Part shown: one piece after another, positions 1 to 44,751 of the stretch | Layout: each line of letters begins with the position of its first letter | Position numbering within the stretch: the first letter of the stretch is position 1 | IMG/VR virus record: IMGVR_UViG_3300045988_055685 | Location: 1 to 44,751 of that record | Strand: one strand, 5' to 3' | Length of the DNA stretch: 44,751 bases | Source: a virus | The notes under the pieces: model-generated | What the model was told of the DNA's origin: nothing | The model's input: only the letters and a program-made list of their open reading frames with translations | Databases searched by the model: none | Position numbers and translations under genes: made by a program

Positions 1-128
1 CGCAGCGCGTTCAGCCGCAGCGCGTTCGGCAGCCGCATGTTCAGCCGCAGCGCGTTCGGCAGCCGCATGTTCAGCCGCAGCGCGTTCGGCAGCCGCATGT
101 TCAGCCGCAGCACGTTCAGTGGCAGCAT
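1..128. repeat. Tandem 30-bp repeat GTTCAGCCGCAGCGCGTTCGGCAGCCGCAT, 3 exact copies plus 1 degenerate; encodes (AAAERAAAEH)n on the minus strand
   Basis: Read directly: units at 9-38, 39-68, 69-98, degenerate 99-128. The same repeat recurs at 44665-44751. Confidence 0.95.
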
Positions 129-798
129 GATCCGACAATAGCAGCCCTGCCCCGAAAATGGTTTTCCCGTTTTCCCTCTGTGCGTCCAGCGCGGATATTT
201 GTATGCAGTCTTTTCTCCACACCTTAAAATCGATACCGTATTTACTGTACCTCTGCATCATTGCCGCAGTCACAACATGATCAGGATAGTCGTATTTCGG
301 CAGCGTCCGCACCTTTTCTTTCCGCAGTTCTTCGACCACGCTATTAACAGCCGCGCCCAATGTCGGCGCCGTCTGCATTACAACATCATCGCCGAGATTT
401 GTCACAAATGCCGTTTGGACGATTGCGCCGTTCTCGTACTCAATTCCTGCATTGCAAATAATATGATTCATCCGCATGCAGACCTTTTTGCCTGATAGAG
501 CAGTAAGCGACGGTGCAAACAGAAAAAATGAGATCTCCTTGTCGAGATAAAACTCGCATATCTTCACCAAAATAGAAAACGGCGGATTGTCCAGCACAAC
601 ACATCCGTCCGGATACGCGAATTTTTCATAGTCCCCGCCCGGCCAAAAAGGCCTGACAATCGTCTTCGGATCGATGTTGTATTCTGCGCACGCCCAGTCT
701 TTTACCGCATCATATACAAGTGGCGGCGTGTAACAGTCATCTGTTGTTTTCTTCGGTTTGAACTTTTCTATAAATTCTTCATACGTCTTGCTTTTCAT
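1..798 (-). CDS. DNA N6-adenine (or N4-cytosine) methyltransferase, N-terminal 266 codons; ORF runs off the window start and continues at 44751..44608
   Basis: My own translation from ATG 798-796 (RBS GGAGGAAAC): MKSKTYEEFIEKFKPKKTTDDCYTPPLVYDAVKDW...GCVVLDNPPFSILVKICEF... It carries an NPPF (D/N-PP-Y/F) catalytic motif. No stop occurs before position 1, and the frame enters the AAAERAAAEH repeat. This ORF is not in the supplied track because it is open at the edge. Confidence 0.65.
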   Translation of the reverse strand, partial: MKSKTYEEFIEKFKPKKTTDDCYTPPLVYDAVKDWACAEYNIDPKTIVRPFWPGGDYEKFAYPDGCVVLDNPPFSILVKICEFYLDKEISFFLFAPSLTALSGKKVCMRMNHIICNAGIEYENGAIVQTAFVTNLGDDVVMQTAPTLGAAVNSVVEELRKEKVRTLPKYDYPDHVVTAAMMQRYSKYGIDFKVWRKDCIQISALDAQRENGKTIFGAGLLLSDHAATERAAAEHAAAERAAAEHAAAERAAAEHAAAERAAAERAA

Positions 799-810
799 GT
801 TTCCTCCAAA

Positions 811-842
811 GCAAAAGCACCCTCGATTGAGAGTGCTTTTTT
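811..842 (-). terminator. Intrinsic terminator hairpin (bidirectional shape) ending the upstream non-coding transcript, just before the methyltransferase RBS
   Basis: Minus strand reads AAAAAAGCACTCTCAATCGAGGGTGCTTTTGCTTTGG: a GC stem followed by a T-run. Confidence 0.55.
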
Positions 843-903
843 ATTCGGGCAACTTCTCACCCGCACGACTGGTAAAGTGGTCTATTTCGACCAGTTTAGA
901 TTT

Positions 904-961
904 TGGGGACAGCCGGAATCGAACCGGCGCGCATCCGCTGTTGTGCTTTCCCAATGTCCCC
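904..961 (-). ncRNA. tRNA-like minihelix (acceptor stem plus T-arm, no anticodon arm)
   Basis: Minus strand reads GGGGACA-TTGGGAAAGCACAACAGCGGATGCGC-GCCGG-TTCGATT-CCGGC-TGTCCCC-A. It has a perfect 7-bp acceptor stem and a canonical T stem-loop. Only 26 nt lie where the D and anticodon arms (~41 nt) would be. No CCA is encoded. Confidence 0.6.
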
Positions 962-1477
962 ATATACCCGCTTATCGCGGGTATCGCCTGCCCTGCACAC
1001 ACTACGCTAAGGAAAGGGATTTTCACCTCTCTTTGGCATGTAATTTACAGGCACATACATGGTGCGTGCTGCGCAGGTGCAGGCTTCTTCTCTTATGCGA
1101 GCTATCGCGCCGCATACGTCCGGCTGTCGGAGGGGAGCTGCCCCGCACCTCCCAGCTTCGCCAACGAATAGGAGGCGTTCCACACTGGGAGCTTCACATG
1201 TGATCGCGCTTGCCCCGTGGCCTTTGGTGCTTCGGCTTTCGCCTCGCCCCGCGTGGGCGAAGATCAGAAACAGTTTGCCCCGCCGCCATCATTCAGGCTT
1301 AGGGACGTATCCCCGCGTCCCCTACGTCAGTACCCCGCGTGGAACGCAGGGCTTCGGGGATCGCAGGGCGGTGCTTGTAATTCTGTCTTGTGCTGGCACA
1401 AGGCGTATAAGTCAGCACCGGATTGCTTGTTCTACCCCGCTGCCCTCGTGCGGGCTTAGGGACGTATGGTGCGCGGA

Positions 1478-1507
1478 TTTATCACATTTTTATCCGCTTA
1501 TTCGCAA
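1478..1507 (-). promoter_or_regulatory. Candidate promoter for the large ncRNA
   Basis: Minus strand reads TTGCGA (1507-1502), 18 nt, then GATAAA (1483-1478) preceded by TG. The match is only moderate. Confidence 0.3.
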
Positions 1508-1709
1508 TAAAAGTCGTGATTTAATCGAAAACCAAACCAAATACACATTTTTTCATAGAATAAAGTATCGATTTCCGCGCGCGTAAGATTTCATCTGATA
1601 TGCAGGCGAGTATTCCACCACCGCATATCCTACAAATTAAATGCCGTCTCTTCCGGCTGCCAAGGCTGGTTTTCATAGCCTCCACGTCCGCAAACGTGAG
1701 CCTCTATTC

Positions 1710-1784
1710 TGGAGCACCGCACGAGACTTGAACTCGCCCGCCCAGCTTGGAAGGCTGGTATGCTTCCGACTACATCAGCGGTGC
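1710..1784 (-). tRNA. tRNA-Gly (anticodon UCC), CCA encoded
   Basis: Hand-folded 75 nt: GCACCGC TG ATGT AGTCGGAA GCAT A CCAGC CTTCCAA GCTGG GCGG GCGAG TTCAAGT CTCGT GCGGTGC T CCA. All four stems pair, and the discriminator is U. Confidence 0.85.
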
Positions 1785-1908
1785 ATATTGCCCGAATGAC
1801 CCGTCGGGCGCGGGAAAAACTATGGCTCCCCCTCTGCCTCATGCAGCTTCGGGGGCATATCCCGCCCAGCACCGGCCGGACGGGTAGAAATGGAGGAAAA
1901 CATGGATT

Positions 1909-2373
1909 TCAGGCTTTTGTACTTTTATCCATTACCATTATAGCACATATACTATTAGTATTTATTAGCATATTTTCAACTTCTCGTAATGCTTTAGGAT
2001 GAAGCACCTTAGTCACATGTGCAAATGAATAATGCATACATTCCGCCACTTCATTCCATGTTTTACCGTTTATATAATACTCAGTTAGCAAAGTCGCACA
2101 GGCATTATCTTCTATCTTGCCAACCACCTGCAAAATCTCTGCCCTGATTTCATTCAGCTTATCAAGCTGCTCGTCTACAACCGCACTTGCAACAGCATAT
2201 CCCGCTATCTTATCATCAGGCGCGCCCGAGCTTCCCGAGGGCGGCGTTTCGTGCGGCCGAACGGTAATTGACACTGCCCTGTCGTAAATGCGCGCCTTGG
2301 CCTCCTGCAAGGCTTCTATGCGCTTCTCCATATTGCGCGCCCGCATCAGCCATTCTTTCGCAGTCACTCCCAT
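1909..2373 (-). CDS. Putative late-gene transcriptional activator (sigma-70 region-4-like HTH; ArpU/RinA/DUF1492-type position)
   Basis: The C-terminal segment LLTEYYINGKTWNEVAECMHYSFAHVTKVLHPKALREVENML looks like sigma region 4. It is the last gene before the packaging region. The true start may be GTG at 2367. Confidence 0.5.
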   Translation of the reverse strand: MGVTAKEWLMRARNMEKRIEALQEAKARIYDRAVSITVRPHETPPSGSSGAPDDKIAGYAVASAVVDEQLDKLNEIRAEILQVVGKIEDNACATLLTEYYINGKTWNEVAECMHYSFAHVTKVLHPKALREVENMLINTNSICAIMVMDKSTKA

Positions 2374-2411
2374 ACCTCCATTCCAAATATTTTTCGATTT
2401 CAGGTGAGTAG

Positions 2412-2561
2412 TCAGTCACTTTGTTCCCGTTCCCACGCTTTCCTCGCTTCCTCCGGCGTACTATATCCCCCATCAATAAACAGCCTCATTGCTTCGCTCT
2501 CGTCCCCGTATCGGTATTGATACGGGGTGCCTCCTCGGTATTTGATGTAGAGATCAAGCAT
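2412..2561 (-). CDS. Hypothetical small protein (49 aa)
   Basis: Self-translated: RBS GGAGATAACC then ATG; MLDLYIKYRGGTPYQYRYGDESEAMRLFIDGGYSTPEEARKAWEREQSD. It falls below the ORF-track size cut-off and fills an otherwise empty gap. Confidence 0.45.
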   Translation of the reverse strand: MLDLYIKYRGGTPYQYRYGDESEAMRLFIDGGYSTPEEARKAWEREQSD

Positions 2562-2570
2562 GGTTATCTC

Positions 2571-2792
2571 CTACAACCTTTCAAATCTATATTTCTGCGT
2601 CGCATCCGGATACTTCTTGCGGTCTACCTCGCTTGCAAACATCTCATAAGGACGCACATAAAAAAGACGGTCGCCGTATAACGCCTGATATACGACCATC
2701 TTTTCTCCTGTCTCAGAGTGCTGCGCGATGCAAATGACATTATACGATTTGCCTTTAAAATGCCGGTAAACGCCCGCGTCAATTTCTCTCAT
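2571..2792 (-). CDS. DUF1653 domain protein
   Basis: [44 protein letters not shown] matches the remembered DUF1653 signature. Confidence 0.75.
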
Positions 2793-2944
2793 TTCGCACC
2801 TGCCTTTTTCGCTTCTTCTAATTCGTCAAATAATTCGAAGAGGTCGTACATCGCAACGCTGGTCGGTGAGCCTTGCGCGCGCAGCGCTTTCAAATCTTCT
2901 CGTAAAAATTCAATATCAGCTTCTATTTCTTTTATAGCTCTCAT
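2789..2944 (-). CDS. Hypothetical small coiled-coil protein (51 aa)
   Basis: Self-translated [55 protein letters not shown] start/stop overlaps at both ends indicate translational coupling. Confidence 0.5.
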
Positions 2945-3561
2945 TCCACGCCTCCGATGATCTCGTCCAGCTTGACGGTTTCGCCGGGGCGGAGCGAGGG
3001 GAACAACCCAGAATCAAGAAAATAATCCTCAACATCTTCGCTTGTCAGGAACAAGTGAGTCACACATCCATCTTTTTTTCTTACTATATCGGTATACTCT
3101 GACATAATACGCCGTATCGCCTTAGCGTCCTCCACCTCCTGCTCCGTCCAACGGGGCTTGCGGATGATGCAGTCGGGATGATTGATGGCATAGCAGAGTG
3201 TCTCTACACACGTGTTATAGATTTTCCCTTTTTCATCAATTCTGCAATAAGTGGATTTTCGAACCGGCGTTTCGATTGTAAAAACTTCATCCACATCAAC
3301 CCCCAGCACCTCGCAAATTCTTGGCTTGCCCATGTTGGTTTCCTCCTTTTTCTCTGCTTGGGGAATATGGTCATCCTCCACCACCTCATAGCCCATCAGG
3401 CGGGCGGCTTCGTGGGGATGGGATTTTCTGAAATCAACACAACACTCTTTAGCAGGTGATTCTTGATTCATTGGGCATTCACAGCAATGTCTGCCCTTAC
3501 AAAATCGCAATTGCGCTTGCCCGTCTGTCAACACTTCCCCCGTCTTACTCCGAAACTTCAT
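2941..3561 (-). CDS. Hypothetical protein
   Basis: ORF-track 2941..3576, with the start re-picked at MKFRSK behind the GAGGAGG RBS. Confidence 0.6.
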   Translation of the reverse strand: MKFRSKTGEVLTDGQAQLRFCKGRHCCECPMNQESPAKECCVDFRKSHPHEAARLMGYEVVEDDHIPQAEKKEETNMGKPRICEVLGVDVDEVFTIETPVRKSTYCRIDEKGKIYNTCVETLCYAINHPDCIIRKPRWTEQEVEDAKAIRRIMSEYTDIVRKKDGCVTHLFLTSEDVEDYFLDSGLFPSLRPGETVKLDEIIGGVE

Positions 3562-3718
3562 GCTCGACCTCCTCAAATTTTACTGTACCGCATTTTGGGC
3601 AGATATACAGATTTTTGTGCGCTTCTACTGTGTGTATATTTCTCATCATGCCAGACGGGACGAAGTTTTTATATTGTTCAAATGGCCTGTCTTGCTCGTA
3701 TCCACAGATGCACTTCAT
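3545..3718 (-). CDS. Small zinc-ribbon-like protein
   Basis: MKCICG...CPKCG gives two Cys pairs. RBS is GGAGGA, with an ATGA overlap to the upstream ORF. Confidence 0.5.
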   Translation of the reverse strand: MKCICGYEQDRPFEQYKNFVPSGMMRNIHTVEAHKNLYICPKCGTVKFEEVEHEVSE

Positions 3719-3975
3719 TTCAACATCCTCCATGCTTCTGCTATTGCGTTTATTGCGTCTCGTTCTGCCTCTGCCGGCTCCGGCACAGGCAGGTTATTTT
3801 CTACCCTGATAAGCGTATCCAGCGATGCTACTACATCTGCGGGCGGTTCTTCCCGACCGCACTCATAGCCGCTGAGCTGTGCTGTGCCAAGCCGCATAAT
3901 CAGCGCCATATCATACAGCAGCATGTCGTGCCGGAGGCGGTATGCGCGCGCCTTGCGCCCGAAGTCAGTCGGCAT
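3715..3975 (-). CDS. Hypothetical protein (86 aa)
   Basis: Internal start MPTDFG behind GGAGGA. The upstream part of track ORF 3715..4167 overlaps the neighbouring real gene. Confidence 0.45.
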   Translation of the reverse strand: MPTDFGRKARAYRLRHDMLLYDMALIMRLGTAQLSGYECGREEPPADVVASLDTLIRVENNLPVPEPAEAERDAINAIAEAWRMLK

Positions 3976-4261
3976 CCTGCTCGTCCTCCTTTCTCTGCCC
4001 TCGGCTGCAAAAATCATTTTCCCGAACACATGCAACCGCCCATTTACATCCGCCGAGCCGTTGCAAATCGTTAATGTTATCTCCTGCATAACCTCCTGAT
4101 GGCTTCCAGCACCTGCATTCCTGGCACCTGACCACAGGCACGGTGTCGATAGTGGGGGCTTCATCAATATACTGGTCTACTGTTTCCTTGATATATGTAG
4201 GGGCATCTGATATGCCAAAATTGATCGCGTCTTTCAACGCATCCAAATCACCCAGCCTCAT
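3965..4261 (-). CDS. Cys-rich small protein, paralog family member 1
   Basis: MRLGDLDALKDAINFGISDAPTYIKETVDQYIDEAPTIDTVP... followed by a Cys-rich tail. RBS is GGAGGA. It shares its N-terminal motif with 5811..6062. Confidence 0.6.
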   Translation of the reverse strand: MRLGDLDALKDAINFGISDAPTYIKETVDQYIDEAPTIDTVPVVRCQECRCWKPSGGYAGDNINDLQRLGGCKWAVACVRENDFCSRGQRKEDEQDAD

Positions 4262-4568
4262 GCTCGTCCTCCTTGTCCATGCGAGCGCCGTAAGAACAAA
4301 AGTCGTTATCCGTTTCCCATGTATGCTGTTCTCCACAGTCACAACGATAAAACATAGCGCATTCCTCACGCCCACGCCAAACGCAATCCTTGCAGCGTAC
4401 CACCTCCGCAACGTCGGCAGCGGAGATATCCTCTACCCCATAACTAATTTCACGCAAGCATTCCTGAACAGCGCCGTGTGCTTCGTAGTCGAACATAGAC
4501 CCGAAATCAACTGGATTGATTTTTTCCAGCAGATTCAAGACAGTCGCCCTCTCGATGTACTCCTTCAT
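4248..4568 (-). CDS. Cys-rich small protein, related architecture (paralog family member 2)
   Basis: MKEYIERATVLNLLEKINPVDF...VVRCKDCVWRGREECAMFYRCDCGEQHTWETDNDFCSYG. The C-terminal NDFCS(Y/R)G motif is shared with 3965..4261. Confidence 0.6.
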   Translation of the reverse strand: MKEYIERATVLNLLEKINPVDFGSMFDYEAHGAVQECLREISYGVEDISAADVAEVVRCKDCVWRGREECAMFYRCDCGEQHTWETDNDFCSYGARMDKEDEHEAG

Positions 4569-4738
4569 TTGATCTCCCTCCTGATCTTCTCCAACTCTTC
4601 ATCCGTCAGCGTCCGGTTCCACGCAATGGAGAAATCGCCCGTACACCGATTCGGGCAGGCCGTACACTCGCACCCGTTTGGGACGCTGCATGTTTCATTT
4701 ACCCTGAACGGGCAGCTATAGTTGAAACAGTCATCCAT
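4565..4738 (-). CDS. Small Cys-rich protein (57 aa)
   Basis: MDDCFNYSCPFRVNETCSVPNGCECTACPNRCTG... RBS is GGAGGGAG. The start is re-picked within track ORF 4565..4918. Confidence 0.5.
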   Translation of the reverse strand: MDDCFNYSCPFRVNETCSVPNGCECTACPNRCTGDFSIAWNRTLTDEELEKIRREIK

Positions 4739-5279
4739 CCTGCTCCCTCCGTAGTGCGGCCTCGGCCTGCTCTTTACTTCCAAAAAAGCAATTACCCAAT
4801 GCAGAACCGACAAATTCATCAAAGTCTCCGCACTCAAAATCAACGCTAAAGCTATCCAGTTTGCCGTCCTTGTACGATGCAATAAACACTTTTCCAGGCT
4901 CGATTTCTCCGGTTTCATTGTCTACATACCAGACGGGAGTCCCTTTTCTTAAAACAGGTGTCTTTTGCGGGTCAGGAAGAATGATGCACCGCCTCTCCTT
5001 GTCCGCCTGTGCCAGTTCGCGGAGGCGGTCAGGTGTTATACCAAGGGCTTGTCCGGCCAGTTTTAAAACAGCAGCTTCATTAAATGCCCGCTTGATGTCC
5101 TCCGGCTCCAGGCCCGTGTCCTCGTAGGCGGCGAGGCGGTCAATGTCTTTCCCGCTCATCCTGATTTCTCCCGTACCAGAATGGAATACTGCCGCCACAT
5201 TGGCCCCATTGATGTACCATCCATCCTTGTCAATGTGTGTTGCTCTCTCTATGTTCACCCCTCCTTTGGGCCGCGCCAT
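4731..5279 (-). CDS. Hypothetical protein
   Basis: Track ORF 4731..5342. The start is tentatively MARPKG and no strong RBS was seen. Confidence 0.5.
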   Translation of the reverse strand: MARPKGGVNIERATHIDKDGWYINGANVAAVFHSGTGEIRMSGKDIDRLAAYEDTGLEPEDIKRAFNEAAVLKLAGQALGITPDRLRELAQADKERRCIILPDPQKTPVLRKGTPVWYVDNETGEIEPGKVFIASYKDGKLDSFSVDFECGDFDEFVGSALGNCFFGSKEQAEAALRREQDG

Positions 5280-5611
5280 TGCGGGAGGCACTGTTTTGTC
5301 CCTCCCCTTACATGGCACTGGCCGTTTTTGCAGAATTGGCAAGTGTCTAAATTATCACCGCGATAGGCCATAACGCTTTCCAGATCGCTTGCCGCCGCAT
5401 CCCTCTCCCGCTTCACCTGCTCCAGCTCACCCCGCAGTTTCTCGTTTTTGGTCTGGAGCGCGGTGAGAGCATCCGGCCGCTTTTTGAGGAAACTCGAACA
5501 ATCTCTTTCAATTCCAAGGTCTGGGCAATACTGACGTACTCTACACCAACCATAGACGATCTCCCCCTCGTCATCGCCCCACCCCAAATTACCACAATCG
5601 TTACATTTCAT
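5255..5611 (-). CDS. Hypothetical Cys-rich / coiled-coil protein
   Basis: MKCNDCGNLGWGDDEGEIVYGWCRV... plus a central coiled-coil segment. Confidence 0.55.
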   Translation of the reverse strand: MKCNDCGNLGWGDDEGEIVYGWCRVRQYCPDLGIERDCSSFLKKRPDALTALQTKNEKLRGELEQVKRERDAAASDLESVMAYRGDNLDTCQFCKNGQCHVRGGTKQCLPQWRGPKEG

Positions 5612-5814
5612 TTGGTGGTCTCCTTCCCGTGCCTTTTCCCCATTCTGTAAGCCTCAATCATGCCGCACAGGAATACAATCCCCATTAGATCATCAACTAC
5701 GCGAGGCTGTATTTCCCCATAAACGATGATTTCAAGCGCCTGCCATATTATTGCGGTTACAAATTCAAACAGTATGAGAGCAAATGACATTTCAGCGATT
5801 TGATTTGTTTTCAT
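5608..5814 (-). CDS. Small membrane protein (68 aa)
   Basis: MKTNQIAEMSFALILFEFVTAIIWQALEIIVYGEIQPRVVDDLMGIVFLCGMIEAY has two hydrophobic segments. The start has an ATGA overlap. Confidence 0.5.
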   Translation of the reverse strand: MKTNQIAEMSFALILFEFVTAIIWQALEIIVYGEIQPRVVDDLMGIVFLCGMIEAYRMGKRHGKETTK

Positions 5815-6062
5815 GCTTCTCCCTCCGGCGGGCGGCGATAGTAATCTTCGTTTACTTTCGACCGAATGCACCATGCGCACGGCGGATAGTCGTCATTTTT
5901 GATGTAATAGCATCCCTCGCACGTCAACGGCTCGTTCGGCGGGGTGAGGGTGGGCGCTTCGTCAATATACTGTTCTACGGTTGCCTGAATGTATAACGGC
6001 GCATCCTTAATCGCTCCCAACAACGCTTCTTTCAGAACATCCGCATCAATCGCCCTTGCCAT
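5811..6062 (-). CDS. Cys-rich small protein, paralog family member 3
   Basis: MARAIDADVLKEALLGAIKDAPLYIQATVEQYIDEAPTLTPP... followed by CEGC..C.WC. Confidence 0.6.
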   Translation of the reverse strand: MARAIDADVLKEALLGAIKDAPLYIQATVEQYIDEAPTLTPPNEPLTCEGCYYIKNDDYPPCAWCIRSKVNEDYYRRPPEGEA

Positions 6063-6357
6063 CTTTTATCGCCTCCCATCTCTCCATCACCATCTCCACG
6101 GCCTCGTCCGTCATGGGTGCGCCGCAGTTCGGGCAAAACAAACGTTTTCCAACAGCCATCTTACCGCATTTCGAACACTTGCTATAAAATGCGTCATCTC
6201 CCACCGGCATCCACTCCCCTCTCCACGCCTTATTTACCTGCTCCTGCGTGGGCGGGGTGAGGGCGACAGCGGCCATCCTGTAAAACTCTTTGACCTCTGG
6301 TATATCGGTCATGTTTACTGCGTGTTCTGCAAATTTAATCGATCCTTCCCGTGTCAT
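6046..6357 (-). CDS. Hypothetical protein with C-terminal zinc ribbon
   Basis: CSKCGKMAVGKRLFCPNCG. Confidence 0.55.
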   Translation of the reverse strand: MTREGSIKFAEHAVNMTDIPEVKEFYRMAAVALTPPTQEQVNKAWRGEWMPVGDDAFYSKCSKCGKMAVGKRLFCPNCGAPMTDEAVEMVMERWEAIKDGKGD

Positions 6358-7223
6358 TCCTGTTCCTCCTCAAATCCAATCTGCCCCGACAGCACCCCGT
6401 CCTCCATCCACCAGTGGAAAACGTCGGTTCCGGTTTGCCAATCGCACGGCAATCCGCGTGCGGTGCGTTCTTCCAGCATCTTTCCAAACGCGCGGATATA
6501 CGCCCTTTCAAATGTCGGGTATCGCGTAAACTCAAACTGCCTGCCTTTTCTCCCCGCCATCGGGCAGCCGACACAGCCAACGCGGTCAAATCCACACGCA
6601 TACAGCGGATTCGTCTCGATGTGCTCGCTCCGGATGTAATCCCAAACGTCATTATCCGTCCAATCCACTATTGGATTGCAGACGCGTTTTGCCTGCAATC
6701 TGCAGTTTTCAAACAACTGACGTTTATCATCATTGTCATTGTTGATAATAATTCTTTTGCTGGTATCCTGCGACAATTTCTCGTAAACACCACGTTTATT
6801 TCTCCGTGCCGCGCTTTCCGCCCACCGCACGCCGGTTGTAATCATGCGGCCAGCCCCGCCGCCCTCTTTCAGCACCGAGCAGCAGTAGCGCATCAGGCGT
6901 GTCGGCGGCACGAGCTTCTGCGGGATCAGGCTCCACATCGTCACCGACGCACCTTTGTACGTCGGCCAGTTTACCGTGCATTGGATTCCTTTGGCTTCCA
7001 GCCGCCGGACCGTGTCCCGCACATGGTACACGGTTTCCGGCGCGTCCGCGGTGGTGTGGTTGTGCTGCACTTCAAAGTTGATCCCTGCCGCCAGTGCGAG
7101 CGCGATGCACACATCCGAATCCTTACCCCCACTGGTGGTTACGATCAGTGGTTTGCCGTAGTAGGTTTCGCTCATTTCCGCTGCCAGTTTCAGCCGCTCA
7201 ATGGCTTTCTGTTCTTTGTCCAT
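6354..7223 (-). CDS. Phosphoadenosine-phosphosulfate (PAPS) reductase family PP-loop protein (IbrA/DndC-like phage type)
   Basis: PP-loop TTSGGKDS near the N-terminus, plus a C-terminal CGFDRVGCVGCPMA cysteine cluster typical of this family. Confidence 0.75.
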   Translation of the reverse strand: MDKEQKAIERLKLAAEMSETYYGKPLIVTTSGGKDSDVCIALALAAGINFEVQHNHTTADAPETVYHVRDTVRRLEAKGIQCTVNWPTYKGASVTMWSLIPQKLVPPTRLMRYCCSVLKEGGGAGRMITTGVRWAESAARRNKRGVYEKLSQDTSKRIIINNDNDDKRQLFENCRLQAKRVCNPIVDWTDNDVWDYIRSEHIETNPLYACGFDRVGCVGCPMAGRKGRQFEFTRYPTFERAYIRAFGKMLEERTARGLPCDWQTGTDVFHWWMEDGVLSGQIGFEEEQE

Positions 7224-7591
7224 CCTTTTTCCTCATATATCTCCACTTCGATTCGCGGGCGTTTCGCATTCACCTCGAACACATCCTCAAACCCCGCGAT
7301 CTCTTTCCACCCATCGTTCCGCAGGTATTTCCCCCTGACGAGCGCGTCCTGTATCACCTTCCGGCCGAATGCGGATATATTGTCCTTGTCCCGCCTGCGG
7401 TTCGGCTCATACCAGCGGTAAACCATGCGTACCGGACCGTCCGCCCTCCACTTTCCGAGGCTCCTTGCCGCATGCAGCACGACGGCTTCACACTGCTTTT
7501 TCAGCCGTGCGCCCTCCTGCCGGTGCCGTCGTTCCGCTTCGATCAGTTCATTCAGCCCCGGCAGCGTGCCGCGTATCGTGAATTTAACCAC
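7190..7591 (-). CDS. rusA: RusA-family Holliday junction resolvase
   Basis: LPGLNELI...RRRDKDNISAFGRKVIQDALV pattern. GTG start sits behind AAGGAGGGG. Confidence 0.7.
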   Translation of the reverse strand: MVKFTIRGTLPGLNELIEAERRHRQEGARLKKQCEAVVLHAARSLGKWRADGPVRMVYRWYEPNRRRDKDNISAFGRKVIQDALVRGKYLRNDGWKEIAGFEDVFEVNAKRPRIEVEIYEEKGWTKNRKPLSG

Positions 7592-8399
7592 CCGCGCCCC
7601 TCCTTGCCTCAAGCTGCTGCTTCACCCGATCGCGCCACTGCGTTTCCCATTCTGACAACTGCTGGCCGGATATCCCCTGCGCTGCGGGCTTCTTGCCGTT
7701 CTCAATCCTGTCCCAGACGATCCCGCGCCAGTTGTTTGCCATGCTCAGGCGTATCACATCGCACACCGCCCGTTCTCCGTGCGCCCCGATCTGGTTCTCT
7801 ATCTCCGCAAGCAGGCTTTTCAGGCCGACCGGCTTATACGCCTCGCGGCGCTCCTGCTTGTACGCCAGCCATTCACGGACAGTTTCGGCAACAGGCTCCG
7901 AAAAGCGTTCGGAGAGTTCGGGCGCGCCCTCTTTCTTAGCTTTCTTGCTTTCTTCTCTTTCTTTTCTTTCTTTCATTGTTGCCCTTTGAGTGCCCTCGGT
8001 CTGCCCGCTGTCTGTCCTCGGTCTGTCCTCGGTCTGCCCTTGGTCTGCCATTTGTTTGCCCTCGGTCTGCCCTTGGGTTGCCCCGTCCGATTGATACCGT
8101 TCGTATTCGTTGACGGTGATAACGGTCATGTGCCGGTTGCTCCAAACAGCGATCTCTCCGGTTTTTTTTAGCCGGTCCAGGCTCGTCCGCACCTCTTTCA
8201 CACTAAGGCCGGTCTGCTCTGCCAAACCGGCAAGAGAGGCTGCGATCTGGCCGCGCTCTATCGTCTTTTCACCTATATCGCGCGGCTCATAGTTCGCATT
8301 CAGCAAAAGGTTAATCCAAAGCAGGAGGGTTTTCGGCTCTTTGTACCACCGCCAATTCGCAAGCGAACGGTGCAGCTTTATGTAACCGTTTTCCAGCAC
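7584..8399 (-). CDS. Phage replisome organizer / replication initiator (N-terminal wHTH, DnaD-like C-terminal region)
   Basis: MLENGYIKLHRSLANWRWYKEPKTLLLWINLLLNANY... is the remembered replisome-organizer N-terminal signature. The central GQTE repeat linker is encoded by DNA iterons. Confidence 0.7.
   Translation of the reverse strand: MLENGYIKLHRSLANWRWYKEPKTLLLWINLLLNANYEPRDIGEKTIERGQIAASLAGLAEQTGLSVKEVRTSLDRLKKTGEIAVWSNRHMTVITVNEYERYQSDGATQGQTEGKQMADQGQTEDRPRTDSGQTEGTQRATMKERKEREESKKAKKEGAPELSERFSEPVAETVREWLAYKQERREAYKPVGLKSLLAEIENQIGAHGERAVCDVIRLSMANNWRGIVWDRIENGKKPAAQGISGQQLSEWETQWRDRVKQQLEARRGAGG
7990..8085. repeat. Iteron array (CCTYGGTCTG, ~11-bp phasing, 5-6 copies) inside the replisome organizer gene; candidate ori
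   Basis: Copies at 7994-8003, 8016-8025, 8027-8036, 8038-8047, 8060-8069, and degenerate 8071-8080. They are preceded by a ~50-bp pyrimidine tract (7925-7975). Confidence 0.55.
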
Positions 8400-8656
8400 C
8401 TTTCCACCACCTCATACACCGCCACGGAAACGCCCGTGAGCGGGTCTTTCTGTTTGCCCACCGCCTTTACCCTGCCCGCCTTGCGCAGTTCGGTGAGCCT
8501 TGGTTTTACCGCGTTCAGATCGGAAAAGCCCAGCTCATACGCGATCTGCCGCGCGGTCATCTGCCGGCCGTGCAGGCAGCCCAGTATCATTGCCTGCCGC
8601 TTTGCCTTGTCTATTGCTTCATGCCCCTCGCGGCGCGTCTCCTCTGTAATGCTCAT
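8378..8656 (-). CDS. Winged-helix (MarR-like) DNA-binding protein
   Basis: MTARQIAYELGFSDLNAVKPRLTELRKAGRVKAVG. Confidence 0.55.
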   Translation of the reverse strand: MSITEETRREGHEAIDKAKRQAMILGCLHGRQMTARQIAYELGFSDLNAVKPRLTELRKAGRVKAVGKQKDPLTGVSVAVYEVVERCWKTVT

Positions 8657-8665
8657 GCTGCCACC

Positions 8666-9067
8666 TCAAAAGGGTACATCCCCGTCGTCCTCCGGCTCGC
8701 AGAAGTCCGAATCGACGTTCGGTGCCTGCTTTTGTGCATCGTCCTTTTTGTTCCCGCCGGCAAAGTCGATGCTCTCTGCCTGCACTTCCCATGAACGCCG
8801 CCTGTTGCCGTTCCTGTCCTCCCAGTCGCGGCTTTCCAGCCGGCCGCGCACGACCGCCATATCGCCCTTATGGAACCATTGTTGTACATGCTCTGCCGTC
8901 TTCCCCCAGAACACCACGTCTATCCAGTCTACCGGATATTCGCCGTTTGATGCTTTCCGGCTGCGCTGCACAGCCAATACCGCACTGCATACCGCCGTGT
9001 TGCTCTGCGTGTAGCGCAGTTCCACATCATCCTTTAACCGGCCTTGAATGATAATGCAATTCAGCAT
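8666..9067 (-). CDS. ssb: Single-stranded DNA-binding protein
   Basis: OB-fold-like N-terminus (IIIQGRLKDDVELRYT...) and an acidic tail EPEDDGDVPF (canonical DDDIPF-type tip). Confidence 0.85.
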   Translation of the reverse strand: MLNCIIIQGRLKDDVELRYTQSNTAVCSAVLAVQRSRKASNGEYPVDWIDVVFWGKTAEHVQQWFHKGDMAVVRGRLESRDWEDRNGNRRRSWEVQAESIDFAGGNKKDDAQKQAPNVDSDFCEPEDDGDVPF

Positions 9068-9372
9068 CTGTCCAAATCCTTTCTATATTTCAAATCAGCC
9101 TCGTTCCAATCCGGATACAGCCCTTGCAGGTATTCCCGCAGCTCCCCGCGTATTTCCTCCCGCTCTGCACTCTGGTCAAATCGCCGGTGGCAGTCCGCGC
9201 ACAGCATAACAAGGTTCATTTCCCGTCCTAAGCCGCCGTGGGAGCGCGGAACGAAATGGGCAGCTTGCAATGTGCCGGCCGTCCCGCAAAGCACGCAGCG
9301 CTTATTGTCGCGCTCATATACCTGCTTCCATGTCGCAGGCTGTACCGATGTAAACCGTGTTTCACGTCTCAT
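9061..9372 (-). CDS. HNH endonuclease
   Basis: CVLCG...AHFVPRSHGGLG...NLVMLCADCH. Start is re-picked at MRRETRF with an ATGA overlap. Confidence 0.75.
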   Translation of the reverse strand: MRRETRFTSVQPATWKQVYERDNKRCVLCGTAGTLQAAHFVPRSHGGLGREMNLVMLCADCHRRFDQSAEREEIRGELREYLQGLYPDWNEADLKYRKDLDRC

Positions 9373-9905
9373 GCTGCCCGTGCCTCCGGTTCCCAATCTG
9401 CTAACCAGCGCAGAATATCGCCCTGCGGGGCGGTCTCGATGTCCTGGTCTTTGCAGTCCTGCACGACCATATCAATAAGTCGCCCCATCTGCTGCGTGTC
9501 ATAGGTAGACGAACCGTAGTAGCAATAGAGCATATCGTGACCACCGTCCTCTACGACCCAGCCAAGGCCTTGCGCCTCCCATAGGTTCCAAATGAGTTGC
9601 CGCTGTTCCTCGTTTTCATAGGATACGCACCTGTAGTTTTCGCCAATTTCACGCACATAGCTTCGGTATATGTCGGTTTTAGGGATGCCTACCGCAGCCG
9701 CCAGCTTGCTGCATAGTGACCAGAAATATCGGTTGGCTTTACTGCTCCTGCGCTCCCGCTTTAGCTTGATCTCTGCCTGATACGCCTTGCCCTGCTGCAT
9801 CTGCCCGCACTCATTCCGCGCCATCGGTGCATTTTTGATATGTAAGCACAGCCAGTTTCCATCCTCATCCCGCATCACGCGGGCGCGGTCAAATTCATGC
9901 GTCAA
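9369..9905 (-). CDS. NinB/Orf-like recombination mediator (tentative)
   Basis: KRERRSSKANRYFWSLCSKLA resembles lambda NinB RNRSLDQNRKLWACLGDVS. A later GSSTYDTQQMGRLIDMV segment resembles GQSTSRMRVGEFAELLELI. Confidence 0.5.
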   Translation of the reverse strand: MTHEFDRARVMRDEDGNWLCLHIKNAPMARNECGQMQQGKAYQAEIKLKRERRSSKANRYFWSLCSKLAAAVGIPKTDIYRSYVREIGENYRCVSYENEEQRQLIWNLWEAQGLGWVVEDGGHDMLYCYYGSSTYDTQQMGRLIDMVVQDCKDQDIETAPQGDILRWLADWEPEARAA

Positions 9906-10968
9906 GCGCGTTCATCCTTTCCAGCTTTTCGGTCAGCTCGATTAACGCCGCATTCATCTTTACGATGTCGCCCGCGTCCGCCTTGTACTGCGCTGTCCAC
10001 ATCTGCTGCGCCATCGCATCATCACCAGCGCAAATCTGATGAATAATTTTCTGCACTTCCTCAGCCTTTTCCCGTGCCGCTGCAAGCGCGGTTTCCGCTT
10101 TGGTCTGCTGTGGCTCGTGTTCGTCATACCACTTTTTATAACACGCCATGCACATTTGCTTTCCTGTATTTTTCTTAGTACCCTCTATGATACTTTCCAC
10201 ACTTTTTTTGGCGGTTGCTCGGATTGCTTTTCCGCACTCCTCGCAGATTTCCGGCGCTTCTCCCTCGTCCAGCCATGCCGCCAGCTTTTCGCCGAGCGCC
10301 GGGGTGATGATCTCGCCGTATTCGTCCAAAAAGGTAGTGTCCTTACTCGCTGTCGCGGTGTGGGCTCGGTCGATATTCAGCACAATATCAAACTCGTACT
10401 CGGTATCGTCGCGCTGCACCGGCGCAAGCCCAAGCTTGACCGGCACCTGTTTTCCCCGTTCGTTCTCTTCAAGGGCATATTCCATCTTGGAACGCAGCGT
10501 CACAATAACATGGCAATCTGACGCGAGAATGGTGTTTACAAGATTGTTCTGCGCCTTTCCCGCCTCTGCCCATGCGGTGTAGCTTGTCTTGCCGGGGCGG
10601 CTGGCGATCTTGTCCTTGAGTTCCAACACGCCGCCCTCGTTACTCCATGCGTGGGAAAAGCTGTCCACAATCACCACACCGTCCGTGCCAACCACGCTTG
10701 CCGCGTCCGCCACAAGCGCCTTGTACCGTTCGGGGGAATAAGGCGGGGTCATTGTGCAGTGTAAAAACTCGCCTGTCCCTAAATCCTCACGGTTTGCATA
10801 AAACAGCGCGCGGTCATGCTCGGTATCCAATACCGCGATTTTGACCCAGTCCTTTGTCATGCCATAGGCAATGTACAGCGCACCCAGCGTCTTTCCAGAA
10901 CCCGAAACGCCCGTAAGCGCCATGCGCAGCTTTGCTTTTTTGCGTACTGCTTTTACAAACATACTCAT
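9895..10968 (-). CDS. Sak4-like RecA-fold AAA ATPase (AAA_24 type) with C-terminal zinc-ribbon/coiled-coil extension
   Basis: Walker A LTGVSGSGKT and Walker B VVIVDS. It is adjacent to Gp157 as in many siphoviruses. Confidence 0.75.
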   Translation of the reverse strand: MSMFVKAVRKKAKLRMALTGVSGSGKTLGALYIAYGMTKDWVKIAVLDTEHDRALFYANREDLGTGEFLHCTMTPPYSPERYKALVADAASVVGTDGVVIVDSFSHAWSNEGGVLELKDKIASRPGKTSYTAWAEAGKAQNNLVNTILASDCHVIVTLRSKMEYALEENERGKQVPVKLGLAPVQRDDTEYEFDIVLNIDRAHTATASKDTTFLDEYGEIITPALGEKLAAWLDEGEAPEICEECGKAIRATAKKSVESIIEGTKKNTGKQMCMACYKKWYDEHEPQQTKAETALAAAREKAEEVQKIIHQICAGDDAMAQQMWTAQYKADAGDIVKMNAALIELTEKLERMNALDA

Positions 10969-10977
10969 AGGTTACCC

Positions 10978-11481
10978 TCACTTGATCTGCAAATTTCTGT
11001 TTTCCACCAGTTCCGCGCCTGGCACCAGCTCCCCTGCCTGCAGCAATTTCTTTATTGCGGCCTTGTCCGGCTGGCGGTCTATCTTGACCTTGCACAGGTC
11101 GTCCGGTATCTCAACATCACTTAAAATGTTCACAGCCGTACTCTTGCGGAAAGAAAGCGCCGCTCTCGAGGTTTCTATCTTATCCTTTCCCACCGCCGCC
11201 ATGCTCTGCGCCAGATGGTTTTTCAGGCTTTCCGCACGTCTCTTCGCCGCCGCTTCGCGCGTCTTGAGGTTATCCATCTCATCATGGATCGCTTTTGCCT
11301 GCGCCAGCAGGCTCTTAATAGCCACCGCATAGGCTTCCGCTTTGTCCTCGAACGCCGCGTCCAGCGTATCCACGGCCTCAAAGCCCACTACTTCGCCGGT
11401 TTCTTCGTCCACCCGCAGCGCATCCATTGCCGCCTGAAACTGCGTGGTCAGCTCATATAAATTCGTGCTCATATTTTTCAT
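10978..11481 (-). CDS. Siphovirus Gp157 family protein
   Basis: LYELTTQFQAAMDAL...coiled coil...DDLCKVKIDRQPDKAAIKKLLQAGELVPGAELVENRNLQIK matches the remembered Gp157 pattern. Confidence 0.75.
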   Translation of the reverse strand: MKNMSTNLYELTTQFQAAMDALRVDEETGEVVGFEAVDTLDAAFEDKAEAYAVAIKSLLAQAKAIHDEMDNLKTREAAAKRRAESLKNHLAQSMAAVGKDKIETSRAALSFRKSTAVNILSDVEIPDDLCKVKIDRQPDKAAIKKLLQAGELVPGAELVENRNLQIK

Positions 11482-11587
11482 CGCTCCATTTCTGATAAAT
11501 CGCGTCTATGTCCGGTTCTCCACGCTCGTCCTGCTCCATCGGTTCCAGCCGCCTTTCCTGGCAGCCGGTTAATGTATCTCTTGACAT
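11453..11587 (-). CDS. Hypothetical small acidic protein (44 aa)
   Basis: Self-translated MSRDTLTGCQERRLEPMEQDERGEPDIDAIYQKWSDEKYEHEFI. RBS is GAGGAACGAAA. Confidence 0.4.
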   Translation of the reverse strand: MSRDTLTGCQERRLEPMEQDERGEPDIDAIYQKWSDEKYEHEFI

Positions 11588-11661
11588 TTTCGTTCCTCGT
11601 GTTATTCTATAAGTGTGTTATTGTCTTTGCCGCTTTCCCAGTTGACGCTGGGGAGCGGCTT

Positions 11662-11877
11662 TCACTTTTCATTGAACAGTTCTTCAAACGGTATCCCTGT
11701 TATTTCTACCAGCTGCCTGCAAAGCAACAGGCGCGGTTCGTGCCGGCCGTATACATAGTTCTGCATTGTCGTTTCACTTACACCTGACATCTCAGCCAGC
11801 CGACTGATAGAAACGCGGTTCGCCCGCATCCACGCTTCAAGCGCAGGATAGATGATCTTGTATTTTCTACCGTACAC
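11662..11877 (-). CDS. XRE-family HTH transcriptional regulator
   Basis: VSISRLAEMSGVSETTMQNYVYGRHEP. Confidence 0.65.
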   Translation of the reverse strand: MYGRKYKIIYPALEAWMRANRVSISRLAEMSGVSETTMQNYVYGRHEPRLLLCRQLVEITGIPFEELFNEK

Positions 11878-12013
11878 TTTCCATCACCGTAATCTTTCGC
11901 GCAAGCGGCTGTAAGTATTTCGGGTCCGGCTTCTGGTTGTCCGCGATCGAGTGGAACGTCTCTGCATTTTCCTTTGTTTTGCGTCTCAGCTCACGCATTT
12001 CCTCGAAATTCAC
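11867..12013 (-). CDS. Hypothetical small protein (48 aa, GTG start)
   Basis: Strong RBS AAAGGAGGAAGGGCGC, then GTG overlapping the upstream stop (GTGA). The longer track ORF 11867..12235 overlaps 12010..12213. Confidence 0.4.
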   Translation of the reverse strand: MNFEEMRELRRKTKENAETFHSIADNQKPDPKYLQPLARKITVMESVR

Positions 12014-12213
12014 GCGCCCTTCCTCCTTTCGTTTATCTCGTGCTGCGCTTCCTGCTGGGCATGTTTCTCCATCAGGTACCAGCCTGTCAGCCCGCAAATA
12101 ACGCTGCAAACGCATAGCGCGCCGAGCAGCCCAACTGGGAAACTGTCTTGACCGCACGCCGCTATGAATGCACTGGCAAGGCACAGGCCGCAGAACAGCT
12201 TGTACAGTTTCAC
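12010..12213 (-). CDS. Small membrane protein
   Basis: MKLYKLFCGLCLASAFIAACGQDSFPVGLLGALCVCSVICGLTGWYLM has two hydrophobic helices and a possible lipoprotein-like Cys. Confidence 0.5.
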   Translation of the reverse strand: MKLYKLFCGLCLASAFIAACGQDSFPVGLLGALCVCSVICGLTGWYLMEKHAQQEAQHEINERRKGA

Positions 12214-12464
12214 CGCTTCCCCTCCACGTTTCCAAGGCGGCGACGCGCTATATCACTGGCAATGTCGCCTTTGTAATACTTCGCTCTGCCGCCTACCTGT
12301 ACTCTCGGAAGGGCAGATGCTTTGCGGGCCTTTTGTGGATTTTCATATCCATATATGTTAGCAACCTGTTCCAGAGTTAAAAATATCGTTCCTGGATACA
12401 TTCTGTCCAAGTCTCTAACTGCTTCTTGTCGTGCGGCCGCATAAGTAATGGTTTCATTCATCAT
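12210..12464 (-). CDS. Hypothetical protein (possible DNA-binding)
   Basis: Track ORF with coupled starts and stops on both sides. Confidence 0.5.
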   Translation of the reverse strand: MMNETITYAAARQEAVRDLDRMYPGTIFLTLEQVANIYGYENPQKARKASALPRVQVGGRAKYYKGDIASDIARRRLGNVEGKR

Positions 12465-12610
12465 CTTTGTTCATCCCCTTTCAGCTTTGTAAGTTCCACC
12501 TCGTCCTCTCGTATTCCAAGGTGCGCCGCAACCACTTGTTTAATTAGTGATGTATTGCTTCTCGATGTTTGTATTAGTTCCTGAACCGTCATGTTTTCTT
12601 TGTTAGGCAT
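12461..12610 (-). CDS. Hypothetical small protein (49 aa)
   Basis: Self-translated MPNKENMTVQELIQTSRSNTSLIKQVVAAHLGIREDEVELTKLKGDEQR. RBS is GGAGGAATTTTA, with an ATGA overlap downstream. Confidence 0.5.
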   Translation of the reverse strand: MPNKENMTVQELIQTSRSNTSLIKQVVAAHLGIREDEVELTKLKGDEQR

Positions 12611-12627
12611 TAAAATTCCTCCATTCC

Positions 12628-12656
12628 TTGCCAGAGGTAGGAGGATATGGTATAAT
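12628..12656 (+). promoter_or_regulatory. Near-consensus sigma-70-type promoter (extended -10)
   Basis: TTGCCA (12628-33), 17 nt, then TGgTATAAT (TATAAT at 12651-56). Confidence 0.6.
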
Positions 12657-12662
12657 GTCCTC

Positions 12663-12732
12663 GATACCTCGTAGCCACAATACGTGGTGTCACGCCCTGT
12701 CGGATGTTGCTACCATCCGGCGGGGCATTTTT
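12663..12732 (+). ncRNA. Candidate ~70-nt sRNA, antisense to the early minus-strand transcript
   Basis: It starts after the promoter above. It contains hairpin CCAC-aatac-GTGG, then terminator GCCC-TGT-CGGATG ttgctac CATCCG-GCG-GGGC followed by ATTTTT (12694-12732). No ORF is present. Confidence 0.45.
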
Positions 12733-12817
12733 ATCCCATTTTGCAGGCGATTCTTACAAGCCCGATCAGGATGAAAACAAATCCCATAACAAGCATAAAT
12801 GGGTTGCTGTCATTCAT
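12731..12817 (-). CDS. 28-aa hydrophobic peptide
   Basis: Self-translated MNDSNPFMLVMGFVFILIGLVRIACKMG. RBS GGAGG lies 10 nt upstream. The stop TAA lies in the T-run of the convergent plus-strand terminator. Confidence 0.4.
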   Translation of the reverse strand: MNDSNPFMLVMGFVFILIGLVRIACKMG

Positions 12818-13023
12818 TCACCGTCGACCTCCTGACTATATTTTTCATCAAGATAAGCCTGCACCCGCTCGTCCGCTTCCGCTTCAATCTGCATCTGCCC
12901 GATCAGCCGCATGATCTCGCGCTCCCTGCGCGCCTCGCCTTTCTCGCTGTATTCGCCCGATGCAATCTGATGGCACAGGTCAATAATGCGGAATGCGCTG
13001 TTTGAGATTCCCTGTAAATTCAT
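12814..13023 (-). CDS. Hypothetical protein
   Basis: Track ORF with acidic, coiled-coil-like composition. Confidence 0.5.
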   Translation of the reverse strand: MNLQGISNSAFRIIDLCHQIASGEYSEKGEARREREIMRLIGQMQIEAEADERVQAYLDEKYSQEVDGE

Positions 13024-13057
13024 GGTTTATTTTCCTCCTCTGTTAATTGCTGAAAAT

Positions 13058-13450
13058 TTAATTTCCTCCGCATCCCCCACCATTGGTTCCCTCAACATAT
13101 GTATCAACGGTTACATGTCGAACAGGTATTTGATACATTTTTATGGTTTGTTCCAAACTGGATTTGACATCGTTCAATGCCTCGATGGCGCGTTTGAAAT
13201 CCTCAATCCGGACAAAGCAGCAGAAATTGGACTGTTGACTATTGCCATCACCTCCGCGTCCCCTATCATCAAGCAATCTGATATCCACTGATGGACAAGA
13301 ACGGTATAAGCTCATATCTTGACTAATTTTTTGCCCATCTATAGCAAGTTCGATTTCCCTTGCGTCTCGTTTCTGCCGTTCTTGTACCGCTAATACAAGG
13401 GCGGCGATTTCTTTTGGGTCGCCTTTGATTGATATTTCCAATTTGTTCAC
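13058..13450 (-). CDS. Hypothetical protein
   Basis: Track ORF located in the AT-richer segment. Confidence 0.5.
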   Translation of the reverse strand: MNKLEISIKGDPKEIAALVLAVQERQKRDAREIELAIDGQKISQDMSLYRSCPSVDIRLLDDRGRGGDGNSQQSNFCCFVRIEDFKRAIEALNDVKSSLEQTIKMYQIPVRHVTVDTYVEGTNGGGCGGN

Positions 13451-13471
13451 CTCTTATGTTTTCTGGTTTTC

Positions 13472-13702
13472 TCATCTGTGATATAGATGTTTGCAGAAAG
13501 CATCCTGCAATTTAGAAATGCAGTCTTCCATATCCGCATTTAGCTTTTCTGGGCTTTCCCATTCCCCATCAAATTCAGCGGTTATGGTGATCTGCGGAAG
13601 TGCCGGAACAAAATCCCCGTTTCGGTTCATAGCTGTTCCTACATAGCAGTCTGATGCCACTGAAATCTTTGCTTTTTTCTCAAAACAGTACTTTGCGTTC
13701 AT
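13472..13702 (-). CDS. Hypothetical protein
   Basis: Track ORF. Confidence 0.5.
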   Translation of the reverse strand: MNAKYCFEKKAKISVASDCYVGTAMNRNGDFVPALPQITITAEFDGEWESPEKLNADMEDCISKLQDAFCKHLYHR

Positions 13703-13808
13703 TTCCTATCTCCTCACCTGGTACTCCTTAAAAGAATTGTTGCAATGCTTAAAACGATTGCTCCTATTCCACAAAACAAAGTTATAAATTCCCTAACCTC
13801 TGACCAAG

Positions 13809-14033
13809 TCATTCTGCAATCCTCTCGCAAAATTCAGAAAACTTTCTTTCATCCCTCTGCAATGATGCAGTTTTTACGTCAATTTCCATAAAACGAATGG
13901 AGCTTTTCTTTTCCCCGTCCTTGTTATGGGTCGAGAAGTCCAGTCGGGAAATTCCTTGCCCGATAAAAACGCCATCCAGCAATACACTGGTATGCTGCCC
14001 GTCTGATGCAATAACCACCTTTGGGTATGCCAT
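13809..14033 (-). CDS. Hypothetical protein
   Basis: Track ORF. Its stop overlaps a possible 32-aa TM peptide ORF (MTWSEVREFITLFCGIGAIVLSIATILLRSTR), which is not listed separately. Confidence 0.5.
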   Translation of the reverse strand: MAYPKVVIASDGQHTSVLLDGVFIGQGISRLDFSTHNKDGEKKSSIRFMEIDVKTASLQRDERKFSEFCERIAE

Positions 14034-14077
14034 TAGCTTTTACCTCCTCAAAATACGGTTTTATCCTGTCTCTAATG

Positions 14078-14380
14078 TCAAAGCTTAATAATTGGTCCAT
14101 CAGCATCATCACGCATGGATTCAATTACGGATTCAAAAGAACTCCGAATAATATCTTTGGCGCTTAAAGCTGAATGGGATTCCATTTTGTGAAATTTTTC
14201 GTTTTGTTCTTCTTTCTCTGCACGCATACTTAGTCTCTGCAGCAATATCGCAGTATCAAGCATGTCGTGTAGCATTTCGCGTGTCGCACCCCCGCTATTT
14301 ATCAAAAGTGCAATATCTCTTACCAGCTCGTCTTTAGCGGCCTCGTATATTTGTGCGTGCGTTTTCTGTTCTGTTGGCAT
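14078..14380 (-). CDS. Hypothetical protein (100 aa)
   Basis: Start re-picked at MPTEQK behind AAAGGAGGTGAAGAA. The upstream part of track ORF 14078..14605 looks non-coding. Confidence 0.5.
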   Translation of the reverse strand: MPTEQKTHAQIYEAAKDELVRDIALLINSGGATREMLHDMLDTAILLQRLSMRAEKEEQNEKFHKMESHSALSAKDIIRSSFESVIESMRDDADGPIIKL

Positions 14381-14435
14381 TTCTTCACCTCCTTTCATGA
14401 TGCAGGTTTGTTCGCCTCCCAACCTCGCGATAAAA

Positions 14436-14657
14436 TTAGGCGAAAAACGAAGCGATCTCTTGCAGGATATTGCAAACACTGTCCACCTGCTGATCGATGA
14501 TAGCGACATGGTCAGAAATGCTCTGGATGCTTTGAGTGACCAAGAGCAGCCCATCACTATTAAGCTGGATAAAGCTGTACATTCTCCAACCCAAAACCAG
14601 AACACTGACAGTGAGTAGGAAAACGGCGATTGACTGTATCCTTACTGTTCGTTCCAA
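14436..14657 (-). CDS. Possible membrane-anchored protein (weak call)
   Basis: It has a TM-like N-terminus (IAVFLLTVSVLVLGW). The start is TTG and no RBS is visible. Confidence 0.3.
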   Translation of the reverse strand: MERTVRIQSIAVFLLTVSVLVLGWRMYSFIQLNSDGLLLVTQSIQSISDHVAIIDQQVDSVCNILQEIASFFA

Positions 14658-14727
14658 TCTGCTGATCCGTTCGCCGTCCGATAATGGCGAGCGGATTTTT
14701 TTGATGTGCGTTGCCGTTCACCTCCTT

Positions 14728-14967
14728 TCATGATGCGGGATCGTCCCTGTTTTGGGACGGTTCTGCTAAAAAAATTTCTGCCTTTTCCGCGCCAGAAGAA
14801 ATACCTAACGCATTACAAATCAAATCTATCTGATCTGTATCAAAGCAACCATGCCCATTAACCTTTGAATTAATTGTGTTTTTTGAAATCCCAGTCGCTT
14901 TTGCAAGACTTCTCTGGCTAAAACCCGCCATAACCATTCGCCCAAGAAACTTATTTTTATCCAGCAT
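14728..14967 (-). CDS. Cro-like XRE-family HTH regulator (first early gene)
   Basis: FSQRSLAKATGISKNTINSKVNG. It is divergent from the CI-like repressor. Confidence 0.7.
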   Translation of the reverse strand: MLDKNKFLGRMVMAGFSQRSLAKATGISKNTINSKVNGHGCFDTDQIDLICNALGISSGAEKAEIFLAEPSQNRDDPAS

Positions 14968-15134
14968 TTAACCTCTCCTTTCGTCTCATTTTTGGGATGA
15001 TTAAAGTATAGCACTATTTCTATATTGTGTCAACCACTTTTGGGACGATGATTGTTTTTTTTATTTTTATGTATTGCATTTTTGGGACACTTAATATATA
15101 ATAATCTTACACCGCATAAAGGAGGTGCTTAAAA
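14968..15134. promoter_or_regulatory. Lysis-lysogeny switch: divergent promoters plus TTTTGGGA(Y) operator-like repeats
   Basis: Minus promoter: TTGACA (15033-28), 17 nt, TATACT (15010-05). Plus promoter: TTGCAT (15074-79), 17 nt, TATAAT (15097-102). Repeats lie at 14990-99, 15038-47 and 15080-89, with a fourth inside palindrome CGTCCCtgttttGGGACG at 14742-59. Confidence 0.65.
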
Positions 15135-15788
15135 TTGAGCCAACTTTCAGAACGCATTCTTTCTGCTATCCAAGAAAAGAATTTATCTTATGGAGATTTA
15201 TCCGAAGCAACAGGAATCCCCAAGTCTGCTTTGCAACGATACGCTACGGGAGAAACTACTAAAATCCCTTTAGATAGGGTGCAGGCGATCGCTGCGGCTC
15301 TCAATATTAATACTGAATGGCTATTGGGATGGGAGCAAAGCAGTTTCTCCCTTGCTGAAAGCAATAAATCCCAGGGGTTGACATGTGTCCAATGTGCTGG
15401 ACCGGTAGCGGCCCATTTTGACGCAACACCGAACGAGGAGCATGAATATAGAGCGATCCCCCAAGAATGGTTGGGGCATCGTAAGCCAGAAGACTTTTTC
15501 ATTGCTATTGTGGATGGTGAATCTATGTACCCCATGTATTTAGACGGAGACGAAATTCTTTGTTTGAGATGTAATGATATGGGGTATTCCGGTCGAGTTG
15601 GCATAATGCTTTTCGGAGATGGAGAGGCAACCTTGAAAAAGATTGAATATAGGCTTGGTGAGGATTGGATTGATTTGGTGCCTATTAATCCCGAATATGC
15701 TACAAAAAGAATATCCGGCGCAGACCTTGATCAATGCCGTGTTGTTGGGCGAGTTGTAAGGGTTTTTCGTAGTGTTGATGAAATATAA
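15135..15788 (+). CDS. CI/LexA-like repressor (XRE HTH plus S24 peptidase domain)
   Basis: N-terminal HTH LSYGDLSEATGIPKSALQRYATG. C-terminal GESMYPMYLDGDEIL...ATLKKI carries the Ser/Lys dyad signature. TTG start sits behind AAAGGAGGTG. Confidence 0.85.
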   Translation: MSQLSERILSAIQEKNLSYGDLSEATGIPKSALQRYATGETTKIPLDRVQAIAAALNINTEWLLGWEQSSFSLAESNKSQGLTCVQCAGPVAAHFDATPNEEHEYRAIPQEWLGHRKPEDFFIAIVDGESMYPMYLDGDEILCLRCNDMGYSGRVGIMLFGDGEATLKKIEYRLGEDWIDLVPINPEYATKRISGADLDQCRVVGRVVRVFRSVDEI

Positions 15789-15839
15789 TCGATATGCTTA
15801 TTTATGGAACACAATACAGATAAGTAATGGGGGATATGT

Positions 15840-16451
15840 ATGTTCTGCACTAACTGTGGCACTAAATTTGAAGGCAATTTTTGCCCTAAATGCGGGCATC
15901 CCGCAAACGAAGAGCAGGCGGTATCTGCGCCTGCTCAGTCTCACGATTATTACGACAAAGAAGGGGATCTGATCGACCTTGCTACCATATATGGCGTGTA
16001 CAAAGACCGCTCAGGTATGGCGGGATTCTTTAGGAAGTGTACCGATTATGATTCCGAGACAATCGGTAAGGCGCTGGATTATATCGAAAGCAACATAACA
16101 CCTAAAGAGTACAGCATGATCGATACTATGAAAATGAAGCGGCAAATTGAGGCTCCGATTGAAAAACTCGATAAGCGACGGACGCAAAACGACCCAACGT
16201 TTAAAGTACATCTGGCTCAACTTGCCGAATTACAAAAAGCGAACAAGATGCAGAAGAAAGAGATGGATGCGCAAGCGCGCTGTCCCCGTTGCGGGTCAAC
16301 CTCTCTGTCTGCAAACAAAAAAGGATTCGGAATCGGAAAGGCTGTTTTAGGAGCTTCGGTCGCTGGACCATTCGGACTTGTCGCAGGAAACCTTGGGGCA
16401 AAGAAAATCCGTGTTACCTGCCTGAAATGCGGAAAGCAGTTTTGGGCATAG
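15840..16451 (+). CDS. Zinc-ribbon protein with C-terminal glycine-zipper segment (lysogeny-side accessory gene)
   Basis: N-terminal CTNCG..CPKCG. C-terminal CPRCGS...GFGIGKAVLGASVAGPFGLVAGNLGAKK...CLKCG. Confidence 0.6.
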   Translation: MFCTNCGTKFEGNFCPKCGHPANEEQAVSAPAQSHDYYDKEGDLIDLATIYGVYKDRSGMAGFFRKCTDYDSETIGKALDYIESNITPKEYSMIDTMKMKRQIEAPIEKLDKRRTQNDPTFKVHLAQLAELQKANKMQKKEMDAQARCPRCGSTSLSANKKGFGIGKAVLGASVAGPFGLVAGNLGAKKIRVTCLKCGKQFWA

Positions 16452-16490
16452 CACCACAAAATAAGACGTTACGAAAAGAGAACAAACGCC

Positions 16491-16691
16491 ATGACCGAAC
16501 CACGCATGATCGTAATATGCTCCAAATGCGGAACGCCCTGCCATACTCTCGGATACGATAAAGCTACCTGCTCATTCAAATACGACTACTCCAAGCCTTG
16601 CGGAAAATGCGGCGCTGCCGATTGGGTAGCGCATGAGGTCGGGCGAAACTGGAAAACCGGACTTTGGGAGAAAACAGAGAGGCACATTTGA
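16491..16691 (+). CDS. Small zinc-ribbon protein
   Basis: CSKCGTPC...CGKCG. Confidence 0.55.
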   Translation: MTEPRMIVICSKCGTPCHTLGYDKATCSFKYDYSKPCGKCGAADWVAHEVGRNWKTGLWEKTERHI

Positions 16692-16716
16692 CAAATAAAC
16701 ATAGAGCGGTTATAAT
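16688..16716 (+). promoter_or_regulatory. Consensus promoter of module-1 sRNA
   Basis: TTGACA (16688-93), 17 nt, TATAAT (16711-16). Confidence 0.65.
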
Positions 16717-16722
16717 AGACAT

Positions 16723-16818
16723 AGAAAAAGGGCGCAGCCGGTTGACGGTTATTCCCAAAGATTTAAGTCAGAAAATGACCGCTATCATTTGGACGTGAGG
16801 GCGGTCATTTTCTTTTGC
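16723..16818 (+). ncRNA. Candidate ~90-nt sRNA (module 1)
   Basis: 5' arm, then hairpin GAAAATGACCGC / GCGGTCATTTTC (16771-82 / 16801-12) with loop TATCATTTGGACGTGAGG, then TTTTCTTTT. Confidence 0.5.
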
Positions 16819-16891
16819 ATATCTGAACAATCAGACCAGCAAATGCCACAAGCAACATGAGAAGCTGAAAAAGCTCCGAGTATGTAACCAT
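16805..16891 (-). CDS. 28-aa hydrophobic peptide, Hol-Tox-like (candidate type I toxin)
   Basis: RBS GGGGAGGTGG. MVTYSELFQLLMLLVAFAGLIVQICKRK. The stop lies inside the hairpin stem. Confidence 0.5.
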   Translation of the reverse strand: MVTYSELFQLLMLLVAFAGLIVQICKRK

Positions 16892-17068
16892 AGCACCACC
16901 TCCCCTTTATGGGTTCGGTGGGAATAACCGCCAACCGCTGGCACGGCTGCGCCTTATCCACAGGATAACACAACAGCTTACAAAATACAAGAAAAATCCC
17001 GCCCCTGCGCTACCAACACAGAGACGGGATATGAGGGTAGAAACATTTGACCGATGCTCTACCCTCTT

Positions 17069-17097
17069 ATTATAGCTAAGATAGGAGGAAAACGCAA
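17069..17097 (-). promoter_or_regulatory. Minus-strand promoter overlapping the integrase RBS/start
   Basis: TTGCGT (17097-92), 17 nt, TATAAT (17074-69). It is followed by hairpin GAGGGTAGA..TCTACCCTC and a hairpin plus T-run at 16991-17028. Confidence 0.45.
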
Positions 17098-18197
17098 TGG
17101 CAAAAAGAAAAGACCCAGGCACATCGGACGGATATTTTCGCCATACCTGGACATTCGAGGGAAAGCGATATTCTGTTCGCGCCAAAGATGAAAAAGATTT
17201 ATGGCGTAAGGTCGCGGAAAAGCAACGGCTTTTGGAAAGTGGCATGATTACCACAACCGAGAACACGCCTGTAAAGAAGTGGTTTTCGGACTATTTGGAA
17301 ACATACAAGCGCGCATCTGTAACGTCCCAAACTTATGAGCAGCTTGTTGCATACTGTAGAAATTATATTTTCCCTGCGATTGGAAATACGCGAATTAAGG
17401 ATGTCAAACCTATTGACTTGCAGCGCATTATGAACGGATGCGCGGGCGGTTCAAGCAGTCAAGCAAACAAGTTAAGAAACCTTATTCGCGGCGCATTTAA
17501 ACAGGCCAGAATTGATCGTGTCATAATCTACGATCCCGCCGAAGCGCTGCAACTACCGGAAACCAAAAGCGGGACACACCGCGCTATCACCACAAATGAA
17601 AGGAAACACATTTTAGAGGTGTGTGAATCGCACCGTGCAGGTCTTTGGGTTCTGTTTATGTTGTACACCGGTGCGCGACCGTCGGAAACGCGTGCAGCGC
17701 TTTGGCAGGATATCGATTTCGACCGCCGTATTATCACGTTACATAGCTCAAAAACCGACTTTGGAGATCGGCGCGTACCGTGTCCTGATGTCCTGCACTC
17801 GCGTCTAAGCGCTGCGCAAGGCGAAGGGTATATATTCACCCAACCCACTACGGGGAAACCTCACACCAAAACATCTATGAGGCAGATGTGGGAAACATTC
17901 TGTCGTGCTGTAGATGTAAATATGGGCGCGAAAACATTTCGCGGCGCTGTTGTGCCAGAAACTTCGGTAATCGCTGACGATCTTACGCCATATTGCATGC
18001 GACATACTTACGCAACTGATTTGCAAACCGCAGGCGTTCCAATCAATGTTGCACGCGAATTATTGGGGCATAAAACGATAGATATGACATCCAGAATCTA
18101 TACACACCTTTCCGACAAAGCGTTTACAGATGCCGCCGAAAAGATTCTGCATTTCGAACGACAACAGGATTTAGGAAAAATATGTCGAATCGGTTAA
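17097..18197 (+). CDS. int: Tyrosine recombinase / phage integrase
   Basis: GARPSE...CMRHTYATDLQTAGVPINVARELLGHKTIDMTSRIYTH carries the R..HxxR..Y catalytic pattern. Confidence 0.9.
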   Translation: MAKRKDPGTSDGYFRHTWTFEGKRYSVRAKDEKDLWRKVAEKQRLLESGMITTTENTPVKKWFSDYLETYKRASVTSQTYEQLVAYCRNYIFPAIGNTRIKDVKPIDLQRIMNGCAGGSSSQANKLRNLIRGAFKQARIDRVIIYDPAEALQLPETKSGTHRAITTNERKHILEVCESHRAGLWVLFMLYTGARPSETRAALWQDIDFDRRIITLHSSKTDFGDRRVPCPDVLHSRLSAAQGEGYIFTQPTTGKPHTKTSMRQMWETFCRAVDVNMGAKTFRGAVVPETSVIADDLTPYCMRHTYATDLQTAGVPINVARELLGHKTIDMTSRIYTHLSDKAFTDAAEKILHFERQQDLGKICRIG

Positions 18198-18220
18198 TGT
18201 GTCACTTGGCGTGTCACCTG
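18197..18220 (+). repeat. GTGTCAC doublet, left copy (candidate Int arm-type site)
   Basis: ATGTGTCACTTGGCGTGTCACCTG. Compare with 18449-18473. Confidence 0.5.
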
Positions 18221-18276
18221 TTTTTATGAACGCTTTCAAGCATAGACCTTTAGCGGTTTATGAGCGTTTCAACGGA

Positions 18277-18324
18277 TGCCTTTTAAGCAGGGTGTCCGGA
18301 GTTCGAATCTCCGCTGGATCACCA
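18277..18324 (+). other. attP core: 3' portion of a tRNA (anticodon loop CTTTTAA, Lys-UUU-like; T-arm; acceptor 3' strand; CCA)
   Basis: ...GCCTTTTAAGCAGGGTGTC CGGAG TTCGAAT CTCCG CTGGATC A CCA. No matching 5' acceptor strand (GATCCAG) is present upstream, so this is a fragment and not a gene. Confidence 0.65.
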
Positions 18325-18330
18325 ACATTT

Positions 18331-18365
18331 ACCCCGCGCAACATTAAGTTGTGCGGGGATTTTTG
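18331..18365 (+). terminator. Hairpin plus T-run after the tRNA fragment (probably replaces the host tRNA terminator after integration)
   Basis: CCCCGCGCAAC attaa GTTGTGCGGGG ATTTTTG. Confidence 0.55.
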
Positions 18366-18448
18366 TACATAACCAGAACTTTTTATTAATATTTTTCATA
18401 TTCTTTGAAAATTATAAACGTCCATTTTCAGCCAAAACAAACCGTTTA

Positions 18449-18473
18449 AGTGTGTCACTTGATGTGTCACCTA
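18449..18473 (+). repeat. GTGTCAC doublet, right copy
   Basis: AGTGTGTCACTTGATGTGTCACCTA. Confidence 0.5.
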
Positions 18474-18475
18474 TT

Positions 18476-18503
18476 AAAAAAGGGGGCGGTTTCCCGCCCC
18501 CTC
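18476..18503 (-). terminator. Intrinsic terminator of the cargo operon
   Basis: Minus strand reads GGGGGCGG gaaa CCGCCCCC TTTTTT. Confidence 0.7.
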
Positions 18504-18506
18504 TGT

Positions 18507-19217
18507 TCAATGCTTCACAACGTACTCGTAATATGCAGAGAGCTTGTCGCTTACCGCATCCTTGTCATCAAGCCACGCCTTTGCCATATCGGCATAGAAG
18601 TCGATCTTGTTTACGCCATGCTTCTTGAATACCTCGCAGAAATCCGAGTAGAGCATGTTAAGCGCGGCATAAAACTCAGCAGGCTCGCATTGGATACCAT
18701 GCTGACGCATGACCTGTTCTGCCTGCTCCATCGTCCAGTGAGCGCCGGTTGTCCCGTCCTCATTCTTCATGCGCCGCGTCCAATCCTCTGCGGTCTGGCG
18801 GTCCATCTTCCCAACGCCTCGCATCATTTGTGCATGGCCCATCATGCGCCCATTCCCGCCGCGAAGTTCATCGCCTACATAAGAGCCGCCGTGCATATCC
18901 ATCCGATCATCACGAAACCCAATCGGCTGCATATAATCGTCCTCCTCATACATAGGGTAATGATAGACCGGCGGGATGTAGCCGCCTGGATATCTGCTTC
19001 TCGGCGCAAACCGTCCGTCAGAGTACCGGCGGTATCCACGGTCATACGGCTCCATCATTTCGGAGCGCGGGGCGAATCGCCCGTCGTCGTAGTGTTCGCG
19101 GCCGCGACGGTCGCGGAATTTGTCCTCCACATAATCGCGCGGGTAATCCTCGTATTCTACGCCGATCCTGCGGCGGCCACGACCGGAAAGCATCATCATC
19201 TTTGCAGTGCGCGTCAT
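18507..19217 (-). CDS. Hypothetical protein; R/D/Y-rich repeat N-terminus (DGRFAPRS x2) plus globular C-terminal domain
   Basis: Track ORF. A plus-strand 358-aa ORF overlaps it and is judged to be an antisense shadow. Confidence 0.55.
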   Translation of the reverse strand: MTRTAKMMMLSGRGRRRIGVEYEDYPRDYVEDKFRDRRGREHYDDGRFAPRSEMMEPYDRGYRRYSDGRFAPRSRYPGGYIPPVYHYPMYEEDDYMQPIGFRDDRMDMHGGSYVGDELRGGNGRMMGHAQMMRGVGKMDRQTAEDWTRRMKNEDGTTGAHWTMEQAEQVMRQHGIQCEPAEFYAALNMLYSDFCEVFKKHGVNKIDFYADMAKAWLDDKDAVSDKLSAYYEYVVKH

Positions 19218-19627
19218 TTGCTCACCGCCCCTCTGGTCGCGGGTGCGGGAGCGGCACCGCCGTCAATGCTGGCAAGGTTGTTGCTGGGTGCGCAGCAGGG
19301 ATTGCCCAGCATCCGGAACGAGCCGCCGGTCGCAGACGTGGAAACACAGGTCGCGTACCGTGTGCGGGTGCGGATGCCGGCCGCTGTTACCTGCGCACAG
19401 TTGCGCTTGGTCAGCGGATACAGCGTCGTACCCGTGCCGATGGTGATATACACCGGCGCGTTGATCGTGGCCGTGTCGGGGATTGCCTGCGCTACAACAA
19501 TGCAGTATTTCTCGCCGTTGTTATAGCTGCCGGCCGGAAGATTGATCTCCAGATTGCCGCCCGTGAACGTCACCGCCTGCGAGATCACCAGATTGGGGCA
19601 CAGCTTACATACAGGTTTGCAAGACAT
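19214..19627 (-). CDS. Hypothetical Cys-containing protein (137 aa)
   Basis: Start MSCKPVCKLCPN behind GGAGGTAGAATT. Confidence 0.55.
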   Translation of the reverse strand: MSCKPVCKLCPNLVISQAVTFTGGNLEINLPAGSYNNGEKYCIVVAQAIPDTATINAPVYITIGTGTTLYPLTKRNCAQVTAAGIRTRTRYATCVSTSATGGSFRMLGNPCCAPSNNLASIDGGAAPAPATRGAVSK

Positions 19628-19700
19628 AATTCTACCTCCAAAAATCAAGGGCGGCAGACTATTGCCCGCCGCCCGAAGTTATCACGGCGAATGCCGGAAA

Positions 19701-20450
19701 TCAGCAGCCACAGCCATAGCCGGAGCCGCAGAACGGATACGGCGCGGGGACCTGATAAGCCGGTACCGGCATCGGGTTGATGCGACGGATCAGCTCATTG
19801 GTCTGCGCGTCCAGCGTTGCGGTCAAGTAGCTGTTCTGGTTGGCCTGCGAAGCCGCCAGCTTGAGCGCCTGATTCTCGGACTGCAGCGAATCGATCTTGG
19901 ACTGTACCATGAAGTCCATCAGGCCGCGGTAGTTAGCGTTGGCGTTGTCGATGATGTCACGGGTCGAGTTCTGGATCGTGTTGCGGGTGTCGCAAGCCTG
20001 CGTCGCCATGTCATAGCGCACGCCCTGGATCGCGTTCTGGGTCTGGCAGCAGCAGTCCTGCAGATTGTAGCCAAGCTGGCACAGGGACTTGTCCACACCG
20101 TTAAAGCCCTGCAGCATTGCAACGTTGGTGCTGTTAAAGCCGCCGGTAACCGCGTTGTTCAGCGCATAGGTGGAATCGCAAATGCCCTGCTGGATTGCGG
20201 AAATGCCGCGCTCAAGGCCGTTGAATGCAATCGCCTCGTTTACATCGGCGCGGGTCGCAATGCCCTGCAGGCCAGGATCAGTGGACGCGCCGCCGCCGAA
20301 ACCGCCGAAGCCAAAGCCGCCGCGACCCCAGCCGAAAATCATGGCAAAGAGGATAATGGCCCACCAGCCATCACCGCCCCACATGCCGTTGCCGGAATTG
20401 TTACCGCTGTCCGAACCGAGCGCATAACCGGTTGCGAAATCGTTATCCAT
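19701..20450 (-). CDS. Hypothetical membrane protein: Gly/Trp-rich N-terminus with TM, N/Q-rich coiled region, CGSGYGCGC tail
   Basis: MWGGDGWWAIILFAMIFGWGRGGFGFGGFGGG... and a C-terminal PFCGSGYGCGC. Confidence 0.55.
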   Translation of the reverse strand: MDNDFATGYALGSDSGNNSGNGMWGGDGWWAIILFAMIFGWGRGGFGFGGFGGGASTDPGLQGIATRADVNEAIAFNGLERGISAIQQGICDSTYALNNAVTGGFNSTNVAMLQGFNGVDKSLCQLGYNLQDCCCQTQNAIQGVRYDMATQACDTRNTIQNSTRDIIDNANANYRGLMDFMVQSKIDSLQSENQALKLAASQANQNSYLTATLDAQTNELIRRINPMPVPAYQVPAPYPFCGSGYGCGC

Positions 20451-20578
20451 ATTAAATTTTCTCCTTTTCGTGTATTTACATCGGGGCCGTACGCTCCCCT
20501 GATGTTCAATGGGAAGCGGTTTTTTATCAGGAACCGAGTAAACCGAAAAAGAGATAGATTTTCAGAGGTATCTCTGTC

Positions 20579-20824
20579 TTATTTGAAAAGCTGGTTTGCC
20601 TGCCGCATGAACTGTTGCGGGTCTACGCCTGCCTCTTTCAGCATGTTCATTGCCGCCTGCTGGGGATTGCCGCCCTGCATGATCTGCCGCATCTGCGGAT
20701 TGCTCTGCGCCATCTGCTGCAGCGCCTGTTGCGGGGTCATGCCGCTGTTTTTCATCTGCATGATCTGGGCGACCATCGGGTTATTTGCCGTCAGCCCCTG
20801 CATGAGCATTTGAGCCATGTTCAT
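20579..20824 (-). CDS. Hypothetical Met/Gln-rich repeat protein (81 aa)
   Basis: RBS AGGAGGG lies 7 nt before the ATG. Sequence: MNMAQMLMQGLTANNPMVAQIMQMKNSGMTPQQALQQMAQSNPQMRQIMQGGNPQQAAMNML. Confidence 0.5.
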   Translation of the reverse strand: MNMAQMLMQGLTANNPMVAQIMQMKNSGMTPQQALQQMAQSNPQMRQIMQGGNPQQAAMNMLKEAGVDPQQFMRQANQLFK

Positions 20825-21215
20825 TAGTCGTCCCTCCTAACTGATCGCACAAGGCATTAAACCGCCTTGCAAGCTCGTCAAAGTCGGCCTTCTTTACATA
20901 TTCCGTAAAGTCGGGCTGCGGCGGTGCCTGATCCTGCACGCGCTGGTAGGCCGCAAAGTCCGCGCTGCCCGTCTGGAAATTAAGCTGCTTTGTATAAACG
21001 AATCCGTGCGAAATATCCGGCATGATCGTCAGCGCCCCGCCGAAATCCGTCTGCACGGCTCTTGCTTCATCCAGCGAAGCTACCGGCCGGACGATCGGGG
21101 CCGGAGGCTGCTGCGGCATGGACTGCTGCATCATCGGCTGCTGCATCATCGGCTGCTGATATGGCATCTGCTGCATTCCCTGATTGGGCAGATATGTTTG
21201 ATAAGGATACGCCAT
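20781..21215 (-). CDS. Hypothetical protein with Q/M/P-rich N-terminus
   Basis: MAYPYQTYLPNQGMQQMPYQQPMMQQPMMQQSMPQQPP... Its 3' end overlaps the next gene by 44 nt. Confidence 0.5.
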   Translation of the reverse strand: MAYPYQTYLPNQGMQQMPYQQPMMQQPMMQQSMPQQPPAPIVRPVASLDEARAVQTDFGGALTIMPDISHGFVYTKQLNFQTGSADFAAYQRVQDQAPPQPDFTEYVKKADFDELARRFNALCDQLGGTTNEHGSNAHAGADGK

Positions 21216-21388
21216 TATCCCAGCACCTCCGTTACATGCTCACTGATAGAACGTTTTTCGCTCTCTTTATAGTTGATATAATCCGCTAAATCCTTGAGCT
21301 TCCCCGTGGAAGTAAAATCGTCTACAATACGCCTTGCACATTCCGGCGCATATCCAAGCCGCTCAAGGCGCTGCTCGTAAGCTACCAT
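21215..21388 (-). CDS. Hypothetical small protein (57 aa)
   Basis: Start re-picked at MVAYEQRLERLGY behind GAGAGGA. Confidence 0.4.
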   Translation of the reverse strand: MVAYEQRLERLGYAPECARRIVDDFTSTGKLKDLADYINYKESEKRSISEHVTEVLG

Positions 21389-21522
21389 TCCAATCACGTC
21401 CTCTCTGTGGAAAACGGCGCTCGGCGACGTGAACCGAGCGTTTTTCCGTTCTCCATGATTTAATTGTAGGACAAACCGTGATTTGATGTGTGCGCTTGTG
21501 TTGCGTTTGTGTGCGTTTGTGT

Positions 21523-21555
21523 GCAAAAGCAAACCCCGTGGGTTCTCCCACGGGG
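21523..21555 (-). terminator. Intrinsic terminator after the small regulator gene
   Basis: Minus strand reads CCCCGTGGG agaa CCCACGGGG TTTGCTTTTGC. Confidence 0.65.
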
Positions 21556-21801
21556 CTAAGCCATATGCAGTATTCGGGCAACGTCGATCAGGCGTGCAAA
21601 AATATCTCTGGAGCGCCGCGAAACAACGGACCTGTCGTACCCGATTTCAGCGGCAATGTCCGCCTGCGGGTAGTGGTCTATCAGCGTCCTGCGGGCTATG
21701 ACCGTATTCTCGAAACCCAGCGCGGCCTCGTCTATCACGGTCAACCGCTGGCTCTTCGTCAGCCGTTCCAGCTCTTCCGGCACCTTTGCACGTCCTGCCA
21801 T
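21556..21801 (-). CDS. Small sigma-70 region-4-like HTH protein
   Basis: LTKSQRLTVIDEAALGFENTVIARRTLIDHYPQADIAAEIGYDRSVVSRRSRDIFARL. Confidence 0.5.
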   Translation of the reverse strand: MAGRAKVPEELERLTKSQRLTVIDEAALGFENTVIARRTLIDHYPQADIAAEIGYDRSVVSRRSRDIFARLIDVARILHMA

Positions 21802-21809
21802 GTTGCACC

Positions 21810-22565
21810 TCAGTCAATCATTCTTCGCATCATAATAAGCATGCGCGCCATGTCCTCGGTCAGGTCAAGGCCCTTATCCGCTTCGCTGCCTCCCTTTCCA
21901 GTCAGCACCTTTTCGTCAATCAATACCTGCATGTCCGCGCGAATATACTCCGGCATATCCGATACCGCCCTGTACCGCTTCGGCTGCATTTTGTTTGCTT
22001 CCTCTTTGGCAATTGCTCTGGTTTGTGCTTCGGTCATATCTGGTTCCTCCTGTTCATATTTTGGATTGCCGTAGCCGTATATGCTGGGATACCCCAGCGG
22101 ATAGGACTTGCGTGCCACACCGCCGCCGTTCGCTACCACGCCGGACGCGCCCGAGGTATTCCCCTCGATGGTGTAGACATAGCCGTTTTCCACCTTCTCC
22201 ACGATACCTACATGCCCGCCTCCGTTCGGATACTGGCGGGTGGAGAAATATACGACATCGCCCGCTCTCGGCGTGTAAGCCGCCCGCAGGTGGAAGCGCC
22301 CGCGCTCCGCGAACCAGTCCTTGCCGTTGTAGCAGCTTGCCGTGCGCGGGATGATTCCGGCATTACCGGACTGTGCCGCGCACCAGCTTATAAACATATG
22401 GCACCAGTAGGCTTCCGGTCCGTTCAGGCCGTACCACTTGCCGTATTTCGTCCAGTTATTCGAGCCTGCGTTTGCGGTCTTGCTGTCAAGGCCCGCATTG
22501 CTCGCTTTCTCCAGATAGCCGACCTCTGCGGCGGCAACCCTCAAAATACCGCTTGCTTTTCCCAA
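21810..22565 (-). CDS. Endolysin, CHAP-domain peptidoglycan hydrolase with C-terminal putative wall-binding region
   Basis: YWCHMFISWC...GDVVYF...GGHVGIVEKVENGYVYTIEGNTS is the CHAP Cys/His signature. The start is uncertain (TTG 22565 behind GAGGTG, or GTG 22574). Confidence 0.8.
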   Translation of the reverse strand: MGKASGILRVAAAEVGYLEKASNAGLDSKTANAGSNNWTKYGKWYGLNGPEAYWCHMFISWCAAQSGNAGIIPRTASCYNGKDWFAERGRFHLRAAYTPRAGDVVYFSTRQYPNGGGHVGIVEKVENGYVYTIEGNTSGASGVVANGGGVARKSYPLGYPSIYGYGNPKYEQEEPDMTEAQTRAIAKEEANKMQPKRYRAVSDMPEYIRADMQVLIDEKVLTGKGGSEADKGLDLTEDMARMLIMMRRMID

Positions 22566-22582
22566 ATGATTCACCTCAATTT

Positions 22583-22618
22583 CAAAACAAAAAGCCCCAC
22601 CTTGACACAGGCGGGGCT
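22583..22618 (-). terminator. Intrinsic terminator between module 2 and the endolysin RBS
   Basis: Minus strand reads AAGCCCCGCCTGTGTCAAGGTGGGGCTTTTTGTTTT. Confidence 0.6.
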
Positions 22619-22629
22619 TGTGGTATAAT
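22602..22629 (+). promoter_or_regulatory. Consensus promoter of module-2 sRNA
   Basis: TTGACA (22602-07), 16 nt, TGgTATAAT (TATAAT at 22624-29). Confidence 0.65.
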
Positions 22630-22635
22630 ATGAAC

Positions 22636-22720
22636 ATAAAGAGGCGCTGTCGGCAGACGGCTGACCCAATTACACAGTTAAAGTAACCGCTTCATTTGGT
22701 CGTGAGGGCGGTTACTTTGC
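22636..22720 (+). ncRNA. Candidate sRNA (module 2); may read through to the plus-strand terminator at 22884-22906
   Basis: 5' arm GAGGCGCTGTCGGCAGACGGCTGACCC, then the conserved-loop hairpin. The T-run after the hairpin is weak. Confidence 0.45.
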
Positions 22721-22786
22721 ATATGTAACAAAAATGTGTAACAAGATTGCTGCACATATTGAAATCCTTGCGAATCTCAAGCCCAT
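22712..22786 (-). CDS. 24-aa hydrophobic peptide (candidate type I toxin)
   Basis: RBS GGGGTGGTG. MGLRFARISICAAILLHIFVTYAK. The stop lies inside the hairpin stem. Confidence 0.4.
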   Translation of the reverse strand: MGLRFARISICAAILLHIFVTYAK

Positions 22787-22850
22787 ATGCACCACCCCTT
22801 TCTCAAGGAGTGATCAACCGCCCGCCGCTGGGAACGACAGCGCCCGACAT

Positions 22851-22880
22851 ATTATACCATCGCACGCCGCGCTATGTCAA
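22851..22880 (-). promoter_or_regulatory. Promoter of module-2 peptide mRNA
   Basis: TTGACA (22880-75), 18 nt, TGgTATAAT (TATAAT at 22856-51). Confidence 0.55.
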
Positions 22881-22883
22881 TTT

Positions 22884-22906
22884 GCCGCCTTTGGGCGGCT
22901 TTTTTA
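22884..22906 (+). terminator. Plus-strand-oriented terminator overlapping the holin stop codon
   Basis: GCCGCC tttg GGCGGC TTTTTTATTT. Confidence 0.55.
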
Positions 22907-23167
22907 TTTCTGTCCGAGCTGTTTGACAATCTGGTTTACACCCGTCGCCGCAAGGCCGGACACAATGCCGATTGCAATTGCCGTCAGCGGGTCGTTTGCG
23001 CCATACTCCGGCATAATCCGCATCGCTGCAATTCCCAGTACCGCGCCAGAAATGCCGCAGATGATCGGCAGCCACTTGTTGTCAAGCGCCGTAGCCTTTA
23101 CGATCTGTGCGATCAGATAGCAAATTACCGTGATTGCCGGAATCGCCGTAAATCCCAAACTTTCCAT
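22904..23167 (-). CDS. Holin (3 predicted TM segments)
   Basis: MESLGFTAIPAITVICYLIAQIV...WLPIICGISGAVLGIAA...AIAIGIVSGLAATGV. RBS is AAAGGAGCG. It lies between XhlA and the endolysin. Confidence 0.7.
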   Translation of the reverse strand: MESLGFTAIPAITVICYLIAQIVKATALDNKWLPIICGISGAVLGIAAMRIMPEYGANDPLTAIAIGIVSGLAATGVNQIVKQLGQK

Positions 23168-23180
23168 AAGTACGCTCCTT

Positions 23181-23498
23181 TCAAAGTCCAATTCTTGCAA
23201 GCAGGAATGCGATTACTGCCGCCAGAACTGCCCATACCGACTTGTCCACAATGCTTTCCCACCGTCTTGCGGGCTTGCTTGTAACCTCCGCGACGGTAGC
23301 GGTCAGGCTGTCCAGTTTCTCAATAATGGTGTTATACCGTTCTTCCTGTACCGCGCTGTCCTGCTCCAATGCGCGGATACGGTCAAAGAACTCCTTGTGC
23401 GTGTCGCTCGCCCTGTCCATCCGCTTTTCCAGCGCTTCCACGCGGGCAAGCGTGATGCACTCGTGCGGATTGTTTGTGCATTGGTTTTCCATAGGCAA
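23181..23498 (-). CDS. XhlA-family lysis-associated membrane protein
   Basis: Coiled coil (LEKRMDRASDTHKEFFDRIRALEQ...) plus a C-terminal TM (VWAVLAAVIAFLLARIGL). Confidence 0.65.
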   Translation of the reverse strand: MPMENQCTNNPHECITLARVEALEKRMDRASDTHKEFFDRIRALEQDSAVQEERYNTIIEKLDSLTATVAEVTSKPARRWESIVDKSVWAVLAAVIAFLLARIGL

Positions 23499-23525
23499 GT
23501 GGGGCGCTATACCCCGTCCCCCCTC

Positions 23526-24596
23526 TCATTGAATGCTCTTGTGAATACGCGCCAGTGTGCAGGCCAGCTCTTCGCGCGTAACAAAATCCCGCGGCCGGAA
23601 CTTCCCGTCTGCATCCCCTTCCATAATGCCGTACTCGTTACAATACTTAACATTTTCCTTTGCCCATTCGGAAATCTGATTTTCGTCCTTATACATCGTC
23701 CCACCCCCCTCTTTCGTCTGGTACTTCCAGACGTTGATCTCTGACGGCTCCGGCAGGATAACCATACCGTGTCCGGTTTTGCTGTCGAAGCCCTCCGCCC
23801 CAATATCCACACAATGGTCCCTGAAAAAGCGCATCATTGCCTCGTGGGTCAGCGGCTTCCCTGTTTTGTCGATAAAAAAGTCATTGACCAGGCACGCCAT
23901 ACCGCAAAGCCATGGAGCCGCGAAAGACGTTCCGGTCTGTTTGCCATATGTAGTCACGCCGGTTTCTTTTGTGAATTTCACAACCTGACTGTCCGGCGCG
24001 GAAAAATCGAGATATTCCGTCGTAGAGGAAAAGTCCTCCGGAATGGCTTTGTTATTCTGGATGTAATACGCTCCAACGGTCGTCACGGCATCGCACCGCG
24101 CCAGTTCCACATAATCCGTGGAATATTCATTACCCGCCGCGACAAACATGTTAAATGTCCCAAGCCCATCGATCACCGTCTGGTATTTCTGGGCAAGGTA
24201 TTTGTCGCAGATCATGTCAAACGAGCAGAATACAGAGGTAATGCCGTATTCTTCGATATATGGCAGGCAATCATCCTCCAGTCCGCAGTAGCAGTCTTTC
24301 CCTGTCCTCGCCCTGCTGATTTTGGAAAGCTGGACTAACCGTGATCTGGGCGCAACCTGAAAGAATGTTGCCGCTGTCTTGCTGCCATGTCCTCCCGAGA
24401 AATTCCCCCAGCCGTACCCATCCCCAAACGGGATAAGGACCAGATCATCCGGATTATAGTTTTTGATGCTCCAGTTCTCTCCGGTAGCCGCCGTGACGCG
24501 CTCCCCAAAGTATCCCGCGTTATGGAACCTGTCCACACCCGTAAACTTGCGGATGTAGTTGTTTTCAGTGTGCAGCTTTGTTGTTTCAGTAGCCAC
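23526..24596 (-). CDS. S8 (subtilisin-like) serine peptidase with C-terminal SLH domain
   Basis: GGHGSKTA (His motif), GTSFAAPWLCG (Ser motif), and the SLH-like tail WAKENVKYCNEYGIMEGDADGKFRPRDFVTREELACTLARI. GTG start sits behind GGGGAGGTATAAC. Confidence 0.7.
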   Translation of the reverse strand: MATETTKLHTENNYIRKFTGVDRFHNAGYFGERVTAATGENWSIKNYNPDDLVLIPFGDGYGWGNFSGGHGSKTAATFFQVAPRSRLVQLSKISRARTGKDCYCGLEDDCLPYIEEYGITSVFCSFDMICDKYLAQKYQTVIDGLGTFNMFVAAGNEYSTDYVELARCDAVTTVGAYYIQNNKAIPEDFSSTTEYLDFSAPDSQVVKFTKETGVTTYGKQTGTSFAAPWLCGMACLVNDFFIDKTGKPLTHEAMMRFFRDHCVDIGAEGFDSKTGHGMVILPEPSEINVWKYQTKEGGGTMYKDENQISEWAKENVKYCNEYGIMEGDADGKFRPRDFVTREELACTLARIHKSIQ

Positions 24597-24597
24597 G

Positions 24598-24747
24598 TTA
24601 TACCTCCCCTTTTCCTGTCCCGTACTGCTTACCCGTAATCTGTTCGTACTCTTCATCAGAGAGCTTCCCCGCCGTGTAAAGCTGGTCTATCCGGCCAATG
24701 TCCCACAGCTTGGGGTAATAGTGCCGCGCCATTTCAAATACTGTCAT
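24598..24747 (-). CDS. XkdX family protein (49 aa)
   Basis: Self-translated MTVFEMARHYYPKLWDIGRIDQLYTAGKLSDEEYEQITGKQYGTGKGEV. It sits in the typical position after the tail fibers. Confidence 0.65.
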   Translation of the reverse strand: MTVFEMARHYYPKLWDIGRIDQLYTAGKLSDEEYEQITGKQYGTGKGEV

Positions 24748-25007
24748 AGCTCCACCCCCGTCATAGCCGCGATAAAGTCCACGTCCGCGCGGAGCTGTTC
24801 TGCCTGCGTCGGCTCCGGCTCCGGTTCAGGAGGCCGTGCGGTCGGCATAATATCCACCAGCGCGCCGCCCTCGATCACCAGTTCACAGTACGGGCAGTAG
24901 GCACGCGCACAGGGTTCAAGGCTGACAGGAACCGGAATCCACCCGTCCGGTGCTTGTCCGTGGTGGAGGGTGCGCATCTGTCTGGTTTCCGTGTTGATAA
25001 TTAGCAT
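24744..25007 (-). CDS. Hypothetical protein (XkdW-position)
   Basis: Track ORF with an ATGA overlap to XkdX. Confidence 0.5.
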   Translation of the reverse strand: MLIINTETRQMRTLHHGQAPDGWIPVPVSLEPCARAYCPYCELVIEGGALVDIMPTARPPEPEPEPTQAEQLRADVDFIAAMTGVEL

Positions 25008-25020
25008 TGGCGTTACCTCC

Positions 25021-26814
25021 TTAGCGGAATGCGATATAGCGATATGTTACGCCAGATTCATTAAATCTGTCTTTTGCACCGCTTCCGCTGTCAGTCATTT
25101 CAATACCAGTTGCTTTCCACGTTGCGTTAGAAAAGTTTTTCCTGCTTATGTTCGCAATGAAGAGGTCATCTCCTCGAAACAACACGCAGTATTGATAATC
25201 TATTTGTGTTGTATAATTAGACTCGGTAAGGATCGCGCCAATTATAAAAACACTTGGCATAAAACCAACATCAATTACTGTAGGTGAAGCGCCATTTCCT
25301 GTATATTCACCTATAACATAAGGCGCGATCTCCGGTTCAGCCTGCTCCTGCCACGGTATGATCTTGAGCCACCCATCCAGCGGGCTATACGCTGTTACGC
25401 CCTCTGAATCGATCATCTGTCCTGCGGTTATGCCCTCGCATGCACAGTACCCGCCAAAGCCGAGTTTGATGGTGTCGCCACCCTCGCCGGATTCAAGGGC
25501 TATTGCGTCTTTGGAGTTGTTCAGGAACGAGCCTGCAATTTGGTTGCCGAAGATTTCAAGGATGGTTGTGGTGCCGTAGGAGGAATTAGACCTGTTTGCA
25601 AATGCAATAAGTATTTTTGACTTTTCGATAGCAGCAGCACTCAAACAATCAGGAGTATTTGCATTATAGGAGTAATTCTTAAGCAAGGTCAATTCCTCAC
25701 CAGAAAACCCAAGCAAGTCCGCTTGATTATCGCTTACACCCAGAAAATTGTTCTCATTACAAACAACTGCTTGTATTAAGTTGATGCTGCCTCCATGATT
25801 CGAAAGTACATTGCTGACAGCTTTTAATTCTGTGTTAAAAATGACAAATGCCGTTTTTTTGCTACCTGAAGATATTTCTTTGATATACCCAACAAGAATA
25901 TTACCTGTTTTATCTGCCGCACAGCTTGTTGCATAAATGGTGACGCCAGAGAACATCACCACATCCCCAAATGTCACCGCATTCGCACTGTCAACTGTCG
26001 CAATAACCGCCTTGCCCTTGTTGCCGTCGCCGGTATCGGAAAAGCAGATGCACACGCGCTTGTTTCCGCTGTCGTCGTCGGGGATGCGGGTTGCGGAGAT
26101 GTTGACAGGATTAACCGAATTAAGTTCTTTACCTGAAAGCGATGTTAGGGGATAATCCACAACGGTCAATCTAAGTTTGCCACTCGAGTTATATGCTATC
26201 GCAAGGTTTGAAGTGGATAATGTGACCGCAACAGGATTGGTTGAATTATCTCCAAGACTATGAACACTGTCAACAGACGTAATCTTCCCGCCTGTTACCT
26301 GGTAAACCGACCACCGAGATATGCTGTTGGATTCAAATGCCACCACGAAATGCGTATCATCCAGCCGAGCGAGGGAGGCAGAAGGTGAGGACTGTTGATA
26401 TACAACGATATTAAACAAGCTTTTCCCTGTAACATTATCAATTAAAAATACAGTAATGTTACCTGCTATTATTAGTAGAACGCTATGTTGTAACGACAAT
26501 TTGCATAACGCTGTTCCGGTTGTCGCTACTCCGGATTTTATCACATTCTCCACATTCTTCTGCGCCACAACGTCGTGGTAGATTTCCCCGTCCTGAACAT
26601 TCACCACATCCCCCGCCGCGATACTCTGGCCATCCCGCACGATGCCGGTGCGAACGTCATTCACCGGCAAGCCCTCTGCTGTTGGATTGCTGCCGATATT
26701 CGCCAACGCGGAAATGAACTCTTCCTCCGTCCCCGTATAGCCGCCCTCCTGCGCCTGCTCATACGCGCTTTTGCCAAGCCCTGCGACCAACTTGCCGTTT
26801 ACTTTGATTGCCAA
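25021..26814 (-). CDS. Tail fiber / receptor-binding protein
   Basis: N-terminus MAIKVNGKLVAGLGKSAYEQAQEGGYTGTEEEFISALA is typical of fiber anchors. The AT-richer distal part suggests an exchanged module. Confidence 0.6.
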   Translation of the reverse strand: MAIKVNGKLVAGLGKSAYEQAQEGGYTGTEEEFISALANIGSNPTAEGLPVNDVRTGIVRDGQSIAAGDVVNVQDGEIYHDVVAQKNVENVIKSGVATTGTALCKLSLQHSVLLIIAGNITVFLIDNVTGKSLFNIVVYQQSSPSASLARLDDTHFVVAFESNSISRWSVYQVTGGKITSVDSVHSLGDNSTNPVAVTLSTSNLAIAYNSSGKLRLTVVDYPLTSLSGKELNSVNPVNISATRIPDDDSGNKRVCICFSDTGDGNKGKAVIATVDSANAVTFGDVVMFSGVTIYATSCAADKTGNILVGYIKEISSGSKKTAFVIFNTELKAVSNVLSNHGGSINLIQAVVCNENNFLGVSDNQADLLGFSGEELTLLKNYSYNANTPDCLSAAAIEKSKILIAFANRSNSSYGTTTILEIFGNQIAGSFLNNSKDAIALESGEGGDTIKLGFGGYCACEGITAGQMIDSEGVTAYSPLDGWLKIIPWQEQAEPEIAPYVIGEYTGNGASPTVIDVGFMPSVFIIGAILTESNYTTQIDYQYCVLFRGDDLFIANISRKNFSNATWKATGIEMTDSGSGAKDRFNESGVTYRYIAFR

Positions 26815-26836
26815 GTTATCCCCTCCTTTCGTCGTT

Positions 26837-27652
26837 TCAGGCGTAATCGTATACTTCTTTCACAATAACCTTTACCTGACTGCCTGTGTTGTTGGCTACT
26901 GTAATATTGGGAGTGCTTGCTGCAATCCCGAGCGACGAACCCCTGTATAGATATACAAAATACGGATTTGTTCCATTTTGATTTGTGAACCACCAAAAAA
27001 ATCCACAACTCAGGTTGCCATCGGCCAGAGTATACGCAAATATTTGGTATAAACTGTATACATTTCCTTTGATTGAATTTAAGTCCATTTGAAGTTCTTC
27101 GCCCGTTGGAAGATCAGAAGAATAAACAATGTTCGCTGCACTTCCGGTTTTGCTGTCCACATACCTCTTTGACGCAGGCATGTCACTCGCTGTCGGTGTC
27201 ACAATGCCTGTAATCGGCCCTGTCATTACCCCGCCAGAAAGCGGAAGCGCGCCAACCTGCGCCGCTGTCACCGCATGCGGGTTATTGGTATCGCCCGTGT
27301 GCGCCGTCAGGTTGTTGGCTACCGCTTCCACATCAGCCTTTCTCGCCGCGTCGCCGTCATTTACCGGCGCGGGCAGATTGGTCACAGCGTTGCCGCCCAT
27401 ATCGACCGCGCCCGTCAGCGTACCGCCCGCGAGCTTGAGGTACCTTGCGTCCGCTTCCTCCTCCGTCATGCCGCCCGAGCCGCCGGAAGAGGTTTCTTCG
27501 GTGAACTCAATCACATAGGGGCCATCCCCAAGGCTTTCTGCCATGTCAAGCTCACCGCCGTTTGATGCGGTTATTGCATTTTTTGTTTTGGCAATCGCTT
27601 CATCAATCTGCGGTCCTGTAAATGTTCCGTTATATCCTTCGGTCGTTGGCAT
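26837..27652 (-). CDS. Tail fiber protein
   Basis: LKLAGGTLTGAVDMGGNAVTNLPAPVNDGDAARKADVE and LPLSGGVMTGPI are common fiber motifs. Confidence 0.65.
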   Translation of the reverse strand: MPTTEGYNGTFTGPQIDEAIAKTKNAITASNGGELDMAESLGDGPYVIEFTEETSSGGSGGMTEEEADARYLKLAGGTLTGAVDMGGNAVTNLPAPVNDGDAARKADVEAVANNLTAHTGDTNNPHAVTAAQVGALPLSGGVMTGPITGIVTPTASDMPASKRYVDSKTGSAANIVYSSDLPTGEELQMDLNSIKGNVYSLYQIFAYTLADGNLSCGFFWWFTNQNGTNPYFVYLYRGSSLGIAASTPNITVANNTGSQVKVIVKEVYDYA

Positions 27653-27656
27653 GTTA

Positions 27657-28031
27657 TCACTCCCTCATGCAAAGATACGTTTTCCCATCCGCGCAGATAT
27701 ACATTGAACTGTCCTGCGGGATGTAATAGTAATTATCGTTCCAGCTTCCGTCCTCGCCTTGGGCATAAAGCGAAATCCGATATTCCCCATCGCCTTTCAG
27801 CAGGAAATCGTCGTAAACATCAAACTGCCGCTGTGTATTAGCTGGGGTCTGGGAAAAAGACGCGATCAGCGCCCCTTTCCCTCTGCCCCAATCTTCGTCT
27901 ACTTTCGTAGCGCGGCACTCAAAAGCTTGATAAGATATATCCGACTGAAAAGCCACAATTACCTTGTCAAATCCCGAAACCGCTGAAATCTTTTCCCCCG
28001 TAATGGAGAATGTCAAATGGGGCGCGGCCAT
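27657..28031 (-). CDS. Hypothetical tail-associated protein
   Basis: Start re-picked at MAAPHLTF, overlapping the upstream stop. Confidence 0.45.
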   Translation of the reverse strand: MAAPHLTFSITGEKISAVSGFDKVIVAFQSDISYQAFECRATKVDEDWGRGKGALIASFSQTPANTQRQFDVYDDFLLKGDGEYRISLYAQGEDGSWNDNYYYIPQDSSMYICADGKTYLCMRE

Positions 28032-28693
28032 CAGGCTACACTCCAAATGCCTGCGGCGGTTTTAACAAACACCTTGACGATCTTCACGCTGTCGCCAGAA
28101 GATGCAGTCTCAAGGTCGGTGCCGGTAATAGTGACTTCGATGGGCGTAGTCTTAGGATAGCTTCCATCGGAACCGCTCGTGTTAATCGAACCGGCGGTCG
28201 TGGGAATGACCGTACCTGCATCCTGCGTGGAGCTGGTCTGCGGAACAACGCATACCTTGTATTCCGCGAAGTCAACATCACAGGTAAAGGTGATCTTGGA
28301 CTTGTTGAATCCCTCAACCTTGGAAATCTTCGTTTTGTCGGGACCGGTAATCGTCACGACCGGAACCGCAGTATTCAGCGTAATATCGTCCGATACTTCC
28401 TCGGTTTCATTGCCTACATCGTCGCGCACCTTGATATGTACGGTTTTCAAGCCGTCGCCGCTTGTCAGGTTGACACTCTTTATCTTTGCAAAGGTTTCCC
28501 AGCTTGCCGACGCTTCTTCATCCACACCGTCAATGCCCCAAATCTTCATTTGGTAGCCGGTGGTCACTTCATCCGATAAGCCGATCGTCAGCTTGACCGC
28601 CGTACTGGTTGCGTACAGCGCTCCGTCATTAATACTTAACGTCAGACCTGACGGAGCTGTGGTGTCAAGGGTTAAGTTAAAATAACTTGCCAT
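28031..28693 (-). CDS. Ig-like/beta-rich tail protein
   Basis: Track ORF, T/S/V-rich and beta-strand-like. Confidence 0.5.
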   Translation of the reverse strand: MASYFNLTLDTTAPSGLTLSINDGALYATSTAVKLTIGLSDEVTTGYQMKIWGIDGVDEEASASWETFAKIKSVNLTSGDGLKTVHIKVRDDVGNETEEVSDDITLNTAVPVVTITGPDKTKISKVEGFNKSKITFTCDVDFAEYKVCVVPQTSSTQDAGTVIPTTAGSINTSGSDGSYPKTTPIEVTITGTDLETASSGDSVKIVKVFVKTAAGIWSVA

Positions 28694-28847
28694 TTATTCA
28701 TTCTCCTTTTCATCCGCATTCAGTTCGAGGTAAAAGTATCCTCCTTGGCGGGTATAAATGATTTCGTTTCCAATTGCTGCGGTTTTTATCCCCATATCCT
28801 TTATAAACAATTAGGATATTGCATCAGCACCGACACTTATCATCCCC

Positions 28848-29453
28848 TCACCCCCTGATCAGATACAGCGTCCTTGCGTCCTTTTCAGGAAGCTCCTCAT
28901 ATTCCGCAAGGTCTAATACCTTTATCACGTTGATTTCTTTGGAAGATACATTTCCCGAGCCTGTACCACTCGGAAGCGGAACGTCGGATTCTTCGTATTC
29001 ATGTGTGTCCGTGTTCCAGATCAGCCAAAATCCATTGTCGCCCGGCATCGGGGGATGGTCATTCAGTTCTTCCAGCCGCTTTTCATAGTCGGAGAACTCA
29101 GATGGAATCGTCGGCCACTGTGCATCCCCTGAAAGGCTGTCCGGTATGTATGGATAAATCTTGTTCGTGTGCCGGACAACATCCCCTTGTGTCCCCCTGA
29201 GCTGCATGGTGTAAGCCACGTTGCCGAATGCAAGCTGGTCGTCTGTCAGGACGGCACCAATGCCCTCATCCATTGGCGACAGGCGTATGATATTGAGGTT
29301 ATCCTCTACGGACACCAGCATGTCCCACTCGTATCCCTCCGGCAGCTCGCCAACAACATAGAGGGCGCGGGAGTTATTATCATACTGCCGCGCAATTACG
29401 TCACATGACGCGGAGAGCGTCCAGTTATCGAAAGTAATTTCAGGATAATTCAC
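28848..29453 (-). CDS. Hypothetical baseplate/tail protein
   Basis: Track ORF located in the tail-tip region. Confidence 0.5.
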   Translation of the reverse strand: MNYPEITFDNWTLSASCDVIARQYDNNSRALYVVGELPEGYEWDMLVSVEDNLNIIRLSPMDEGIGAVLTDDQLAFGNVAYTMQLRGTQGDVVRHTNKIYPYIPDSLSGDAQWPTIPSEFSDYEKRLEELNDHPPMPGDNGFWLIWNTDTHEYEESDVPLPSGTGSGNVSSKEINVIKVLDLAEYEELPEKDARTLYLIRG

Positions 29454-29683
29454 ACTGTAACCTCTCCCTCCAACGCCGCAATGCGGGTTTCAAGCTGCTG
29501 CACCTTTTCGGATAGTGAGACATTGGCTGCGGCCAGTGAGACGTTTGAAGCTGCCACCTTGTCAAGCAGAGCATCCATTTCTTCGCCACCGTATTTGCTG
29601 GTGTAATATCCTGCTGTTCCTGCGGTCAGCGCATCCAGCAGAGCATCAATTTGCTTGCTTGTGTATTTCCCATCGTAGGCCAT
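29450..29683 (-). CDS. Small coiled-coil tail-associated protein
   Basis: Track ORF with coupled start and stop. Confidence 0.5.
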   Translation of the reverse strand: MAYDGKYTSKQIDALLDALTAGTAGYYTSKYGGEEMDALLDKVAASNVSLAAANVSLSEKVQQLETRIAALEGEVTV

Positions 29684-31797
29684 TAAACCACCAGCTTTCT
29701 TGCGTATTTATCAAGGATGATTTTCCCGTTTTTATCTTTCACAGCACCGCCCAAGCTGCCCTCCTTGGGTTGGGAATAATACAGGATAACGCAGCCGTCG
29801 CCAGCCGCACCTCCTGGGCCTCCGGAACCTCCGCTGCCACCAGTTCCAACCCAGTCTGCCGATGGAACTGTACCGCGCGGATAACCGCCGCCACCGCCGC
29901 CACCGCCACCTGCTCCACCAGTCCCGCCTTGCCCGGGCACTGATTCCTTTTCTGGCGGTATATTTGCCGCGCCTCCGTCGCCGCCTGCTCCACCAATACA
30001 GTGGTATCCTGGACCATTGCCGGTAATATCATCCAACCAATCTACCATGCCATCATTGCCATCTTCTCCGTTTCCACCGTTTGCAGCGCCGCCACCACCG
30101 CCGCCGCCTGCATAGCCGCTCTTCCCTGCGTGTGTTCCACTTTCCCGCTTTTTGTATTCGTAATTACCACCTTGCCCACCAATGAAGCTTAATACATCTG
30201 CACCATTAGAGGCTCGCGTAGCTGTTTCGCTTTTTGTTCCATCGCCGCCTTTACCACCTTCCATTCCGTTTTTCCCTTTGGCTGCATAGGTCACTTCTGT
30301 GAAAGGATCTGTAAATCCATTGGGCGATGAGGCTCCGCTTGCAGTAGACAGGGAGCCGAATGTTGTATCCGTTCCGTTTACTCCCGCAGCGCCTCCGATT
30401 CCTATGGTAACCGTAAAGGTGTCGCCTGGATTTACATTTAAAGTCGATTGAAGGATTCTCCCCCCATTTCCACCCTCTCCGCCTTTTCCTCCAGCACCGC
30501 CTGTGCCTCCCTGGTTACTCTGTTTGCCATCTTCGCCTTTTTCTCCCGTTAATCCACCCTGTCCACCGCTGATCAACACAGCCCTGACACTTGTCACATT
30601 GTCCGGCACTGTCCAGTTGCCAGCGGCAGTCAATATCTCCGATTTGTCGTAATACTCCACATCCCCAATGTTCTGCGGCTTGTACCCGACAAGGACGCTC
30701 TCGTTTGATTTCAGCTTTTTCGACATTGTAATATCCGAGGATTCAATGCAGCCCTCTACCGTACCGCCGTATGGATGCACAATACTCACCACGTCGCCCG
30801 GGGATTCGCTTTGCACCAGCACATCGCTTACAATGCGCTCGTTGCAGGAATAGTAGTTTACAAGGCGGTCGGCAACGGCGTTTGAGTTGGCAAGCGAAAC
30901 AAGCGTCGCGCTCTCAACCTTTACCACGCTGTCCGACTGGTCTACCAAGTCCCGCGTTTTCGGCGCGATATTCTTGATTACTTGTCTTGTGGTATGCACA
31001 TACTTCTTGCCCGTCAACTTACCGCTGCCAGAGGTTACAATCGCGTAATTCGCACCGGATTCCGTAATCCTGAATCCGTCTGCAGCGAGGTCGTAGCAAG
31101 GCTCGTCAAATGTGATCTTATCGCCAGCCGATGCAGTACCCTCAAACAGGTCTACGGTTTCTGTCGCGGTCTGGTTATAAGCATGCTCAGTTACGATAAC
31201 CTGCGTCACGGGCGTTGCGTATTCGACCGAACCTCCGCTGTACATATGGTCTGCATCGATTTCTGCCGACTGCGAATCCCATAACCCCTCTATGCGGATC
31301 ACCCCGTTATAATCCACCTTGAGCGTTGCGCCGATCGCAAACAGGACTTGCGTCAGGTTCTCGCGCTTTGTGGCGATGGGGAGCCAGCCATACAGCTTGA
31401 TACTCTTGATATTGTTCTTTACAATAGCGAGATACGGACTGCAAATATCCGTAACCACCTCATCTACCGTCTGGCCGGTATAGATGCCTCCATTGTGATA
31501 GGATTCGTCTAACAGGCCGACGGTGGAGGTGCAGTCAAAGCGGTAAGTGTTGATATTCTCTCTGGATATCTTTTGGACATAAAAAGTCCCCATTTGCGTA
31601 TCATCGTGAAAATACGTCAATGGGGTATTCCTTTGAAATTGTGTCAGCGTCGTATCGTCGCTTGTTACCTCAAAACTGAACGTGTCGATCTCAAGAGAAC
31701 TCGACAAAAGCGACCGCGCGTAGTAAGGATTTCCGCTTTTTATTGCGGATTCATCAAATGTTTTATCTAAGTATTTGATTATGTTTCCCATATTCAT
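29683..31797 (-). CDS. Tail tip protein (Tal-like) with long C-terminal glycine-rich domain
   Basis: 704 aa, positioned after Dit-like and TMP. The C-terminal ~280 aa is rich in GG(Q/T/A)GG repeats. Confidence 0.6.
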   Translation of the reverse strand: MNMGNIIKYLDKTFDESAIKSGNPYYARSLLSSSLEIDTFSFEVTSDDTTLTQFQRNTPLTYFHDDTQMGTFYVQKISRENINTYRFDCTSTVGLLDESYHNGGIYTGQTVDEVVTDICSPYLAIVKNNIKSIKLYGWLPIATKRENLTQVLFAIGATLKVDYNGVIRIEGLWDSQSAEIDADHMYSGGSVEYATPVTQVIVTEHAYNQTATETVDLFEGTASAGDKITFDEPCYDLAADGFRITESGANYAIVTSGSGKLTGKKYVHTTRQVIKNIAPKTRDLVDQSDSVVKVESATLVSLANSNAVADRLVNYYSCNERIVSDVLVQSESPGDVVSIVHPYGGTVEGCIESSDITMSKKLKSNESVLVGYKPQNIGDVEYYDKSEILTAAGNWTVPDNVTSVRAVLISGGQGGLTGEKGEDGKQSNQGGTGGAGGKGGEGGNGGRILQSTLNVNPGDTFTVTIGIGGAAGVNGTDTTFGSLSTASGASSPNGFTDPFTEVTYAAKGKNGMEGGKGGDGTKSETATRASNGADVLSFIGGQGGNYEYKKRESGTHAGKSGYAGGGGGGGAANGGNGEDGNDGMVDWLDDITGNGPGYHCIGGAGGDGGAANIPPEKESVPGQGGTGGAGGGGGGGGGYPRGTVPSADWVGTGGSGGSGGPGGAAGDGCVILYYSQPKEGSLGGAVKDKNGKIILDKYARKLVV

Positions 31798-32177
31798 GTC
31801 CTCTGTGGTGCCATTGCAACAAACTTAACGGAAAGCCCTGTCCAGTAGGTTTCGCTTGCGTTCTTGCGTGTAAGCGTATCTTGTCCGGTTGTTACATACA
31901 TTTCAAATGTGGACATGCCCTGACCATATGGTAAAACGGCCATATGGCTGTCAACCGGAGCGGAAAGCACTTCATACAGACTGTCATAGTCTGAATAGTG
32001 GCCAATCTTTGGGTATATTTGCAATTCATAGTTATAGAATGTACCTGTAATATCTCGCGTCATTCGGCCAGACGTAAGGCGGCCTGCATTTTTACCATCC
32101 AGTATATCAAAGCTGCGCTTTACGCCACCGGCGGGAACGAGTACGTCATACTCCACATTGTCAACTGTCAAGATCAT
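31794..32177 (-). CDS. Putative distal tail protein (short Dit-like)
   Basis: Called by position only, immediately downstream of the tape measure gene. Confidence 0.4.
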   Translation of the reverse strand: MILTVDNVEYDVLVPAGGVKRSFDILDGKNAGRLTSGRMTRDITGTFYNYELQIYPKIGHYSDYDSLYEVLSAPVDSHMAVLPYGQGMSTFEMYVTTGQDTLTRKNASETYWTGLSVKFVAMAPQRT

Positions 32178-34984
32178 AGCGCACCCCCTGTAACAAGATT
32201 CATCCCTCTGCGGCGCGTTTCGGATGAATTATAGTTTCCGGTAATGCGCGCGAATTTCTGACCATCAATGTACAGATCGATAGGCGCGCTTCCATTCGCT
32301 CCACCGCGCTCTGCCAGAACTTCGGCAAGCGCTTGTTTGATCGTTGAAAGCGGCGCTTCAATATTTGTTCCTGCTTTTTGGTCGCCCAGAACGGCAAGGA
32401 ACTCATTATTCGGGCTGATTACCGCGCCGGATGCGAGATGGGGGAGATTATCAAGGTTCGGCATTCCACGCAATGACTGGCGAGCCATATTAGCCGATGC
32501 ACGACTATTTGCACTGCTTGTTGCGGCAGTTACCATTGCGATACCACCTACAATCGCGCCTGCCACCAACAACGCGCCTACTGCGCCCTTGACCGCATGT
32601 AATGTAACAGCTAATGTCGCCGCCGCCACTGCGGCCAATCCCATAATCGCTATCGCTTTTTCCAGTGTACTCATATTATTCCATGCGGCCGCAACCTGAA
32701 CAATTAAACCTATTAATACGCCTACCATGACTTTAGTCGCTGTCAAATTATACAACAATCTTGCAACAGTTCCGGCCAAAGTGAGAACATCGCCTATAAC
32801 CTTTTCCAGCGCCCAAGCCGCCACAAATCCAATCACAAGGTTTGTTATGGTTTCCAACAGCCCTTCGTGTTCGGACAAGAAGTTAATTACGCCACCCAGT
32901 AAATTGATTAATGTCGGAAGCGCAGATTGAGTAACCCAAGTAAGCAAAGGAAGTATAATATTTTGGTATATTCTTGACAGAACATCACCTATTACGCTTA
33001 CTATGTCCTTGAGTGAAGTCAAGGTAGACGCAACAGCGGAAAGAAGCGGCTCAAAGTTGATGCTTGCCGCCCAAGCCGCAGTCGCTTGCACGATACGGTC
33101 AATTGTACCGACAATGCTATCGATAATTCCAAGAATCGCTTCCCATATCTGAACGCCGTTGTTGTTGGCCTCCCATGCAATTTGAAGCTGTTCCGCTATA
33201 TTGCCGATAGCCGTAGCGGTATTTTGCACGATGGAAAGAATATGCGAGAAAATGGATTGCCCCAATCCCGCTTCATTCCACGCTATCAGGAACGCCTGCC
33301 CTATGGAATTTGCAAAGCTGGCTATCTGCTGCACCATCGTCATGATCGCGCTCAACATAGCCTGTCCGGCATTGCCGTTTTCCCACGCGGCGAGGAACGC
33401 CTGACCAATGGATGCTATGATCTGGATTATGGTATTGAGCAGGTTCATCAGGGTTTGCAGCATTTGTTCGCCGACGTTGTTCTGCTCCCACGCCGCCCTA
33501 AAGGCATTTGCAATAGCGCCTACGATGCCAAGGATGGTTTGAAGCAGGAATTGCAGGTTATTCAGTGTTGCTACGCCCGTGCCATTCGTCCAAATACTCA
33601 TGAACGACTGGCCTATTGCAGAAACCATGCCTTTCAGGGCTTCCAACGCGGCTTTCGCTGAATCAATAGTCGCCTGCCCATATTGCGCCCACGAATCCTG
33701 AAATACTTTCCAGAAGTCGGTCAGCCATTGCGGCATGGGGATTTGTGAATAATCCGTATCAAATTGCGGTTCGCCTGGCTTCGGCTGCTCCTGCTTCTCT
33801 GTGCTATTGCCGAGCTTTTGAATGGTGTCGAAGCTGGCAAGGGCCTTTTCCGCATCCTTTGTCGCCTGCGTCGTCTCTTCCGTCGCCTGTGCCTGCTGAT
33901 GCAGGGCATCCGCATTCTCCTGTGCCTTTTGTGCGGTAGTGCCAAATACAGACGCTACAAACTGCGCCATCTGAGCCGTAACCTGTGCCAAGGCTTTCAT
34001 TAGCATATTGAGCCACGGCAGGATAGTGTCATAGATCGGCTGAAACGCTGTCAGCAGGTTGCTCTTGATCTGGCCGAATGATTTTGCGAAATCCTTATTT
34101 GCAAGCAGCGCCTTTCCCAAATCCTCGGTTAAGGCGGTCAATGCCCTTGATATGATATTGAAAAACAGCGCGCCCGCAACAATGCTGCGGAGACGGACTG
34201 CAACGGCACTTGCCTTTTTGCTGGTCTTATCGAGTGCTTTGGCACTGGATTTCCCAAAAGAACTGATCTTGTTTTTCGCCTTGTCAGCCGCCGCCCCGAT
34301 GCCGCTGCCGAGATTCTTTTTCAGGCTCCCGAAGGTGTTGGCAAGGGCAGTTTTCAGTTTGCCTATAACGCTGTTGTTCTGCCTGATTTTCTCATTTACC
34401 GTATTCGAGAAGTCGGAAAATTCAGCTTTTGACTGTTGCAGCCCCGCGCGCATGTTCTCAAGCTTGACCTGCTCATTGGACAAATTACTCTCAAGATTCT
34501 GCCCAACCGTGCTGTTCCGTGCGCTCTCAACCGTTTCTGCCAGCGTTTGACGAAGCTGCGCGGCTTTTTCATCCGCTTTTCTCAATCCCTCGGCGAGGCG
34601 GTCCGATTCTGCGGTAAGGGCATTCAACCTTTGCGCGGATTCAGAAAACTCTTCCTGCGGGATCGCGCCCACGGCAGCCTGTTTGAGCTTTTCGCTGTAT
34701 TCGGCCTGCGCAGAATATGCTTTTGCGTTTACCTCTTCAAGCTGCTGCGCCAGCTTTTTTGCTTCGGCTTCCGTCGCTTCCAAATCAGACTTCATTTTCA
34801 GCCCGCGCGCGCCGCCGGAGGACACCTTTTCCCATTGCGCGGCAAGCTTCTTGACTTTCTCTGCCTGACGCTCTACGGCGGCAGTCTGCTTCTCAATATC
34901 CTTTGACATTTGGGCAATCTGCTTTTTAGCCTGTTCGTCGCTTACGGTAGCTTCTATTCTGATGGAGCCGTCTGCATTTGCCAT
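32174..34984 (-). CDS. Tail tape measure protein
   Basis: 936 aa. The N-terminus is a coiled coil, the centre has hydrophobic repeats (AFxAAWE.. x several), and it sits in the canonical position. Confidence 0.85.
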   Translation of the reverse strand: MANADGSIRIEATVSDEQAKKQIAQMSKDIEKQTAAVERQAEKVKKLAAQWEKVSSGGARGLKMKSDLEATEAEAKKLAQQLEEVNAKAYSAQAEYSEKLKQAAVGAIPQEEFSESAQRLNALTAESDRLAEGLRKADEKAAQLRQTLAETVESARNSTVGQNLESNLSNEQVKLENMRAGLQQSKAEFSDFSNTVNEKIRQNNSVIGKLKTALANTFGSLKKNLGSGIGAAADKAKNKISSFGKSSAKALDKTSKKASAVAVRLRSIVAGALFFNIISRALTALTEDLGKALLANKDFAKSFGQIKSNLLTAFQPIYDTILPWLNMLMKALAQVTAQMAQFVASVFGTTAQKAQENADALHQQAQATEETTQATKDAEKALASFDTIQKLGNSTEKQEQPKPGEPQFDTDYSQIPMPQWLTDFWKVFQDSWAQYGQATIDSAKAALEALKGMVSAIGQSFMSIWTNGTGVATLNNLQFLLQTILGIVGAIANAFRAAWEQNNVGEQMLQTLMNLLNTIIQIIASIGQAFLAAWENGNAGQAMLSAIMTMVQQIASFANSIGQAFLIAWNEAGLGQSIFSHILSIVQNTATAIGNIAEQLQIAWEANNNGVQIWEAILGIIDSIVGTIDRIVQATAAWAASINFEPLLSAVASTLTSLKDIVSVIGDVLSRIYQNIILPLLTWVTQSALPTLINLLGGVINFLSEHEGLLETITNLVIGFVAAWALEKVIGDVLTLAGTVARLLYNLTATKVMVGVLIGLIVQVAAAWNNMSTLEKAIAIMGLAAVAAATLAVTLHAVKGAVGALLVAGAIVGGIAMVTAATSSANSRASANMARQSLRGMPNLDNLPHLASGAVISPNNEFLAVLGDQKAGTNIEAPLSTIKQALAEVLAERGGANGSAPIDLYIDGQKFARITGNYNSSETRRRGMNLVTGGAL

Positions 34985-35069
34985 TCAATCACCCCTTTCC
35001 TTTAAAAATGGGTATAAGAAAACCACCCTACGATGTGTAAGGTGGTCTATGTGTTGAGTTGTTTCTGCC

Positions 35070-35097
35070 TTGACATTGGCAGCACGCATGATATAAT
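35070..35097 (+). promoter_or_regulatory. Consensus promoter of module-3 sRNA
   Basis: TTGACA (35070-75), 16 nt, TATAAT (35092-97). Confidence 0.65.
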
Positions 35098-35103
35098 ATA
35101 GAT

Positions 35104-35192
35104 ACAAAGGGCGCAGTCGGTAGACGGTTAGCCCCATGAAGCATTAGAAGTAGCCGCTTCATTTGGACGTGAGGGCGGCTACTTCTTTTTAT
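35104..35192 (+). ncRNA. Candidate ~90-nt sRNA (module 3)
   Basis: Arm, then the conserved-loop hairpin, then TTTTTATT. A second plus-strand terminator CCCCC ttat GGGGG TTTTTTT lies at 35309-29. Confidence 0.5.
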
Positions 35193-35250
35193 TGTCTAAA
35201 ATACGCTCGATAAGTACGAGTACAATGACAAGTATTACGAGATATTCCAT
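35179..35250 (-). CDS. 23-aa hydrophobic peptide with KKK tail (candidate type I toxin)
   Basis: RBS GGGGGCGG. MEYLVILVIVLVLIERILDNKKK. The stop lies inside the hairpin stem. Confidence 0.45.
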   Translation of the reverse strand: MEYLVILVIVLVLIERILDNKKK

Positions 35251-35329
35251 ACAACCGCCCCCTTTCAGGGGCAAGACTTAACCGCCTACCGTTGCACGAC
35301 TGCGCCCGCCCCCTTATGGGGGTTTTTTT

Positions 35330-35359
35330 ATTATATCATAGCGCGTTGTCCAGTGTCAA
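35330..35359 (-). promoter_or_regulatory. Promoter of module-3 peptide mRNA
   Basis: TTGACA (35359-54), 18 nt, TATAAT (35335-30). Confidence 0.55.
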
Positions 35360-35390
35360 TTTATAAGGTTTTTTGCAAACGAAACAGAAA

Positions 35391-35954
35391 TTACCCATCA
35401 AACTGCGCCCAAAACGCTTCTACTGCCTCTTTTTCTTCATCAGAAAGCGCAGGCGCGGGGGTCAGATTCCGCTTCAACCGTTCATAATCATGCTTTTGCT
35501 TGCCCTTCATTTTGCTGGTATCAGTACCCCGTATCTGTATGGCATGCGATAGTGCGCTGCTTTCATCAAGGCTATCTATCATTGCCATAAACTCGAACCA
35601 GTGCAGCTTGGTTTTATGCAATTCGATTCCAAACGTTTGTCTGAATGATGAATACAGCCGCGCTGCGTCAAAATCGAACCACATAAGGCGCTTGCCGCCG
35701 CTTTCCATCTCCTTTTCCTCTCCGCAGCGCATGAACCATGTCATGCCGGCAAGCGCAGTTTCAAGCGGAGGCATGCTTTTCCCATAGAGGAGGCACAACG
35801 CAACCCATATCCGATCTTCTTCTGATAGATTGGGGTCGTCCAGAACGAGGGATATCTGGATGCCGATACGGTAATCCGTCCGGATCAGATATCCCTCATA
35901 ATCCTCTGGAAGCCGGTCAAGCAGCATGTTATACACTGCCGACACGCTCCGCAC
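35391..35954 (-). CDS. Bacteriophage Gp15 family protein (tail assembly chaperone region)
   Basis: DFDAARLYSSFRQTFGIELHKTKLHWFEFMAMIDSL...IQIRG matches the remembered Gp15 pattern. The start is uncertain (GTG 35954 or a later ATG). Confidence 0.7.
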   Translation of the reverse strand: MRSVSAVYNMLLDRLPEDYEGYLIRTDYRIGIQISLVLDDPNLSEEDRIWVALCLLYGKSMPPLETALAGMTWFMRCGEEKEMESGGKRLMWFDFDAARLYSSFRQTFGIELHKTKLHWFEFMAMIDSLDESSALSHAIQIRGTDTSKMKGKQKHDYERLKRNLTPAPALSDEEKEAVEAFWAQFDG

Positions 35955-36321
35955 TGTACTTGTTCATATTGGCGACACGCTTGTTGGTATGCTCCTCAAT
36001 AAACGGCAGCAGTTTGGTAAACAGTTCAATGAACATATCAGAGGACGGGAGAACATCACCAAACACCTTTTTACAGGTATCTTCCCCGATCAGCGCATCC
36101 GTCTTATCGCGTACTTCCTCATCAAACTTTACAACGTCGTCAATTGTTTCTGCAATATCGGCTTTCTTAGCTGAAATCGCCTCTGCCCGCGTTTTGATAT
36201 CGTTCAGAAGCCCATAAAAGCCTTTTACAAAACTGTCGTCAGACAGCGGCAGGCGGATCGTGTCGCCCGCGTCGTTTACCTCGATTACTTTAACGCCATT
36301 GTTAATTCTGATGCTGTCCAT
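35929..36321 (-). CDS. Tail assembly chaperone (Gp14-position)
   Basis: Called by position between the major tail protein and Gp15; the protein is acidic. Confidence 0.5.
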   Translation of the reverse strand: MDSIRINNGVKVIEVNDAGDTIRLPLSDDSFVKGFYGLLNDIKTRAEAISAKKADIAETIDDVVKFDEEVRDKTDALIGEDTCKKVFGDVLPSSDMFIELFTKLLPFIEEHTNKRVANMNKYSAERVGSV

Positions 36322-36324
36322 TTA

Positions 36325-36852
36325 TTACACCCCTACTCCATCAGCCGTAAATGTCGGTTTGCCAGACGTAATTTTTACCGTGCCTGGGATCGGGTCGCCT
36401 ACATAGTTGAGCGTAAACTCCAGCGTCGGTGTCTCACCGCCCGCGCCGCCATAGGTATCGACCTGTACGGAAACCTCCTGTACTTCTGCCTTGTATGTGA
36501 TATCAGGGCTTTCCCCTGTAGAATCCCACATATCAATATTGAGCAGCCAGGAATGCGAACTTCCGAGGGTGGCACGGCTTCTCCGCTTCCGGTTCACATA
36601 CTCAAACACCTCGTCGCCCTTCGTACATTGCTGGGATACGCTCATGGTGGGCTGATAGCCCGTGATCTCCGTTGTGGCCGATTCCGAGATAATGTCCTGC
36701 TCAGTCTCGGTCTGCGCGCCATAGTCAGTTGATGCCTCGGTAACGTTTTTGCCAAGGCGCGCCCATGTTGCCGCCGAATATTCCCCAAACGTCTCTCCAA
36801 CATCAAGAAAATGCGCAATCAGCGGTCTTTTAATTTTTTCTGTTACTGCCAT
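36325..36852 (-). CDS. Major tail protein
   Basis: Called by position and size (175 aa) and by beta-rich sequence. Confidence 0.65.
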   Translation of the reverse strand: MAVTEKIKRPLIAHFLDVGETFGEYSAATWARLGKNVTEASTDYGAQTETEQDIISESATTEITGYQPTMSVSQQCTKGDEVFEYVNRKRRSRATLGSSHSWLLNIDMWDSTGESPDITYKAEVQEVSVQVDTYGGAGGETPTLEFTLNYVGDPIPGTVKITSGKPTFTADGVGV

Positions 36853-36853
36853 A

Positions 36854-37291
36854 TTAACCTCCTACTTCATATTCCATTGTCATCAGGATTTGATAATCTT
36901 CTACGTTGTCATCATGCCTTATAAGCAGGCTCGCGGAAGATGTGCGCTGCACGGTGGTGACGGTTTTCCCATCGTCCAAGTCTGGCCAATTCTCTTCGGC
37001 CCATTCGCCAAGTTTGTTCAATTCGCTTTCCGCGTCTAACCGTTCTTCGCTATCTGTGGGCAGGGACCTGTACAGTATCCCGAATTGGTATTGCGCCTCA
37101 TAACTTCCATCGATATACTGTGCTGTCTTATACGCCCCCTGGATGGTCGTCAAGCTCAACCCTGACCTTTCCGGCGGGAGATATTCAAACTCGATAGTAG
37201 GGCTATGCTTTTTCAGCCACAAAAGAACGGCGCGCGATATGCTATCCTGTTCGCGTGCCGTTACATAGCTTATCTTTTTACTTGTCGGCAA
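36854..37291 (-). CDS. Tail terminator / minor capsid protein 3-type
   Basis: Called by position in the Sfi11-type connector set. Confidence 0.5.
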   Translation of the reverse strand: MPTSKKISYVTAREQDSISRAVLLWLKKHSPTIEFEYLPPERSGLSLTTIQGAYKTAQYIDGSYEAQYQFGILYRSLPTDSEERLDAESELNKLGEWAEENWPDLDDGKTVTTVQRTSSASLLIRHDDNVEDYQILMTMEYEVGG

Positions 37292-37676
37292 GGATTTTCT
37301 TCACCCCCTGCTCCCACTTCTCTTCGTTCACGGCTTTGCTTACTTCAAACCAGTGTGAGGTCGCTTGTGGATGCATTGACTTATTAAATATTAAGTTCTT
37401 ATCTGTCAGTGTTTTCCTTGAGCCTTTTCTGGCATAGCTACTTCCCGTTTCAGGGTCTATCATCAGCTTCCCATAATACAAATAGCGCGCATATGGCATT
37501 GCATATACAATTGCATTCCCGTCACGATGGACATTGGTTGATAAGGCTCCAGTGAGCGCAGGCACAAATTGGTCGGTGTCTTTAATAATTTCTTCTTGCA
37601 ACCAGGCATTCGCTTTTTTTATCCGTCCATCCAGCACATCATCCGGAATATCGATAGCAAGAGAATACCGTATCAT
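37278..37676 (-). CDS. Head-tail joining protein (minor capsid 2 / HK97 gp10-like)
   Basis: DTDQFVPALTGALSTNV...YARYLYYG motif. Confidence 0.6.
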   Translation of the reverse strand: MIRYSLAIDIPDDVLDGRIKKANAWLQEEIIKDTDQFVPALTGALSTNVHRDGNAIVYAMPYARYLYYGKLMIDPETGSSYARKGSRKTLTDKNLIFNKSMHPQATSHWFEVSKAVNEEKWEQGVKKILADK

Positions 37677-37996
37677 TTACCACCCACCTCCCAATGCTGC
37701 ATCTGCGGCGAGCCATAGTCATACCGCACAACCGAAGTCACGCGGTACACCTCATGCTTCTCCCTGTTCGCCTGATAGCTCCCCTCGTCCGGCACGTCGC
37801 CATAGGCGAAGTAATCCGTTTCAGGGTCGAGCCGCAAATCCGGCGCAACGGAAAACGGGATATGCAACGTCACTGTATCCGCACTGTTCATCGCCGTTTT
37901 GGAAACGGATGTGCCGCGCGTAGATTCCAGCAGGACACCGGAAAGGACTGTCCGGCCGGACGGCTGGAACAGGGTCACAGTGTGGGGTAATCGCAT
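37673..37996 (-). CDS. Head closure protein (minor capsid 1-type)
   Basis: Start re-picked at MRLPHTVTLF behind GGAGGTG. Confidence 0.5.
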   Translation of the reverse strand: MRLPHTVTLFQPSGRTVLSGVLLESTRGTSVSKTAMNSADTVTLHIPFSVAPDLRLDPETDYFAYGDVPDEGSYQANREKHEVYRVTSVVRYDYGSPQMQHWEVGGK

Positions 37997-38376
37997 GTCC
38001 CACACCTCCGTCCCCTGTACAGCATGCCCGTTCTTGCAAGGTACTGTGCTGCAGCGCTTTTCAATTGTGTTTGGGCTTCCTGCGATGCCTCCGCACCGCC
38101 ACGATAGCTTACAGACCACGAGCCTACGCTTTCGCTTTGCTTTTCCTGTTCTTCAATAGAACGAGATTGGTACGCATCGATCATGCGGTATTGTTCCGCA
38201 ACAGCGCAGCAGGCCATTTTCAACGCATCAAGGCTGGGGTTTTCCCCCGCCCGTCCCTGCGTGTAGTAATCCAAAAAGGAGCTTGCACGCAGCGCAAGGC
38301 GGGGGAAATCACTTTCTGTGATGGCTGTTCCCAGATATGCTGTTTTGTAATAATCATAGTCTGCGTAAACCATCAC
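37975..38376 (-). CDS. gp6-like head-tail connector (adaptor)
   Basis: YADYDYYKTAYLGTAITESDFPRLALRASSFLDYYT is the typical N-terminal pattern. Confidence 0.65.
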   Translation of the reverse strand: MMVYADYDYYKTAYLGTAITESDFPRLALRASSFLDYYTQGRAGENPSLDALKMACCAVAEQYRMIDAYQSRSIEEQEKQSESVGSWSVSYRGGAEASQEAQTQLKSAAAQYLARTGMLYRGRRCGTCDYPTL

Positions 38377-38382
38377 GCGCCC

Positions 38383-38784
38383 TCACTTTCTTGCACGGCT
38401 CTTTGATTTGGTCTGCGTCTCAAAGGATGCCTGCTTAAAATTGAACGTTACCACGCTGCTATCGTCTACGATCACTTCAAACGTGTCATTCCGCGACACC
38501 CTGAATATGATGTCTGGATCGAACACGATATCCTGCTTTGTGGGTGTCCCATTTTTCTTGAATGTCATTTTAGTTCCAGATTTGGTGAGGTGGAACGGAA
38601 AGTAATATCCGGCTTGCTCCTCCGGCTCGCTGCTAAATCCAGTAAAGCCAGTCACATAATGGAACGTGCCGACCACTTCTCCGCTCTGATAAACTTTCAG
38701 ATCGTTACCCACCATATCGGAAACCTGTTTCCCCAATAGGGTCTGACTGCCGGGGAAAAGGGTTAGAGTGTCAGACCCGATCAT
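38383..38784 (-). CDS. Hypothetical head-associated protein (possible decoration/Ig-like)
   Basis: Called by position directly after the capsid gene. Confidence 0.45.
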   Translation of the reverse strand: MIGSDTLTLFPGSQTLLGKQVSDMVGNDLKVYQSGEVVGTFHYVTGFTGFSSEPEEQAGYYFPFHLTKSGTKMTFKKNGTPTKQDIVFDPDIIFRVSRNDTFEVIVDDSSVVTFNFKQASFETQTKSKSRARK

Positions 38785-39746
38785 TCCCCCGCCTTGTAGC
38801 TGGCAAACGGGAACGGATTGGAAAGGCTGGCGTTAAACGCACTCTTGGGATTTGCAACCTCCCAACCGAGACGCATAACTGCACGAAGCGCAACCATGTC
38901 GTTCTGCATGAGGTTATATGTGATATCCTTGGTGGACGGGTCTTGGATCACACCGCTGTCAAAAATCTTGAAGGTCATGTCCTGCCGGATTGCATAGATA
39001 AGCTGGTTCCAGTCACCGACAATCATCAGGGACTTGGTTGCGTCAAACGCACCGTTGTTGGGGAAATACATGTCCATTCCATCCAGCGCATAGCGGGTGC
39101 TGCCCTGCATATCGGTTTTGAAAATGGGCTGTCCGTTCGCATCCACAAGGCCGCGGAGCTTCGCTCGCATACTGATTGCTGCCATTGCACCATTGGGGAT
39201 GAATCCATCCTCTTCAACCTTGGCAATTACGCCGCCCTCTCCCATAATATCTTTAAAAATATTGGTGGTCGCGGTTACTTCATTGCTCGCCGTGCTGATA
39301 GAGGGAATAAGCCCTTCGCGCCAAGAGGTCGGCTTATTGGTGCCAAACAAGATGGCCGCATCAATCACTTTGCCGAATGCTTCGGTCAGGCGCGGGCGAA
39401 CCTCACCCCAAATGTCGTAATCACTGTCGTCCAGCACCGCTTCGGGGATAGGTACGATAACAGCAATTTCCTCTGCTGTGATTTTCTTATCTTTCCACGC
39501 CATCGTGGTAGTCTGCTTGAAAGCATTCTCTTCCGCACCGCTTGCAGTTGCCTCTCCGTTCACAAAATACGCCGTGGGCAATGCGTCAAGCACATTGATG
39601 GTCTGCGTCTTGCTGCTCATGTTAGGCAAACGGCGAGCCATCCTAAGCACGGCGCTCTCTGCGATCGCACCCTGCATAATCTCGCGGGTCACAGGCTCAG
39701 GTATAAGCCCGCCTAATTTTGTTCTGTCAATTGCACTTACTGCCAT
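38781..39746 (-). CDS. Major capsid protein
   Basis: 321 aa, positioned after the scaffold. N-terminus is MAVSAIDRTKLGGLIPEPVTREIMQG. Confidence 0.8.
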   Translation of the reverse strand: MAVSAIDRTKLGGLIPEPVTREIMQGAIAESAVLRMARRLPNMSSKTQTINVLDALPTAYFVNGEATASGAEENAFKQTTTMAWKDKKITAEEIAVIVPIPEAVLDDSDYDIWGEVRPRLTEAFGKVIDAAILFGTNKPTSWREGLIPSISTASNEVTATTNIFKDIMGEGGVIAKVEEDGFIPNGAMAAISMRAKLRGLVDANGQPIFKTDMQGSTRYALDGMDMYFPNNGAFDATKSLMIVGDWNQLIYAIRQDMTFKIFDSGVIQDPSTKDITYNLMQNDMVALRAVMRLGWEVANPKSAFNASLSNPFPFASYKAGE

Positions 39747-39761
39747 AATTTAAATCTCCTT

Positions 39762-40262
39762 TCATTTCAGCGCCCCACGGATGAGGGCGTTCATCATACT
39801 GTTTTCCGTGTGTTCTTTTGTTCCATTGCTGCCAACAGGCGCAGTCCAATCGAAGGTAGGCTTCTTGCGGTCTGCGGTCAGCGCATCCACAGCCTGCTCA
39901 AAGGTGGTCTTATCATCCACCATCTTTCCGGCTTTGAAAGCGATAAACTCCGCTTCCTCTCCGGTAAGCCCCTTGGAAATCACATACTTCTCATGCTTCA
40001 ACTGCTCCAGTTCCGCTTGTGCAGCAGACAAAGCCGTTCTGCTCTCGTCCCGCTCTCTGGTCAGATTGTTCCACCGCTCCTGCTCGTTCTGTTTGGTTTC
40101 CTTCCAAGAACGAAAATCAGAAAGCTCGTCCTCGCTGGGGTACTTCTTCCGTTCGCGTTCAAGACGCTTCTGGATGAGTGCATCCACATCAGCCTGCGTG
40201 AATGTCTTTTCCTGCTCGATGGCAGTAGTTTCCGTGTTTTGCACGTTGGTTTCATCGGCCAT
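39762..40262 (-). CDS. Scaffolding protein (DUF4355-like)
   Basis: FTQADVDALIQKRLERERKK... with a coiled coil. Start re-picked at MADETN behind AAGGAG. Confidence 0.7.
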   Translation of the reverse strand: MADETNVQNTETTAIEQEKTFTQADVDALIQKRLERERKKYPSEDELSDFRSWKETKQNEQERWNNLTRERDESRTALSAAQAELEQLKHEKYVISKGLTGEEAEFIAFKAGKMVDDKTTFEQAVDALTADRKKPTFDWTAPVGSNGTKEHTENSMMNALIRGALK

Positions 40263-40341
40263 AATCATAATCTCCTTGTTTAACGTCCTGTCGGACAAAA
40301 TAGGTATAAGAAAAGCACCATGCGTTTGCACAGTGCTAAAC

Positions 40342-41511
40342 TTATTCAATTATTTTCGCGCGTTCCCACTGTTCCGGCAGCTTTGCTGCCTTACTGAACG
40401 CCCTGTATTTTCGCTGTAAGCGGGTTATGCGAGCTTTGGTTTCCTGTTCCCGCTCTACCATGCCAGCCGCATTGTAGCCTATCCTGCGGCGCTCCAGTTT
40501 GCGCAGCGTGCGCTCAATCTCGCGCTGCTTCTGCGTCGCTTCATATGCGGTATACTGCCGTCCTTCATAGGTGATAGGCGGCGTGTCGATTTCCTGCAGT
40601 TCCTTGTCGGTATATGCCCGCTCGGATACACCTTCCAGAAATGCGTACTTTCGGTGTCTGCAATTAGCTCCCTCCAATCCATCGACAGCTCCCAATCCAC
40701 AAACTGTGTATATGTTCGGGTATTTGCTGTCCGAGCGCGTACTGTAAACTTTGCCTTGCCAGTTTTTATGATTTTTCCATCCGGTACCCTTGTCTCGCGC
40801 CCCTCGATGGGCTGTGACCTCATACAGATCGGTTTCGAATACCTCCGCTGCCGCTTCCGAGTATTTTGCGGTAACCTGATTCAGGCCTGTCATAATCGCA
40901 CGCCTTGCGGCCACATCAGCATGATCTCGGTGTCCGCTGGCATAATCTACAATGCTTATGCCGCTGTCTGCTAACTCCCGAACAGCGTCTTCCATTGCCT
41001 GCTGCACGGTAAATGAACCGGAATATACTTTCAGCTCGGCTTTATCGAGCGCCGCCTGATATGCCTTTGCAATGGGCTGAAATGTTCTCACGCTTCCACT
41101 CTGTACTGCAAAGCCAAGCGAACGGGTGATATTGCGGTATCCGTCAAGCGTCTGCGCCTTGATTATTGCAATATCCACAGCGGACACAAGGTGCGCTGGC
41201 ATGGTAATGCTTGCTTTATCCGCTAAGCTATCATAGTATCTCCGGCTCATATCGACTACTCTGTCAAGCGCTGCCTCAACCTGCGGAATTGTGCTTTTGG
41301 TATTTTCCGCTATGCACCTTTCTATATCATCCATATCCAAACCAATAGAGCGCAGGATGCGGATATCATTGACTGCTACTTCATTTAGCTCGCCTGTCAA
41401 TCGGAACCGGCTGCATATCTCCCGCAGGATATCATTCTCCAACCCATGCACCGCATCTATGATCGGTTGCGGCGCAGCCTCCAGGTATTCCGGTGTAATG
41501 GGAAATTTCAT
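40342..41511 (-). CDS. Minor head / head morphogenesis protein (SPP1 gp7 / Mu F-like)
   Basis: Called by position after the portal gene. The C-terminal Cys/His-containing region WQGKVY...CGLGAVDGLEGANCRH is typical of this family. Confidence 0.7.
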   Translation of the reverse strand: MKFPITPEYLEAAPQPIIDAVHGLENDILREICSRFRLTGELNEVAVNDIRILRSIGLDMDDIERCIAENTKSTIPQVEAALDRVVDMSRRYYDSLADKASITMPAHLVSAVDIAIIKAQTLDGYRNITRSLGFAVQSGSVRTFQPIAKAYQAALDKAELKVYSGSFTVQQAMEDAVRELADSGISIVDYASGHRDHADVAARRAIMTGLNQVTAKYSEAAAEVFETDLYEVTAHRGARDKGTGWKNHKNWQGKVYSTRSDSKYPNIYTVCGLGAVDGLEGANCRHRKYAFLEGVSERAYTDKELQEIDTPPITYEGRQYTAYEATQKQREIERTLRKLERRRIGYNAAGMVEREQETKARITRLQRKYRAFSKAAKLPEQWERAKIIE

Positions 41512-42932
41512 TATTCAACTTCTTCCTGCGGTTCATCCGTCATATCCTCCATCTTCGGCAGCATCTTCTTGGCTGTCTCCTCGTCCTCGTTCATCCACTT
41601 AGCCCGAAACTCCCAATCATTCATAATGCCGGCGTTCAAAAGCTGCATGTCTCGTGCAAAGTCTGACTGCTTATCTTCGATAATACTGTCGTCAAAGTCT
41701 ATGGATATTTCTACGTCCTCATTCAATCCTGCACTCATTGCTGTATTACCCAAATGCAGGATGATTCGACATAGTTCCACAAGCACCTGCTCCAGAATGA
41801 TCTCATGTTTCTTAATGGTGCGAAACAGGGTGCTATTCTCGCTGACGACTTGGGTGGCGGTAGCCACGCTGCCTTGATCGAACCTGTAATGATTCTCTCC
41901 GAATCCGCACTTGCTGGATAATAAATTAAGCTGATCCTGTACCCCTATATTCAATTCTGCTGTTCGAAGCTGCGGGCTGATCGGCTCGACAACGTTTCCC
42001 TCTTTCGTATCCTCTGGCAATAGATAAAATCGGTTGTCTGCACTATTAACCGTTGGCTCTCCGTCTATATAATCCGTTGCTGGCATCTTCACCATTAGCA
42101 ACAGCGCGCCATTGTCAAACTCATTTGCATAACAGTTATAAGCCTTGTCTACCCCTATCAGCACATCAACGGCATTCGCAAAGACAGATATTCCAAGCGG
42201 AATGGAGTAATCAAAGTTGTTTGCAATGTTGGGGCGGTCAATAACGAATTGACGTTTATCGGACTTTGTGTGTACTACAGACGGGACGCGTTCAAATCCC
42301 TGCACATCCGTCAACGATAATTCCGTATCCAAATTGTTGTTACGGTAGCGGTAAATTCGGTTCTCAATGTCATACAAGCCGTTGACCTTATGATGGATTT
42401 GCAGGTAGCAGTAATCCTCGCCGCTGACCGTGACCACGCTGGAAAAGGCGCACTCGGTGATAATGCCGTTCTGCCATGCGATAGGCCATATGTTTTCGAT
42501 CGTAACATAGTCCAACACGATACCGCTCGCGCTGCCAGGGGTAGGACCTGCCTCTGTGGCTTCCATTCCTACCACACGCGGAATAAAAGCTACTGTGCCA
42601 AGCGCGAAGGCCATTTCCTGCAGTTCGTTTGACTTTACAAGAAAATTGTTTTCCTCGAATGTACGGTTTATAAATTTTTGTTCCTTTTCCCCCTCTAATG
42701 TGATAGAAACTTTCTCATTCATCAGGAGATTTGCCCAATCCTCACAGACTTTCTTTGCCATGCCAAGCGATGCTCTTTCGCATTTTGCCCATTCATGGCC
42801 ATTGTACCTTCTGTAAGTATGGATGCCTTTTACTTTTCCTATATACCAACTTTTCCATTCATCTACTTTTCGGTAAAAGCTTTCGTCTACGGTAGAAAAG
42901 CCTAATTCTTTCAGCTTCCCAATTACATTCAT
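41511..42932 (-). CDS. Portal protein (SPP1 Gp6-like)
   Basis: Called by size and position. The start has an ATGA overlap with the terL stop. Confidence 0.8.
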   Translation of the reverse strand: MNVIGKLKELGFSTVDESFYRKVDEWKSWYIGKVKGIHTYRRYNGHEWAKCERASLGMAKKVCEDWANLLMNEKVSITLEGEKEQKFINRTFEENNFLVKSNELQEMAFALGTVAFIPRVVGMEATEAGPTPGSASGIVLDYVTIENIWPIAWQNGIITECAFSSVVTVSGEDYCYLQIHHKVNGLYDIENRIYRYRNNNLDTELSLTDVQGFERVPSVVHTKSDKRQFVIDRPNIANNFDYSIPLGISVFANAVDVLIGVDKAYNCYANEFDNGALLLMVKMPATDYIDGEPTVNSADNRFYLLPEDTKEGNVVEPISPQLRTAELNIGVQDQLNLLSSKCGFGENHYRFDQGSVATATQVVSENSTLFRTIKKHEIILEQVLVELCRIILHLGNTAMSAGLNEDVEISIDFDDSIIEDKQSDFARDMQLLNAGIMNDWEFRAKWMNEDEETAKKMLPKMEDMTDEPQEEVE

Positions 42933-44167
42933 GCGGTCGCCCCCATTATCCTGCATATACGTTCCAGTGCGTATCGCGTAGCATCTATCAAATGGTTGTC
43001 TTTGTCCGGATACCCGCTGATGATCTCGCCATCCTTATTTCGCTCATATTCGTAATTGACAAATTCATCGTAGGCATGTGGTGTGCGGCGGCGGTCAATG
43101 ACTATCTTTCGGCGCTGCAACCACTTCATGCCATAATCTACGCTGCCAGGGCCTTTGACTGCTTCTTTTGCCGGAAGCCCCATCGCCCGATAATCCGCTG
43201 AAGACTTCGGCTCTGCGTTGTCGCATGTAATATAAGCGTCTCTATATCCTTTTTGCAGTATCAGCTTTCCGCTTGCATCGTTTGTCAGCTTGTTCTGATA
43301 TATTTCGTCAATAAAATAAATCGTTTCTCTCGCTCTATCATAATGAAGCCGGATAAATGCAAATGGATCGGGAAACCATCCCCAGTCAACGCCTTGGTAG
43401 ATGCGGTCAAAAGATGCGATTTCTCTATCTGTGATTTCACGCAATTCCAAATTCTCAAATACATTCCCGCCGGTACCGACTGCTTCCCCCAGATATTCGT
43501 GCCGGTATGCCCGCTCATCTGTGGCTTTCAGGTGTTCAGCTTCCGTGATAAACTGCTCTCCCAGCCATTCGGACGGTGCTTCAAGGTATGTGCTTTTGTG
43601 ACACAACCTGTCTTTACGTTCTTCCAAGCTGTCTTTATTCGCCCAATTATCACGGCTGATAGGAGGGTTATAACTCTCAAAATTCCAAAACTTAGACCCT
43701 CCGCGCATAGTAGATTGCAGGATAGTTCGTATCTCTGCCCGACCGGCAAACTGGTCTTTCTCTTCAAAGTGTGTCACCGCGATATACCCAAACGGCACCT
43801 TGATAGACTTTATTTTCATCGGGTCGTCTGCACCGCGAAACATAATTTTCTGCCCTGTCGGTCGGTATATCAGTTCCATCGGTTGTACCTTTGCATCCCA
43901 ATAGGCCGCCATACCCAACTCACCTATCGCCCATAAGTACTGCGCGTATACGCTATCGCGGATGGTATTGGCCACTTTGCGCAGCACAACAGCATGCGTT
44001 CCTGGATTGGCAATAAGTATCAGCGGGACAAGCAGCGATACGCAGGAAGATTTTAACGAGCCCCGCCCGCCGGATAAGTCGTAATGCGTGTGTCCATGTT
44101 GAAACACGTCGCGCGCCAGAAAGTGAAACGCGGGACCTATCACAGATGATAGTTTAGTTTCAGACAT
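42929..44167 (-). CDS. terL: Terminase large subunit (PBSX/Terminase_3-like)
   Basis: Walker A-like GGRGSLKSS near the N-terminus, plus acidic nuclease-domain motifs. It sits in the canonical position. Confidence 0.85.
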   Translation of the reverse strand: MSETKLSSVIGPAFHFLARDVFQHGHTHYDLSGGRGSLKSSCVSLLVPLILIANPGTHAVVLRKVANTIRDSVYAQYLWAIGELGMAAYWDAKVQPMELIYRPTGQKIMFRGADDPMKIKSIKVPFGYIAVTHFEEKDQFAGRAEIRTILQSTMRGGSKFWNFESYNPPISRDNWANKDSLEERKDRLCHKSTYLEAPSEWLGEQFITEAEHLKATDERAYRHEYLGEAVGTGGNVFENLELREITDREIASFDRIYQGVDWGWFPDPFAFIRLHYDRARETIYFIDEIYQNKLTNDASGKLILQKGYRDAYITCDNAEPKSSADYRAMGLPAKEAVKGPGSVDYGMKWLQRRKIVIDRRRTPHAYDEFVNYEYERNKDGEIISGYPDKDNHLIDATRYALERICRIMGATA

Positions 44168-44549
44168 CGATTATCACCTTTACTCCATTGTCGTTTCCGC
44201 TTCCCGCTTCCTGTGTCGTCGTCCACTTATCGATCAGCGTGCCAAGGGCGGTTGTAATCTGTGCCGGTGTCGCCTCGGCCAGCTTGTCCTCGCTATTCAA
44301 TACATCCAGCCCTTTGTCAATAATCTCGCACACAACGCCGCGCTTACTTTCCATGTATGCTATGATATCAGCGGTATTCTCTTCCTTTTTTCGCTGCAAT
44401 TTTTGTCTAATATCTGTATCATTCGTGACAATGTTCTTTACTGTCTGCCTTGATACGCCGTGGATTTTCGAGACGGCATTATAGCTGCCAAGTTCAACAT
44501 AATCCGCAACTATTTTCTTCCTCTGTTTATCCGTCAGCCGCGCAGCCAT
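44160..44549 (-). CDS. terS: Terminase small subunit (HTH)
   Basis: MAARLTDKQRKKIVADYVELGSYNAVSKIHGVSRQTVKNIV. RBS is GGAGGTGGCGTT. Confidence 0.75.
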   Translation of the reverse strand: MAARLTDKQRKKIVADYVELGSYNAVSKIHGVSRQTVKNIVTNDTDIRQKLQRKKEENTADIIAYMESKRGVVCEIIDKGLDVLNSEDKLAEATPAQITTALGTLIDKWTTTQEAGSGNDNGVKVIIDV

Positions 44550-44607
44550 AACGCCACCTCCAATCTGCGCAAAACAAAACCGCCACCCGTCAGGATAGCG
44601 GCTTTTC

Positions 44608-44751
44608 TTATCCAAGGCTTGCAATTATGTCGCGCTCCCTATCGGATAGCATCCACCTATGCGCCGCAGCGCGTTCAGCCGCAGCGCGTTCGGCAGCCGC
44701 ATGTTCAGCCGCAGCGCGTTCGGCAGCCGCATGTTCAGCCGCAGCGCGTTC
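44608..44751 (-). CDS. C-terminal end of the methyltransferase gene that starts at 798 (wraps around the contig junction)
   Basis: The frame gives ...AAAERAAAEHAAAERAAAHRWMLSDRERDIIASLG, with stop TAA at 44610-44608. The codon phase matches the 1-798 segment when 87 nt are treated as overlap (44,664 is divisible by 3). Confidence 0.65.
   Translation of the reverse strand, partial: ERAAAEHAAAERAAAEHAAAERAAAERAAAHRWMLSDRERDIIASLG
44665..44751. repeat. 87-nt terminal direct repeat identical to 1-87
   Basis: Base-by-base comparison of both ends. Confidence 0.95.

Follow-up and report, generated by a model that had tools for sequence, protein, structure and literature searches.

Morons are promoter-cargo-terminator inserts in late operons, and the 3' ends of some RNAs are formed by borrowing the shape of a tRNA. 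RNase P, RNase Z and the CCA-adding enzyme all accept as substrate a minihelix that consists of no more than an acceptor stem and a T-arm, and the known tRNA-like 3'-end elements comprise such acceptor/T-arm minihelices, the tRNA-like domain of tmRNA and processing of the mascRNA type; in MALAT1/mascRNA the 3' end is formed when RNase P cuts at an attached tRNA mimic. Among the large structured RNAs, GOLLD is reported to combine a universally conserved 3' region with a less conserved 5' region and to carry tRNAs in its linker (bioRxiv 10.1101/2024.12.08.627333). The skipping-rope, drum and DUF3800 motifs are linked by their neighbouring genes into one group of orphan motifs (PMC5737381), the DUF3800-VIII motif itself having been described by Weinberg et al. 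2017 (PMC5737381).

The locus described here lies in a window of 44,751 nucleotides (the whole stretch of viral DNA that was analysed, positions 1 to 44,751 of IMG/VR record IMGVR_UViG_3300045988_055685). It is an island of non-coding RNA that, like phage tRNA islands and morons, is accessory cargo, present in some phages and not in others, lodged between conserved phage genes. As in morons, it is bounded by a terminator and, in the phages where it lies in terL-portal context, by a promoter-like site, and bona fide tRNAs lie inside it; unlike that of morons, its cargo is almost wholly non-coding structured RNA, with sub-cassettes delimited by a repeated hairpin. With GOLLD and ROOL it shares a phage or prophage setting beside tRNAs, and the combination of a constant 3' domain (C3), a variable 5' block (C5) and an adjoining tRNA or tRNA-like element recalls the architecture of GOLLD as a resemblance, not as membership. 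Unlike GOLLD and ROOL themselves, it matches neither of their Rfam models, at gathering score or at E<=10, its conserved part is only 125 nt long, its modules are separable and interrupted by genes in relatives, and its C3 domain has so far shown no two-sided pair changes. On balance, and with moderate confidence, we read the island as a late-operon leader that collects separable RNA cassettes, the tRNA-like elements being its probable processing sites. Its features, with the flanking genes, are as follows in the order of the minus strand.

1909-2373, minus strand: upstream gene, given for context only; late-type, PHROG 36 'transcriptional regulator' (E=1e-15)
1789-1904, minus strand: module A, the island start, 92-99% identical in nearly all related loci; made up of a CCUCC-containing 5' end, a GC hairpin (hpA), copy 1 of the repeated hairpin H (1860-1828) and a further hairpin (hpB)
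1784-1710, minus strand: tRNA-Gly(UCC) in slot 1, found by ARAGORN and matched to Rfam tRNA at 51.6 bits
1629-1709, minus strand: module X, a conserved spacer, 99-100% identical in related loci L124, L126 and L132
1590-1628, minus strand: E-mini hairpin, AUAUGCGG...CCUGCAUAU, fold -11.2 kcal/mol, aligned to L001
1476-1589, minus strand: AT-rich spacer, GC 0.43, 95% conserved in L126 and L132
1433-1475 (core 1467-1435), minus strand: H copy 2, repeat family D1, from its fold and the H-pattern scan
1373-1432, minus strand: module S, a hairpin domain closed by 7 bp, which accompanies DUF3800-VIII in every island copy examined
1372-1307, minus strand: DUF3800-VIII RNA motif, Rfam RF03075, 57.7 bits against a gathering score of 40.2
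1274-1312 (core 1310-1278), minus strand: H copy 3
1085-1273, minus strand: C5w, a variable hairpin block; relatives have the unrelated C5b or C5c, or ~100 nt
1084-962, minus strand: C3, a constant branched domain of 125 nt with 14 distinct variants
961-901, minus strand: tRNA-like minihelix in slot 2, 58 nt, fold -26.2 kcal/mol
843-900, minus strand: spacer with two small hairpins read from the sequence, CUGGU...ACCAG and CGGG...CCCG
811-842, minus strand: intrinsic terminator; the next gene's ribosome-binding site, GGAGG, follows within a few bases
1-798, minus strand: downstream gene, outside the RNA island; PHROG 21498, no annotated function

The cassettes therefore run in the order A; slot 1 (tRNA-Gly); X, E-mini and AT spacer; H; S with DUF3800-VIII; H; C5; C3; slot 2 (minihelix); and the terminator before the ribosome-binding site of the next gene. 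The first-pass annotation had seen in positions 811-1472 a ~650-nt candidate for one large new non-coding RNA, lying between a tRNA-Gly and a methyltransferase gene. That the region is non-coding and folded was borne out, as was the tRNA-Gly, which both ARAGORN and Rfam place at 1784-1710; the single large RNA was not, and the proposed unit is too small, for a non-coding island of ~1.1 kb on the minus strand (~1904-811) begins upstream of the tRNA-Gly and includes it, and 811-1472 is its downstream 60%. No credible open reading frame was found in 811-1472, in agreement with that annotation: there is no conserved frame, no Pfam match for the overlapping ORFs and no codon periodicity. The only database relatives of these ORFs are 15 unnamed, Pfam-less ORF calls at the same non-coding locus, covering 23-100% of the query, and the ORFs span module junctions that vary from locus to locus. 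Within the C3 alignment, variable columns are without 3-nt periodicity (8/8/5, p=0.65) and indels of 1-2 nt disrupt every frame.

The region is indeed GC-rich (0.53-0.64 against ~0.47-0.50 nearby) and strongly folded, its minus strand reaching -289.8 kcal/mol (z=-6.15 against shuffles); as the plus strand folds equally well (z=-6.10), folding energy gives no strand. The minus strand is the sense strand of the island, as follows from the orientations of the tRNA-Gly, the DUF3800-VIII RNA and the tRNA-like element. The RCGGGG motifs, previously counted as at least seven, number none on the plus strand of 811-1472 and seven on the minus strand, against 0.69 +/- 0.82 in dinucleotide shuffles, none of 2000 of which reaches seven; with all three H copies also on the minus strand, the asymmetry is complete for both features.

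The genomic setting is that of a temperate phage of gut-Clostridia type, with the island between the late regulator (PHROG 36) and the late and packaging genes, much as had been proposed; the relatives of the terminase point to a human-gut Clostridia-type phage. The label 'methyltransferase' for the downstream gene finds no Pfam or NCBIfam family to rest on, and PHROG 21498 carries no function. In locus L140 the order is regulator, island, methyltransferase-like gene, a terS-sized ORF of 129 aa and the next gene. The island is absent in 78 of 80 loci homologous to the downstream gene, L001 being the only carrier among the 80 fetched. The remaining phage genome shows no complementarity to the island of at least 12 nt, and the idea of antisense targets was dropped on that ground.

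Comparison of ~27 related loci gave a module map in which the cassettes have sharp, reused boundaries and occur in at least 12 different combinations, with S plus DUF3800-VIII, the C5 block, the tRNA-Gly and the AT-rich segment each independently present or absent; islands of the L135 type, for example, have no C5 block, and those of the L001 type no DUF3800-VIII. Order and orientation are kept across these arrangements and across several phage backbones (regulator-terS, terL-portal and others). Protein-coding genes lie between the modules in L115, L119 and L125, where they separate A/E from H3-C3, and a toxin-antitoxin-like ORF pair and other genes are inserted between cassettes in relatives. 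Slot 1 holds tRNA-Gly, an 84-nt tRNA-like element (E1) or nothing; E-mini is, from its alignment, a vestige, left by internal deletion, of the 105-270-nt E2 element of relatives, which is present in L125, L119 and L115; and in L138 the C5 block combines the w and b types by recombination. In L001 27 nt of the 843-900 spacer are missing; the T module is 99% identical in L135 and L140. The divergent relatives L153 and L156 are without H3, C5, C3 and DUF3800-VIII, and share with Dulem virus 33 divergent versions of module A with compensatory stem changes. The divergent island of Dulem virus 33 retains A, H, E2 and X, and carries as cargo, just downstream of module X, a skipping-rope RNA (RF02924, 53.8 bits), a motif with no match in the window; its module X is 90% identical over window positions 1641-1712, the 72-nt stretch of module X that was also the single blastn match in INPHARED.

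The hairpin H recurs at the borders of these cassettes. The duplication that had been noticed in 811-1472 is a 33-nt repeat (1278-1310 against 1435-1467, 85% identical), to which 1828-1860 adds a weaker third copy. Copy 3 stands at the 5' end of the C block in nearly every related locus that has one, and in L126 and L132-L134 an H2 copy takes its position. The loop GCAYGAG and its spacing are kept while the inner stem varies (GCCY/GGGC, CGGC/GCCG, CGCU/GGCG), and L152 carries an H1/H3 chimera, which shows recombination inside H. Cassettes have been gained, lost and exchanged between phages, partly by recombination within the H repeats.

One cassette has a name already, so that the region is not new throughout: positions 1307-1372 match the curated family RF03075 over its full length (all 64 model positions, whole-window E=2.3e-8), sharing with DUF3800-VIII the core CCGAAGCCCUGCGUUCCACGCGGGGUA...GUAGG, an apical helix of 9 bp capped by a UUCCA loop, the GAA/GUA-rich internal loop and a paired lower stem. 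Pairing was judged from cmscan alignments and not from a MAFFT pair count, because a 1-nt bulge shifts the MAFFT register between island and stand-alone types; all helices are paired except the four outermost pairs, which are formed in the model and unformed in the window copy, and one internal pair. The window copy also differs from stand-alone copies in being without their terminator-like A-run/U-run flanks, and it sits with module S between two H hairpins inside a larger island, S and DUF3800-VIII together folding at -55.2 kcal/mol (z=-4.7). The motif recurs in the islands of L122, L123, L127, L135, L140 and L143 (48.6-62.2 bits). Its 27-nt core recurs letter for letter in 34 IMG/VR contigs and is invariant across unrelated phages, and outside the islands 34 viral contigs have the motif on its own, in the form of a terminator-like hairpin; its lower stem covaries, island and stand-alone copies differing in sequence with complementarity kept, and in L122 and L123 C-to-U changes preserve pairing as G-U. 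The DUF3800 gene (PF12686) from which the motif takes its name as a neighbour is absent from a Pfam scan of the window's 30 largest ORFs, and the annotated genome of Dulem virus 33 contains no DUF3800 note.

DUF3800-VIII and tRNA are the only window matches that pass the Rfam gathering score. The suggestion of a divergent member of ROOL, GOLLD, HEARO, raiA, RNase P or tmRNA did not hold in a cmscan at gathering score, and ROOL, GOLLD, HEARO, raiA, RNase P and 6S give no match on 700-2000 at E<=10. Matches to Plastid-ycf2, Phe leader, SNORA55, SR6 and GRIK4 within that E-value lie far below their gathering scores and were set aside as chance; readings as integron attC, group I or II intron, retron, CRISPR or omega-RNA were rejected, with no associated protein and no model match.

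Slot 2 is occupied in the window by a minihelix with a 7-bp acceptor stem, a small hairpin and a T-arm (GCCGG-UUCGAUU-CCGGC), without D arm or anticodon arm. In its 7-bp acceptor on a canonical T-arm (UUCGAUU), and in its use of a slot of real tRNAs, it is like tRNA-like punctuation elements; relatives have in this slot a tRNA-Met(CAU), an odd tRNA (42-45 bits), an odd Leu-like element or a 25-bit tRNA-like element. Compared with tRNA-like 3'-end elements it has no anticodon or D arm and encodes no CCA, and processing at this site is predicted from sequence. The acceptor and T stems of all slot-2 elements are 100% paired and 10 of their 12 pairs change on both sides, a result reached by none of 500 shuffles. 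The minihelix itself is not found as a tRNA (ARAGORN reports only tRNA-Gly, and no Rfam tRNA match is listed at 901-961) or as a tmRNA: it scores 21.7 bits where 47 are required, ARAGORN finds no tmRNA, only the two ends of the model align with 23 nt between them instead of ~330 (328), and there is no tag ORF. Descent by deletion from the tRNA-Met or Arg-like tRNA of relatives was rejected, as both have other acceptor and T stems.

C3 always lies directly 5' of the tRNA-shaped element, with no gap, and ends in the hairpin AUACCCGC-GAUAA-GCGGGUAU followed by AU. A junction motif, a hairpin running into AUAU or AUAC and then G, stands before tRNA-Gly, E1, each of the slot-2 elements and the copies of H, and hpB terminates in AAUAU directly before tRNA-Gly. 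The 14 C3 variants are 88-96% identical (C3 and C5 copies overall 88-100%). In their consensus fold 97.7% of cells are paired and no pair changes on both sides, a result that 374 of 500 shuffles equal, the copies being too alike to discriminate; selection on C3 structure is accordingly unproven. A search of 702 kb of other phage loci with a covariance model gave no divergent homologue and recovered only the window itself, and a metagenome scan with the C3 pattern gave only two matches. Neither the C3 pattern nor the exact DUF3800-VIII core was found in 185,579 species-representative genomes, so that the element is known only from a few gut metagenome phages.

The island ends as had been predicted. 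The terminator at 811-842 (inverted repeat I4) has 12-nt arms (813-824 and 829-840) that are 92% complementary around a 4-nt loop, followed on the minus strand by the U-rich tail UUUUGCUUU; its hairpin is present in the minimum-free-energy fold and it is 99% conserved in relatives with the same T module. It is absent from the list of a consensus scanner, probably because A/U extension of the stem consumes the tail. Equivalent terminators close the island in L123, L126 and L153, and in every context examined a terminator stands immediately before the next late gene. The consensus scan did not list the promoter proposed at 1507-1478, in the AT-rich spacer, nor did it find one in the window immediately before the island start; on the minus strand its sole promoter-like site (1979-1951) falls inside the regulator gene. 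In terL-portal context a promoter-like TTGCAA-17-TAAAAT precedes module A.

From this anatomy we infer a leader that would be transcribed as a polycistronic precursor, here from the transcript of the regulator gene and in terL-portal phages from a promoter of its own, of sigma-70 type. RNase P and RNase Z would cut at the tRNA and tRNA-like elements, each after AUAU and before G, releasing tRNA-Gly and several presumably stable small structured RNAs, among them the DUF3800-VIII hairpin, as well as a ~350-nt H3-C5-C3 RNA. Transcripts of the island alone would end at the terminator, and read-through would supply the late genes. The chain of cassettes is argued for by the reused module borders, the optional and stand-alone occurrence of DUF3800-VIII, the coupling of C3 to a tRNA shape, the AUAU/AUAC-G junctions, the terminal terminator, the inserted genes, the L152 chimera, the cargo of Dulem virus 33, the strand asymmetry and the lack of coding signal. 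Against it stand the C3 fold, which does not beat shuffles, the lack of a promoter directly upstream in the window, the equally good folding of the plus strand and the failure to find a divergent C3 homologue in 702 kb.

Among the alternatives, it is possible, if unlikely, that the island is a decaying array of tRNA genes with recombination debris, functionless and kept in a permissive gap between operons. The occupants of the slots can be ranged from a canonical tRNA (54.7 bits) through odd ones (42-45 and 25 bits) to the minihelix, E-mini is the remnant of an internal deletion in E2, the high identity of the copies means that purifying selection cannot be shown, and 78 of the 80 loci with the same downstream gene do without an island. 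Decay does not, however, readily account for an order and orientation constant in at least 12 arrangements and several backbones, for a DUF3800-VIII core invariant in unrelated phages above a covarying lower stem, for an H loop and spacing held constant despite inner-stem changes, or for acceptor and T stems perfectly paired in all slot elements.

Quite unlikely, in our estimate, is a purely cis-acting role in late expression or packaging, in which the H hairpins would be nut- or put-like antitermination sites, or DNA sites for the regulator or terminase; a phage factor at H and its neighbouring GC hairpin would permit read-through of the terminator, with the other cassettes as passengers. H with the GC hairpin before it is the sole feature common to all islands, including L153, L156 and Dulem virus 33, and always lies upstream of terS or late genes; the island directly follows a late-type regulator gene; one H copy of Dulem virus 33 stands directly before the ribosome-binding site of a gene; and a terminator a few bases before the ribosome-binding site of a late gene means that late transcription must read through. 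Yet no antiterminator protein was identified, the coupling of C3 to tRNAs and the presence of recognised small-RNA motifs are left unexplained, and the terL-portal islands, with a terminator and a predicted promoter of their own, are like an independent unit. The packaging variant meets a further objection in the Pfam scan of the window's ORFs, which gave an SPP1-type portal and a Terminase_3 terminase; these we take to suggest headful packaging, for which a separate upstream cos-like site is not expected.

That 811-1472 is most of one large ornate RNA, of a new GOLLD- or ROOL-like class with tRNAs embedded or attached, we regard as very improbable, for while its exceptional predicted stability (z=-6.15), its phage context next to tRNAs, its constant C3 behind variable 5' blocks as in GOLLD (bioRxiv 10.1101/2024.12.08.627333) and two candidate long-range pairings (1106-1121 with 1460-1475, 16 nt, 88%; 1175-1189 with 1333-1347, 15 nt, 87%) are in its favour, the modules are gained and lost independently and split by genes in L115, L119 and L125, the minimal H3-to-C3 unit is only ~225 nt, the partners of both pairings are missing from many relatives, no large-RNA family of Rfam matches even at E<=10, and the islands of L153 and L156 do without C3, C5 and DUF3800-VIII altogether.

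A bolder reading of the cassettes themselves, to which we give a low probability, is that H3-C5-C3 is a new modular class of phage RNA whose 3' end is made by RNase P at the attached tRNA or tRNA mimic, and that the cassettes serve as decoys or antidotes in defence. DUF3800-VIII, skipping-rope, E1 and the minihelix would then be interchangeable cassettes on an 'RNA cargo rack', directed at host defences that target RNA or tRNA, such as DUF3800 RNase-H-like proteins.

No function has been proposed for the DUF3800-type and skipping-rope RNAs, orphan motifs since 2017, and two of them can now be placed as interchangeable cargo in one phage locus beside tRNAs and tRNA mimics. The H repeat marks the borders of the cassettes and serves as a recombination point, and the fusion of a constant RNA domain to a tRNA-shaped element recalls both the linkage of GOLLD to tRNAs and tRNA-mediated 3'-end processing. 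Were the decoy reading true, the DUF3800 and skipping-rope motifs, orphans so far, would for the first time be placed in a functional context; should the parts prove to be debris, the locus would still be a clear example of the modular assembly of phage non-coding regions. For the function of these motifs the locus offers a concrete system, a temperate gut phage whose natural variants differ in the presence of each cassette.

Between about 1904 and 811 the window carries, on its minus strand, a modular and non-coding island of ~1.1 kb. It comprises a tRNA-Gly, a DUF3800-VIII RNA, a repeated hairpin (H) and a constant domain to which a tRNA-shaped minihelix is directly joined, and its terminator ends a few bases 5' of the next gene's ribosome-binding site. 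The first-pass annotation had picked out 811-1472 as a candidate large non-coding RNA. Most of its description holds, and the region is a real biological entity: its non-coding, structured character stands, while the single large RNA gives way to an island of RNA cassettes, among them an orphan motif already known and a mimic of a tRNA.

Order of elements in the island and its relatives (coordinates are those of the window, minus strand)
2373-1909: late-type transcriptional regulator (PHROG 36), preceding the island
1 (1904-1789): module A
2 (1784-1710): slot 1, holding tRNA-Gly(UCC), the 84-nt tRNA-like element E1, or nothing
3 (from 1709): X, E-mini, AT spacer and H2; or element E2 with or without genes; or nothing
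4 (1432-1307): S and DUF3800-VIII, optional
5 (core 1310-1278): H3
6 (1273-1085): C5, variable (types w, b and c, and a short form)
7 (1084-962): C3, constant
8 (961-901): slot 2, a tRNA or tRNA-like element
9: terminator, immediately 5' of the next late gene

The surrounding genome, of about 44.7 kb, is that of a temperate siphovirus-type phage; it encodes an integrase, a CI-like repressor, a large terminase of the Terminase_3 family, a portal of SPP1 type and a CHAP lysin, and its nearest terminase relatives belong to human-faecal phages and one Blautia phage. Two neighbouring plus-strand ORFs of 358 aa (18450-19526) and 423 aa (19542-20813), neither with a Pfam or PHROG match, adjoin the integrase, a position typical for lysogeny-expressed cargo such as defence genes. 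On the minus strand, no credible gene occupies the roughly 1.1 kb after the regulator. Next comes an ORF that runs from 798 to beyond position 1, for which the name methyltransferase found no backing: it belongs to no Pfam or NCBIfam family, and its PHROG (21498) has no known function. The 3' end of this ORF (window 1-140), where it runs off the window start, carries at least three copies of a 30-nt tandem repeat, tcagccgcagcgcgttcggcagccgcatgt, encoding an Ala/Glu/Arg-rich repeat that is the source of spurious NCBIfam matches. The proposed placement at the early/late boundary is borne out by gene order in the related contig L140, which runs from regulator through island, methyltransferase-like ORF and terS-sized 129-aa ORF to the next gene.

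Within 811-1472, GC content is 0.53-0.64 against about 0.47-0.50 nearby, and the 662 nt fold at -289.8 kcal/mol on the minus strand (z=-6.15); since the plus strand reaches z=-6.10, folding energy does not pick the strand. RCGGGG is absent from the plus strand, and the minus strand has seven copies, against an expectation of 0.69 +/- 0.82 from dinucleotide shuffles, none of 2000 of which reached seven. The expected terminator is present as a hairpin at 813-840 with a U-rich tail; the promoter suggested at 1507-1478 was not detected by a consensus scan. That no frame is coding was also upheld: the region's ORFs have no Pfam match, codon periodicity is absent from the variable columns, 1-2-nt indels disrupt every frame, and a 175-aa antisense ORF has as its only protein-database relatives 15 ORF calls, unnamed and Pfam-less, that stem from the same locus. 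A 54-aa minus-strand ORF (1521-1685) runs across X, E-mini and the AT spacer and is unlikely to be a gene; it has 51 aa counted from an ATG at 1676, with GGAGG only 2 nt upstream, and shares just its first 12 codons (MKTSLGSRKRRH) with Dulem virus 33. Module X also contains, on the plus strand at 1653-1669, a terminator-like hairpin with a TTTTCAT tail, conserved in L126, that could stop antisense transcription. The 5' end of module A (CAUGUUUUCCUCCA, 1890-1904) resembles an anti-Shine-Dalgarno sequence and can pair at 13 of 14 positions with the sequence around the downstream gene's translation start (UGGAGGAAACAUG, 799-813), which could be a generic ribosome-binding-site coincidence; CCUCC recurs at about 1168 and 1128.

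Relatives came from several routes. A neighbour-gene search gave 80 loci with the same downstream gene, an island being present in L001 only; the regulator gene led to L115 and L117, and exact-pattern scans to L119, L122, L123 and L125. The most productive route took the spurious antisense ORF as protein query and then the contigs encoding its matches, and a generic H-hairpin pattern yielded L152, a recombinant, as well as L153 and L156, whose islands are divergent. The sole INPHARED match was a divergent island in Dulem virus 33. Blasting the defined modules against all loci produced the module map.

tRNA-like and RNA elements in the islands compared
Slot 2, L115, L117, L119, L127, L132: tRNA-Met(CAU)
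Slot 2, L123, L125, L126, L143: odd tRNA, 42-45 bits
Slot 2, L135: odd Leu-like element
Slot 2, L138: 25-bit tRNA-like element
tRNA-Gly slot, L126 3402-3485, also L001, L115, L117, L125: E1, 84 nt, tRNA-like
L153, reverse-complement coordinates about 1882-1948: divergent E1
L125 956-1150, L115 3732-3923, L119 about 45-310, L001 about 2290-2515: E2, 105-270 nt, variable interior
Window 1590-1628: E2 vestige
L145 1730-1799, minus strand (Dulem virus 33, PP511792.1, about 37.2-37.3 kb): skipping-rope RNA (RF02924), 53.8 bits against a gathering score of 36.7

Nothing matched ROOL, GOLLD, HEARO, raiA, RNase P or tmRNA at the Rfam gathering score, and among these models only the two ends of tmRNA align at E<=10, to 961-901. 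When folded, that element combines an acceptor stem of 7 bp with a small hairpin and a canonical T-arm (GCCGG-UUCGAUU-CCGGC); it lacks a D arm and an anticodon arm, and is not found by ARAGORN. In an alignment of slot-2 acceptor and T stems, whose rows are stem excerpts cut from paralogous tRNA-type elements, pairing is 100%, 10 of 12 pairs have changed on both sides and none of 500 shuffles matches this; it shows that the minihelix retains the tRNA acceptor/T fold, and no more than that. E1, unrecognised by ARAGORN and Rfam, contains an acceptor-like stem of 6 bp and a T-arm-like hairpin whose loop, CUCACUA, is conserved; between L126 and L153 the two stems change compensatorily. E2, which has no Rfam match, is closed by an 8-bp stem (AUAUGCGG/CCGCAUAU) beside a T-arm-like hairpin (GUGAGG-UGCAAAU-CCUCAC), and its 5' part GGCGGAAUAGAC is similar to the tmRNA stretch GGAUUCGAC; in Dulem virus 33 the closing stem shows a compensatory change to UGUGCGG/CCGCACA. 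C3 has 14 distinct variants of 88-96% identity, for which RNAalifold gives a branched fold with 97.7% of cells satisfied and several one-sided changes tolerated as G-U pairs; at this identity no pair has changed on both sides and shuffles do equally well, leaving the variants compatible with the predicted structure, which is unproven. Searching 702 kb of other phage loci with a C3 covariance model uncovered no divergent copy, and pattern scans of representative genomes were empty. The reading of the island as a decayed tRNA array or debris seems unlikely to us, if the best placed of the alternatives.

The duplicated module of the first pass is a small hairpin built in two steps, with the fixed spacing YCCC-N7-GCAYGAG-N6-GGGG. 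Its copies at 1278-1310 and 1435-1467 share 85% identity, a third lies at 1828-1860, and all three copies in the window are confined to the island and to the minus strand. Across loci its loop is constant and its inner stem varies (GCCY/GGGC, CGGC/GCCG, CGCU/GGCG, CUGC/GCAG, read directly and without statistics). Every island, the divergent ones included, has H, which is the sole feature that all of them share; mostly it follows a GC hairpin and AUAU. The reading in which H forms the centre of a cis-acting antitermination or regulator site, the remaining cassettes being passengers, is also unlikely, slightly more so than debris.

At least 12 module combinations occur across several phage backbones (regulator to terS or methyltransferase-like gene; terL to portal, with a promoter-like TTGCAA-17-TAAAAT 5' of module A; others). 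C5w, the largest piece of the region, is dispensable, because minimal units span H3 to C3 in about 100 nt. C5 sub-blocks recombine, a w-type first half being joined to a b-type second half in L138; L152 carries an H1/H3 chimera with everything between the two copies deleted, and the H repeats are therefore recombination points. Protein genes also lie between cassettes: a 77-aa ORF in L119 and L125 (E2 is often upstream of this ORF) and, inside the L115 island at 3957-4843, a reverse-strand pair resembling by eye a MazF/PemK-like toxin (113 aa) and a DUF4065/Panacea-like antitoxin (196 aa), so that the locus takes protein cargo too. The islands of L153 and L156, each directly upstream of terS, preserve only the hairpin-plus-H start and lack H3, C5, C3 and DUF3800-VIII; L153 additionally retains E1, tRNA-Met and the same terminator. 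Module gain and loss, inserted genes and divergent islands together exclude one obligatory ~650-nt fold, and a single large GOLLD-like RNA is the least probable of the alternatives.

The orphan motif is a full-length DUF3800-VIII RNA (RF03075) at 1372-1307, minus strand, scoring 57.7 bits against a gathering score of 40.2. It belongs to a set of eleven orphan motifs that were originally discovered close to DUF3800 genes, with no function proposed (PMC5737381); none of the window's 30 largest ORFs encodes a DUF3800 protein. An exact copy of its 27-nt core is present in 34 IMG/VR contigs from a different phage group, there as a stand-alone hairpin between A- and U-runs; between island and stand-alone copies the core is invariant and the lower stem varies yet remains complementary. 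With their flanking runs, the stand-alone copies (L081-L114, for example L085 and L088) resemble bidirectional terminators; many of these contigs have the motif upstream of a Gln/Pro-rich 172-aa ORF, and some near a 113-aa holin-like or 137-aa cell-wall-peptidase-like ORF (both by eye). The invariant apical part (GCGUUCCAC) has a perfect 9-nt complement in C5w, GUGGAACGC, as part of an inverted repeat pairing 1333-1347 with 1175-1189, and the two could form a loop-loop contact; in place of GUGGAACGC, short and c-type C5 blocks have GGAACGC within a hairpin loop. The island of Dulem virus 33, which retains A-like, H, E2-like and X parts, carries its skipping-rope RNA just 3' of module X, a place corresponding to S and DUF3800-VIII further along the window's island. 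Skipping-rope, drum and DUF3800 motifs were grouped in 2017 by their neighbouring genes (PMC5737381). The most useful new contextual fact is that islands of one kind house two of these motifs, and that the annotation of the complete Dulem virus 33 genome lists no DUF3800 gene. Other curated phage motifs in related contigs are int-alpA RNA (RF02996, 56.8 bits; L119 3617-3684) and GP20-b RNA (RF03003, 60.5 bits; L152 6557-6617).

We propose that the island is a late-operon leader that collects RNA cargo. It would be made as a precursor transcript, which RNase P and RNase Z may cut at the tRNA and tRNA-like elements; directly 5' of each such element, a hairpin and AUAU abut a G, giving the U at -1 and G at +1 that RNase P prefers. 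Island-only transcripts would end at the terminator, and late-gene expression would require read-through. That the orphan cassettes act as decoys or antidotes against host RNA- or tRNA-directed defences is speculation, prompted solely by the reported description of DUF3800 as an RNase-H-like domain tied to defence systems. The island resembles known phage tRNA/ncRNA islands, morons and GOLLD-type tRNA-linked RNAs, and it offers testable parts together with natural deletion variants.

What the first reader, a model, noticed from the sequence alone, without database searches (positions are those of the whole stretch)
16688..17097. Module 1 of a three-copy family: consensus-promoter ~90-nt hairpin RNA convergent with a 28-aa hydrophobic peptide ORF (type I toxin-antitoxin-like), abutting int
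On the plus strand, TTGACA-17-TATAAT (16688-16716) is followed by GGGCGCAGCCGGTTGACGGTTATTCCC. Next comes a 12-bp hairpin (16771-82 / 16801-12) with an 18-nt loop TATCATTTGGACGTGAGG and a T-rich tail. No ORF is present. On the minus strand, RBS GGGGAGGTGG and ATG 16891 encode MVTYSELFQLLMLLVAFAGLIVQICKRK. Its stop lies inside the hairpin stem, so the two transcripts overlap at their 3' ends. This is the layout of the Bacillus prophage type I TA loci (txpA/RatA, bsrG/SR4). The peptide mRNA leader (reverse complement of 16920-53) is complementary to its own 3' tail (reverse complement of 16730-56). That resembles the 5'-3' fold-back seen in hok-type toxin mRNAs. Across the three copies (here, 22583-22906 and 35070-35359) the loop is nearly invariant. 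The stems differ by compensatory changes (ATGACC/GGTCAT, GTAACC/GGTTAC, GTAGCC/GGCTAC), which argues for a selected RNA structure. The peptide resembles the Hol-Tox small-toxin pattern (M-x-T-Y-E-x-L-x-L-M..F..LIV..KK) as I remember it. In this copy there is no second plus-strand terminator before int. There is also a minus-strand promoter (17097-17069) overlapping the int RBS/start, followed by a terminator hairpin (16991-17028). Integrase expression and this module may therefore be coupled by antisense transcription.
Basis: partly seen in the sequence, partly recalled or inferred. Interest (0 to 1): 0.85.

Follow-up and report, generated by a model that had tools for sequence, protein, structure and literature searches.

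The report
Phage toxin–antisense RNA cassette family
This gut-Clostridia phage carries three copies of a small cassette, a 23-28-residue membrane peptide gene facing a ~95-nt antisense RNA, which has the hallmarks of a type I toxin-antitoxin system and belongs to an undescribed, mosaic family of a well-known kind.

Summary
Three about 300-nt modules (16688-16990, 22602-22880, 35070-35359) each have a perfect plus-strand promoter, a ~95-nt non-coding RNA ending in a long hairpin, and a convergent minus-strand ORF of 23-28 hydrophobic residues whose stop codon lies in the hairpin's 3' arm.

More than 50 distinct relatives were found in Oscillospirales phages, genomes and one plasmid. In every complete copy checked, the ORF keeps a strong SD, the fixed stop and a position 3 > 1 > 2 substitution pattern, so it is coding.

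The 5'-3' fold-back covaries. It is more stable on the peptide-mRNA strand in 23 of 23 modules, because its G·U pairs become A·C on the other strand. The peptide mRNA must therefore read through the central hairpin.

- The "invariant 18-nt loop" is really a 4-bp upper stem plus a UUGG apical loop. This part is hypervariable across the family and between tandem paralogues.
- Hol_Tox/TxpA membership is not met for the window peptide.
- Coupling to int is not supported. A sister phage has an AbiD gene in the same slot and keeps the flanking hairpin.

Best reading: a type I toxin-antitoxin cassette, closest to bsrG/SR4 and txpA/RatA. It is absent from Rfam and unannotated. No transcript or toxicity data exist.

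The parts
16688..16716 (+). Module 1: promoter of the antisense sRNA (TTGACA-17-TATAAT)
   Evidence: 12/12 match to consensus. The position is conserved in relatives.
16722..16820 (+). Module 1: ~98-nt non-coding antisense RNA (putative antitoxin). It comprises a 5' stem-loop in segment A, a spacer and a long terminator hairpin with a U-tract.
   Evidence: Covariance-model hit of 97.5 bits. MFE -36.2 kcal/mol, z = -4.53.
16731..16757 (.). Segment A. On the minus strand (A') it forms the 3' half of the long-range helix of the peptide mRNA.
16771..16812 (.). Central hairpin: 12-bp lower stem, 4-bp variable upper stem, apical loop UUGGAC. It acts as the sRNA terminator, and the peptide mRNA reads through it.
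   Evidence: 95% of cells paired and 10 of 16 pairs with compensatory change in 50 distinct sequences. More stable on the plus strand in 23/23 modules.
16805..16891 (-). Module 1 peptide ORF, 28 aa: MVTYSELFQLLMLLVAFAGLIVQICKRK. The stop codon TGA lies in the 3' arm of the hairpin.
   Evidence: Codon-position bias 340/209/464 across its class.
16896..16905 (-). Shine-Dalgarno sequence GGGGAGGTGG, held in a local hairpin
16920..16953 (.). Segment B. On the minus strand (B') it is the 5' end of the peptide mRNA and pairs with A'.
16962..16990 (-). Candidate promoter of the peptide mRNA (TTGTAT-17-TATCCT). It is weaker than the sRNA promoter.
   Evidence: Read directly from the sequence. The position is conserved in L013, L032 and L033. 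The consensus scan does not call it.
22602..22629 (+). Module 2: sRNA promoter. Its -35 sits in the loop of a minus-strand terminator at 22619-22592.
   Evidence: 12/12 match with TG extension; terminator also called.
22634..22727 (+). Module 2: antisense sRNA
   Evidence: Covariance-model hit of 87.3 bits.
22712..22786 (-). Module 2 peptide ORF, 24 aa: MGLRFARISICAAILLHIFVTYAK. It lies between the holin gene (23200-22904) and the CHAP endolysin gene (to 21810), on the same strand as both.
22851..22880 (-). Module 2: promoter of the peptide mRNA
   Evidence: 12/12 match with TG extension.
35070..35097 (+). Module 3: sRNA promoter
   Evidence: 12/12 match with TG extension.
35101..35194 (+). 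Module 3: antisense sRNA
   Evidence: Covariance-model hit of 96.1 bits.
35179..35250 (-). Module 3 peptide ORF, 23 aa: MEYLVILVIVLVLIERILDNKKK
35330..35359 (-). Module 3: promoter of the peptide mRNA. The hairpin at 35308-35323 lies just downstream of it. That hairpin would be a plus-strand terminator and a 5' hairpin of the mRNA.

Best explanation
Each module is an autonomous, promoter-to-promoter type I toxin-antitoxin-like cassette carried as phage cargo.

The minus strand gives a ~230-nt mRNA for a 23-28-residue, single-helix membrane peptide with a Lys/Arg tail. This mRNA starts directly in segment B', reads through the central hairpin and ends with A'. Its two ends therefore form a ~27-35-bp long-range helix. 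Its strong SD is held in a local hairpin, which should keep it stable and poorly translated.

The plus strand gives an abundant ~95-nt sRNA from a consensus promoter. It ends at the same hairpin. The U-tract of that terminator is the reverse complement of the peptide's Lys codons and stop codon.

The sRNA is fully complementary to the 3' ~95 nt of the mRNA. I infer the following steps:
1. First contact is made through the apical UUGG loop, a YUNR-type recognition loop.
2. Pairing spreads through the variable upper stem into A', in competition with B'.
3. The long duplex is cleaved, RNase III-style as in txpA/RatA and bsrG/SR4, so the peptide is not made while the sRNA is present.

What is shown here is the anatomy, the coding status of the ORF, the covariation of the RNA structure and the strand on which it acts. 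The transcripts, the toxicity, the decay pathway and the biological role are inferred. Candidate roles are prophage retention or exclusion of other phages.
For: - Three copies against 0.04 expected by chance.
- 12/12 consensus promoters on the sRNA strand of all three modules, and on the peptide strand of modules 2 and 3.
- In all 34 complete modules examined from unrelated contigs, the ORF has a strong SD at the right distance and a stop codon in the 3 nt right after GAGGGCGG. Tandem paralogues keep the same stop position relative to the hairpin.
- Substitutions fall as position 3 > 1 > 2 in all three peptide classes (464/340/209, 73/46/34, 119/81/48). Close pairs differ by synonymous changes only.
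- The full structure (outer and inner long-range helix plus hairpin) is 91.7% paired, against 82.2% in shuffles and 31-47% when partners are slid. 20 of 39 pairs changed on both sides. Covariation score 0.343 against 0.182, reached by 0 of 500 shuffles.
- The long-range helix is more stable on the minus strand in 23/23 modules (-48.3 vs -40.0 kcal/mol), with 2-7 G·U pairs each. One wobble is conserved in 20 of 23.
- The hairpin is more stable on the plus strand in 23/23 modules.
- Module 1 mRNA has MFE -108.3 kcal/mol, z = -9.25, and folds into the fold-back plus an SD hairpin.
- SD plus AUG have a mean unpaired probability of only 0.21-0.24.
- The published bsrG mRNA has the same logic. It has a long helix P1 whose 3' half, together with the terminator stem-loop, is the SR4 target; decay depends on RNase III (PMC3834814).
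- Cassette behaviour: a sister phage carries AbiD in the module 1 slot, and sub-modules recombine as a mosaic.
Against: - There is no RNA-seq, no mapping of 5' or 3' ends, and no toxicity assay.
- The peptide-mRNA promoter of module 1 is weak and the scan does not call it.
- In modules 2 and 3 both promoters are equally perfect. That is not the usual arrangement of a stronger antitoxin promoter.
- The window peptides match no toxin family in Pfam, NCBIfam or PADLOC at threshold.
- Read-through of the central hairpin by the minus-strand polymerase is inferred from covariation and strand asymmetry. It has not been observed.
- An SR4-like translational switch is not supported. SD accessibility is the same in the free and 3'-blocked states (0.24 vs 0.21, p = 0.086).
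- The 23 to 50 sequences are related to one another, so shuffle statistics overstate independence.
Confidence: 0.67

Rival explanations
1. The cassette encodes a non-toxic small membrane protein under antisense control, a phage 'moron' with a specific role. That role could be superinfection exclusion or modulation of holin and lysis timing. The sRNA would be a regulator rather than an antitoxin.
For: Module 2 and its class sit between holin and endolysin, co-oriented with them, in two unrelated lysis cassettes. These are Hol44 + CHAP in the window and Phage_holin_1 + Amidase_3 in L043, L059 and L029. Some predicted type I toxins are not toxic when tested, for example YhzE-2 in Fozo 2010 (PMC2887945). 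The peptides match no toxin family at threshold.
Against: The same RNA scaffold carries at least five unrelated peptide classes. It also occurs in bacterial chromosomes as tandem arrays of 2-5 copies, and next to housekeeping genes in L018 and L024. That pattern fits selfish TA cassettes better than one dedicated phage function. The elaborate silencing (SD hairpin, fold-back, perfect antisense promoter) is typical of genes whose product is harmful.
Confidence: 0.2
2. The plus-strand RNA is the main functional product, for example a structured regulatory RNA or a read-through leader controlling int. The small ORF would be incidental.
For: The plus-strand promoter is a perfect consensus in all copies. 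Module 1 has no second plus-strand terminator before int. The module 2 sRNA has a poor U-tract and is followed by a plus-strand terminator at 22884-22899, beyond the module.
Against: The ORF, its SD and its stop are kept in every complete relative, with a coding substitution pattern. The long-range helix is selected on the minus strand, not the plus strand. Only one of the three modules is near int, and a sister phage has AbiD there instead. There is no Rfam match.
Confidence: 0.05
3. The module is a DNA-level repeat, a MITE-like element whose segments A and B are terminal inverted repeats. The RNA features would be by-products.
For: It is about 300 nt long, has inverted repeats near both ends, occurs in several copies per genome in intergenic sites, and shows presence/absence polymorphism.
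Against: The inverted repeat carries 2-7 G·T positions. These pair as G·U on one strand only, in 23/23 modules, which a DNA-binding site would not require. The conserved promoters lie outside the repeats. The cassette edges coincide with the promoters. I saw no target-site duplications.
Confidence: 0.03

Closest known systems
bsrG/SR4 (Bacillus subtilis SPβ prophage type I TA; Jahn & Brantl 2013, PMC3834814)
   Same: Both are prophage-borne and encode a small hydrophobic peptide. The antisense RNA is convergent and complementary to the 3' end of the toxin mRNA. The toxin mRNA has a long helix formed by distant 5' and 3' segments. The 3' half of that helix, plus the terminator stem-loop, is the antitoxin target. 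The SD is partly sequestered, and YUNR-type loops are proposed for first contact.
   Different: There is no sequence or Rfam similarity. Here the sRNA is shorter (~95 vs ~180 nt). The stop codon sits inside the shared hairpin. Modelling shows no SR4-like change in SD pairing. The peptides are 23-28 aa against 38 aa. The host is an Oscillospirales anaerobe.
txpA/RatA and the TxpA ('holin-like toxin', Pfam Hol_Tox) family (Fozo 2010, PMC2887945)
   Same: Both have a 3'-overlapping convergent antisense RNA on a prophage-like element. The module 1 peptide class begins M-V-T-Y-(S/E)-E-L, like TxpA's M-S-T-Y-E-S-L. A profile of that class aligns to the TxpA N-terminus with 72% probability (the TxpA sequence was supplied from memory).
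   Different: The window peptide gives no Hol_Tox hit. Only 3 of 11 class members hit it (best E = 2.4e-4), and the one scored individually reaches 15.9 bits against a gathering score of 23.3. The peptide is half the length of TxpA. Modules 2 and 3 carry unrelated peptides on the same RNA scaffold. No Rfam family, including the known antitoxin RNAs, matched.
hok/sok (plasmid R1) and AapA1/IsoA1 (Helicobacter pylori)
   Same: In all of these, 5'-3' long-distance pairing locks the full-length toxin mRNA.
   Different: In those systems the antisense RNA targets the 5' leader or translation-initiation region, and 3' trimming activates the mRNA. Here the antisense RNA covers the 3' partner of the fold-back itself. 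There is no Hok or AapA similarity.
Clostridioides difficile prophage type I TAs (CD0977.1-RCd11 and others; PMC7699646, PMC5961336)
   Same: These are type I TA modules in clostridial prophages, proposed to stabilise mobile elements.
   Different: From my own knowledge, the C. difficile toxins are about 50 aa. I did not align these peptides or RNAs with the C. difficile systems. The present family is in Oscillospirales and is not mentioned in the literature I searched.

Membership tests
Type I toxin-antitoxin system (generic) | Small (<60 aa) hydrophobic, genuinely coding peptide gene | tested here: met
   ORFs of 22-33 aa with a strong SD in all 34 complete modules examined. Substitutions fall as position 3 > 1 > 2, and close pairs differ only synonymously.
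Type I toxin-antitoxin system (generic) | Cis-encoded antisense RNA with its own promoter and terminator, overlapping the toxin mRNA | tested here: met
   This holds at sequence level only. Evidence is the 12/12 promoters, the covarying terminator hairpin and a covariance model that recovers 57 copies. The transcripts themselves have not been observed.
Type I toxin-antitoxin system (generic) | The peptide is toxic on expression and is neutralised by the RNA | not testable with these tools
   This needs expression assays in a Clostridia host or a surrogate.
TxpA / Hol_Tox (Pfam PF16935) | The peptide scores above the Pfam gathering threshold (23.3 bits) | tested here: not met
   The window peptide gives no hit at E <= 10. 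3 of 11 same-class peptides hit, best E = 2.4e-4. The one scored individually reaches 15.9 bits. hhalign against TxpA gives 72% probability over 17 aligned columns.
TxpA/RatA, bsrG/SR4 and other Rfam antitoxin RNA families | The antisense RNA matches the family's covariance model | tested here: not met
   No Rfam 15 family reaches its gathering score in any module. For module 1 the best sub-threshold hit is ctRNA_p42d, 22.1 bits against a gathering score of 50.
bsrG/SR4-type mechanism | A long-range helix in the toxin mRNA whose 3' strand is the antitoxin target | tested here: met
   The helix is predicted in all three window mRNAs. It covaries. It is favoured on the mRNA strand in 23/23 modules.
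bsrG/SR4-type mechanism | Antitoxin binding increases SD sequestration | tested here: inconclusive
   Partition-function model: SD plus AUG unpaired probability is 0.24 when free and 0.21 when the 3' end is blocked, p = 0.086. The SD is already mostly paired.
hok/sok | The antisense RNA targets the 5' leader, a mok-like reading frame is present, and the toxin is a Hok-family peptide | tested here: not met
   The sRNA lies at the 3' end of the mRNA. The Pfam scan of the peptides returned no Hok-family match. Only the fold-back principle is shared.
Fst/par (RNA I/RNA II) | Direct repeats that give 5' complementarity, plus a shared bidirectional terminator | tested here: not met
   Segments A and B are inverted repeats, not direct ones. 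The two RNAs therefore have similar 5' ends, not complementary ones. The hairpin is favoured as a terminator on the plus strand only.

The most novel reading that the evidence does not exclude
The family is a recombining RNA chassis made of three interchangeable parts: the promoter plus segment A, the hairpin top, and the peptide ORF. The hypervariable upper stem and loop would act as an address code that decides which sRNA silences which mRNA.

Tandem chromosomal paralogues would diversify the code to stay independent of one another. This phage instead keeps one code on three different peptides. A single pool of sRNA would then gate three membrane peptides at once, including one embedded between holin and endolysin. 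That would tie prophage state to killing, exclusion or lysis.
Probability: 0.2. Interest if true: 0.75.

Novelty: new member of a known kind. Interest (0 to 1): 0.55.

Why it matters
Type I TA systems are poorly charted outside Bacilli, Enterobacteria, Helicobacter and C. difficile. This would add a family for Oscillospirales (Agathobaculum, Butyricicoccus, Anaerotruncus), which are abundant gut commensals, and for their phages.

The small ORFs and the sRNA are currently unannotated. One example is the RefSeq plasmid of A. colihominis VE303-02, a strain of a defined therapeutic consortium.

The family also gives an unusually clear natural data set for several questions:
- how a toxin mRNA fold-back and an antisense recognition hairpin evolve, with strand-specific G·U evidence;
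- mosaic swapping of hairpin tops and peptides;
- dual use of the same bases as Lys codons and as a terminator U-tract;
- how phages load such cassettes into cargo slots that otherwise hold Abi genes.

The mechanism class itself is not new.

Tried and rejected
- SR4-like translational switch. I blocked the 3' ~95 nt in partition-function folding. This did not change SD accessibility significantly, so I dropped it as a claimed step.
- Anti-SD role for the C-rich side of the hairpin loop. Inspection by eye gave 8-9 bp for module 3 but no consistent pairing for modules 1 and 2, so I dropped it.
- Known RNA family. Rfam at gathering score over the whole window, and with permissive E-values on module 1, gave only chance-level ctRNA, DicF and AgrB hits.
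- Known toxin family. Pfam, NCBIfam and PADLOC gave nothing at threshold.
- Large protein databases. The search for homologous proteins refuses queries under 40 aa, so they could not be searched with the peptides.
- Cultured-phage relatives. Nothing was found in INPHARED with megablast, blastn or tblastn.
- Plasmids. There was one unannotated hit.
- Coupling to int through a minus-strand promoter at 17097-17069. Its -35 matches only 3/6 and the scan does not call it. The region is conserved backbone in a phage that lacks the module.
- MITE reading. I rejected it on strand asymmetry.
- Metagenome scan. I did not use it, because the viral and genome collections already gave more than 50 distinct copies.
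- One genome hit (L021, Deltaproteobacteria MAG) has no stop codon, ORF or scaffold. I treated it as a chance match.
Full report
**1. Observation**

The window is a ~44.7-kb phage genome whose two ends repeat each other. Its recognisable genes include:
- a CI-like repressor (15135-15788);
- an integrase (17097-18197);
- a holin (23200-22904);
- a CHAP endolysin;
- a 936-aa ORF at 34984-32174 with no Pfam match, possibly the tape measure;
- a Gp15-like gene.

The 20-nt core TCATTTGGNCGTGAGGGCGG occurs three times, at 16785, 22692 and 35159. Chance expectation is 0.04. An alignment of the three ~300-nt modules shows the shared architecture. A covariance model finds no fourth copy.

The promoter scan gives perfect 12/12 sigma-70-type promoters for the plus-strand RNA in all three modules. 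It gives the same for the minus-strand peptide mRNA in modules 2 and 3. The peptide-mRNA promoter of module 1 is weaker: TTGTAT-17-TATCCT at 16990-16962. The scan does not call it, but its position is conserved in relatives.

**2. Relatives**

An exact search with the core found 12 IMG/VR loci and 26 genome loci. The named genome hits are mostly Agathobaculum, Butyricicoccus, Anaerotruncus, Anaeromassilibacillus and Oscillospiraceae MAGs. A second search anchored on segment A only, so unbiased with respect to the hairpin, added more. Model R1 then recovered 57 copies, of which 50 are distinct.

There is no match in cultured-phage records. One complete plasmid of Anaerotruncus colihominis VE303-02 carries two tandem modules with no annotated feature over them.

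**3. The small ORF is a gene**

In all 34 complete modules examined:
- the three bases right after GAGGGCGG are the complement of a stop codon (TCA, TTA or CTA);
- an in-frame start 22-33 codons upstream is preceded by a strong SD such as AAAGGGGG or GGAGG.

Tandem paralogues with other hairpin tops keep the stop at the same position relative to the hairpin.

The peptides fall into at least five unrelated classes:
- MVTY(S/E)EL...KRK, 28 aa;
- MEY/MDY...KKK, 22-24 aa;
- MG.K...INAK, 24 aa;
- MVELL...IKK;
- MSMELL...KRK.

All are a single hydrophobic helix with a basic C-terminus. Within each of the three classes tested, substitutions fall as codon position 3 > 1 > 2 (464/340/209, 73/46/34, 119/81/48). 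Near-identical pairs differ only synonymously.

The terminator U-tract of the plus-strand RNA is the reverse complement of the Lys/Arg codons, so the same bases serve both functions. This can be read directly from the sequences.

**4. RNA structure and strand**

RNAalifold on 23 distinct constructs predicts the inner long-range helix and the hairpin. Fourteen of the 30 predicted pairs show compensatory change.

Adding the outer helix by hand gives these figures:
- 91.7% of cells paired, against 82.2% in shuffles and 31-47% when partners are slid;
- 20 of 39 pairs changed on both sides;
- covariation score 0.343 against 0.182, reached by 0 of 500 shuffles.

The helix contains 2-7 G·U pairs per module, and one wobble is conserved in 20 of 23. 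As a result it is more stable on the minus strand in 23 of 23 modules, with means of -48.3 and -40.0 kcal/mol.

The hairpin shows the opposite bias. It is more stable on the plus strand in 23 of 23 modules, -20.4 against -16.4 kcal/mol. Because the hairpin top is nearly the same in all of these sequences, that second comparison is not 23 independent tests.

For module 1, folding gives:
- peptide-mRNA sense, -108.3 kcal/mol, z = -9.25, with the 5'-3' fold-back and a local SD hairpin;
- the same interval on the plus strand, -95.8 kcal/mol, z = -7.89;
- the ~98-nt sRNA, -36.2 kcal/mol, z = -4.53.

I conclude that the fold-back is selected in the peptide mRNA. That mRNA must therefore read through the central hairpin to A'. 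Consistent with this, module 2 has a canonical minus-strand terminator just beyond A', at 22619-22592.

**5. The 'invariant loop'**

On the plus strand the 18 nt fold into a 4-bp upper stem and a UUGGNC apical loop. Across 50 distinct copies all four upper-stem pairs show compensatory change.

When copies are collected through segment A, the hairpin top is hypervariable. Only UUGG-like apical bases and a G-rich 3' side recur.

Tandem paralogues in one genome (L018 with 4 copies; L009, L004, L016, L020 and L067) keep the same peptide and the same A and B segments but carry different hairpin tops.

Orthologous modules in 96%-identical phages differ as a block in the spacer and hairpin top only (window against L047). 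Others share the hairpin but carry a different version of the ORF (window against L002).

The three window copies happen to share one class. They have 20-25 nt of near-perfect mutual complementarity at the hairpin, so cross-recognition between them is plausible. That is inference.

**6. Context**

Module 1 spans exactly the interval between the outer edges of its two promoters. A sister phage (L012) is 95-96% identical on both sides. In the same slot it carries a 295-aa AbiD/Abi_2 gene instead: Pfam E = 4e-47, PADLOC E = 4.5e-85.

The minus-strand hairpin at 17030-16996 and the int leader are retained in L012. They therefore belong to the backbone, not to the module, and the proposed coupling to int is not supported.

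Module 2 and its class lie between holin and endolysin in two unrelated lysis cassettes. Module 3 lies next to the 936-aa ORF mentioned above. The module in L014 lies beside a weak tape-measure match, E = 3e-6 and below the Pfam cut-off. These are typical positions for phage cargo genes.

**7. Mechanism**

My best explanation has confidence ~0.67. It is a type I toxin-antitoxin cassette in which:
- the full-length peptide mRNA is locked by end-to-end pairing and local SD sequestration, with an unpaired probability of 0.21-0.24 for SD plus AUG;
- the ~95-nt sRNA pairs with the mRNA's 3' end;
- pairing starts at the YUNR-type apical loop, invades A' and creates a long duplex that is then cleaved.

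This parallels the published bsrG/SR4 logic of helix P1, terminator stem-loop and RNase III-dependent decay (PMC3834814).

A second SR4-like effect, extra SD sequestration on binding, was tested in silico and is not supported (p = 0.086).

Rival readings are:
- a regulated but non-toxic membrane protein (~0.2);
- an RNA-centred function (~0.05);
- a MITE-like repeat (~0.03).

**8. Comparison and novelty**

The family works like bsrG/SR4 and txpA/RatA in its 3' overlap, prophage location and long-range helix. It shares the fold-back principle with hok/sok. It is not a demonstrable member of any of them:
- there is no Rfam hit;
- the Hol_Tox threshold is not met;
- the resemblance to TxpA is limited to the N-terminal MxTYExL motif, at 72% hhalign probability against a TxpA sequence I supplied from memory.

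Fozo 2010 reports that the few annotated TxpA-family members (8 of 118) were labelled 'holin-like toxins', and that TxpA-like sequences occur in Clostridiales. A distant relationship for the module 1 class therefore remains possible.

Literature searches found nothing on type I TA in Oscillospirales or on this RNA.

Verdict: a real, well-supported and apparently undescribed family of a known kind, with interesting modular evolution. Interest 0.55.

Noticed in passing
window 1307-1372 (-): Rfam DUF3800-VIII RNA (RF03075), 57.7 bits against a gathering score of 40.2. This is a candidate structured RNA of unknown function in this phage.
   Followed up: no
window 1710-1784 (-): A phage-encoded tRNA-Gly (anticodon TCC), about 340 nt from the DUF3800-VIII RNA.
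   Followed up: partly
window 1-147 and 44635-44751: The window ends repeat each other: 1-87 is identical to 44665-44751. The ends consist of 15/30-nt periodic repeats (CGCAGCGCGTTCAGC...). This suggests a circular or terminally redundant assembly joined inside a repetitive coding region.
   Followed up: no
window 7980-8089: Seven head-to-tail copies of an 11-nt unit (TGCCCTCGGTC-like). Its function is unknown.
   Followed up: no
L012 6629-7516 (-), equivalent to window 16692-16988: A sister phage, 95-96% identical on both flanks, carries an AbiD/Abi_2 abortive-infection gene in the slot occupied by module 1 in the window. The interval between the Zn-ribbon gene and int is therefore a cargo and defence hotspot.
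   Followed up: yes
window 22602-22880; L043 1963-3382; L059 686-2091; L029 1369-2424: Modules of the MG..K peptide class sit between holin and endolysin, co-oriented with them, in two unrelated lysis cassettes (Hol44 + CHAP; Phage_holin_1 + Amidase_3). In the window, a minus-strand terminator at 22619-22592 lies just upstream of the endolysin and holds the sRNA -35 in its loop. A role in lysis control is possible.
   Followed up: partly
window 16996-17030 (-): A 16-pair terminator-like hairpin on the minus strand lies between int and module 1. It is conserved in the sister phage that lacks the module. It may shield the cargo slot from antisense read-through, or it may be part of the int leader.
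   Followed up: partly
L067 (NZ_CP094683.1, about 49360-48590; locus 1467-1960): The complete plasmid of the cultured strain Anaerotruncus colihominis VE303-02 carries two tandem modules with different hairpin tops. Their peptides are MVELLLAILLVVAITEAVKYIKK and MEYLIVLVILLIVVDSVLHNKKR. Neither module is annotated. This strain would be a tractable experimental system.
   Followed up: partly
L018 2887-4351 (-): A chromosomal tandem array of four modules in a Clostridiales isolate genome (MGYG-HGUT-00086). The MVTY-type peptides are nearly identical but each copy has a different hairpin top.
   Followed up: partly
window 16805-16820, 22712-22722, 35179-35192: The same bases are used twice. The Lys/Arg codons and stop codon at the peptide's C-terminus (AAA AGA AAA TGA and similar) are the reverse complement of the sRNA terminator's 3' arm and U-tract. 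Peptide classes ending in ...AK give a much shorter U-tract (TTTGCAT), so their sRNAs may terminate poorly.
   Followed up: partly

Follow-up and report, generated by a model that had tools for sequence, protein, structure and literature searches.

In the gut phage analyzed here, the holin gene is separated from the endolysin gene by a cassette of about 310 bp (module 2), which probably represents an autonomous type I toxin-antitoxin (TA) ‘moron’ and not a dedicated lysis gate. We prefer the former reading because other copies of the family are found in a tail operon and, in chromosomes, next to RecA-like ORFs. The features listed in the earlier note were confirmed; the note did not name the kind of module, whose anatomy corresponds to a type I TA locus. 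Three copies, module 2 among them, lie in the window (the whole analyzed stretch of 44,751 nt), and the module family comprises more than 40 loci from several genera, in Oscillospirales phages and chromosomes. The family is unannotated, with no significant match for the module among Rfam models at gathering or permissive thresholds, and most likely constitutes a new type I TA family.

Both lysis genes are located on the minus strand. The holin gene (22904-23200; Pfam Phage_holin_5_2, E-value 8.6e-20) ends with a stop codon at 22904-22906. Gene callers choose an internal ATG at 23167, resulting in a protein of 87 aa; this form was matched in an exact look-up, the 98-aa form was not. The endolysin gene (21810-22565) encodes a CHAP domain (Pfam CHAP, E-value 1.9e-15). 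As read from the sequence, it likely starts at TTG 22565 (alternatively at GTG 22574) and is preceded by the RBS GAGGTG (22577-22572). Module 2 lies between the holin stop and this RBS, exactly where the earlier note had placed it. A blastn search of the INPHARED phages with region 21500-24000 gave zero matches, hence no annotated relative could be assigned.

The expectation that holin and endolysin would be contiguous where the module is absent was borne out in other phages with holin homologues of 38-75% identity. In these module-free comparators, which are all distant relatives (holin identity ≤75%), the next gene starts -2 to +5 nt past the holin stop. By this comparison, module 2 has been inserted into a holin-endolysin pair whose genes are otherwise closely linked. 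Among related phages, all 13 loci examined contain the module. Loci with an identical holin have a gap of 332-344 nt to the endolysin gene and carry the module in it (10/10 among the matches listed), while gene callers left the holin-endolysin gap empty in each of the 10 annotated contigs examined. All close relatives retain the module, even after a swap to an SPP1-type holin. Phage morons (Hendrix and colleagues) are extra promoter-terminator units between operon genes that are absent from relatives. Module 2 likewise has its own promoter and terminator, is inserted within an operon and is missing from distant relatives. Classical morons, however, are protein genes expressed from the prophage, whereas module 2 consists of a convergent RNA pair with terminators on both strands.

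Module 2 contains two perfect sigma-A-type promoters facing each other. The putative antitoxin sRNA is preceded by TTGACA-16-TGgTATAAT on the plus strand (22602-22629; TG extension) and the toxin mRNA by TTGACA-18-TGgTATAAT on the minus strand (22880-22851). Both had been proposed in the earlier note, and both match the consensus at 12/12 positions. Perfect TTGACA-N16-18-TATAAT sites occur five times in the window against an expectation of 0.01, and all five fall inside the three modules. That module 2 has two equally perfect promoters counts against a TA assignment, since for many type I systems the stronger promoter is that of the antitoxin.

The promoters are flanked by outer terminators. 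On the minus strand, a terminator-like hairpin (22619-22582, -21.8 kcal/mol) has a stem at 22619-22592 of 11 bp, seven of them GC, followed by the U tract UUUUUGUUUU; at the sequence level, this is the GC-rich stem-loop and U tract of an intrinsic terminator. Its loop holds the -35 box of the opposite-strand sRNA promoter. The U tract of this strong terminator extends to 22582, leaving about 5 nt to the endolysin RBS (~7 nt in the earlier note). The stem is kept in a related locus (L099) via a double substitution. We predict that this element forms the 3′ end of the toxin mRNA and also acts as a barrier to late transcripts bound for the endolysin gene. On the plus strand, the terminator GCCGCC-TTTG-GGCGGC with its T run (22884-22909, -13.3 kcal/mol) consists of a stem-loop at 22884-22899 plus T6 and overlaps the holin stop codon, in agreement with the earlier note. 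It is predicted to serve as a backstop for sRNA read-through, shielding the holin gene from antisense transcription.

The predicted sRNA is about 85 nt long (22636-22722, plus strand; covariance-model match at 22632-22725, 88.4 bits). It begins with an unpaired leader of ~6 nt, followed by a hairpin formed by box X (22643-22666), a linker rich in A and the terminator hairpin (22679-22719), and folds with -31 kcal/mol (z -3.0). The 3′ end in module 2 is uncertain because the U tract is weak (UUUGCAU). The terminator hairpin is the central hairpin common to both convergent transcripts, previously placed at 22681-22717. Its loop of 13-16 nt reads CAUUUGGUCGUGA on the sRNA strand, and the toxin stop codon sits inside its stem. 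Evidence for this hairpin comes from folding and from covariation, with double changes in 6/16 stem pairs among 31 homologues. RNAalifold recovered the terminator hairpin alone from the sRNA alignment, since box X was misaligned. The sRNA covariance model has exactly three matches in the window (88-98 bits, E-values 1e-18 to 1e-20). As judged from sequence features, a consensus promoter and a structured sRNA converge on the ORF in the manner of an antisense antitoxin, and the two transcripts would overlap by at least the stop codon and the central hairpin, or by ~85 nt with an mRNA 3′ end at 22592.

The minus strand encodes the hydrophobic 24-aa peptide MGLRFARISICAAILLHIFVTYAK (22712-22786, ATG at 22786, stop at 22712-22714), an ORF already described in the earlier note and considered here as a putative type I toxin (‘type B’). 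With a length below 60 aa, a hydrophobic composition and its own Shine-Dalgarno (SD) sequence, it has the properties of a small membrane-type peptide as encoded by type I systems. Homologues in loci L002, L014 and L024 are of equal length and show conservative changes. This peptide class has no protein family match, Pfam Hol_Tox (PF16935, ‘putative holin-like toxin’) included. The type A peptides, the class of copy 1, match Hol_Tox in 3/11 cases with a best E-value of 2.4e-4, the sole bit score seen (15.9) being under the Pfam cut-off of 23.3. The module 2 peptide has a single C-terminal Lys, which counts against the TA reading, as do the missing family match of its class and the lack of an Rfam match.

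The toxin mRNA is predicted to be highly structured. From its predicted +1 it starts with a 5′ box X (22813-22845, minus strand; fold and comparison), which repeats the sRNA box in the same sense but contains a 9-nt insertion. The adjacent hairpin CACUCCUU-GAGA-AAGGGGUG (22793-22812) sequesters the SD of the peptide, which is paired with an average probability of ~0.8 across 27 modules. The predicted partner of the mRNA box is the 3′ UTR of the same mRNA, antisense of the sRNA box (22643-22668). The long toxin mRNA folds with -115.7 kcal/mol (z -8.4) and 5′-3′ closure, which is predicted in 25/27 modules. By prediction and comparison, SD sequestration and 5′-3′ closure would together limit translation. 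Box X follows the -10 box after ~13 nt in the sRNA genes; most toxin genes have a spacing of 5-10 nt or contain an extra 5′ hairpin.

The substitution pattern of the two boxes points in the same direction. In a 20-nt core compared over 19 modules (a hand-curated alignment of non-independent modules, with pairs counted directly in Python), the sRNA and mRNA boxes differ at 37 positions, 33 of which are A>G or C>T in the direction from sRNA to mRNA. Such changes keep G.U pairs in the 5′-3′ helix of the mRNA (376/380 cells paired), whereas they become A.C mismatches in the alternative pairing (344/380 cells paired). At the lysis slot, 13 phage loci yielded five allele combinations, each with 22/22 pairs. 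These substitution patterns point to a toxin mRNA that closes on itself through pairing of its 5′ box with the antisense of the sRNA box, and on this comparative evidence the RNA pairings are under selection.

We propose the following mechanism. The minus-strand promoter would drive an mRNA of ~260 nt (22845 to ~22584) for the 24-aa membrane peptide, and this mRNA would remain closed and translationally silent, with box X paired to its own 3′ UTR and the SD held in an 8-bp hairpin. The plus-strand promoter would yield the ~85-nt sRNA, fully complementary to the mRNA 3′ UTR. The sRNA has box X at its beginning as well and so may compete for the 3′ UTR with the 5′ end of the mRNA. The perfect sRNA:mRNA duplex would then be cut by RNase III and the peptide kept off, by analogy with txpA/RatA and bsrG/SR4. 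Transcription from both promoters, toxicity of the peptide and the RNase III step are what we infer here. Masking the sRNA-bound mRNA region during folding left the predicted accessibility of SD and AUG unchanged, and the idea that the sRNA acts through SD re-sequestration was dropped for that reason; the proposed antitoxin step accordingly follows from analogy.

The two other copies in the window have the same organization. Copy 1 (16688-16990) has a plus-strand promoter at 16688-16716, an sRNA at 16720-16818 (98.1 bits) and the peptide MVTYSELFQLLMLLVAFAGLIVQICKRK (16805-16891, minus strand); its minus-strand promoter is weaker and an integrase gene adjoins. Copy 3 (35022-35359) is located between a Gp15-like tail gene and the tape-measure gene, with a plus-strand promoter at 35070-35097, an sRNA at 35099-35192 (97.9 bits), the peptide MEYLVILVIVLVLIERILDNKKK (35179-35250, minus strand), a plus-strand terminator at 35308-35323 and a minus-strand promoter at 35359-35330. 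A minus-strand hairpin (35022-35048, -17 kcal/mol) with a U-rich tail precedes the next RBS, although the terminator scan made no call there. A crude script detected a hairpin and T tail left of the sRNA promoter in 11/27 modules (copy 1 has none), so the outer terminator is frequent but not universal. A MITE-like mobile element was considered and rejected, as the outer terminators vary among copies and no target duplication was seen.

Across the family, about 35 distinct modules have the exact loop motif, and the fetched loci contain 52 covariance-model matches. The common architecture consists of an ~85-nt sRNA, a convergent ORF of ~22-33 codons with a sequestered SD, and a 5′ box on both RNAs. 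At least three unrelated peptide classes are encoded on this one RNA scaffold; the peptides are hydrophobic and end with Lys/Arg in most cases. The stop codon occupies a fixed position in the terminator stem, beginning 20 nt past the start of the motif in all 33 exact-motif modules with a recognizable ORF. Tandem arrays also occur (four copies in locus L018). In the phage locus L014, the module is flanked by a tape-measure-like ORF and by a YqbQ-like tail gene, while chromosomal members adjoin ORFs that we take, from their translations, to be RecA-like, likely acetate kinase and likely MiaB/RimO-like. Gene callers do not report peptides of this small size. The family is widespread in Oscillospirales, major human-gut bacteria, and in their phages. 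Two window copies interrupt late operons that are essential, behind strong terminators, which leaves two options: late transcription is resistant to terminators, or leaky termination sets gene dosage.

Convergent, overlapping type I TA systems with hydrophobic, Lys-rich peptides are described for prophages of B. subtilis and C. difficile (PMC6562991, PMC6563280, PMC7699646). The B. subtilis systems bsrG/SR4 (SPbeta), txpA/RatA (skin) and bsrE/SR5 (P6) resemble the module in their convergent genes with RNAs overlapping at the 3′ ends, prophage location, hydrophobic toxins (29-59 aa), SD sequestered in the toxin mRNA and different toxin classes on one RNA scaffold (PMC6562991). Recognition via the terminator loop followed by RNase III cleavage is listed for these systems (PMC6562991) and would apply to the module by analogy; for fst/RNAII, loop-loop contact is cited in the same source as the start of recognition. 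Sequence homology to these B. subtilis systems is not detectable: the Rfam model for BsrG (RF01412) reaches 14.6 and 14.7 bits, its gathering score being 55. The peptides of the module are shorter (~22-33 aa), its sRNA measures ~85 nt versus 163-222 nt and is contained entirely in the toxin 3′ UTR, the two RNAs have a common starting box, and the hosts are Oscillospirales.

The par system (fst/RNA II) of E. faecalis pAD1 has convergent transcripts with a central hairpin in common and repeats near both 5′ ends, and the module shares these three features. In par, direct DNA repeats give complementary 5′ regions and RNA II covers the fst translation start. Module 2 has neither direct repeats nor complementary 5′ ends over the toxin start: in the module family, both RNAs carry a same-sense box because the repeats are inverted in the DNA, and the predicted partner of the box is the toxin 3′ UTR. 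The hok mRNA is held inert by long-range 5′-3′ pairing (fbi element), and the same principle, predicted here, connects the module to hok/sok and aapA1/IsoA1. Sok and IsoA1, however, bind the 5′ region, whereas the antisense lies opposite the 3′ helix partner here; the module also has no leader ORF, Gram-positive hosts and no homology to these systems. The hokW-sokW copy of prophage Sp5 is likewise prophage-borne and affects phage release (PMC8621323). The TA systems of C. difficile phiCD630-1/-2 (CD0977.1-RCd11 among others) are convergent overlapping genes in Clostridia prophages, with toxins that are hydrophobic in the N-terminal part and rich in Lys at the C-terminus; a phage has several copies, the antitoxins cross-react, and the systems are proposed to stabilize the mobile element (PMC6563280, PMC7699646). 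Those toxins are 30-56 aa long and unrelated in sequence, and neither a holin-endolysin or tail-operon placement nor a shared 5′ box is described in the accessible text.

It is possible, though we hold it only tentatively, that the modules form a mechanistically distinct type I class in which the antitoxin sRNA mimics the 5′ end of the toxin mRNA and also attenuates late transcripts. The G/U-rich 5′ box would wobble-pair with any 3′ UTR allele opposite the sRNA gene, and the sRNA would open the mRNA loop by strand displacement, exposing the mRNA to RNases. As the phage cassettes are in sense orientation within late operons, sRNA and terminator would cut or attenuate polycistronic late transcripts. 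If true, an RNA switch driven by host promoters would set the supply of endolysin and tape-measure protein, and so lysis timing.

A module recruited as a gate or timer for lysis is an unlikely explanation. In one version, the terminator and convergent promoter would set the endolysin:holin ratio; in another, the peptide translated from late read-through transcripts would depolarize the membrane and trigger the holin, comparable to hokW-sokW, which facilitates release of phage Sp5 (PMC8621323). About 5 nt separate the end of the terminator from the endolysin RBS, and the ~20 nt between its stem and the RBS leave no room for a promoter, so that endolysin mRNA should arise from read-through (a hidden endolysin promoter was rejected for the same reason). 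Any late transcript of the endolysin gene would have to cross the convergent promoter and the strong terminator. In the four phage-operon insertions examined (copies 2 and 3, L014, L029), toxin ORF and late operon always run in the same direction, type B modules adjoin two unrelated endolysins (CHAP here, Amidase_3 in L029), the module stays with the endolysin where the holin is swapped (L039), and the identical-holin loci listed all carry it. Against this, family members reside in tail operons and at chromosomal sites unrelated to lysis, and even type B copies are found beside the likely acetate-kinase ORF (L024) and upstream of the YqbQ-like tail gene (L014). In addition, the peptide SD stays sequestered in every predicted state, and the promoters are of host-type consensus with nothing linking them to the late program. 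The read-through proposed in the earlier note is upheld, but its suggestion that the module gates endolysin expression is not; we read the terminator before the endolysin gene as a tolerated side effect of a TA moron and not as the purpose of the module.

Still less probable is an element in which the structured RNA is the conserved unit and the ORF is incidental. Box X might be a put-like cis-acting antitermination RNA carrying module transcripts past the outer terminators into the genes downstream (considered and rejected), or the sRNA a trans-acting regulator or decoy. The scaffold (box X, hairpin loop) is indeed better conserved than the peptides, box X immediately follows both promoters, and both transcripts have strong terminators downstream. 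However, ORF and SD are retained with the fixed stop position in 33/33 exact-motif ORF modules despite unrelated peptide classes, and the peptides are hydrophobic with near-constant length within each class. The A>G/C>T bias suits RNA-RNA pairing (X:X′) and not a motif bound by protein or RNA polymerase, constitutive read-through from consensus promoters into tail and endolysin genes makes little sense, and the chromosomal copies have unrelated neighbors.

A decaying remnant or neutral spacer with chance promoter- and terminator-like strings is barely conceivable: nothing but the absent annotation speaks for it, and it is already contradicted by the comparative data, given the five perfect promoters, the covariance-model scores of 88-98 bits, the homologous loci in several genera and the module in 13/13 related phage loci with structure-preserving changes. 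The 13 loci, the double substitution in L099 and the maintained RNA pairings also refute an ancestral non-functional spacer. The allele series of the holin-endolysin slot combines an invariant 5′ box with varying sRNA alleles, all differences being accommodated by G.U pairs, and offers a natural data set on the evolution of antisense RNA specificity.

Module 2 lies between two minus-strand genes, a holin gene of the Phage_holin_5_2 family (22904-23200) and a CHAP endolysin gene (21810-22565), whose RBS was read from the sequence as GAGGTG (22577-22572, minus strand). The promoter scan returned two convergent sites, each with 12/12 matches and a TG extension: TTGACA-16-TATAAT on the plus strand (22602-22629) for the putative antitoxin sRNA and TTGACA-18-TATAAT on the minus strand (22880-22851) for the predicted toxin, whose 24-codon ORF is in the ORF list (minus strand; ATG at 22786, stop at 22712-22714). 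Each strand also has a terminator, with an 11-bp stem (22619-22592) and a UUUUUGUUUU tail on the minus strand (-21.8 kcal/mol folded alone) and a weaker structure over the holin stop on the plus strand (22884-22899; -13.3 kcal/mol folded alone). The features that the earlier note had listed for 22583-22906 are all present. The window contains five perfect TTGACA-N16-18-TATAAT sites against 0.01 expected, all five inside the three modules, which excludes chance. Upstream of the holin are a weak XhlA-like gene and, directly preceding it, an S8 subtilase (S8-peptidase) gene with an SLH domain (23526-24656, minus strand), an unusual neighbour for a lysis cassette.

Across the family, the sRNA gene starts with a sigma-A-type promoter, with ~13 nt between the -10 box and box X, the 5' element common to both RNAs, in which GGCGC-like nucleotides and a small hairpin are combined with a conserved GACGG. 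An A-rich linker, a 10-12 bp hairpin with a loop of 13-16 nt and a T run follow, giving a predicted sRNA of ~85 nt. On the opposite strand, the second, convergent promoter precedes a second box X in the same sense with a 5-9 nt insertion, a hairpin burying a GGAGG-type Shine-Dalgarno sequence, and an ORF of ~22-33 codons. In 33/33 modules with the exact motif and a recognisable ORF, this ORF ends within the 3' arm of the sRNA terminator, with its stop codon 20 nt past the motif start. At least three classes of peptide, unrelated to one another, can be told apart: A (MVTYSELFQ...KRK), B (MGIKLFRVLICAILLLHILTINAK; that of module 2) and C (MEYLVILV...KKK). All of the peptides are hydrophobic, and most have Lys/Arg at the C-terminal end.

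Repeat finding located three copies in the window (~16688-16990, 22592-22900 and 35022-35359), in each of which the plus strand carries the conserved RNA, and a covariance model of the sRNA part matched exactly these three sites (88-98 bits). Their sRNA hairpin loops (16785-16804, 22692-22711 and 35159-35178) are identical except for one base (TTGGACG vs TTGGTCG) and their X boxes differ at a few positions; judged from these sequences, cross-talk among the three modules seems possible. Searching with the 20-nt loop core of the hairpin gave 12 viral and 26 genomic loci, one of the latter (L021) being a chance match. The hosts are Agathobaculum, Butyricicoccus, Anaerotruncus, Anaeromassilibacillus and Oscillospiraceae MAGs. 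In the loci that were fetched, the covariance model found 52 module copies, loop variants and tandem arrays included. Some bacterial contigs contain tandem arrays of two to four modules (four copies in L018, 2889-4353; also L004, L009, L016 and L020), an arrangement also found in several type I toxin-antitoxin families. Between module 1 and the start of the integrase gene (17097), there is a 16-bp hairpin with a T tail (16996-17030, minus strand), possibly connected with the attachment site.

In Firmicutes, type I toxin-antitoxin loci combine a small hydrophobic peptide, a sequestered Shine-Dalgarno sequence and a convergent antisense RNA over the 3' end; they are often found on prophages and in several copies, and can bear different toxins on a single RNA scaffold (PMC6562991, PMC6563280, PMC7699646). 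The anatomy of the module matches them. For the sRNA:mRNA duplex, cleavage by RNase III would be expected by analogy. No Rfam family matched the module; the BsrG toxin-mRNA model gave 14.6 and 14.7 bits at 22706-22823 and 35173-35286 (both minus strand) with a gathering score of 55, at equal relative positions and equal model coordinates in modules 2 and 3, and these matches, far below threshold, may reflect no more than a common general shape. Pfam Hol_Tox matched 3/11 class A peptides weakly (best E 2.4e-4, below the family cut-off), and class B peptides had no protein-family match. As neither Hol_Tox (for class B), Rfam BsrG nor the par/fst repeat logic applied, the module was filed as a new family of a known kind, outside any named family. 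Module 2, with a putative toxin and predicted transcripts, is probably a moron resembling a type I toxin-antitoxin system and would represent a family not described before. The kind of system is known; what is unusual is its site inside a holin-endolysin pair, the presence of three copies in a single phage genome and the common 5' box.

The sRNA terminator stem covaries, with double changes at 6/16 pairs. The module 2 sRNA folds at -31 kcal/mol (z -3.0); the minus-strand transcript, taken from its predicted +1 (22845) as far as the outer terminator, folds at -115.7 kcal/mol (z -8.4). In the predicted module 2 toxin mRNA, the Shine-Dalgarno sequence is within an 8-bp hairpin, and pairing with the 3' UTR, in the segment antisense to the box X of the sRNA, involves the 10 nt at the 5' end and the 14 nt of box X that come next. 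This 5'-3' closure is predicted for 25/27 distinct modules. The complementarity is partly built in by the inverted repeat, and therefore the differences between the two boxes were examined over a hand-curated 20-nt core in 19 modules. From sRNA to mRNA, 33 of the 37 differences are A>G or C>T, one is of the reverse type and three are transversions; one common position (GACGG vs GGCGG) supplies much of the A>G count, and the module-specific differences run in the same direction. In the mRNA 5'-3' helix, the A>G and C>T changes replace Watson-Crick pairs by G.U (376/380 cells paired), whereas the alternative pairing of the sRNA box with the antisense of the mRNA box would contain A.C mismatches (344/380). 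An independent check on 13 lysis-slot loci with an identical holin gave five 5' box/sRNA allele combinations, each with 22/22 pairs and all allele differences absorbed as G.U. Such a pattern is expected if the toxin-mRNA helix is under selection but kept weaker than the perfect sRNA:mRNA duplex. With predicted start sites, the toxin mRNA would be base-paired from +1 onward or have an additional hairpin at its 5' end, and the sRNA would begin with an unpaired A-rich leader of ~6 nt, a contrast that fits the usual logic of a stable toxin mRNA and a labile antitoxin.

The module is directly upstream of the endolysin gene in all endolysin relatives at 78-98% identity. One of them, L039 (648-1398), has an SPP1-type holin and an extra gene (164 aa, no family match) in place of the Phage_holin_5_2 holin, while module and endolysin are kept. 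In the assembly collection, 579 blocks contain the 87-aa holin, and in 10/10 contigs listed among these the holin-endolysin gap measures 332-344 nt and holds the module with no gene called. An empty site was not found among the closely related phages examined. The earlier note had proposed to look for contiguous holin and endolysin genes where the module is absent, and distant relatives show this: most homologous holins at 38-75% identity are separated by -2 to +5 nt from the following gene (endolysin-like or other), the gene upstream of the endolysin overlaps or adjoins it in more distant endolysin relatives, and the covariance model found no module in either set. By sequence comparison, module 2 is an insert that is fixed in this phage lineage. 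Among phages with identical holins (L090-L099, L039-L043), the slot holds a mosaic module: two peptide alleles occur together with four or more central hairpin/sRNA alleles, some of them differing in loop sequence, a pattern suggestive of recombination or of diversifying selection acting on sRNA specificity.

For the lysis cassette, the earlier claim was that endolysin expression must read through the insert or be gated by it. Read-through holds: ~5 nt separate the end of the minus-strand U tract from the endolysin RBS, leaving no room for a promoter, and the source could be late transcripts or the toxin promoter. The plus-strand terminator would halt sRNA read-through before antisense entry into the holin gene; this is relevant here, since class B modules have a weak U tract behind the central hairpin. 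A lysis-accessory role seems unlikely, even though toxin ORF and operon run in one direction in 4/4 phage-operon insertions, two unrelated endolysins (CHAP here, Amidase_3 in L029) have class B modules beside them and hokW-sokW helps the release of phage Sp5 (PMC8621323). Dedicated gating is unsupported given the other sites: copy 3 has the same layout in the tail operon, between a Gp15-like gene and that for the tape measure, whose expression is required, with a -17 kcal/mol hairpin and U-rich tail ahead of the tape-measure RBS; in L014, a class B module separates a tape-measure-like ORF from a YqbQ-like gene; and other, chromosomal copies adjoin RecA-like, likely acetate-kinase and likely MiaB/RimO-like ORFs (named by reading translations, not by family scans). 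Most simply, late transcription in this phage would tolerate or override terminators of this kind. Upstream of terS is a phrog_36-type regulator gene, for which a role in antitermination would be speculative.

The window ends (1-87 and 44665-44751) are identical and built of 15-nt-period repeats; the window is a circularly assembled genome of ~44.66 kb. A DUF3800-VIII RNA (RF03075, 57.7 bits) and a tRNA (1307-1372 and 1713-1784, minus strand) are located between the phrog_36 transcriptional-regulator gene (1909-2373, minus strand) and, wrapping round the circle, the gene in the small-terminase position (44160-44624), and a 33-nt direct repeat (1278-1310 and 1435-1467) lies on both sides of the DUF3800-VIII RNA. 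Finally, at least eight tandem copies of an 11-nt unit (TGCCCTCGGTC-like) at 7980-8083 may represent iterons or an origin, since the period is not a multiple of three.

Follow-up and report, generated by a model that had tools for sequence, protein, structure and literature searches.

A probable accessory cassette with a type I toxin–antitoxin-like gene pair between two tail genes of a temperate gut Clostridia phage

Why should a short insert with promoters of its own stand between two tail genes of a temperate gut Clostridia phage? The window analysed here (the whole stretch of 44,751 nucleotides) holds three related modules, and module 3 occupies this place. A sequence-only reading had proposed a toxin–antitoxin-like gene pair, with a MITE-like mobile origin as an alternative or an addition. 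On the evidence set out below, module 3 is probably a self-contained accessory cassette ("moron") of ~370 bp that carries a type I toxin–antitoxin-like gene pair.

The tail-gene junction

The gene to the right of the cassette encodes Gp15 (35391-35954, minus strand; PF06854, E 9e-27), in agreement with the sequence-only reading. The tape-measure gene that it named on the other side is a 936-aa ORF (32174-34984, minus strand) in tape-measure position; the ORF has no significant family match, and its assignment as a putative tape-measure protein is based on size and position. The sequence-only reading saw an insert at a normally tight junction. This was borne out by distant Gp15 relatives (42% amino acid identity), in which 25 nt separate Gp15 from the tape-measure gene, and by closer relatives with 96-98% identical Gp15, among which four junction states were compared. 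The order is Gp15–cassette–tape measure in the window, L053 and L056, Gp15–T5orf172–cassette–tape measure in L054 and Gp15–Rha–cassette–tape measure in L057. The fourth state, Gp15–T5orf172–tape measure in the near-identical phage L055, is a cassette-free junction, and a search for such an empty site had been suggested from the sequence. Comparison of L055 with L054, L057 and the window places the inserted cassette at 35014-35385, with approximate ends.

By sequence, the cassette is an independent transcription unit, which some close relatives have and others lack between the same conserved neighbours. Like phage morons, it is self-contained, has its own promoters and flanking terminators, and comes and goes among near-identical phages. 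It differs from them in that its predicted cargo is an RNA-regulated toxin-like pair and not a single protein gene. To our knowledge, few morons have been described between tail-assembly genes, where module 3 lies.

Predicted terminators that would block outward transcription bracket the cassette. At the end proximal to the tape-measure gene, 30 nt before its start codon, the minus strand carries a predicted terminator hairpin at 35014-35045, CCACCUUAC-ACAUC-GUAGGGUGG followed by UUUUCUUAU. Towards the other end, the terminator scan detected a hairpin at 35309-35329, CCCCC-TTAT-GGGGG with a run of seven T (CCCCCTTATGGGGG). On the plus strand it reads as an intrinsic terminator at the Gp15 side, directed outwards from the cassette, and on the minus strand it folds as the 5'-terminal hairpin of the peptide mRNA. 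It is restricted to the module 3 lineage and does not occur in other class-B modules. The simple scan listed neither the 35045-35014 hairpin nor the central hairpin SL2 described below, and both calls rest on RNAfold and conservation. It did list the module 2 counterpart of the 35014-35045 terminator, at 22619-22592 upstream of the endolysin gene. Late transcription would also be blocked by the predicted terminators upstream of the tape-measure gene and of module 2's endolysin, which is a point against the explanation that we favor.

The peptide gene and its antisense RNA

Every module 3 feature given in the sequence-only reading was recovered at its coordinates. Both promoters match the sigma-70 consensus perfectly (12/12) and have a TG extension upstream of the -10 element. 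The one at 35070-35097 on the plus strand (TTGACA-16-TATAAT) would drive the sRNA; the one at 35330-35359 on the minus strand (TTGACA-18-TATAAT) would drive the peptide transcript, and it is kept in all relatives that bear module 3. Five perfect TTGACA-N16-18-TATAAT sites were found in the 44.7-kb window, whereas shuffles predict 0.01. Since all five fall within the three modules, the module features exceed what chance would give.

After its 5'-terminal hairpin, the peptide mRNA would continue with the right arm, which is its 5' arm (35268-35307, minus strand), and a Shine–Dalgarno sequence, GGGGGC, that RNA folding places in a local hairpin, CCCC-UGAAA-GGGG(G), at 35257-35271 on the same strand. 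Hairpins that sequester the Shine–Dalgarno sequence occur in most modules, with differing sequences. The ORF at 35179-35250 (minus strand) begins with ATG and has 23 codons, MEYLVILVIVLVLIERILDNKKK, and a stop. Its product is a predicted membrane peptide, a hydrophobic helix (mean Kyte–Doolittle value of the core 3.05) with a lysine tail, KKK. The terminator stem contains the stop codon, and the sRNA U-tract is complementary to the lysine codons. A comparable ORF is present in 36 of the 37 modules uncut by a contig end, with its stop at the identical offset in each; substitutions number 89 at third, 48 at first and 18 at second codon positions. By both measures the ORF evolves as coding sequence. 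Across the family, the hydrophobic ORFs opposite the sRNA have 22-33 codons and a K/R tail.

No match to the module 3 peptide was found in Pfam, NCBIfam or PDB. Most peptides of 23-28 aa would probably be missing from large protein collections, given the length cut-offs of typical gene callers. Its class (seven sequences) gave no hit to Pfam Hol_Tox (PF16935, gathering score 23.3 bits) at E up to 10, and profile similarity to the TxpA-like class is absent. The module 1 peptide class matches Hol_Tox in three of its 11 members (best E 2.4e-4; one scores 15.9 bits against the 23.3 cut-off), and its profile matches PDB chain 7ns1_A (31 aa; E 0.022), which we take to be the short SprG1 peptide. In sequence, the module 1 class appears to resemble the TxpA/SprG "Hol-Tox" toxins. 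The remaining weak Pfam and NCBIfam matches of the window peptides and their relatives are to generic transmembrane and sorting-signal models.

On the plus strand, a ~90-nt antisense, antitoxin-like sRNA is predicted at 35104-35194, with ends placed by the promoter and terminator. From 5' to 3' it comprises an A-rich leader, a 5' hairpin SL1, an AU-rich linker, the central hairpin SL2 and a U-tract, and its fold has an energy of -36.5 kcal/mol (z -3.7). SL1 is the left arm (GGGCGCAGTCGGTAGACGGTTAGCCCC; 35109-35135, plus strand) and contains G·U and U·G pairs that can form on the plus strand only. SL2 (35146-35186, followed by TTTTTATT) was defined by RNAfold and by compensatory changes in its lower and apical stems. 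Read on the plus strand it is the predicted sRNA terminator, followed there by UUUUUAUU, and on the minus strand it would terminate less well. In module 3 the SL2 apical loop includes UUUGG. In modules found through SL1, the apical sequence varies and the loop keeps UUGG or UGGG.

Within the window, a covariance model of the sRNA matched at three places and no more, namely 16718-16819, 22630-22726 and 35097-35193 (91-98 bits, with 96.3 bits for module 3); the rest was at noise level. The family is widespread: the model gave 66 matches, 56 of them distinct, in 56 sources, which are phages and genomes of Oscillospirales. All copies combine a strong promoter with a ~95-nt sRNA made up of a 5' hairpin, an AU-rich linker and a terminator hairpin. 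In the family structure 93% of cells are paired, compared with 39-55% when the partners are slid; the value in a plain MAFFT alignment is 91%. The covariation score is 0.314, compared with 0.173 in shuffles, with 0 of 500 shuffles reaching the observed value, and 12 base pairs show compensatory change. Pairing and covariation mark this as a real RNA family. Tandem copies are also present in other genomes.

Rfam 15 at gathering thresholds gave no match in any module when the window and modules were searched. The best sub-threshold scores, in modules 1 and 3, were for ctRNA_pT181 (22.3 bits, cut-off 56), ctRNA_p42d (22.1, cut-off 50) and BsrG (14.7, cut-off 55). A full-text literature search with the peptide and hairpin strings found nothing, and blastn of the module against 50,697 GenBank phages gave no match.

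The toxin–antitoxin-like reading, of a small hydrophobic peptide and a convergent antisense RNA with a promoter each, is upheld at the level of sequence. The peptide ORF is small (<60 aa), hydrophobic and evolving as coding sequence, and the predicted antisense sRNA gene has its own promoter and terminator and overlaps the stop and last codons of the ORF. These features support the view that the cassette looks like a type I toxin–antitoxin pair.

Another reading of the same pair is that the peptide is a lysis or late-function accessory (holin-, antiholin-like or exclusion), antisense-regulated and made from late read-through transcripts in lytic growth, and does not serve as a toxin for addiction or defence. 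In modules 2 and 3 the peptide ORFs indeed run in the direction of the late genes, module 2 lies between holin and endolysin, and a sister peptide class appears to belong to a "holin-like toxin" family. Nevertheless, module 1 lies in the lysogeny region in an orientation opposite to its neighbours, and ORF translations place some family members in non-phage chromosomal contexts and others in tandem arrays beside integrase or repressor genes. The modules' own strong promoters, with terminators on both sides, would fit expression in a lysogen independent of late transcription. We regard a lysis role as unlikely.

The arms and the proposed mechanism

Within the window, the left arm is unique at up to three mismatches, and its inverted partner at 35268-35307 (inverted repeat I16) is imperfect. 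In arm alignments of all modules, the right arm repeats the sRNA 5' hairpin in the same sense, with insertions of 7 and 6 nt. A peptide mRNA that reads through would have the left-arm complement as its 3' arm, followed by UUUGUAUCUAU. A length difference of 7-9 nt between the arms is conserved, the longer arm being on the ORF-start side in every aligned module (~30). Cognate arms pair with -44.3 kcal/mol and non-cognate arms with -33.5 kcal/mol, and 30 of 31 modules have the stronger pairing on the toxin strand. Mismatches between left and right arm are G·U-compatible 64 times on the toxin strand and nine times on the sRNA strand, a bias that comes in part from one fixed position (GACGG vs GGCGG) and from counts that are non-independent, the sequences being related. 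When the read-through mRNA is folded, the arms are clamped (-103.6 kcal/mol, z -8.2). The arms lie inside the unit, would be transcribed and co-vary, and their toxin-strand G·U compatibility suggests a 5'-3' clamp in a read-through toxin mRNA. The Shine–Dalgarno hairpin persists in the folded read-through mRNA with or without the clamp, and for this reason the clamp has no obvious control of translation. A tRNA-like reading of the arm (AGTCGGTAGA, D-arm-like) was rejected, as ARAGORN and Rfam find no tRNA there.

From the sequence we infer the following scheme for transcription, toxicity, the clamp, the sRNA mode of action and the biological role. On the minus strand, the consensus promoter would yield an mRNA for the 23-residue peptide, with its Shine–Dalgarno sequence locked in the local hairpin. 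On the plus strand, the convergent consensus promoter would yield the ~90-nt sRNA of SL1, AU-rich linker and terminator hairpin SL2. The 3' ends of the two transcripts would overlap over no less than SL2, the stop codon and the final lysine codons. Part of the peptide mRNA may read through the weak minus-strand side of SL2, and owing to such read-through its 3' UTR would contain the complement of the whole sRNA. The SL1 complement would then pair with the mRNA's own 5' arm, and the resulting 5'-3' clamp would keep the mRNA stable or silent. The sRNA would be a perfect complement of the mRNA 3' UTR, and its first stretch would repeat the sequence of the mRNA 5' arm. The sRNA would probably dock through the UUGG loop of SL2, then displace the clamp and form a long duplex, which would be degraded in the manner of RatA/txpA and SR4/bsrG. 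The role may be prophage maintenance or defence.

Another reading of this layout is a par/Fst-type module, with convergent RNAs, a common bidirectional terminator and an antitoxin that blocks translation via repeats in the toxin 5' region. As in the par locus of pAD1 (Fst / RNA I - RNA II), transcription in the cassette is predicted to be convergent, the terminator hairpin is common to both RNAs and repeats lie near both 5' ends. The terminator loop of par carries a U-turn-type motif and is the likely first contact, and the SL2 loop of the cassette has a YUNR-like UUGG. In addition, the tail of the module 3 peptide, ...LIERILDNKKK, presumably recalls Fst, if loosely. In par, however, the repeats are direct and the 5' ends complementary, and the antitoxin blocks translation there; the DNA repeats of the cassette are inverted, so that both RNAs have the same sequence. 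Duplexes between the sRNA 5' end and the mRNA 5' UTR gave -29.1 kcal/mol for cognate and -29.0 kcal/mol for non-cognate pairs, and par-like 5'-5' pairing was rejected on these values. Direct repeats and an Fst-type peptide are both absent from module 3, its peptide matching no Pfam model, any Fst-type model included, and no Rfam match being found. A par/Fst-type module is very unlikely.

Inverted arms around a ~130-nt segment, with inward-facing promoters outside, could also be the recombination sites of an inverton, in which a flip of the inner segment swaps the promoter that drives the peptide. This is highly improbable. The neighbouring ORFs of modules 2 and 3 that were annotated (some only) include no invertase gene, the longer arm keeps to one side in all of the ~30 aligned modules, and RNA-level signals such as G·U asymmetry and covariation are unexpected for recombination sites. 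A retron-like reading (inverted repeats around a structured RNA) was set aside, the ORFs flanking all three modules having been identified as other genes.

A MITE-like or IS-derived element, with the arms as transposase-recognised terminal inverted repeats and the promoters and peptide as cargo or incidental, is hardly credible despite the imperfect 20-40-nt inverted repeats around ~130-160 nt in all three copies, the several copies per genome, the tandem copies elsewhere and the presence/absence polymorphism. The insert ends seen in the comparison of filled with empty sites fall outside both promoters, ~50-95 nt beyond the arms. The ends seen in L055 against L054 and L057 have no inverted similarity, and no target-site duplication was found at the insert. 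The sole flanking repeat is a terminator hairpin of ~28 nt, the 35014-35045 hairpin being in filled sites a second copy of the preceding cassette's terminator, with a different loop (GTTTCTTGC vs ACACATCGT). Homology between modules always reaches both promoters, the three window copies are mutually only ~69% identical and not near-identical, and an associated transposase is absent. The conserved length difference of the arms and their strand-specific G·U patterns are typical of RNA. The MITE-like origin raised by the sequence-only reading is therefore rejected. The comparisons do support mobility of a looser kind, with the cassette being traded in and out of a site, between Gp15 and the tape-measure gene, that serves as a hot spot for accessory genes.

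Known systems and wider meaning

The type I toxin–antitoxin-like pair has its closest counterparts in TxpA/RatA and BsrG/SR4 of the Bacillus subtilis skin and SPbeta prophages and in SprG1/SprF1 of Staphylococcus aureus. Like the cassette, they join a hydrophobic peptide with a basic tail to a cis-encoded convergent sRNA that overlaps the toxin 3' end, and they are prophage- or island-borne. The module 3 peptide differs in having no similarity to this group, Hol_Tox and 7ns1_A being matched only by module 1-type peptides. BsrG and TxpA have 38-59 aa, compared with 22-33 aa in the cassette family, and RatA and SR4 exceed the ~90-nt sRNA two- to threefold in length. We know of no description of same-sense 5' hairpins with a 5'-3' clamp for these three systems. 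The TxpA family has been termed "holin-like toxins", with antitoxins that overlap the 3' end (Fozo 2010, PMC2887945), and it is common for B. subtilis and C. difficile prophages to have several type I toxin–antitoxin modules (PMC6563280).

The predicted cassette mRNA also resembles those of hok/sok (plasmid R1) and AapA1/IsoA1 (Helicobacter pylori), which have a long-distance 5'-3' lock (fold-back) and a sequestered Shine–Dalgarno sequence. The antitoxins of those two systems base-pair with the 5' region of the toxin mRNA, which must be trimmed at its 3' end before it becomes active. In contrast, the cassette sRNA is complementary to the 3' end of its target and the hosts are Gram-positive; by sequence the systems are unrelated.

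A wider proposal, which we put forward tentatively as one possibility, is a new RNA-defined superfamily of type I toxin–antitoxin systems in gut Oscillospirales and their phages. One antitoxin scaffold (SL1, linker, U-turn-loop SL2) would serve at least three unrelated toxin peptide classes. The sRNA 5' hairpin would mimic the toxin mRNA 5' end, compete for the mRNA 3' arm and open a protective 5'-3' clamp rather than block the ribosome site. Cassettes in late operons, which point the same way as the late genes and have terminators on either side, would couple toxin release to the lytic/lysogenic state of the phage.

Type I toxin–antitoxin systems are hard to find by homology. The general logic of a small membrane toxin, a cis-antisense RNA and a prophage location is already well known, and the cassette is not a new kind of system. 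In Clostridia, type I systems have essentially been studied in C. difficile alone (PMC6563280). The present family adds a covariation-supported candidate sRNA at ~60 loci; these belong to Oscillospirales that are abundant in the human gut (Agathobaculum, Butyricicoccus, Anaerotruncus and others) and to the temperate phages of these bacteria. Its cassettes illustrate shuffling into hot spots that can lie even within tail and lysis operons. The predicted 5'-3' clamp, which an sRNA resembling the mRNA 5' end would open, offers a testable mechanism. The peptides flagged here may help to keep prophages stable or take part in phage defence in the gut. At 22-33 aa, they mostly fall below typical gene-caller length cut-offs.

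Anatomy of module 3 and its paralogues

All of the features that the sequence-only reading had listed for module 3, the cassette between the Gp15 and tape-measure genes, were found where it had placed them. Two promoters with a perfect sigma-70 consensus and a TG extension face each other as a convergent pair: one for a predicted plus-strand sRNA at 35070-35097 (spacer 16) and one for a predicted minus-strand peptide mRNA at 35359-35330 (spacer 18). They enclose a 27-nt left arm (35109-35135), its imperfect inverted partner, the right arm (35268-35307), a central hairpin (SL2, 35146-35186) followed by TTTTTATT, a minus-strand 23-codon ORF, MEYLVILVIVLVLIERILDNKKK, at 35250-35179, and a plus-strand terminator, CCCCCTTATGGGGG with T7, at 35309-35329. 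The flanking minus-strand genes encode Gp15 (35391-35954; PF06854, E 9e-27) and a 936-aa ORF (32174-34984), called tape measure by size and position only. A CTGCC-N8-GGCAG inverted repeat at 35066-35083 has the -35 box of the sRNA promoter at its centre. In module 2 its counterpart (GCCCCACC...GGCGGGGC) likewise surrounds the -35 box and there doubles as a minus-strand terminator. The repeat is partly broken in the relatives L001 and L010; it could be an operator or a mere hairpin.

The window comprises the complete genome of a temperate siphovirus, with a CI-like repressor, integrase, holin and endolysin, and its ends repeat one another. A covariance model of the plus-strand RNA detected three copies in it, namely modules 1–3, and no others. 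Module 1 (~16688-16990) has a repressor-side gene on one side and the integrase on the other, and module 2 (~22602-22880, surroundings 22582-22905) is flanked by the holin (minus strand, 22904-23200) and the endolysin. Perfect TTGACA-N16-18-TATAAT sites number five in the 44.7-kb genome against 0.01 expected, all within the three modules (16688-16716, 22602-22629, 22851-22880, 35070-35097 and 35330-35359). The exception is the peptide-side promoter of module 1, which is weak by eye (TTGTAT-17-TATCCT) and fits an antitoxin in excess over the toxin.

Module 3 is bounded by an outward-blocking terminator on either side, the plus-strand one at 35309-35329 and a minus-strand one at 35045-35014, the latter predicted by RNAfold and absent from a simple terminator scan. 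Module 2 has the same arrangement with both terminators in the scan (minus 22619->22592, plus 22884-22899), the minus-strand one overlapping the -35 box of the sRNA promoter. Strong late-strand terminators are predicted (35014-35045 and 22592-22619) directly before the tape-measure and endolysin genes. To reach these genes, late transcription would have to read through or be antiterminated; antitermination is our guess. By eye, the endolysin probably starts at a TTG near 22571 and not at the ATG at 22637 in the ORF list.

Elsewhere in the genome, the ends (1-147 and 44635-44751) are identical across 87 nt and carry a 15/30-nt periodic repeat (CGCAGCGCGTTCAGC / GGCAGCCGCATGTTCAGC); the identity points to a genome that is either terminally redundant or circularly closed. 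At 7980-8083, an 11-nt TGCCCTCGGTC-like unit is repeated head to tail about nine times; the array may be iteron-like, possibly a replication origin in or beside an early gene. The DUF3800-VIII RNA motif (RF03075; 57.7 bits, exceeding the gathering score) was found near tRNA-Gly(TCC), at 1307-1372 (-) and 1710-1784 (-).

A structured RNA family and its peptides

Public collections were searched with the 20-nt apical part of the SL2 hairpin, which identified 12 viral and 26 genome loci; one Deltaproteobacterium match among them was a chance hit. Named hosts were Agathobaculum, Butyricicoccus, Anaerotruncus, Anaeromassilibacillus and Oscillospiraceae. The left arm alone retrieved about 25 further viral modules with a different hairpin apex, and the family is therefore no artefact of the first probe. 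With a covariance model built from 30 modules, 66 copies were found in 56 sources, including tandem arrays of three copies (L018) or two (L004, L009, L016, L020, L075 and L106). No module matched any Rfam family, blastn of the module against 50,697 GenBank phages gave no match, and a literature search for the peptide and hairpin strings found nothing.

On the plus strand, family members share the order strong promoter, A-rich leader, SL1, AU-rich linker, SL2 and U-tract. Two helices, GGGN/NCCC on the outside and NCCG/CGGN on the inside, and a loop of 5 nt make up SL1, the hairpin formed by the left arm; SL2, a long hairpin, has the U-tract at its end. In a MAFFT alignment 91% of cells were paired, compared with 39-56% when partners were slid. 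A model-fitted alignment of 56 distinct sequences, which is biased towards the model, gave 93% pairing, a covariation score of 0.314 (0.173 in shuffles; 0/500 shuffles reached 0.314) and compensatory change in 12 pairs, including all four apical SL2 pairs. SL1 is rich in G·U and U·G pairs (e.g. 35 G·U at one position), which are possible on the plus strand only, so that SL1 belongs to the plus transcript as an RNA element. The loop of SL2, UUGG/UGGG, is retained despite changes in the stem beneath and is of the YUNR type. Loops of this type are associated with rapid antisense recognition in the antisense-RNA literature.

On the minus strand, an ORF of 22-33 codons was present in 36 of the 37 modules uncut by a contig end, with a Shine–Dalgarno sequence (SD; GGAGG/GGGGG) 6-9 nt upstream and an ATG start in almost all. 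Substitutions between related ORFs fell 89, 48 and 18 times at codon positions 3, 1 and 2, a pattern that indicates evolution as coding sequence. A local hairpin, differing in sequence between modules, contains the SD in most of them. The stop codon has an identical offset within the SL2 stem in all ORF-bearing modules, and the Lys/Arg codons at the C-terminal end are complementary to the U-tract of the sRNA terminator (e.g. AAAAAGAAGTAG vs CTACTTCTTTTT). The same bases (35179-35194 and equivalents in all modules) are used twice, the Lys/Arg codons and stop being the reverse complement of the terminator lower stem and U-tract, which may account for both the basic tail and the invariant position of the stop.

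A tiny hydrophobic, basic-tailed peptide whose SD is sequestered, together with a convergent cis-antisense sRNA driven by a strong promoter of its own, is the anatomy of a type I toxin–antitoxin locus. At the sequence and comparative level, the toxin–antitoxin-like reading proposed earlier is well supported, with the peptide as putative toxin. Three peptide classes share one RNA scaffold: class A (MVTYSEL...KRK, module 1), class B (ME[YH]L...KKK, module 3) and class C (MG[ILM]K...INAK/TYAK, module 2). Type I toxins already known are resembled by the class A peptides: 3/11 members match Pfam Hol_Tox (PF16935; best E 2.4e-4; the one score given was 15.9 bits, cut-off 23.3), and the class profile matches PDB 7ns1_A (31 aa, MITISTMLQFGLFLIALIGLVIK...; E 0.022), which we take to be the short SprG1 toxin of S. 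aureus. The class B peptide has no match in Pfam, NCBIfam or PDB and no profile similarity to class A, and module 3 is assigned to type I because of the shared RNA scaffold and anatomy, not toxin homology. The sRNA family is absent from Rfam, and the peptide class of module 3 is unclassified.

Toxins of the TxpA family bear the annotation "holin-like toxins", and their antitoxins overlap the 3' UTR (Fozo et al. 2010, PMC2887945). Several such modules are often present in B. subtilis and C. difficile prophages (PMC6563280). Judged from translations by eye, one family member lies among RimO-, PgsA- and RecA-like ORFs (L017, Butyricicoccus pullicaecorum DSM 23266, ~2897-3100) and another near a MnmA-like ORF (L027, Anaeromassilibacillus senegalensis, ~4087-4300). 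With members amid apparent housekeeping genes, the family is not confined to prophages. The L018 array (2888-4355) is apparently between integrase-like and XRE-like repressor genes, again by eye, and these three contexts fit the known distribution of type I loci. Directly upstream of a complete module in L031, an sRNA-like copy (2030-2130) has neither peptide ORF nor U-tract and is possibly an orphan or decaying antitoxin.

Inverted arms and a predicted mRNA clamp

Read on the minus strand, the right arm nearly repeats the left arm in the same sense and is longer by a conserved 7-9 nt, and by 6 more in module 3. The predicted sRNA and peptide mRNA thus begin alike, and module 3 differs from the par locus in that its RNAs do not start with complementary sequences. 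This rules out a par-like mechanism. When the 5' part of the sRNA was paired with the 5' UTR of the mRNA, cognate duplexes (-29.1 kcal/mol) were no better than non-cognate ones (-29.0 kcal/mol).

The two arms co-vary over deep divergence (GGGATACCG/GGTATATCG in L016, GGAACACC/GGAACACT in L035 and GTGGCACTAC in both arms of L026), and arm–arm duplexes averaged -44.3 kcal/mol for cognate vs -33.5 kcal/mol for non-cognate pairs. Differences between arms were G·U-compatible 64 times in the minus-strand RNA and 9 times on the plus strand, with 25 transversions; the counts are not independent, the sequences being related, and up to about 30 of the 64 come from one fixed position (GACGG vs GGCGG). 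The toxin-strand duplex was the more stable in 30/31 modules. On the minus strand, a U-rich run follows the SL1 complement (CCCUUUGUAUCU in module 3, CCCUUUUUCUAUG in module 1) and the U-tract of SL2 is poor in module 3 (UUCUAAUG).

From the arm pairing and these U-tracts we infer that the peptide mRNA would read through SL2, its 3' UTR then carrying the antisense of the whole sRNA, and close on itself by a 5'-3' clamp. A transcript modelled from 35323 to 35096 folds with its arms clamped (-103.6 kcal/mol, z -8.2). The SD hairpin is predicted with and without the clamp, which would thus act on stability or access and not directly on translation. The sRNA is a perfect complement of the read-through 3' UTR, and its 5' part is identical to the clamped 5' arm; as a mimic of this arm it would out-compete the clamp and form a long duplex. 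The duplex would then lead to decay, as an analogy with RatA/txpA and SR4/bsrG suggests (PMC6563280).

Insertion site and mobility

In distant relatives (Gp15 42% identical in amino acids), 25 nt separate Gp15 from the tape-measure gene. Among phages whose Gp15 is 96-98% identical, the junction occurs in four states, the alternative genes being assigned by Pfam: the cassette only (the window, L053, L056 and viral loci L039-L044); a T5orf172/MUG113 gene, a Rha C-terminal remnant and the cassette (L054); a Rha gene and the cassette (L057); and a T5orf172 gene and Rha remnant without the cassette (L055). The alignment with related phages suggested in the sequence-only reading thus provided an empty site, L055.

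Compared with L054 and L057, the insert begins at ATTTGCAAAAAACCTCATAAA, just outside the peptide promoter, and ends at a second terminator-hairpin copy, CCACCTT...AGGGTGGTTTTC, just before the tape-measure ribosome-binding site (about 35014-35385 in the window). The loops of the two terminator copies differ. The MITE-like origin suggested by the inverted arms is refuted, since the insert ends lie ~50-95 nt outside the arms and the filled/empty comparison showed neither inverted similarity nor a clean target duplication at them. On this comparison, the mobile unit is taken to be a promoter-to-terminator cassette (moron) exchanged at a hot spot; short conserved sequences, at the boundaries or in terminators, are the probable sites of recombination.

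In this phage lineage the equivalent of window positions 34985-35390 is a hot spot for accessory genes, as seen in the metagenome relatives L054, L055, L057 and L061. Besides or instead of the cassette, it takes up a T5orf172/MUG113 (GIY-YIG-like) gene and a gene for a Rha-family regulator, and after each of the two comes a terminator hairpin of similar form.
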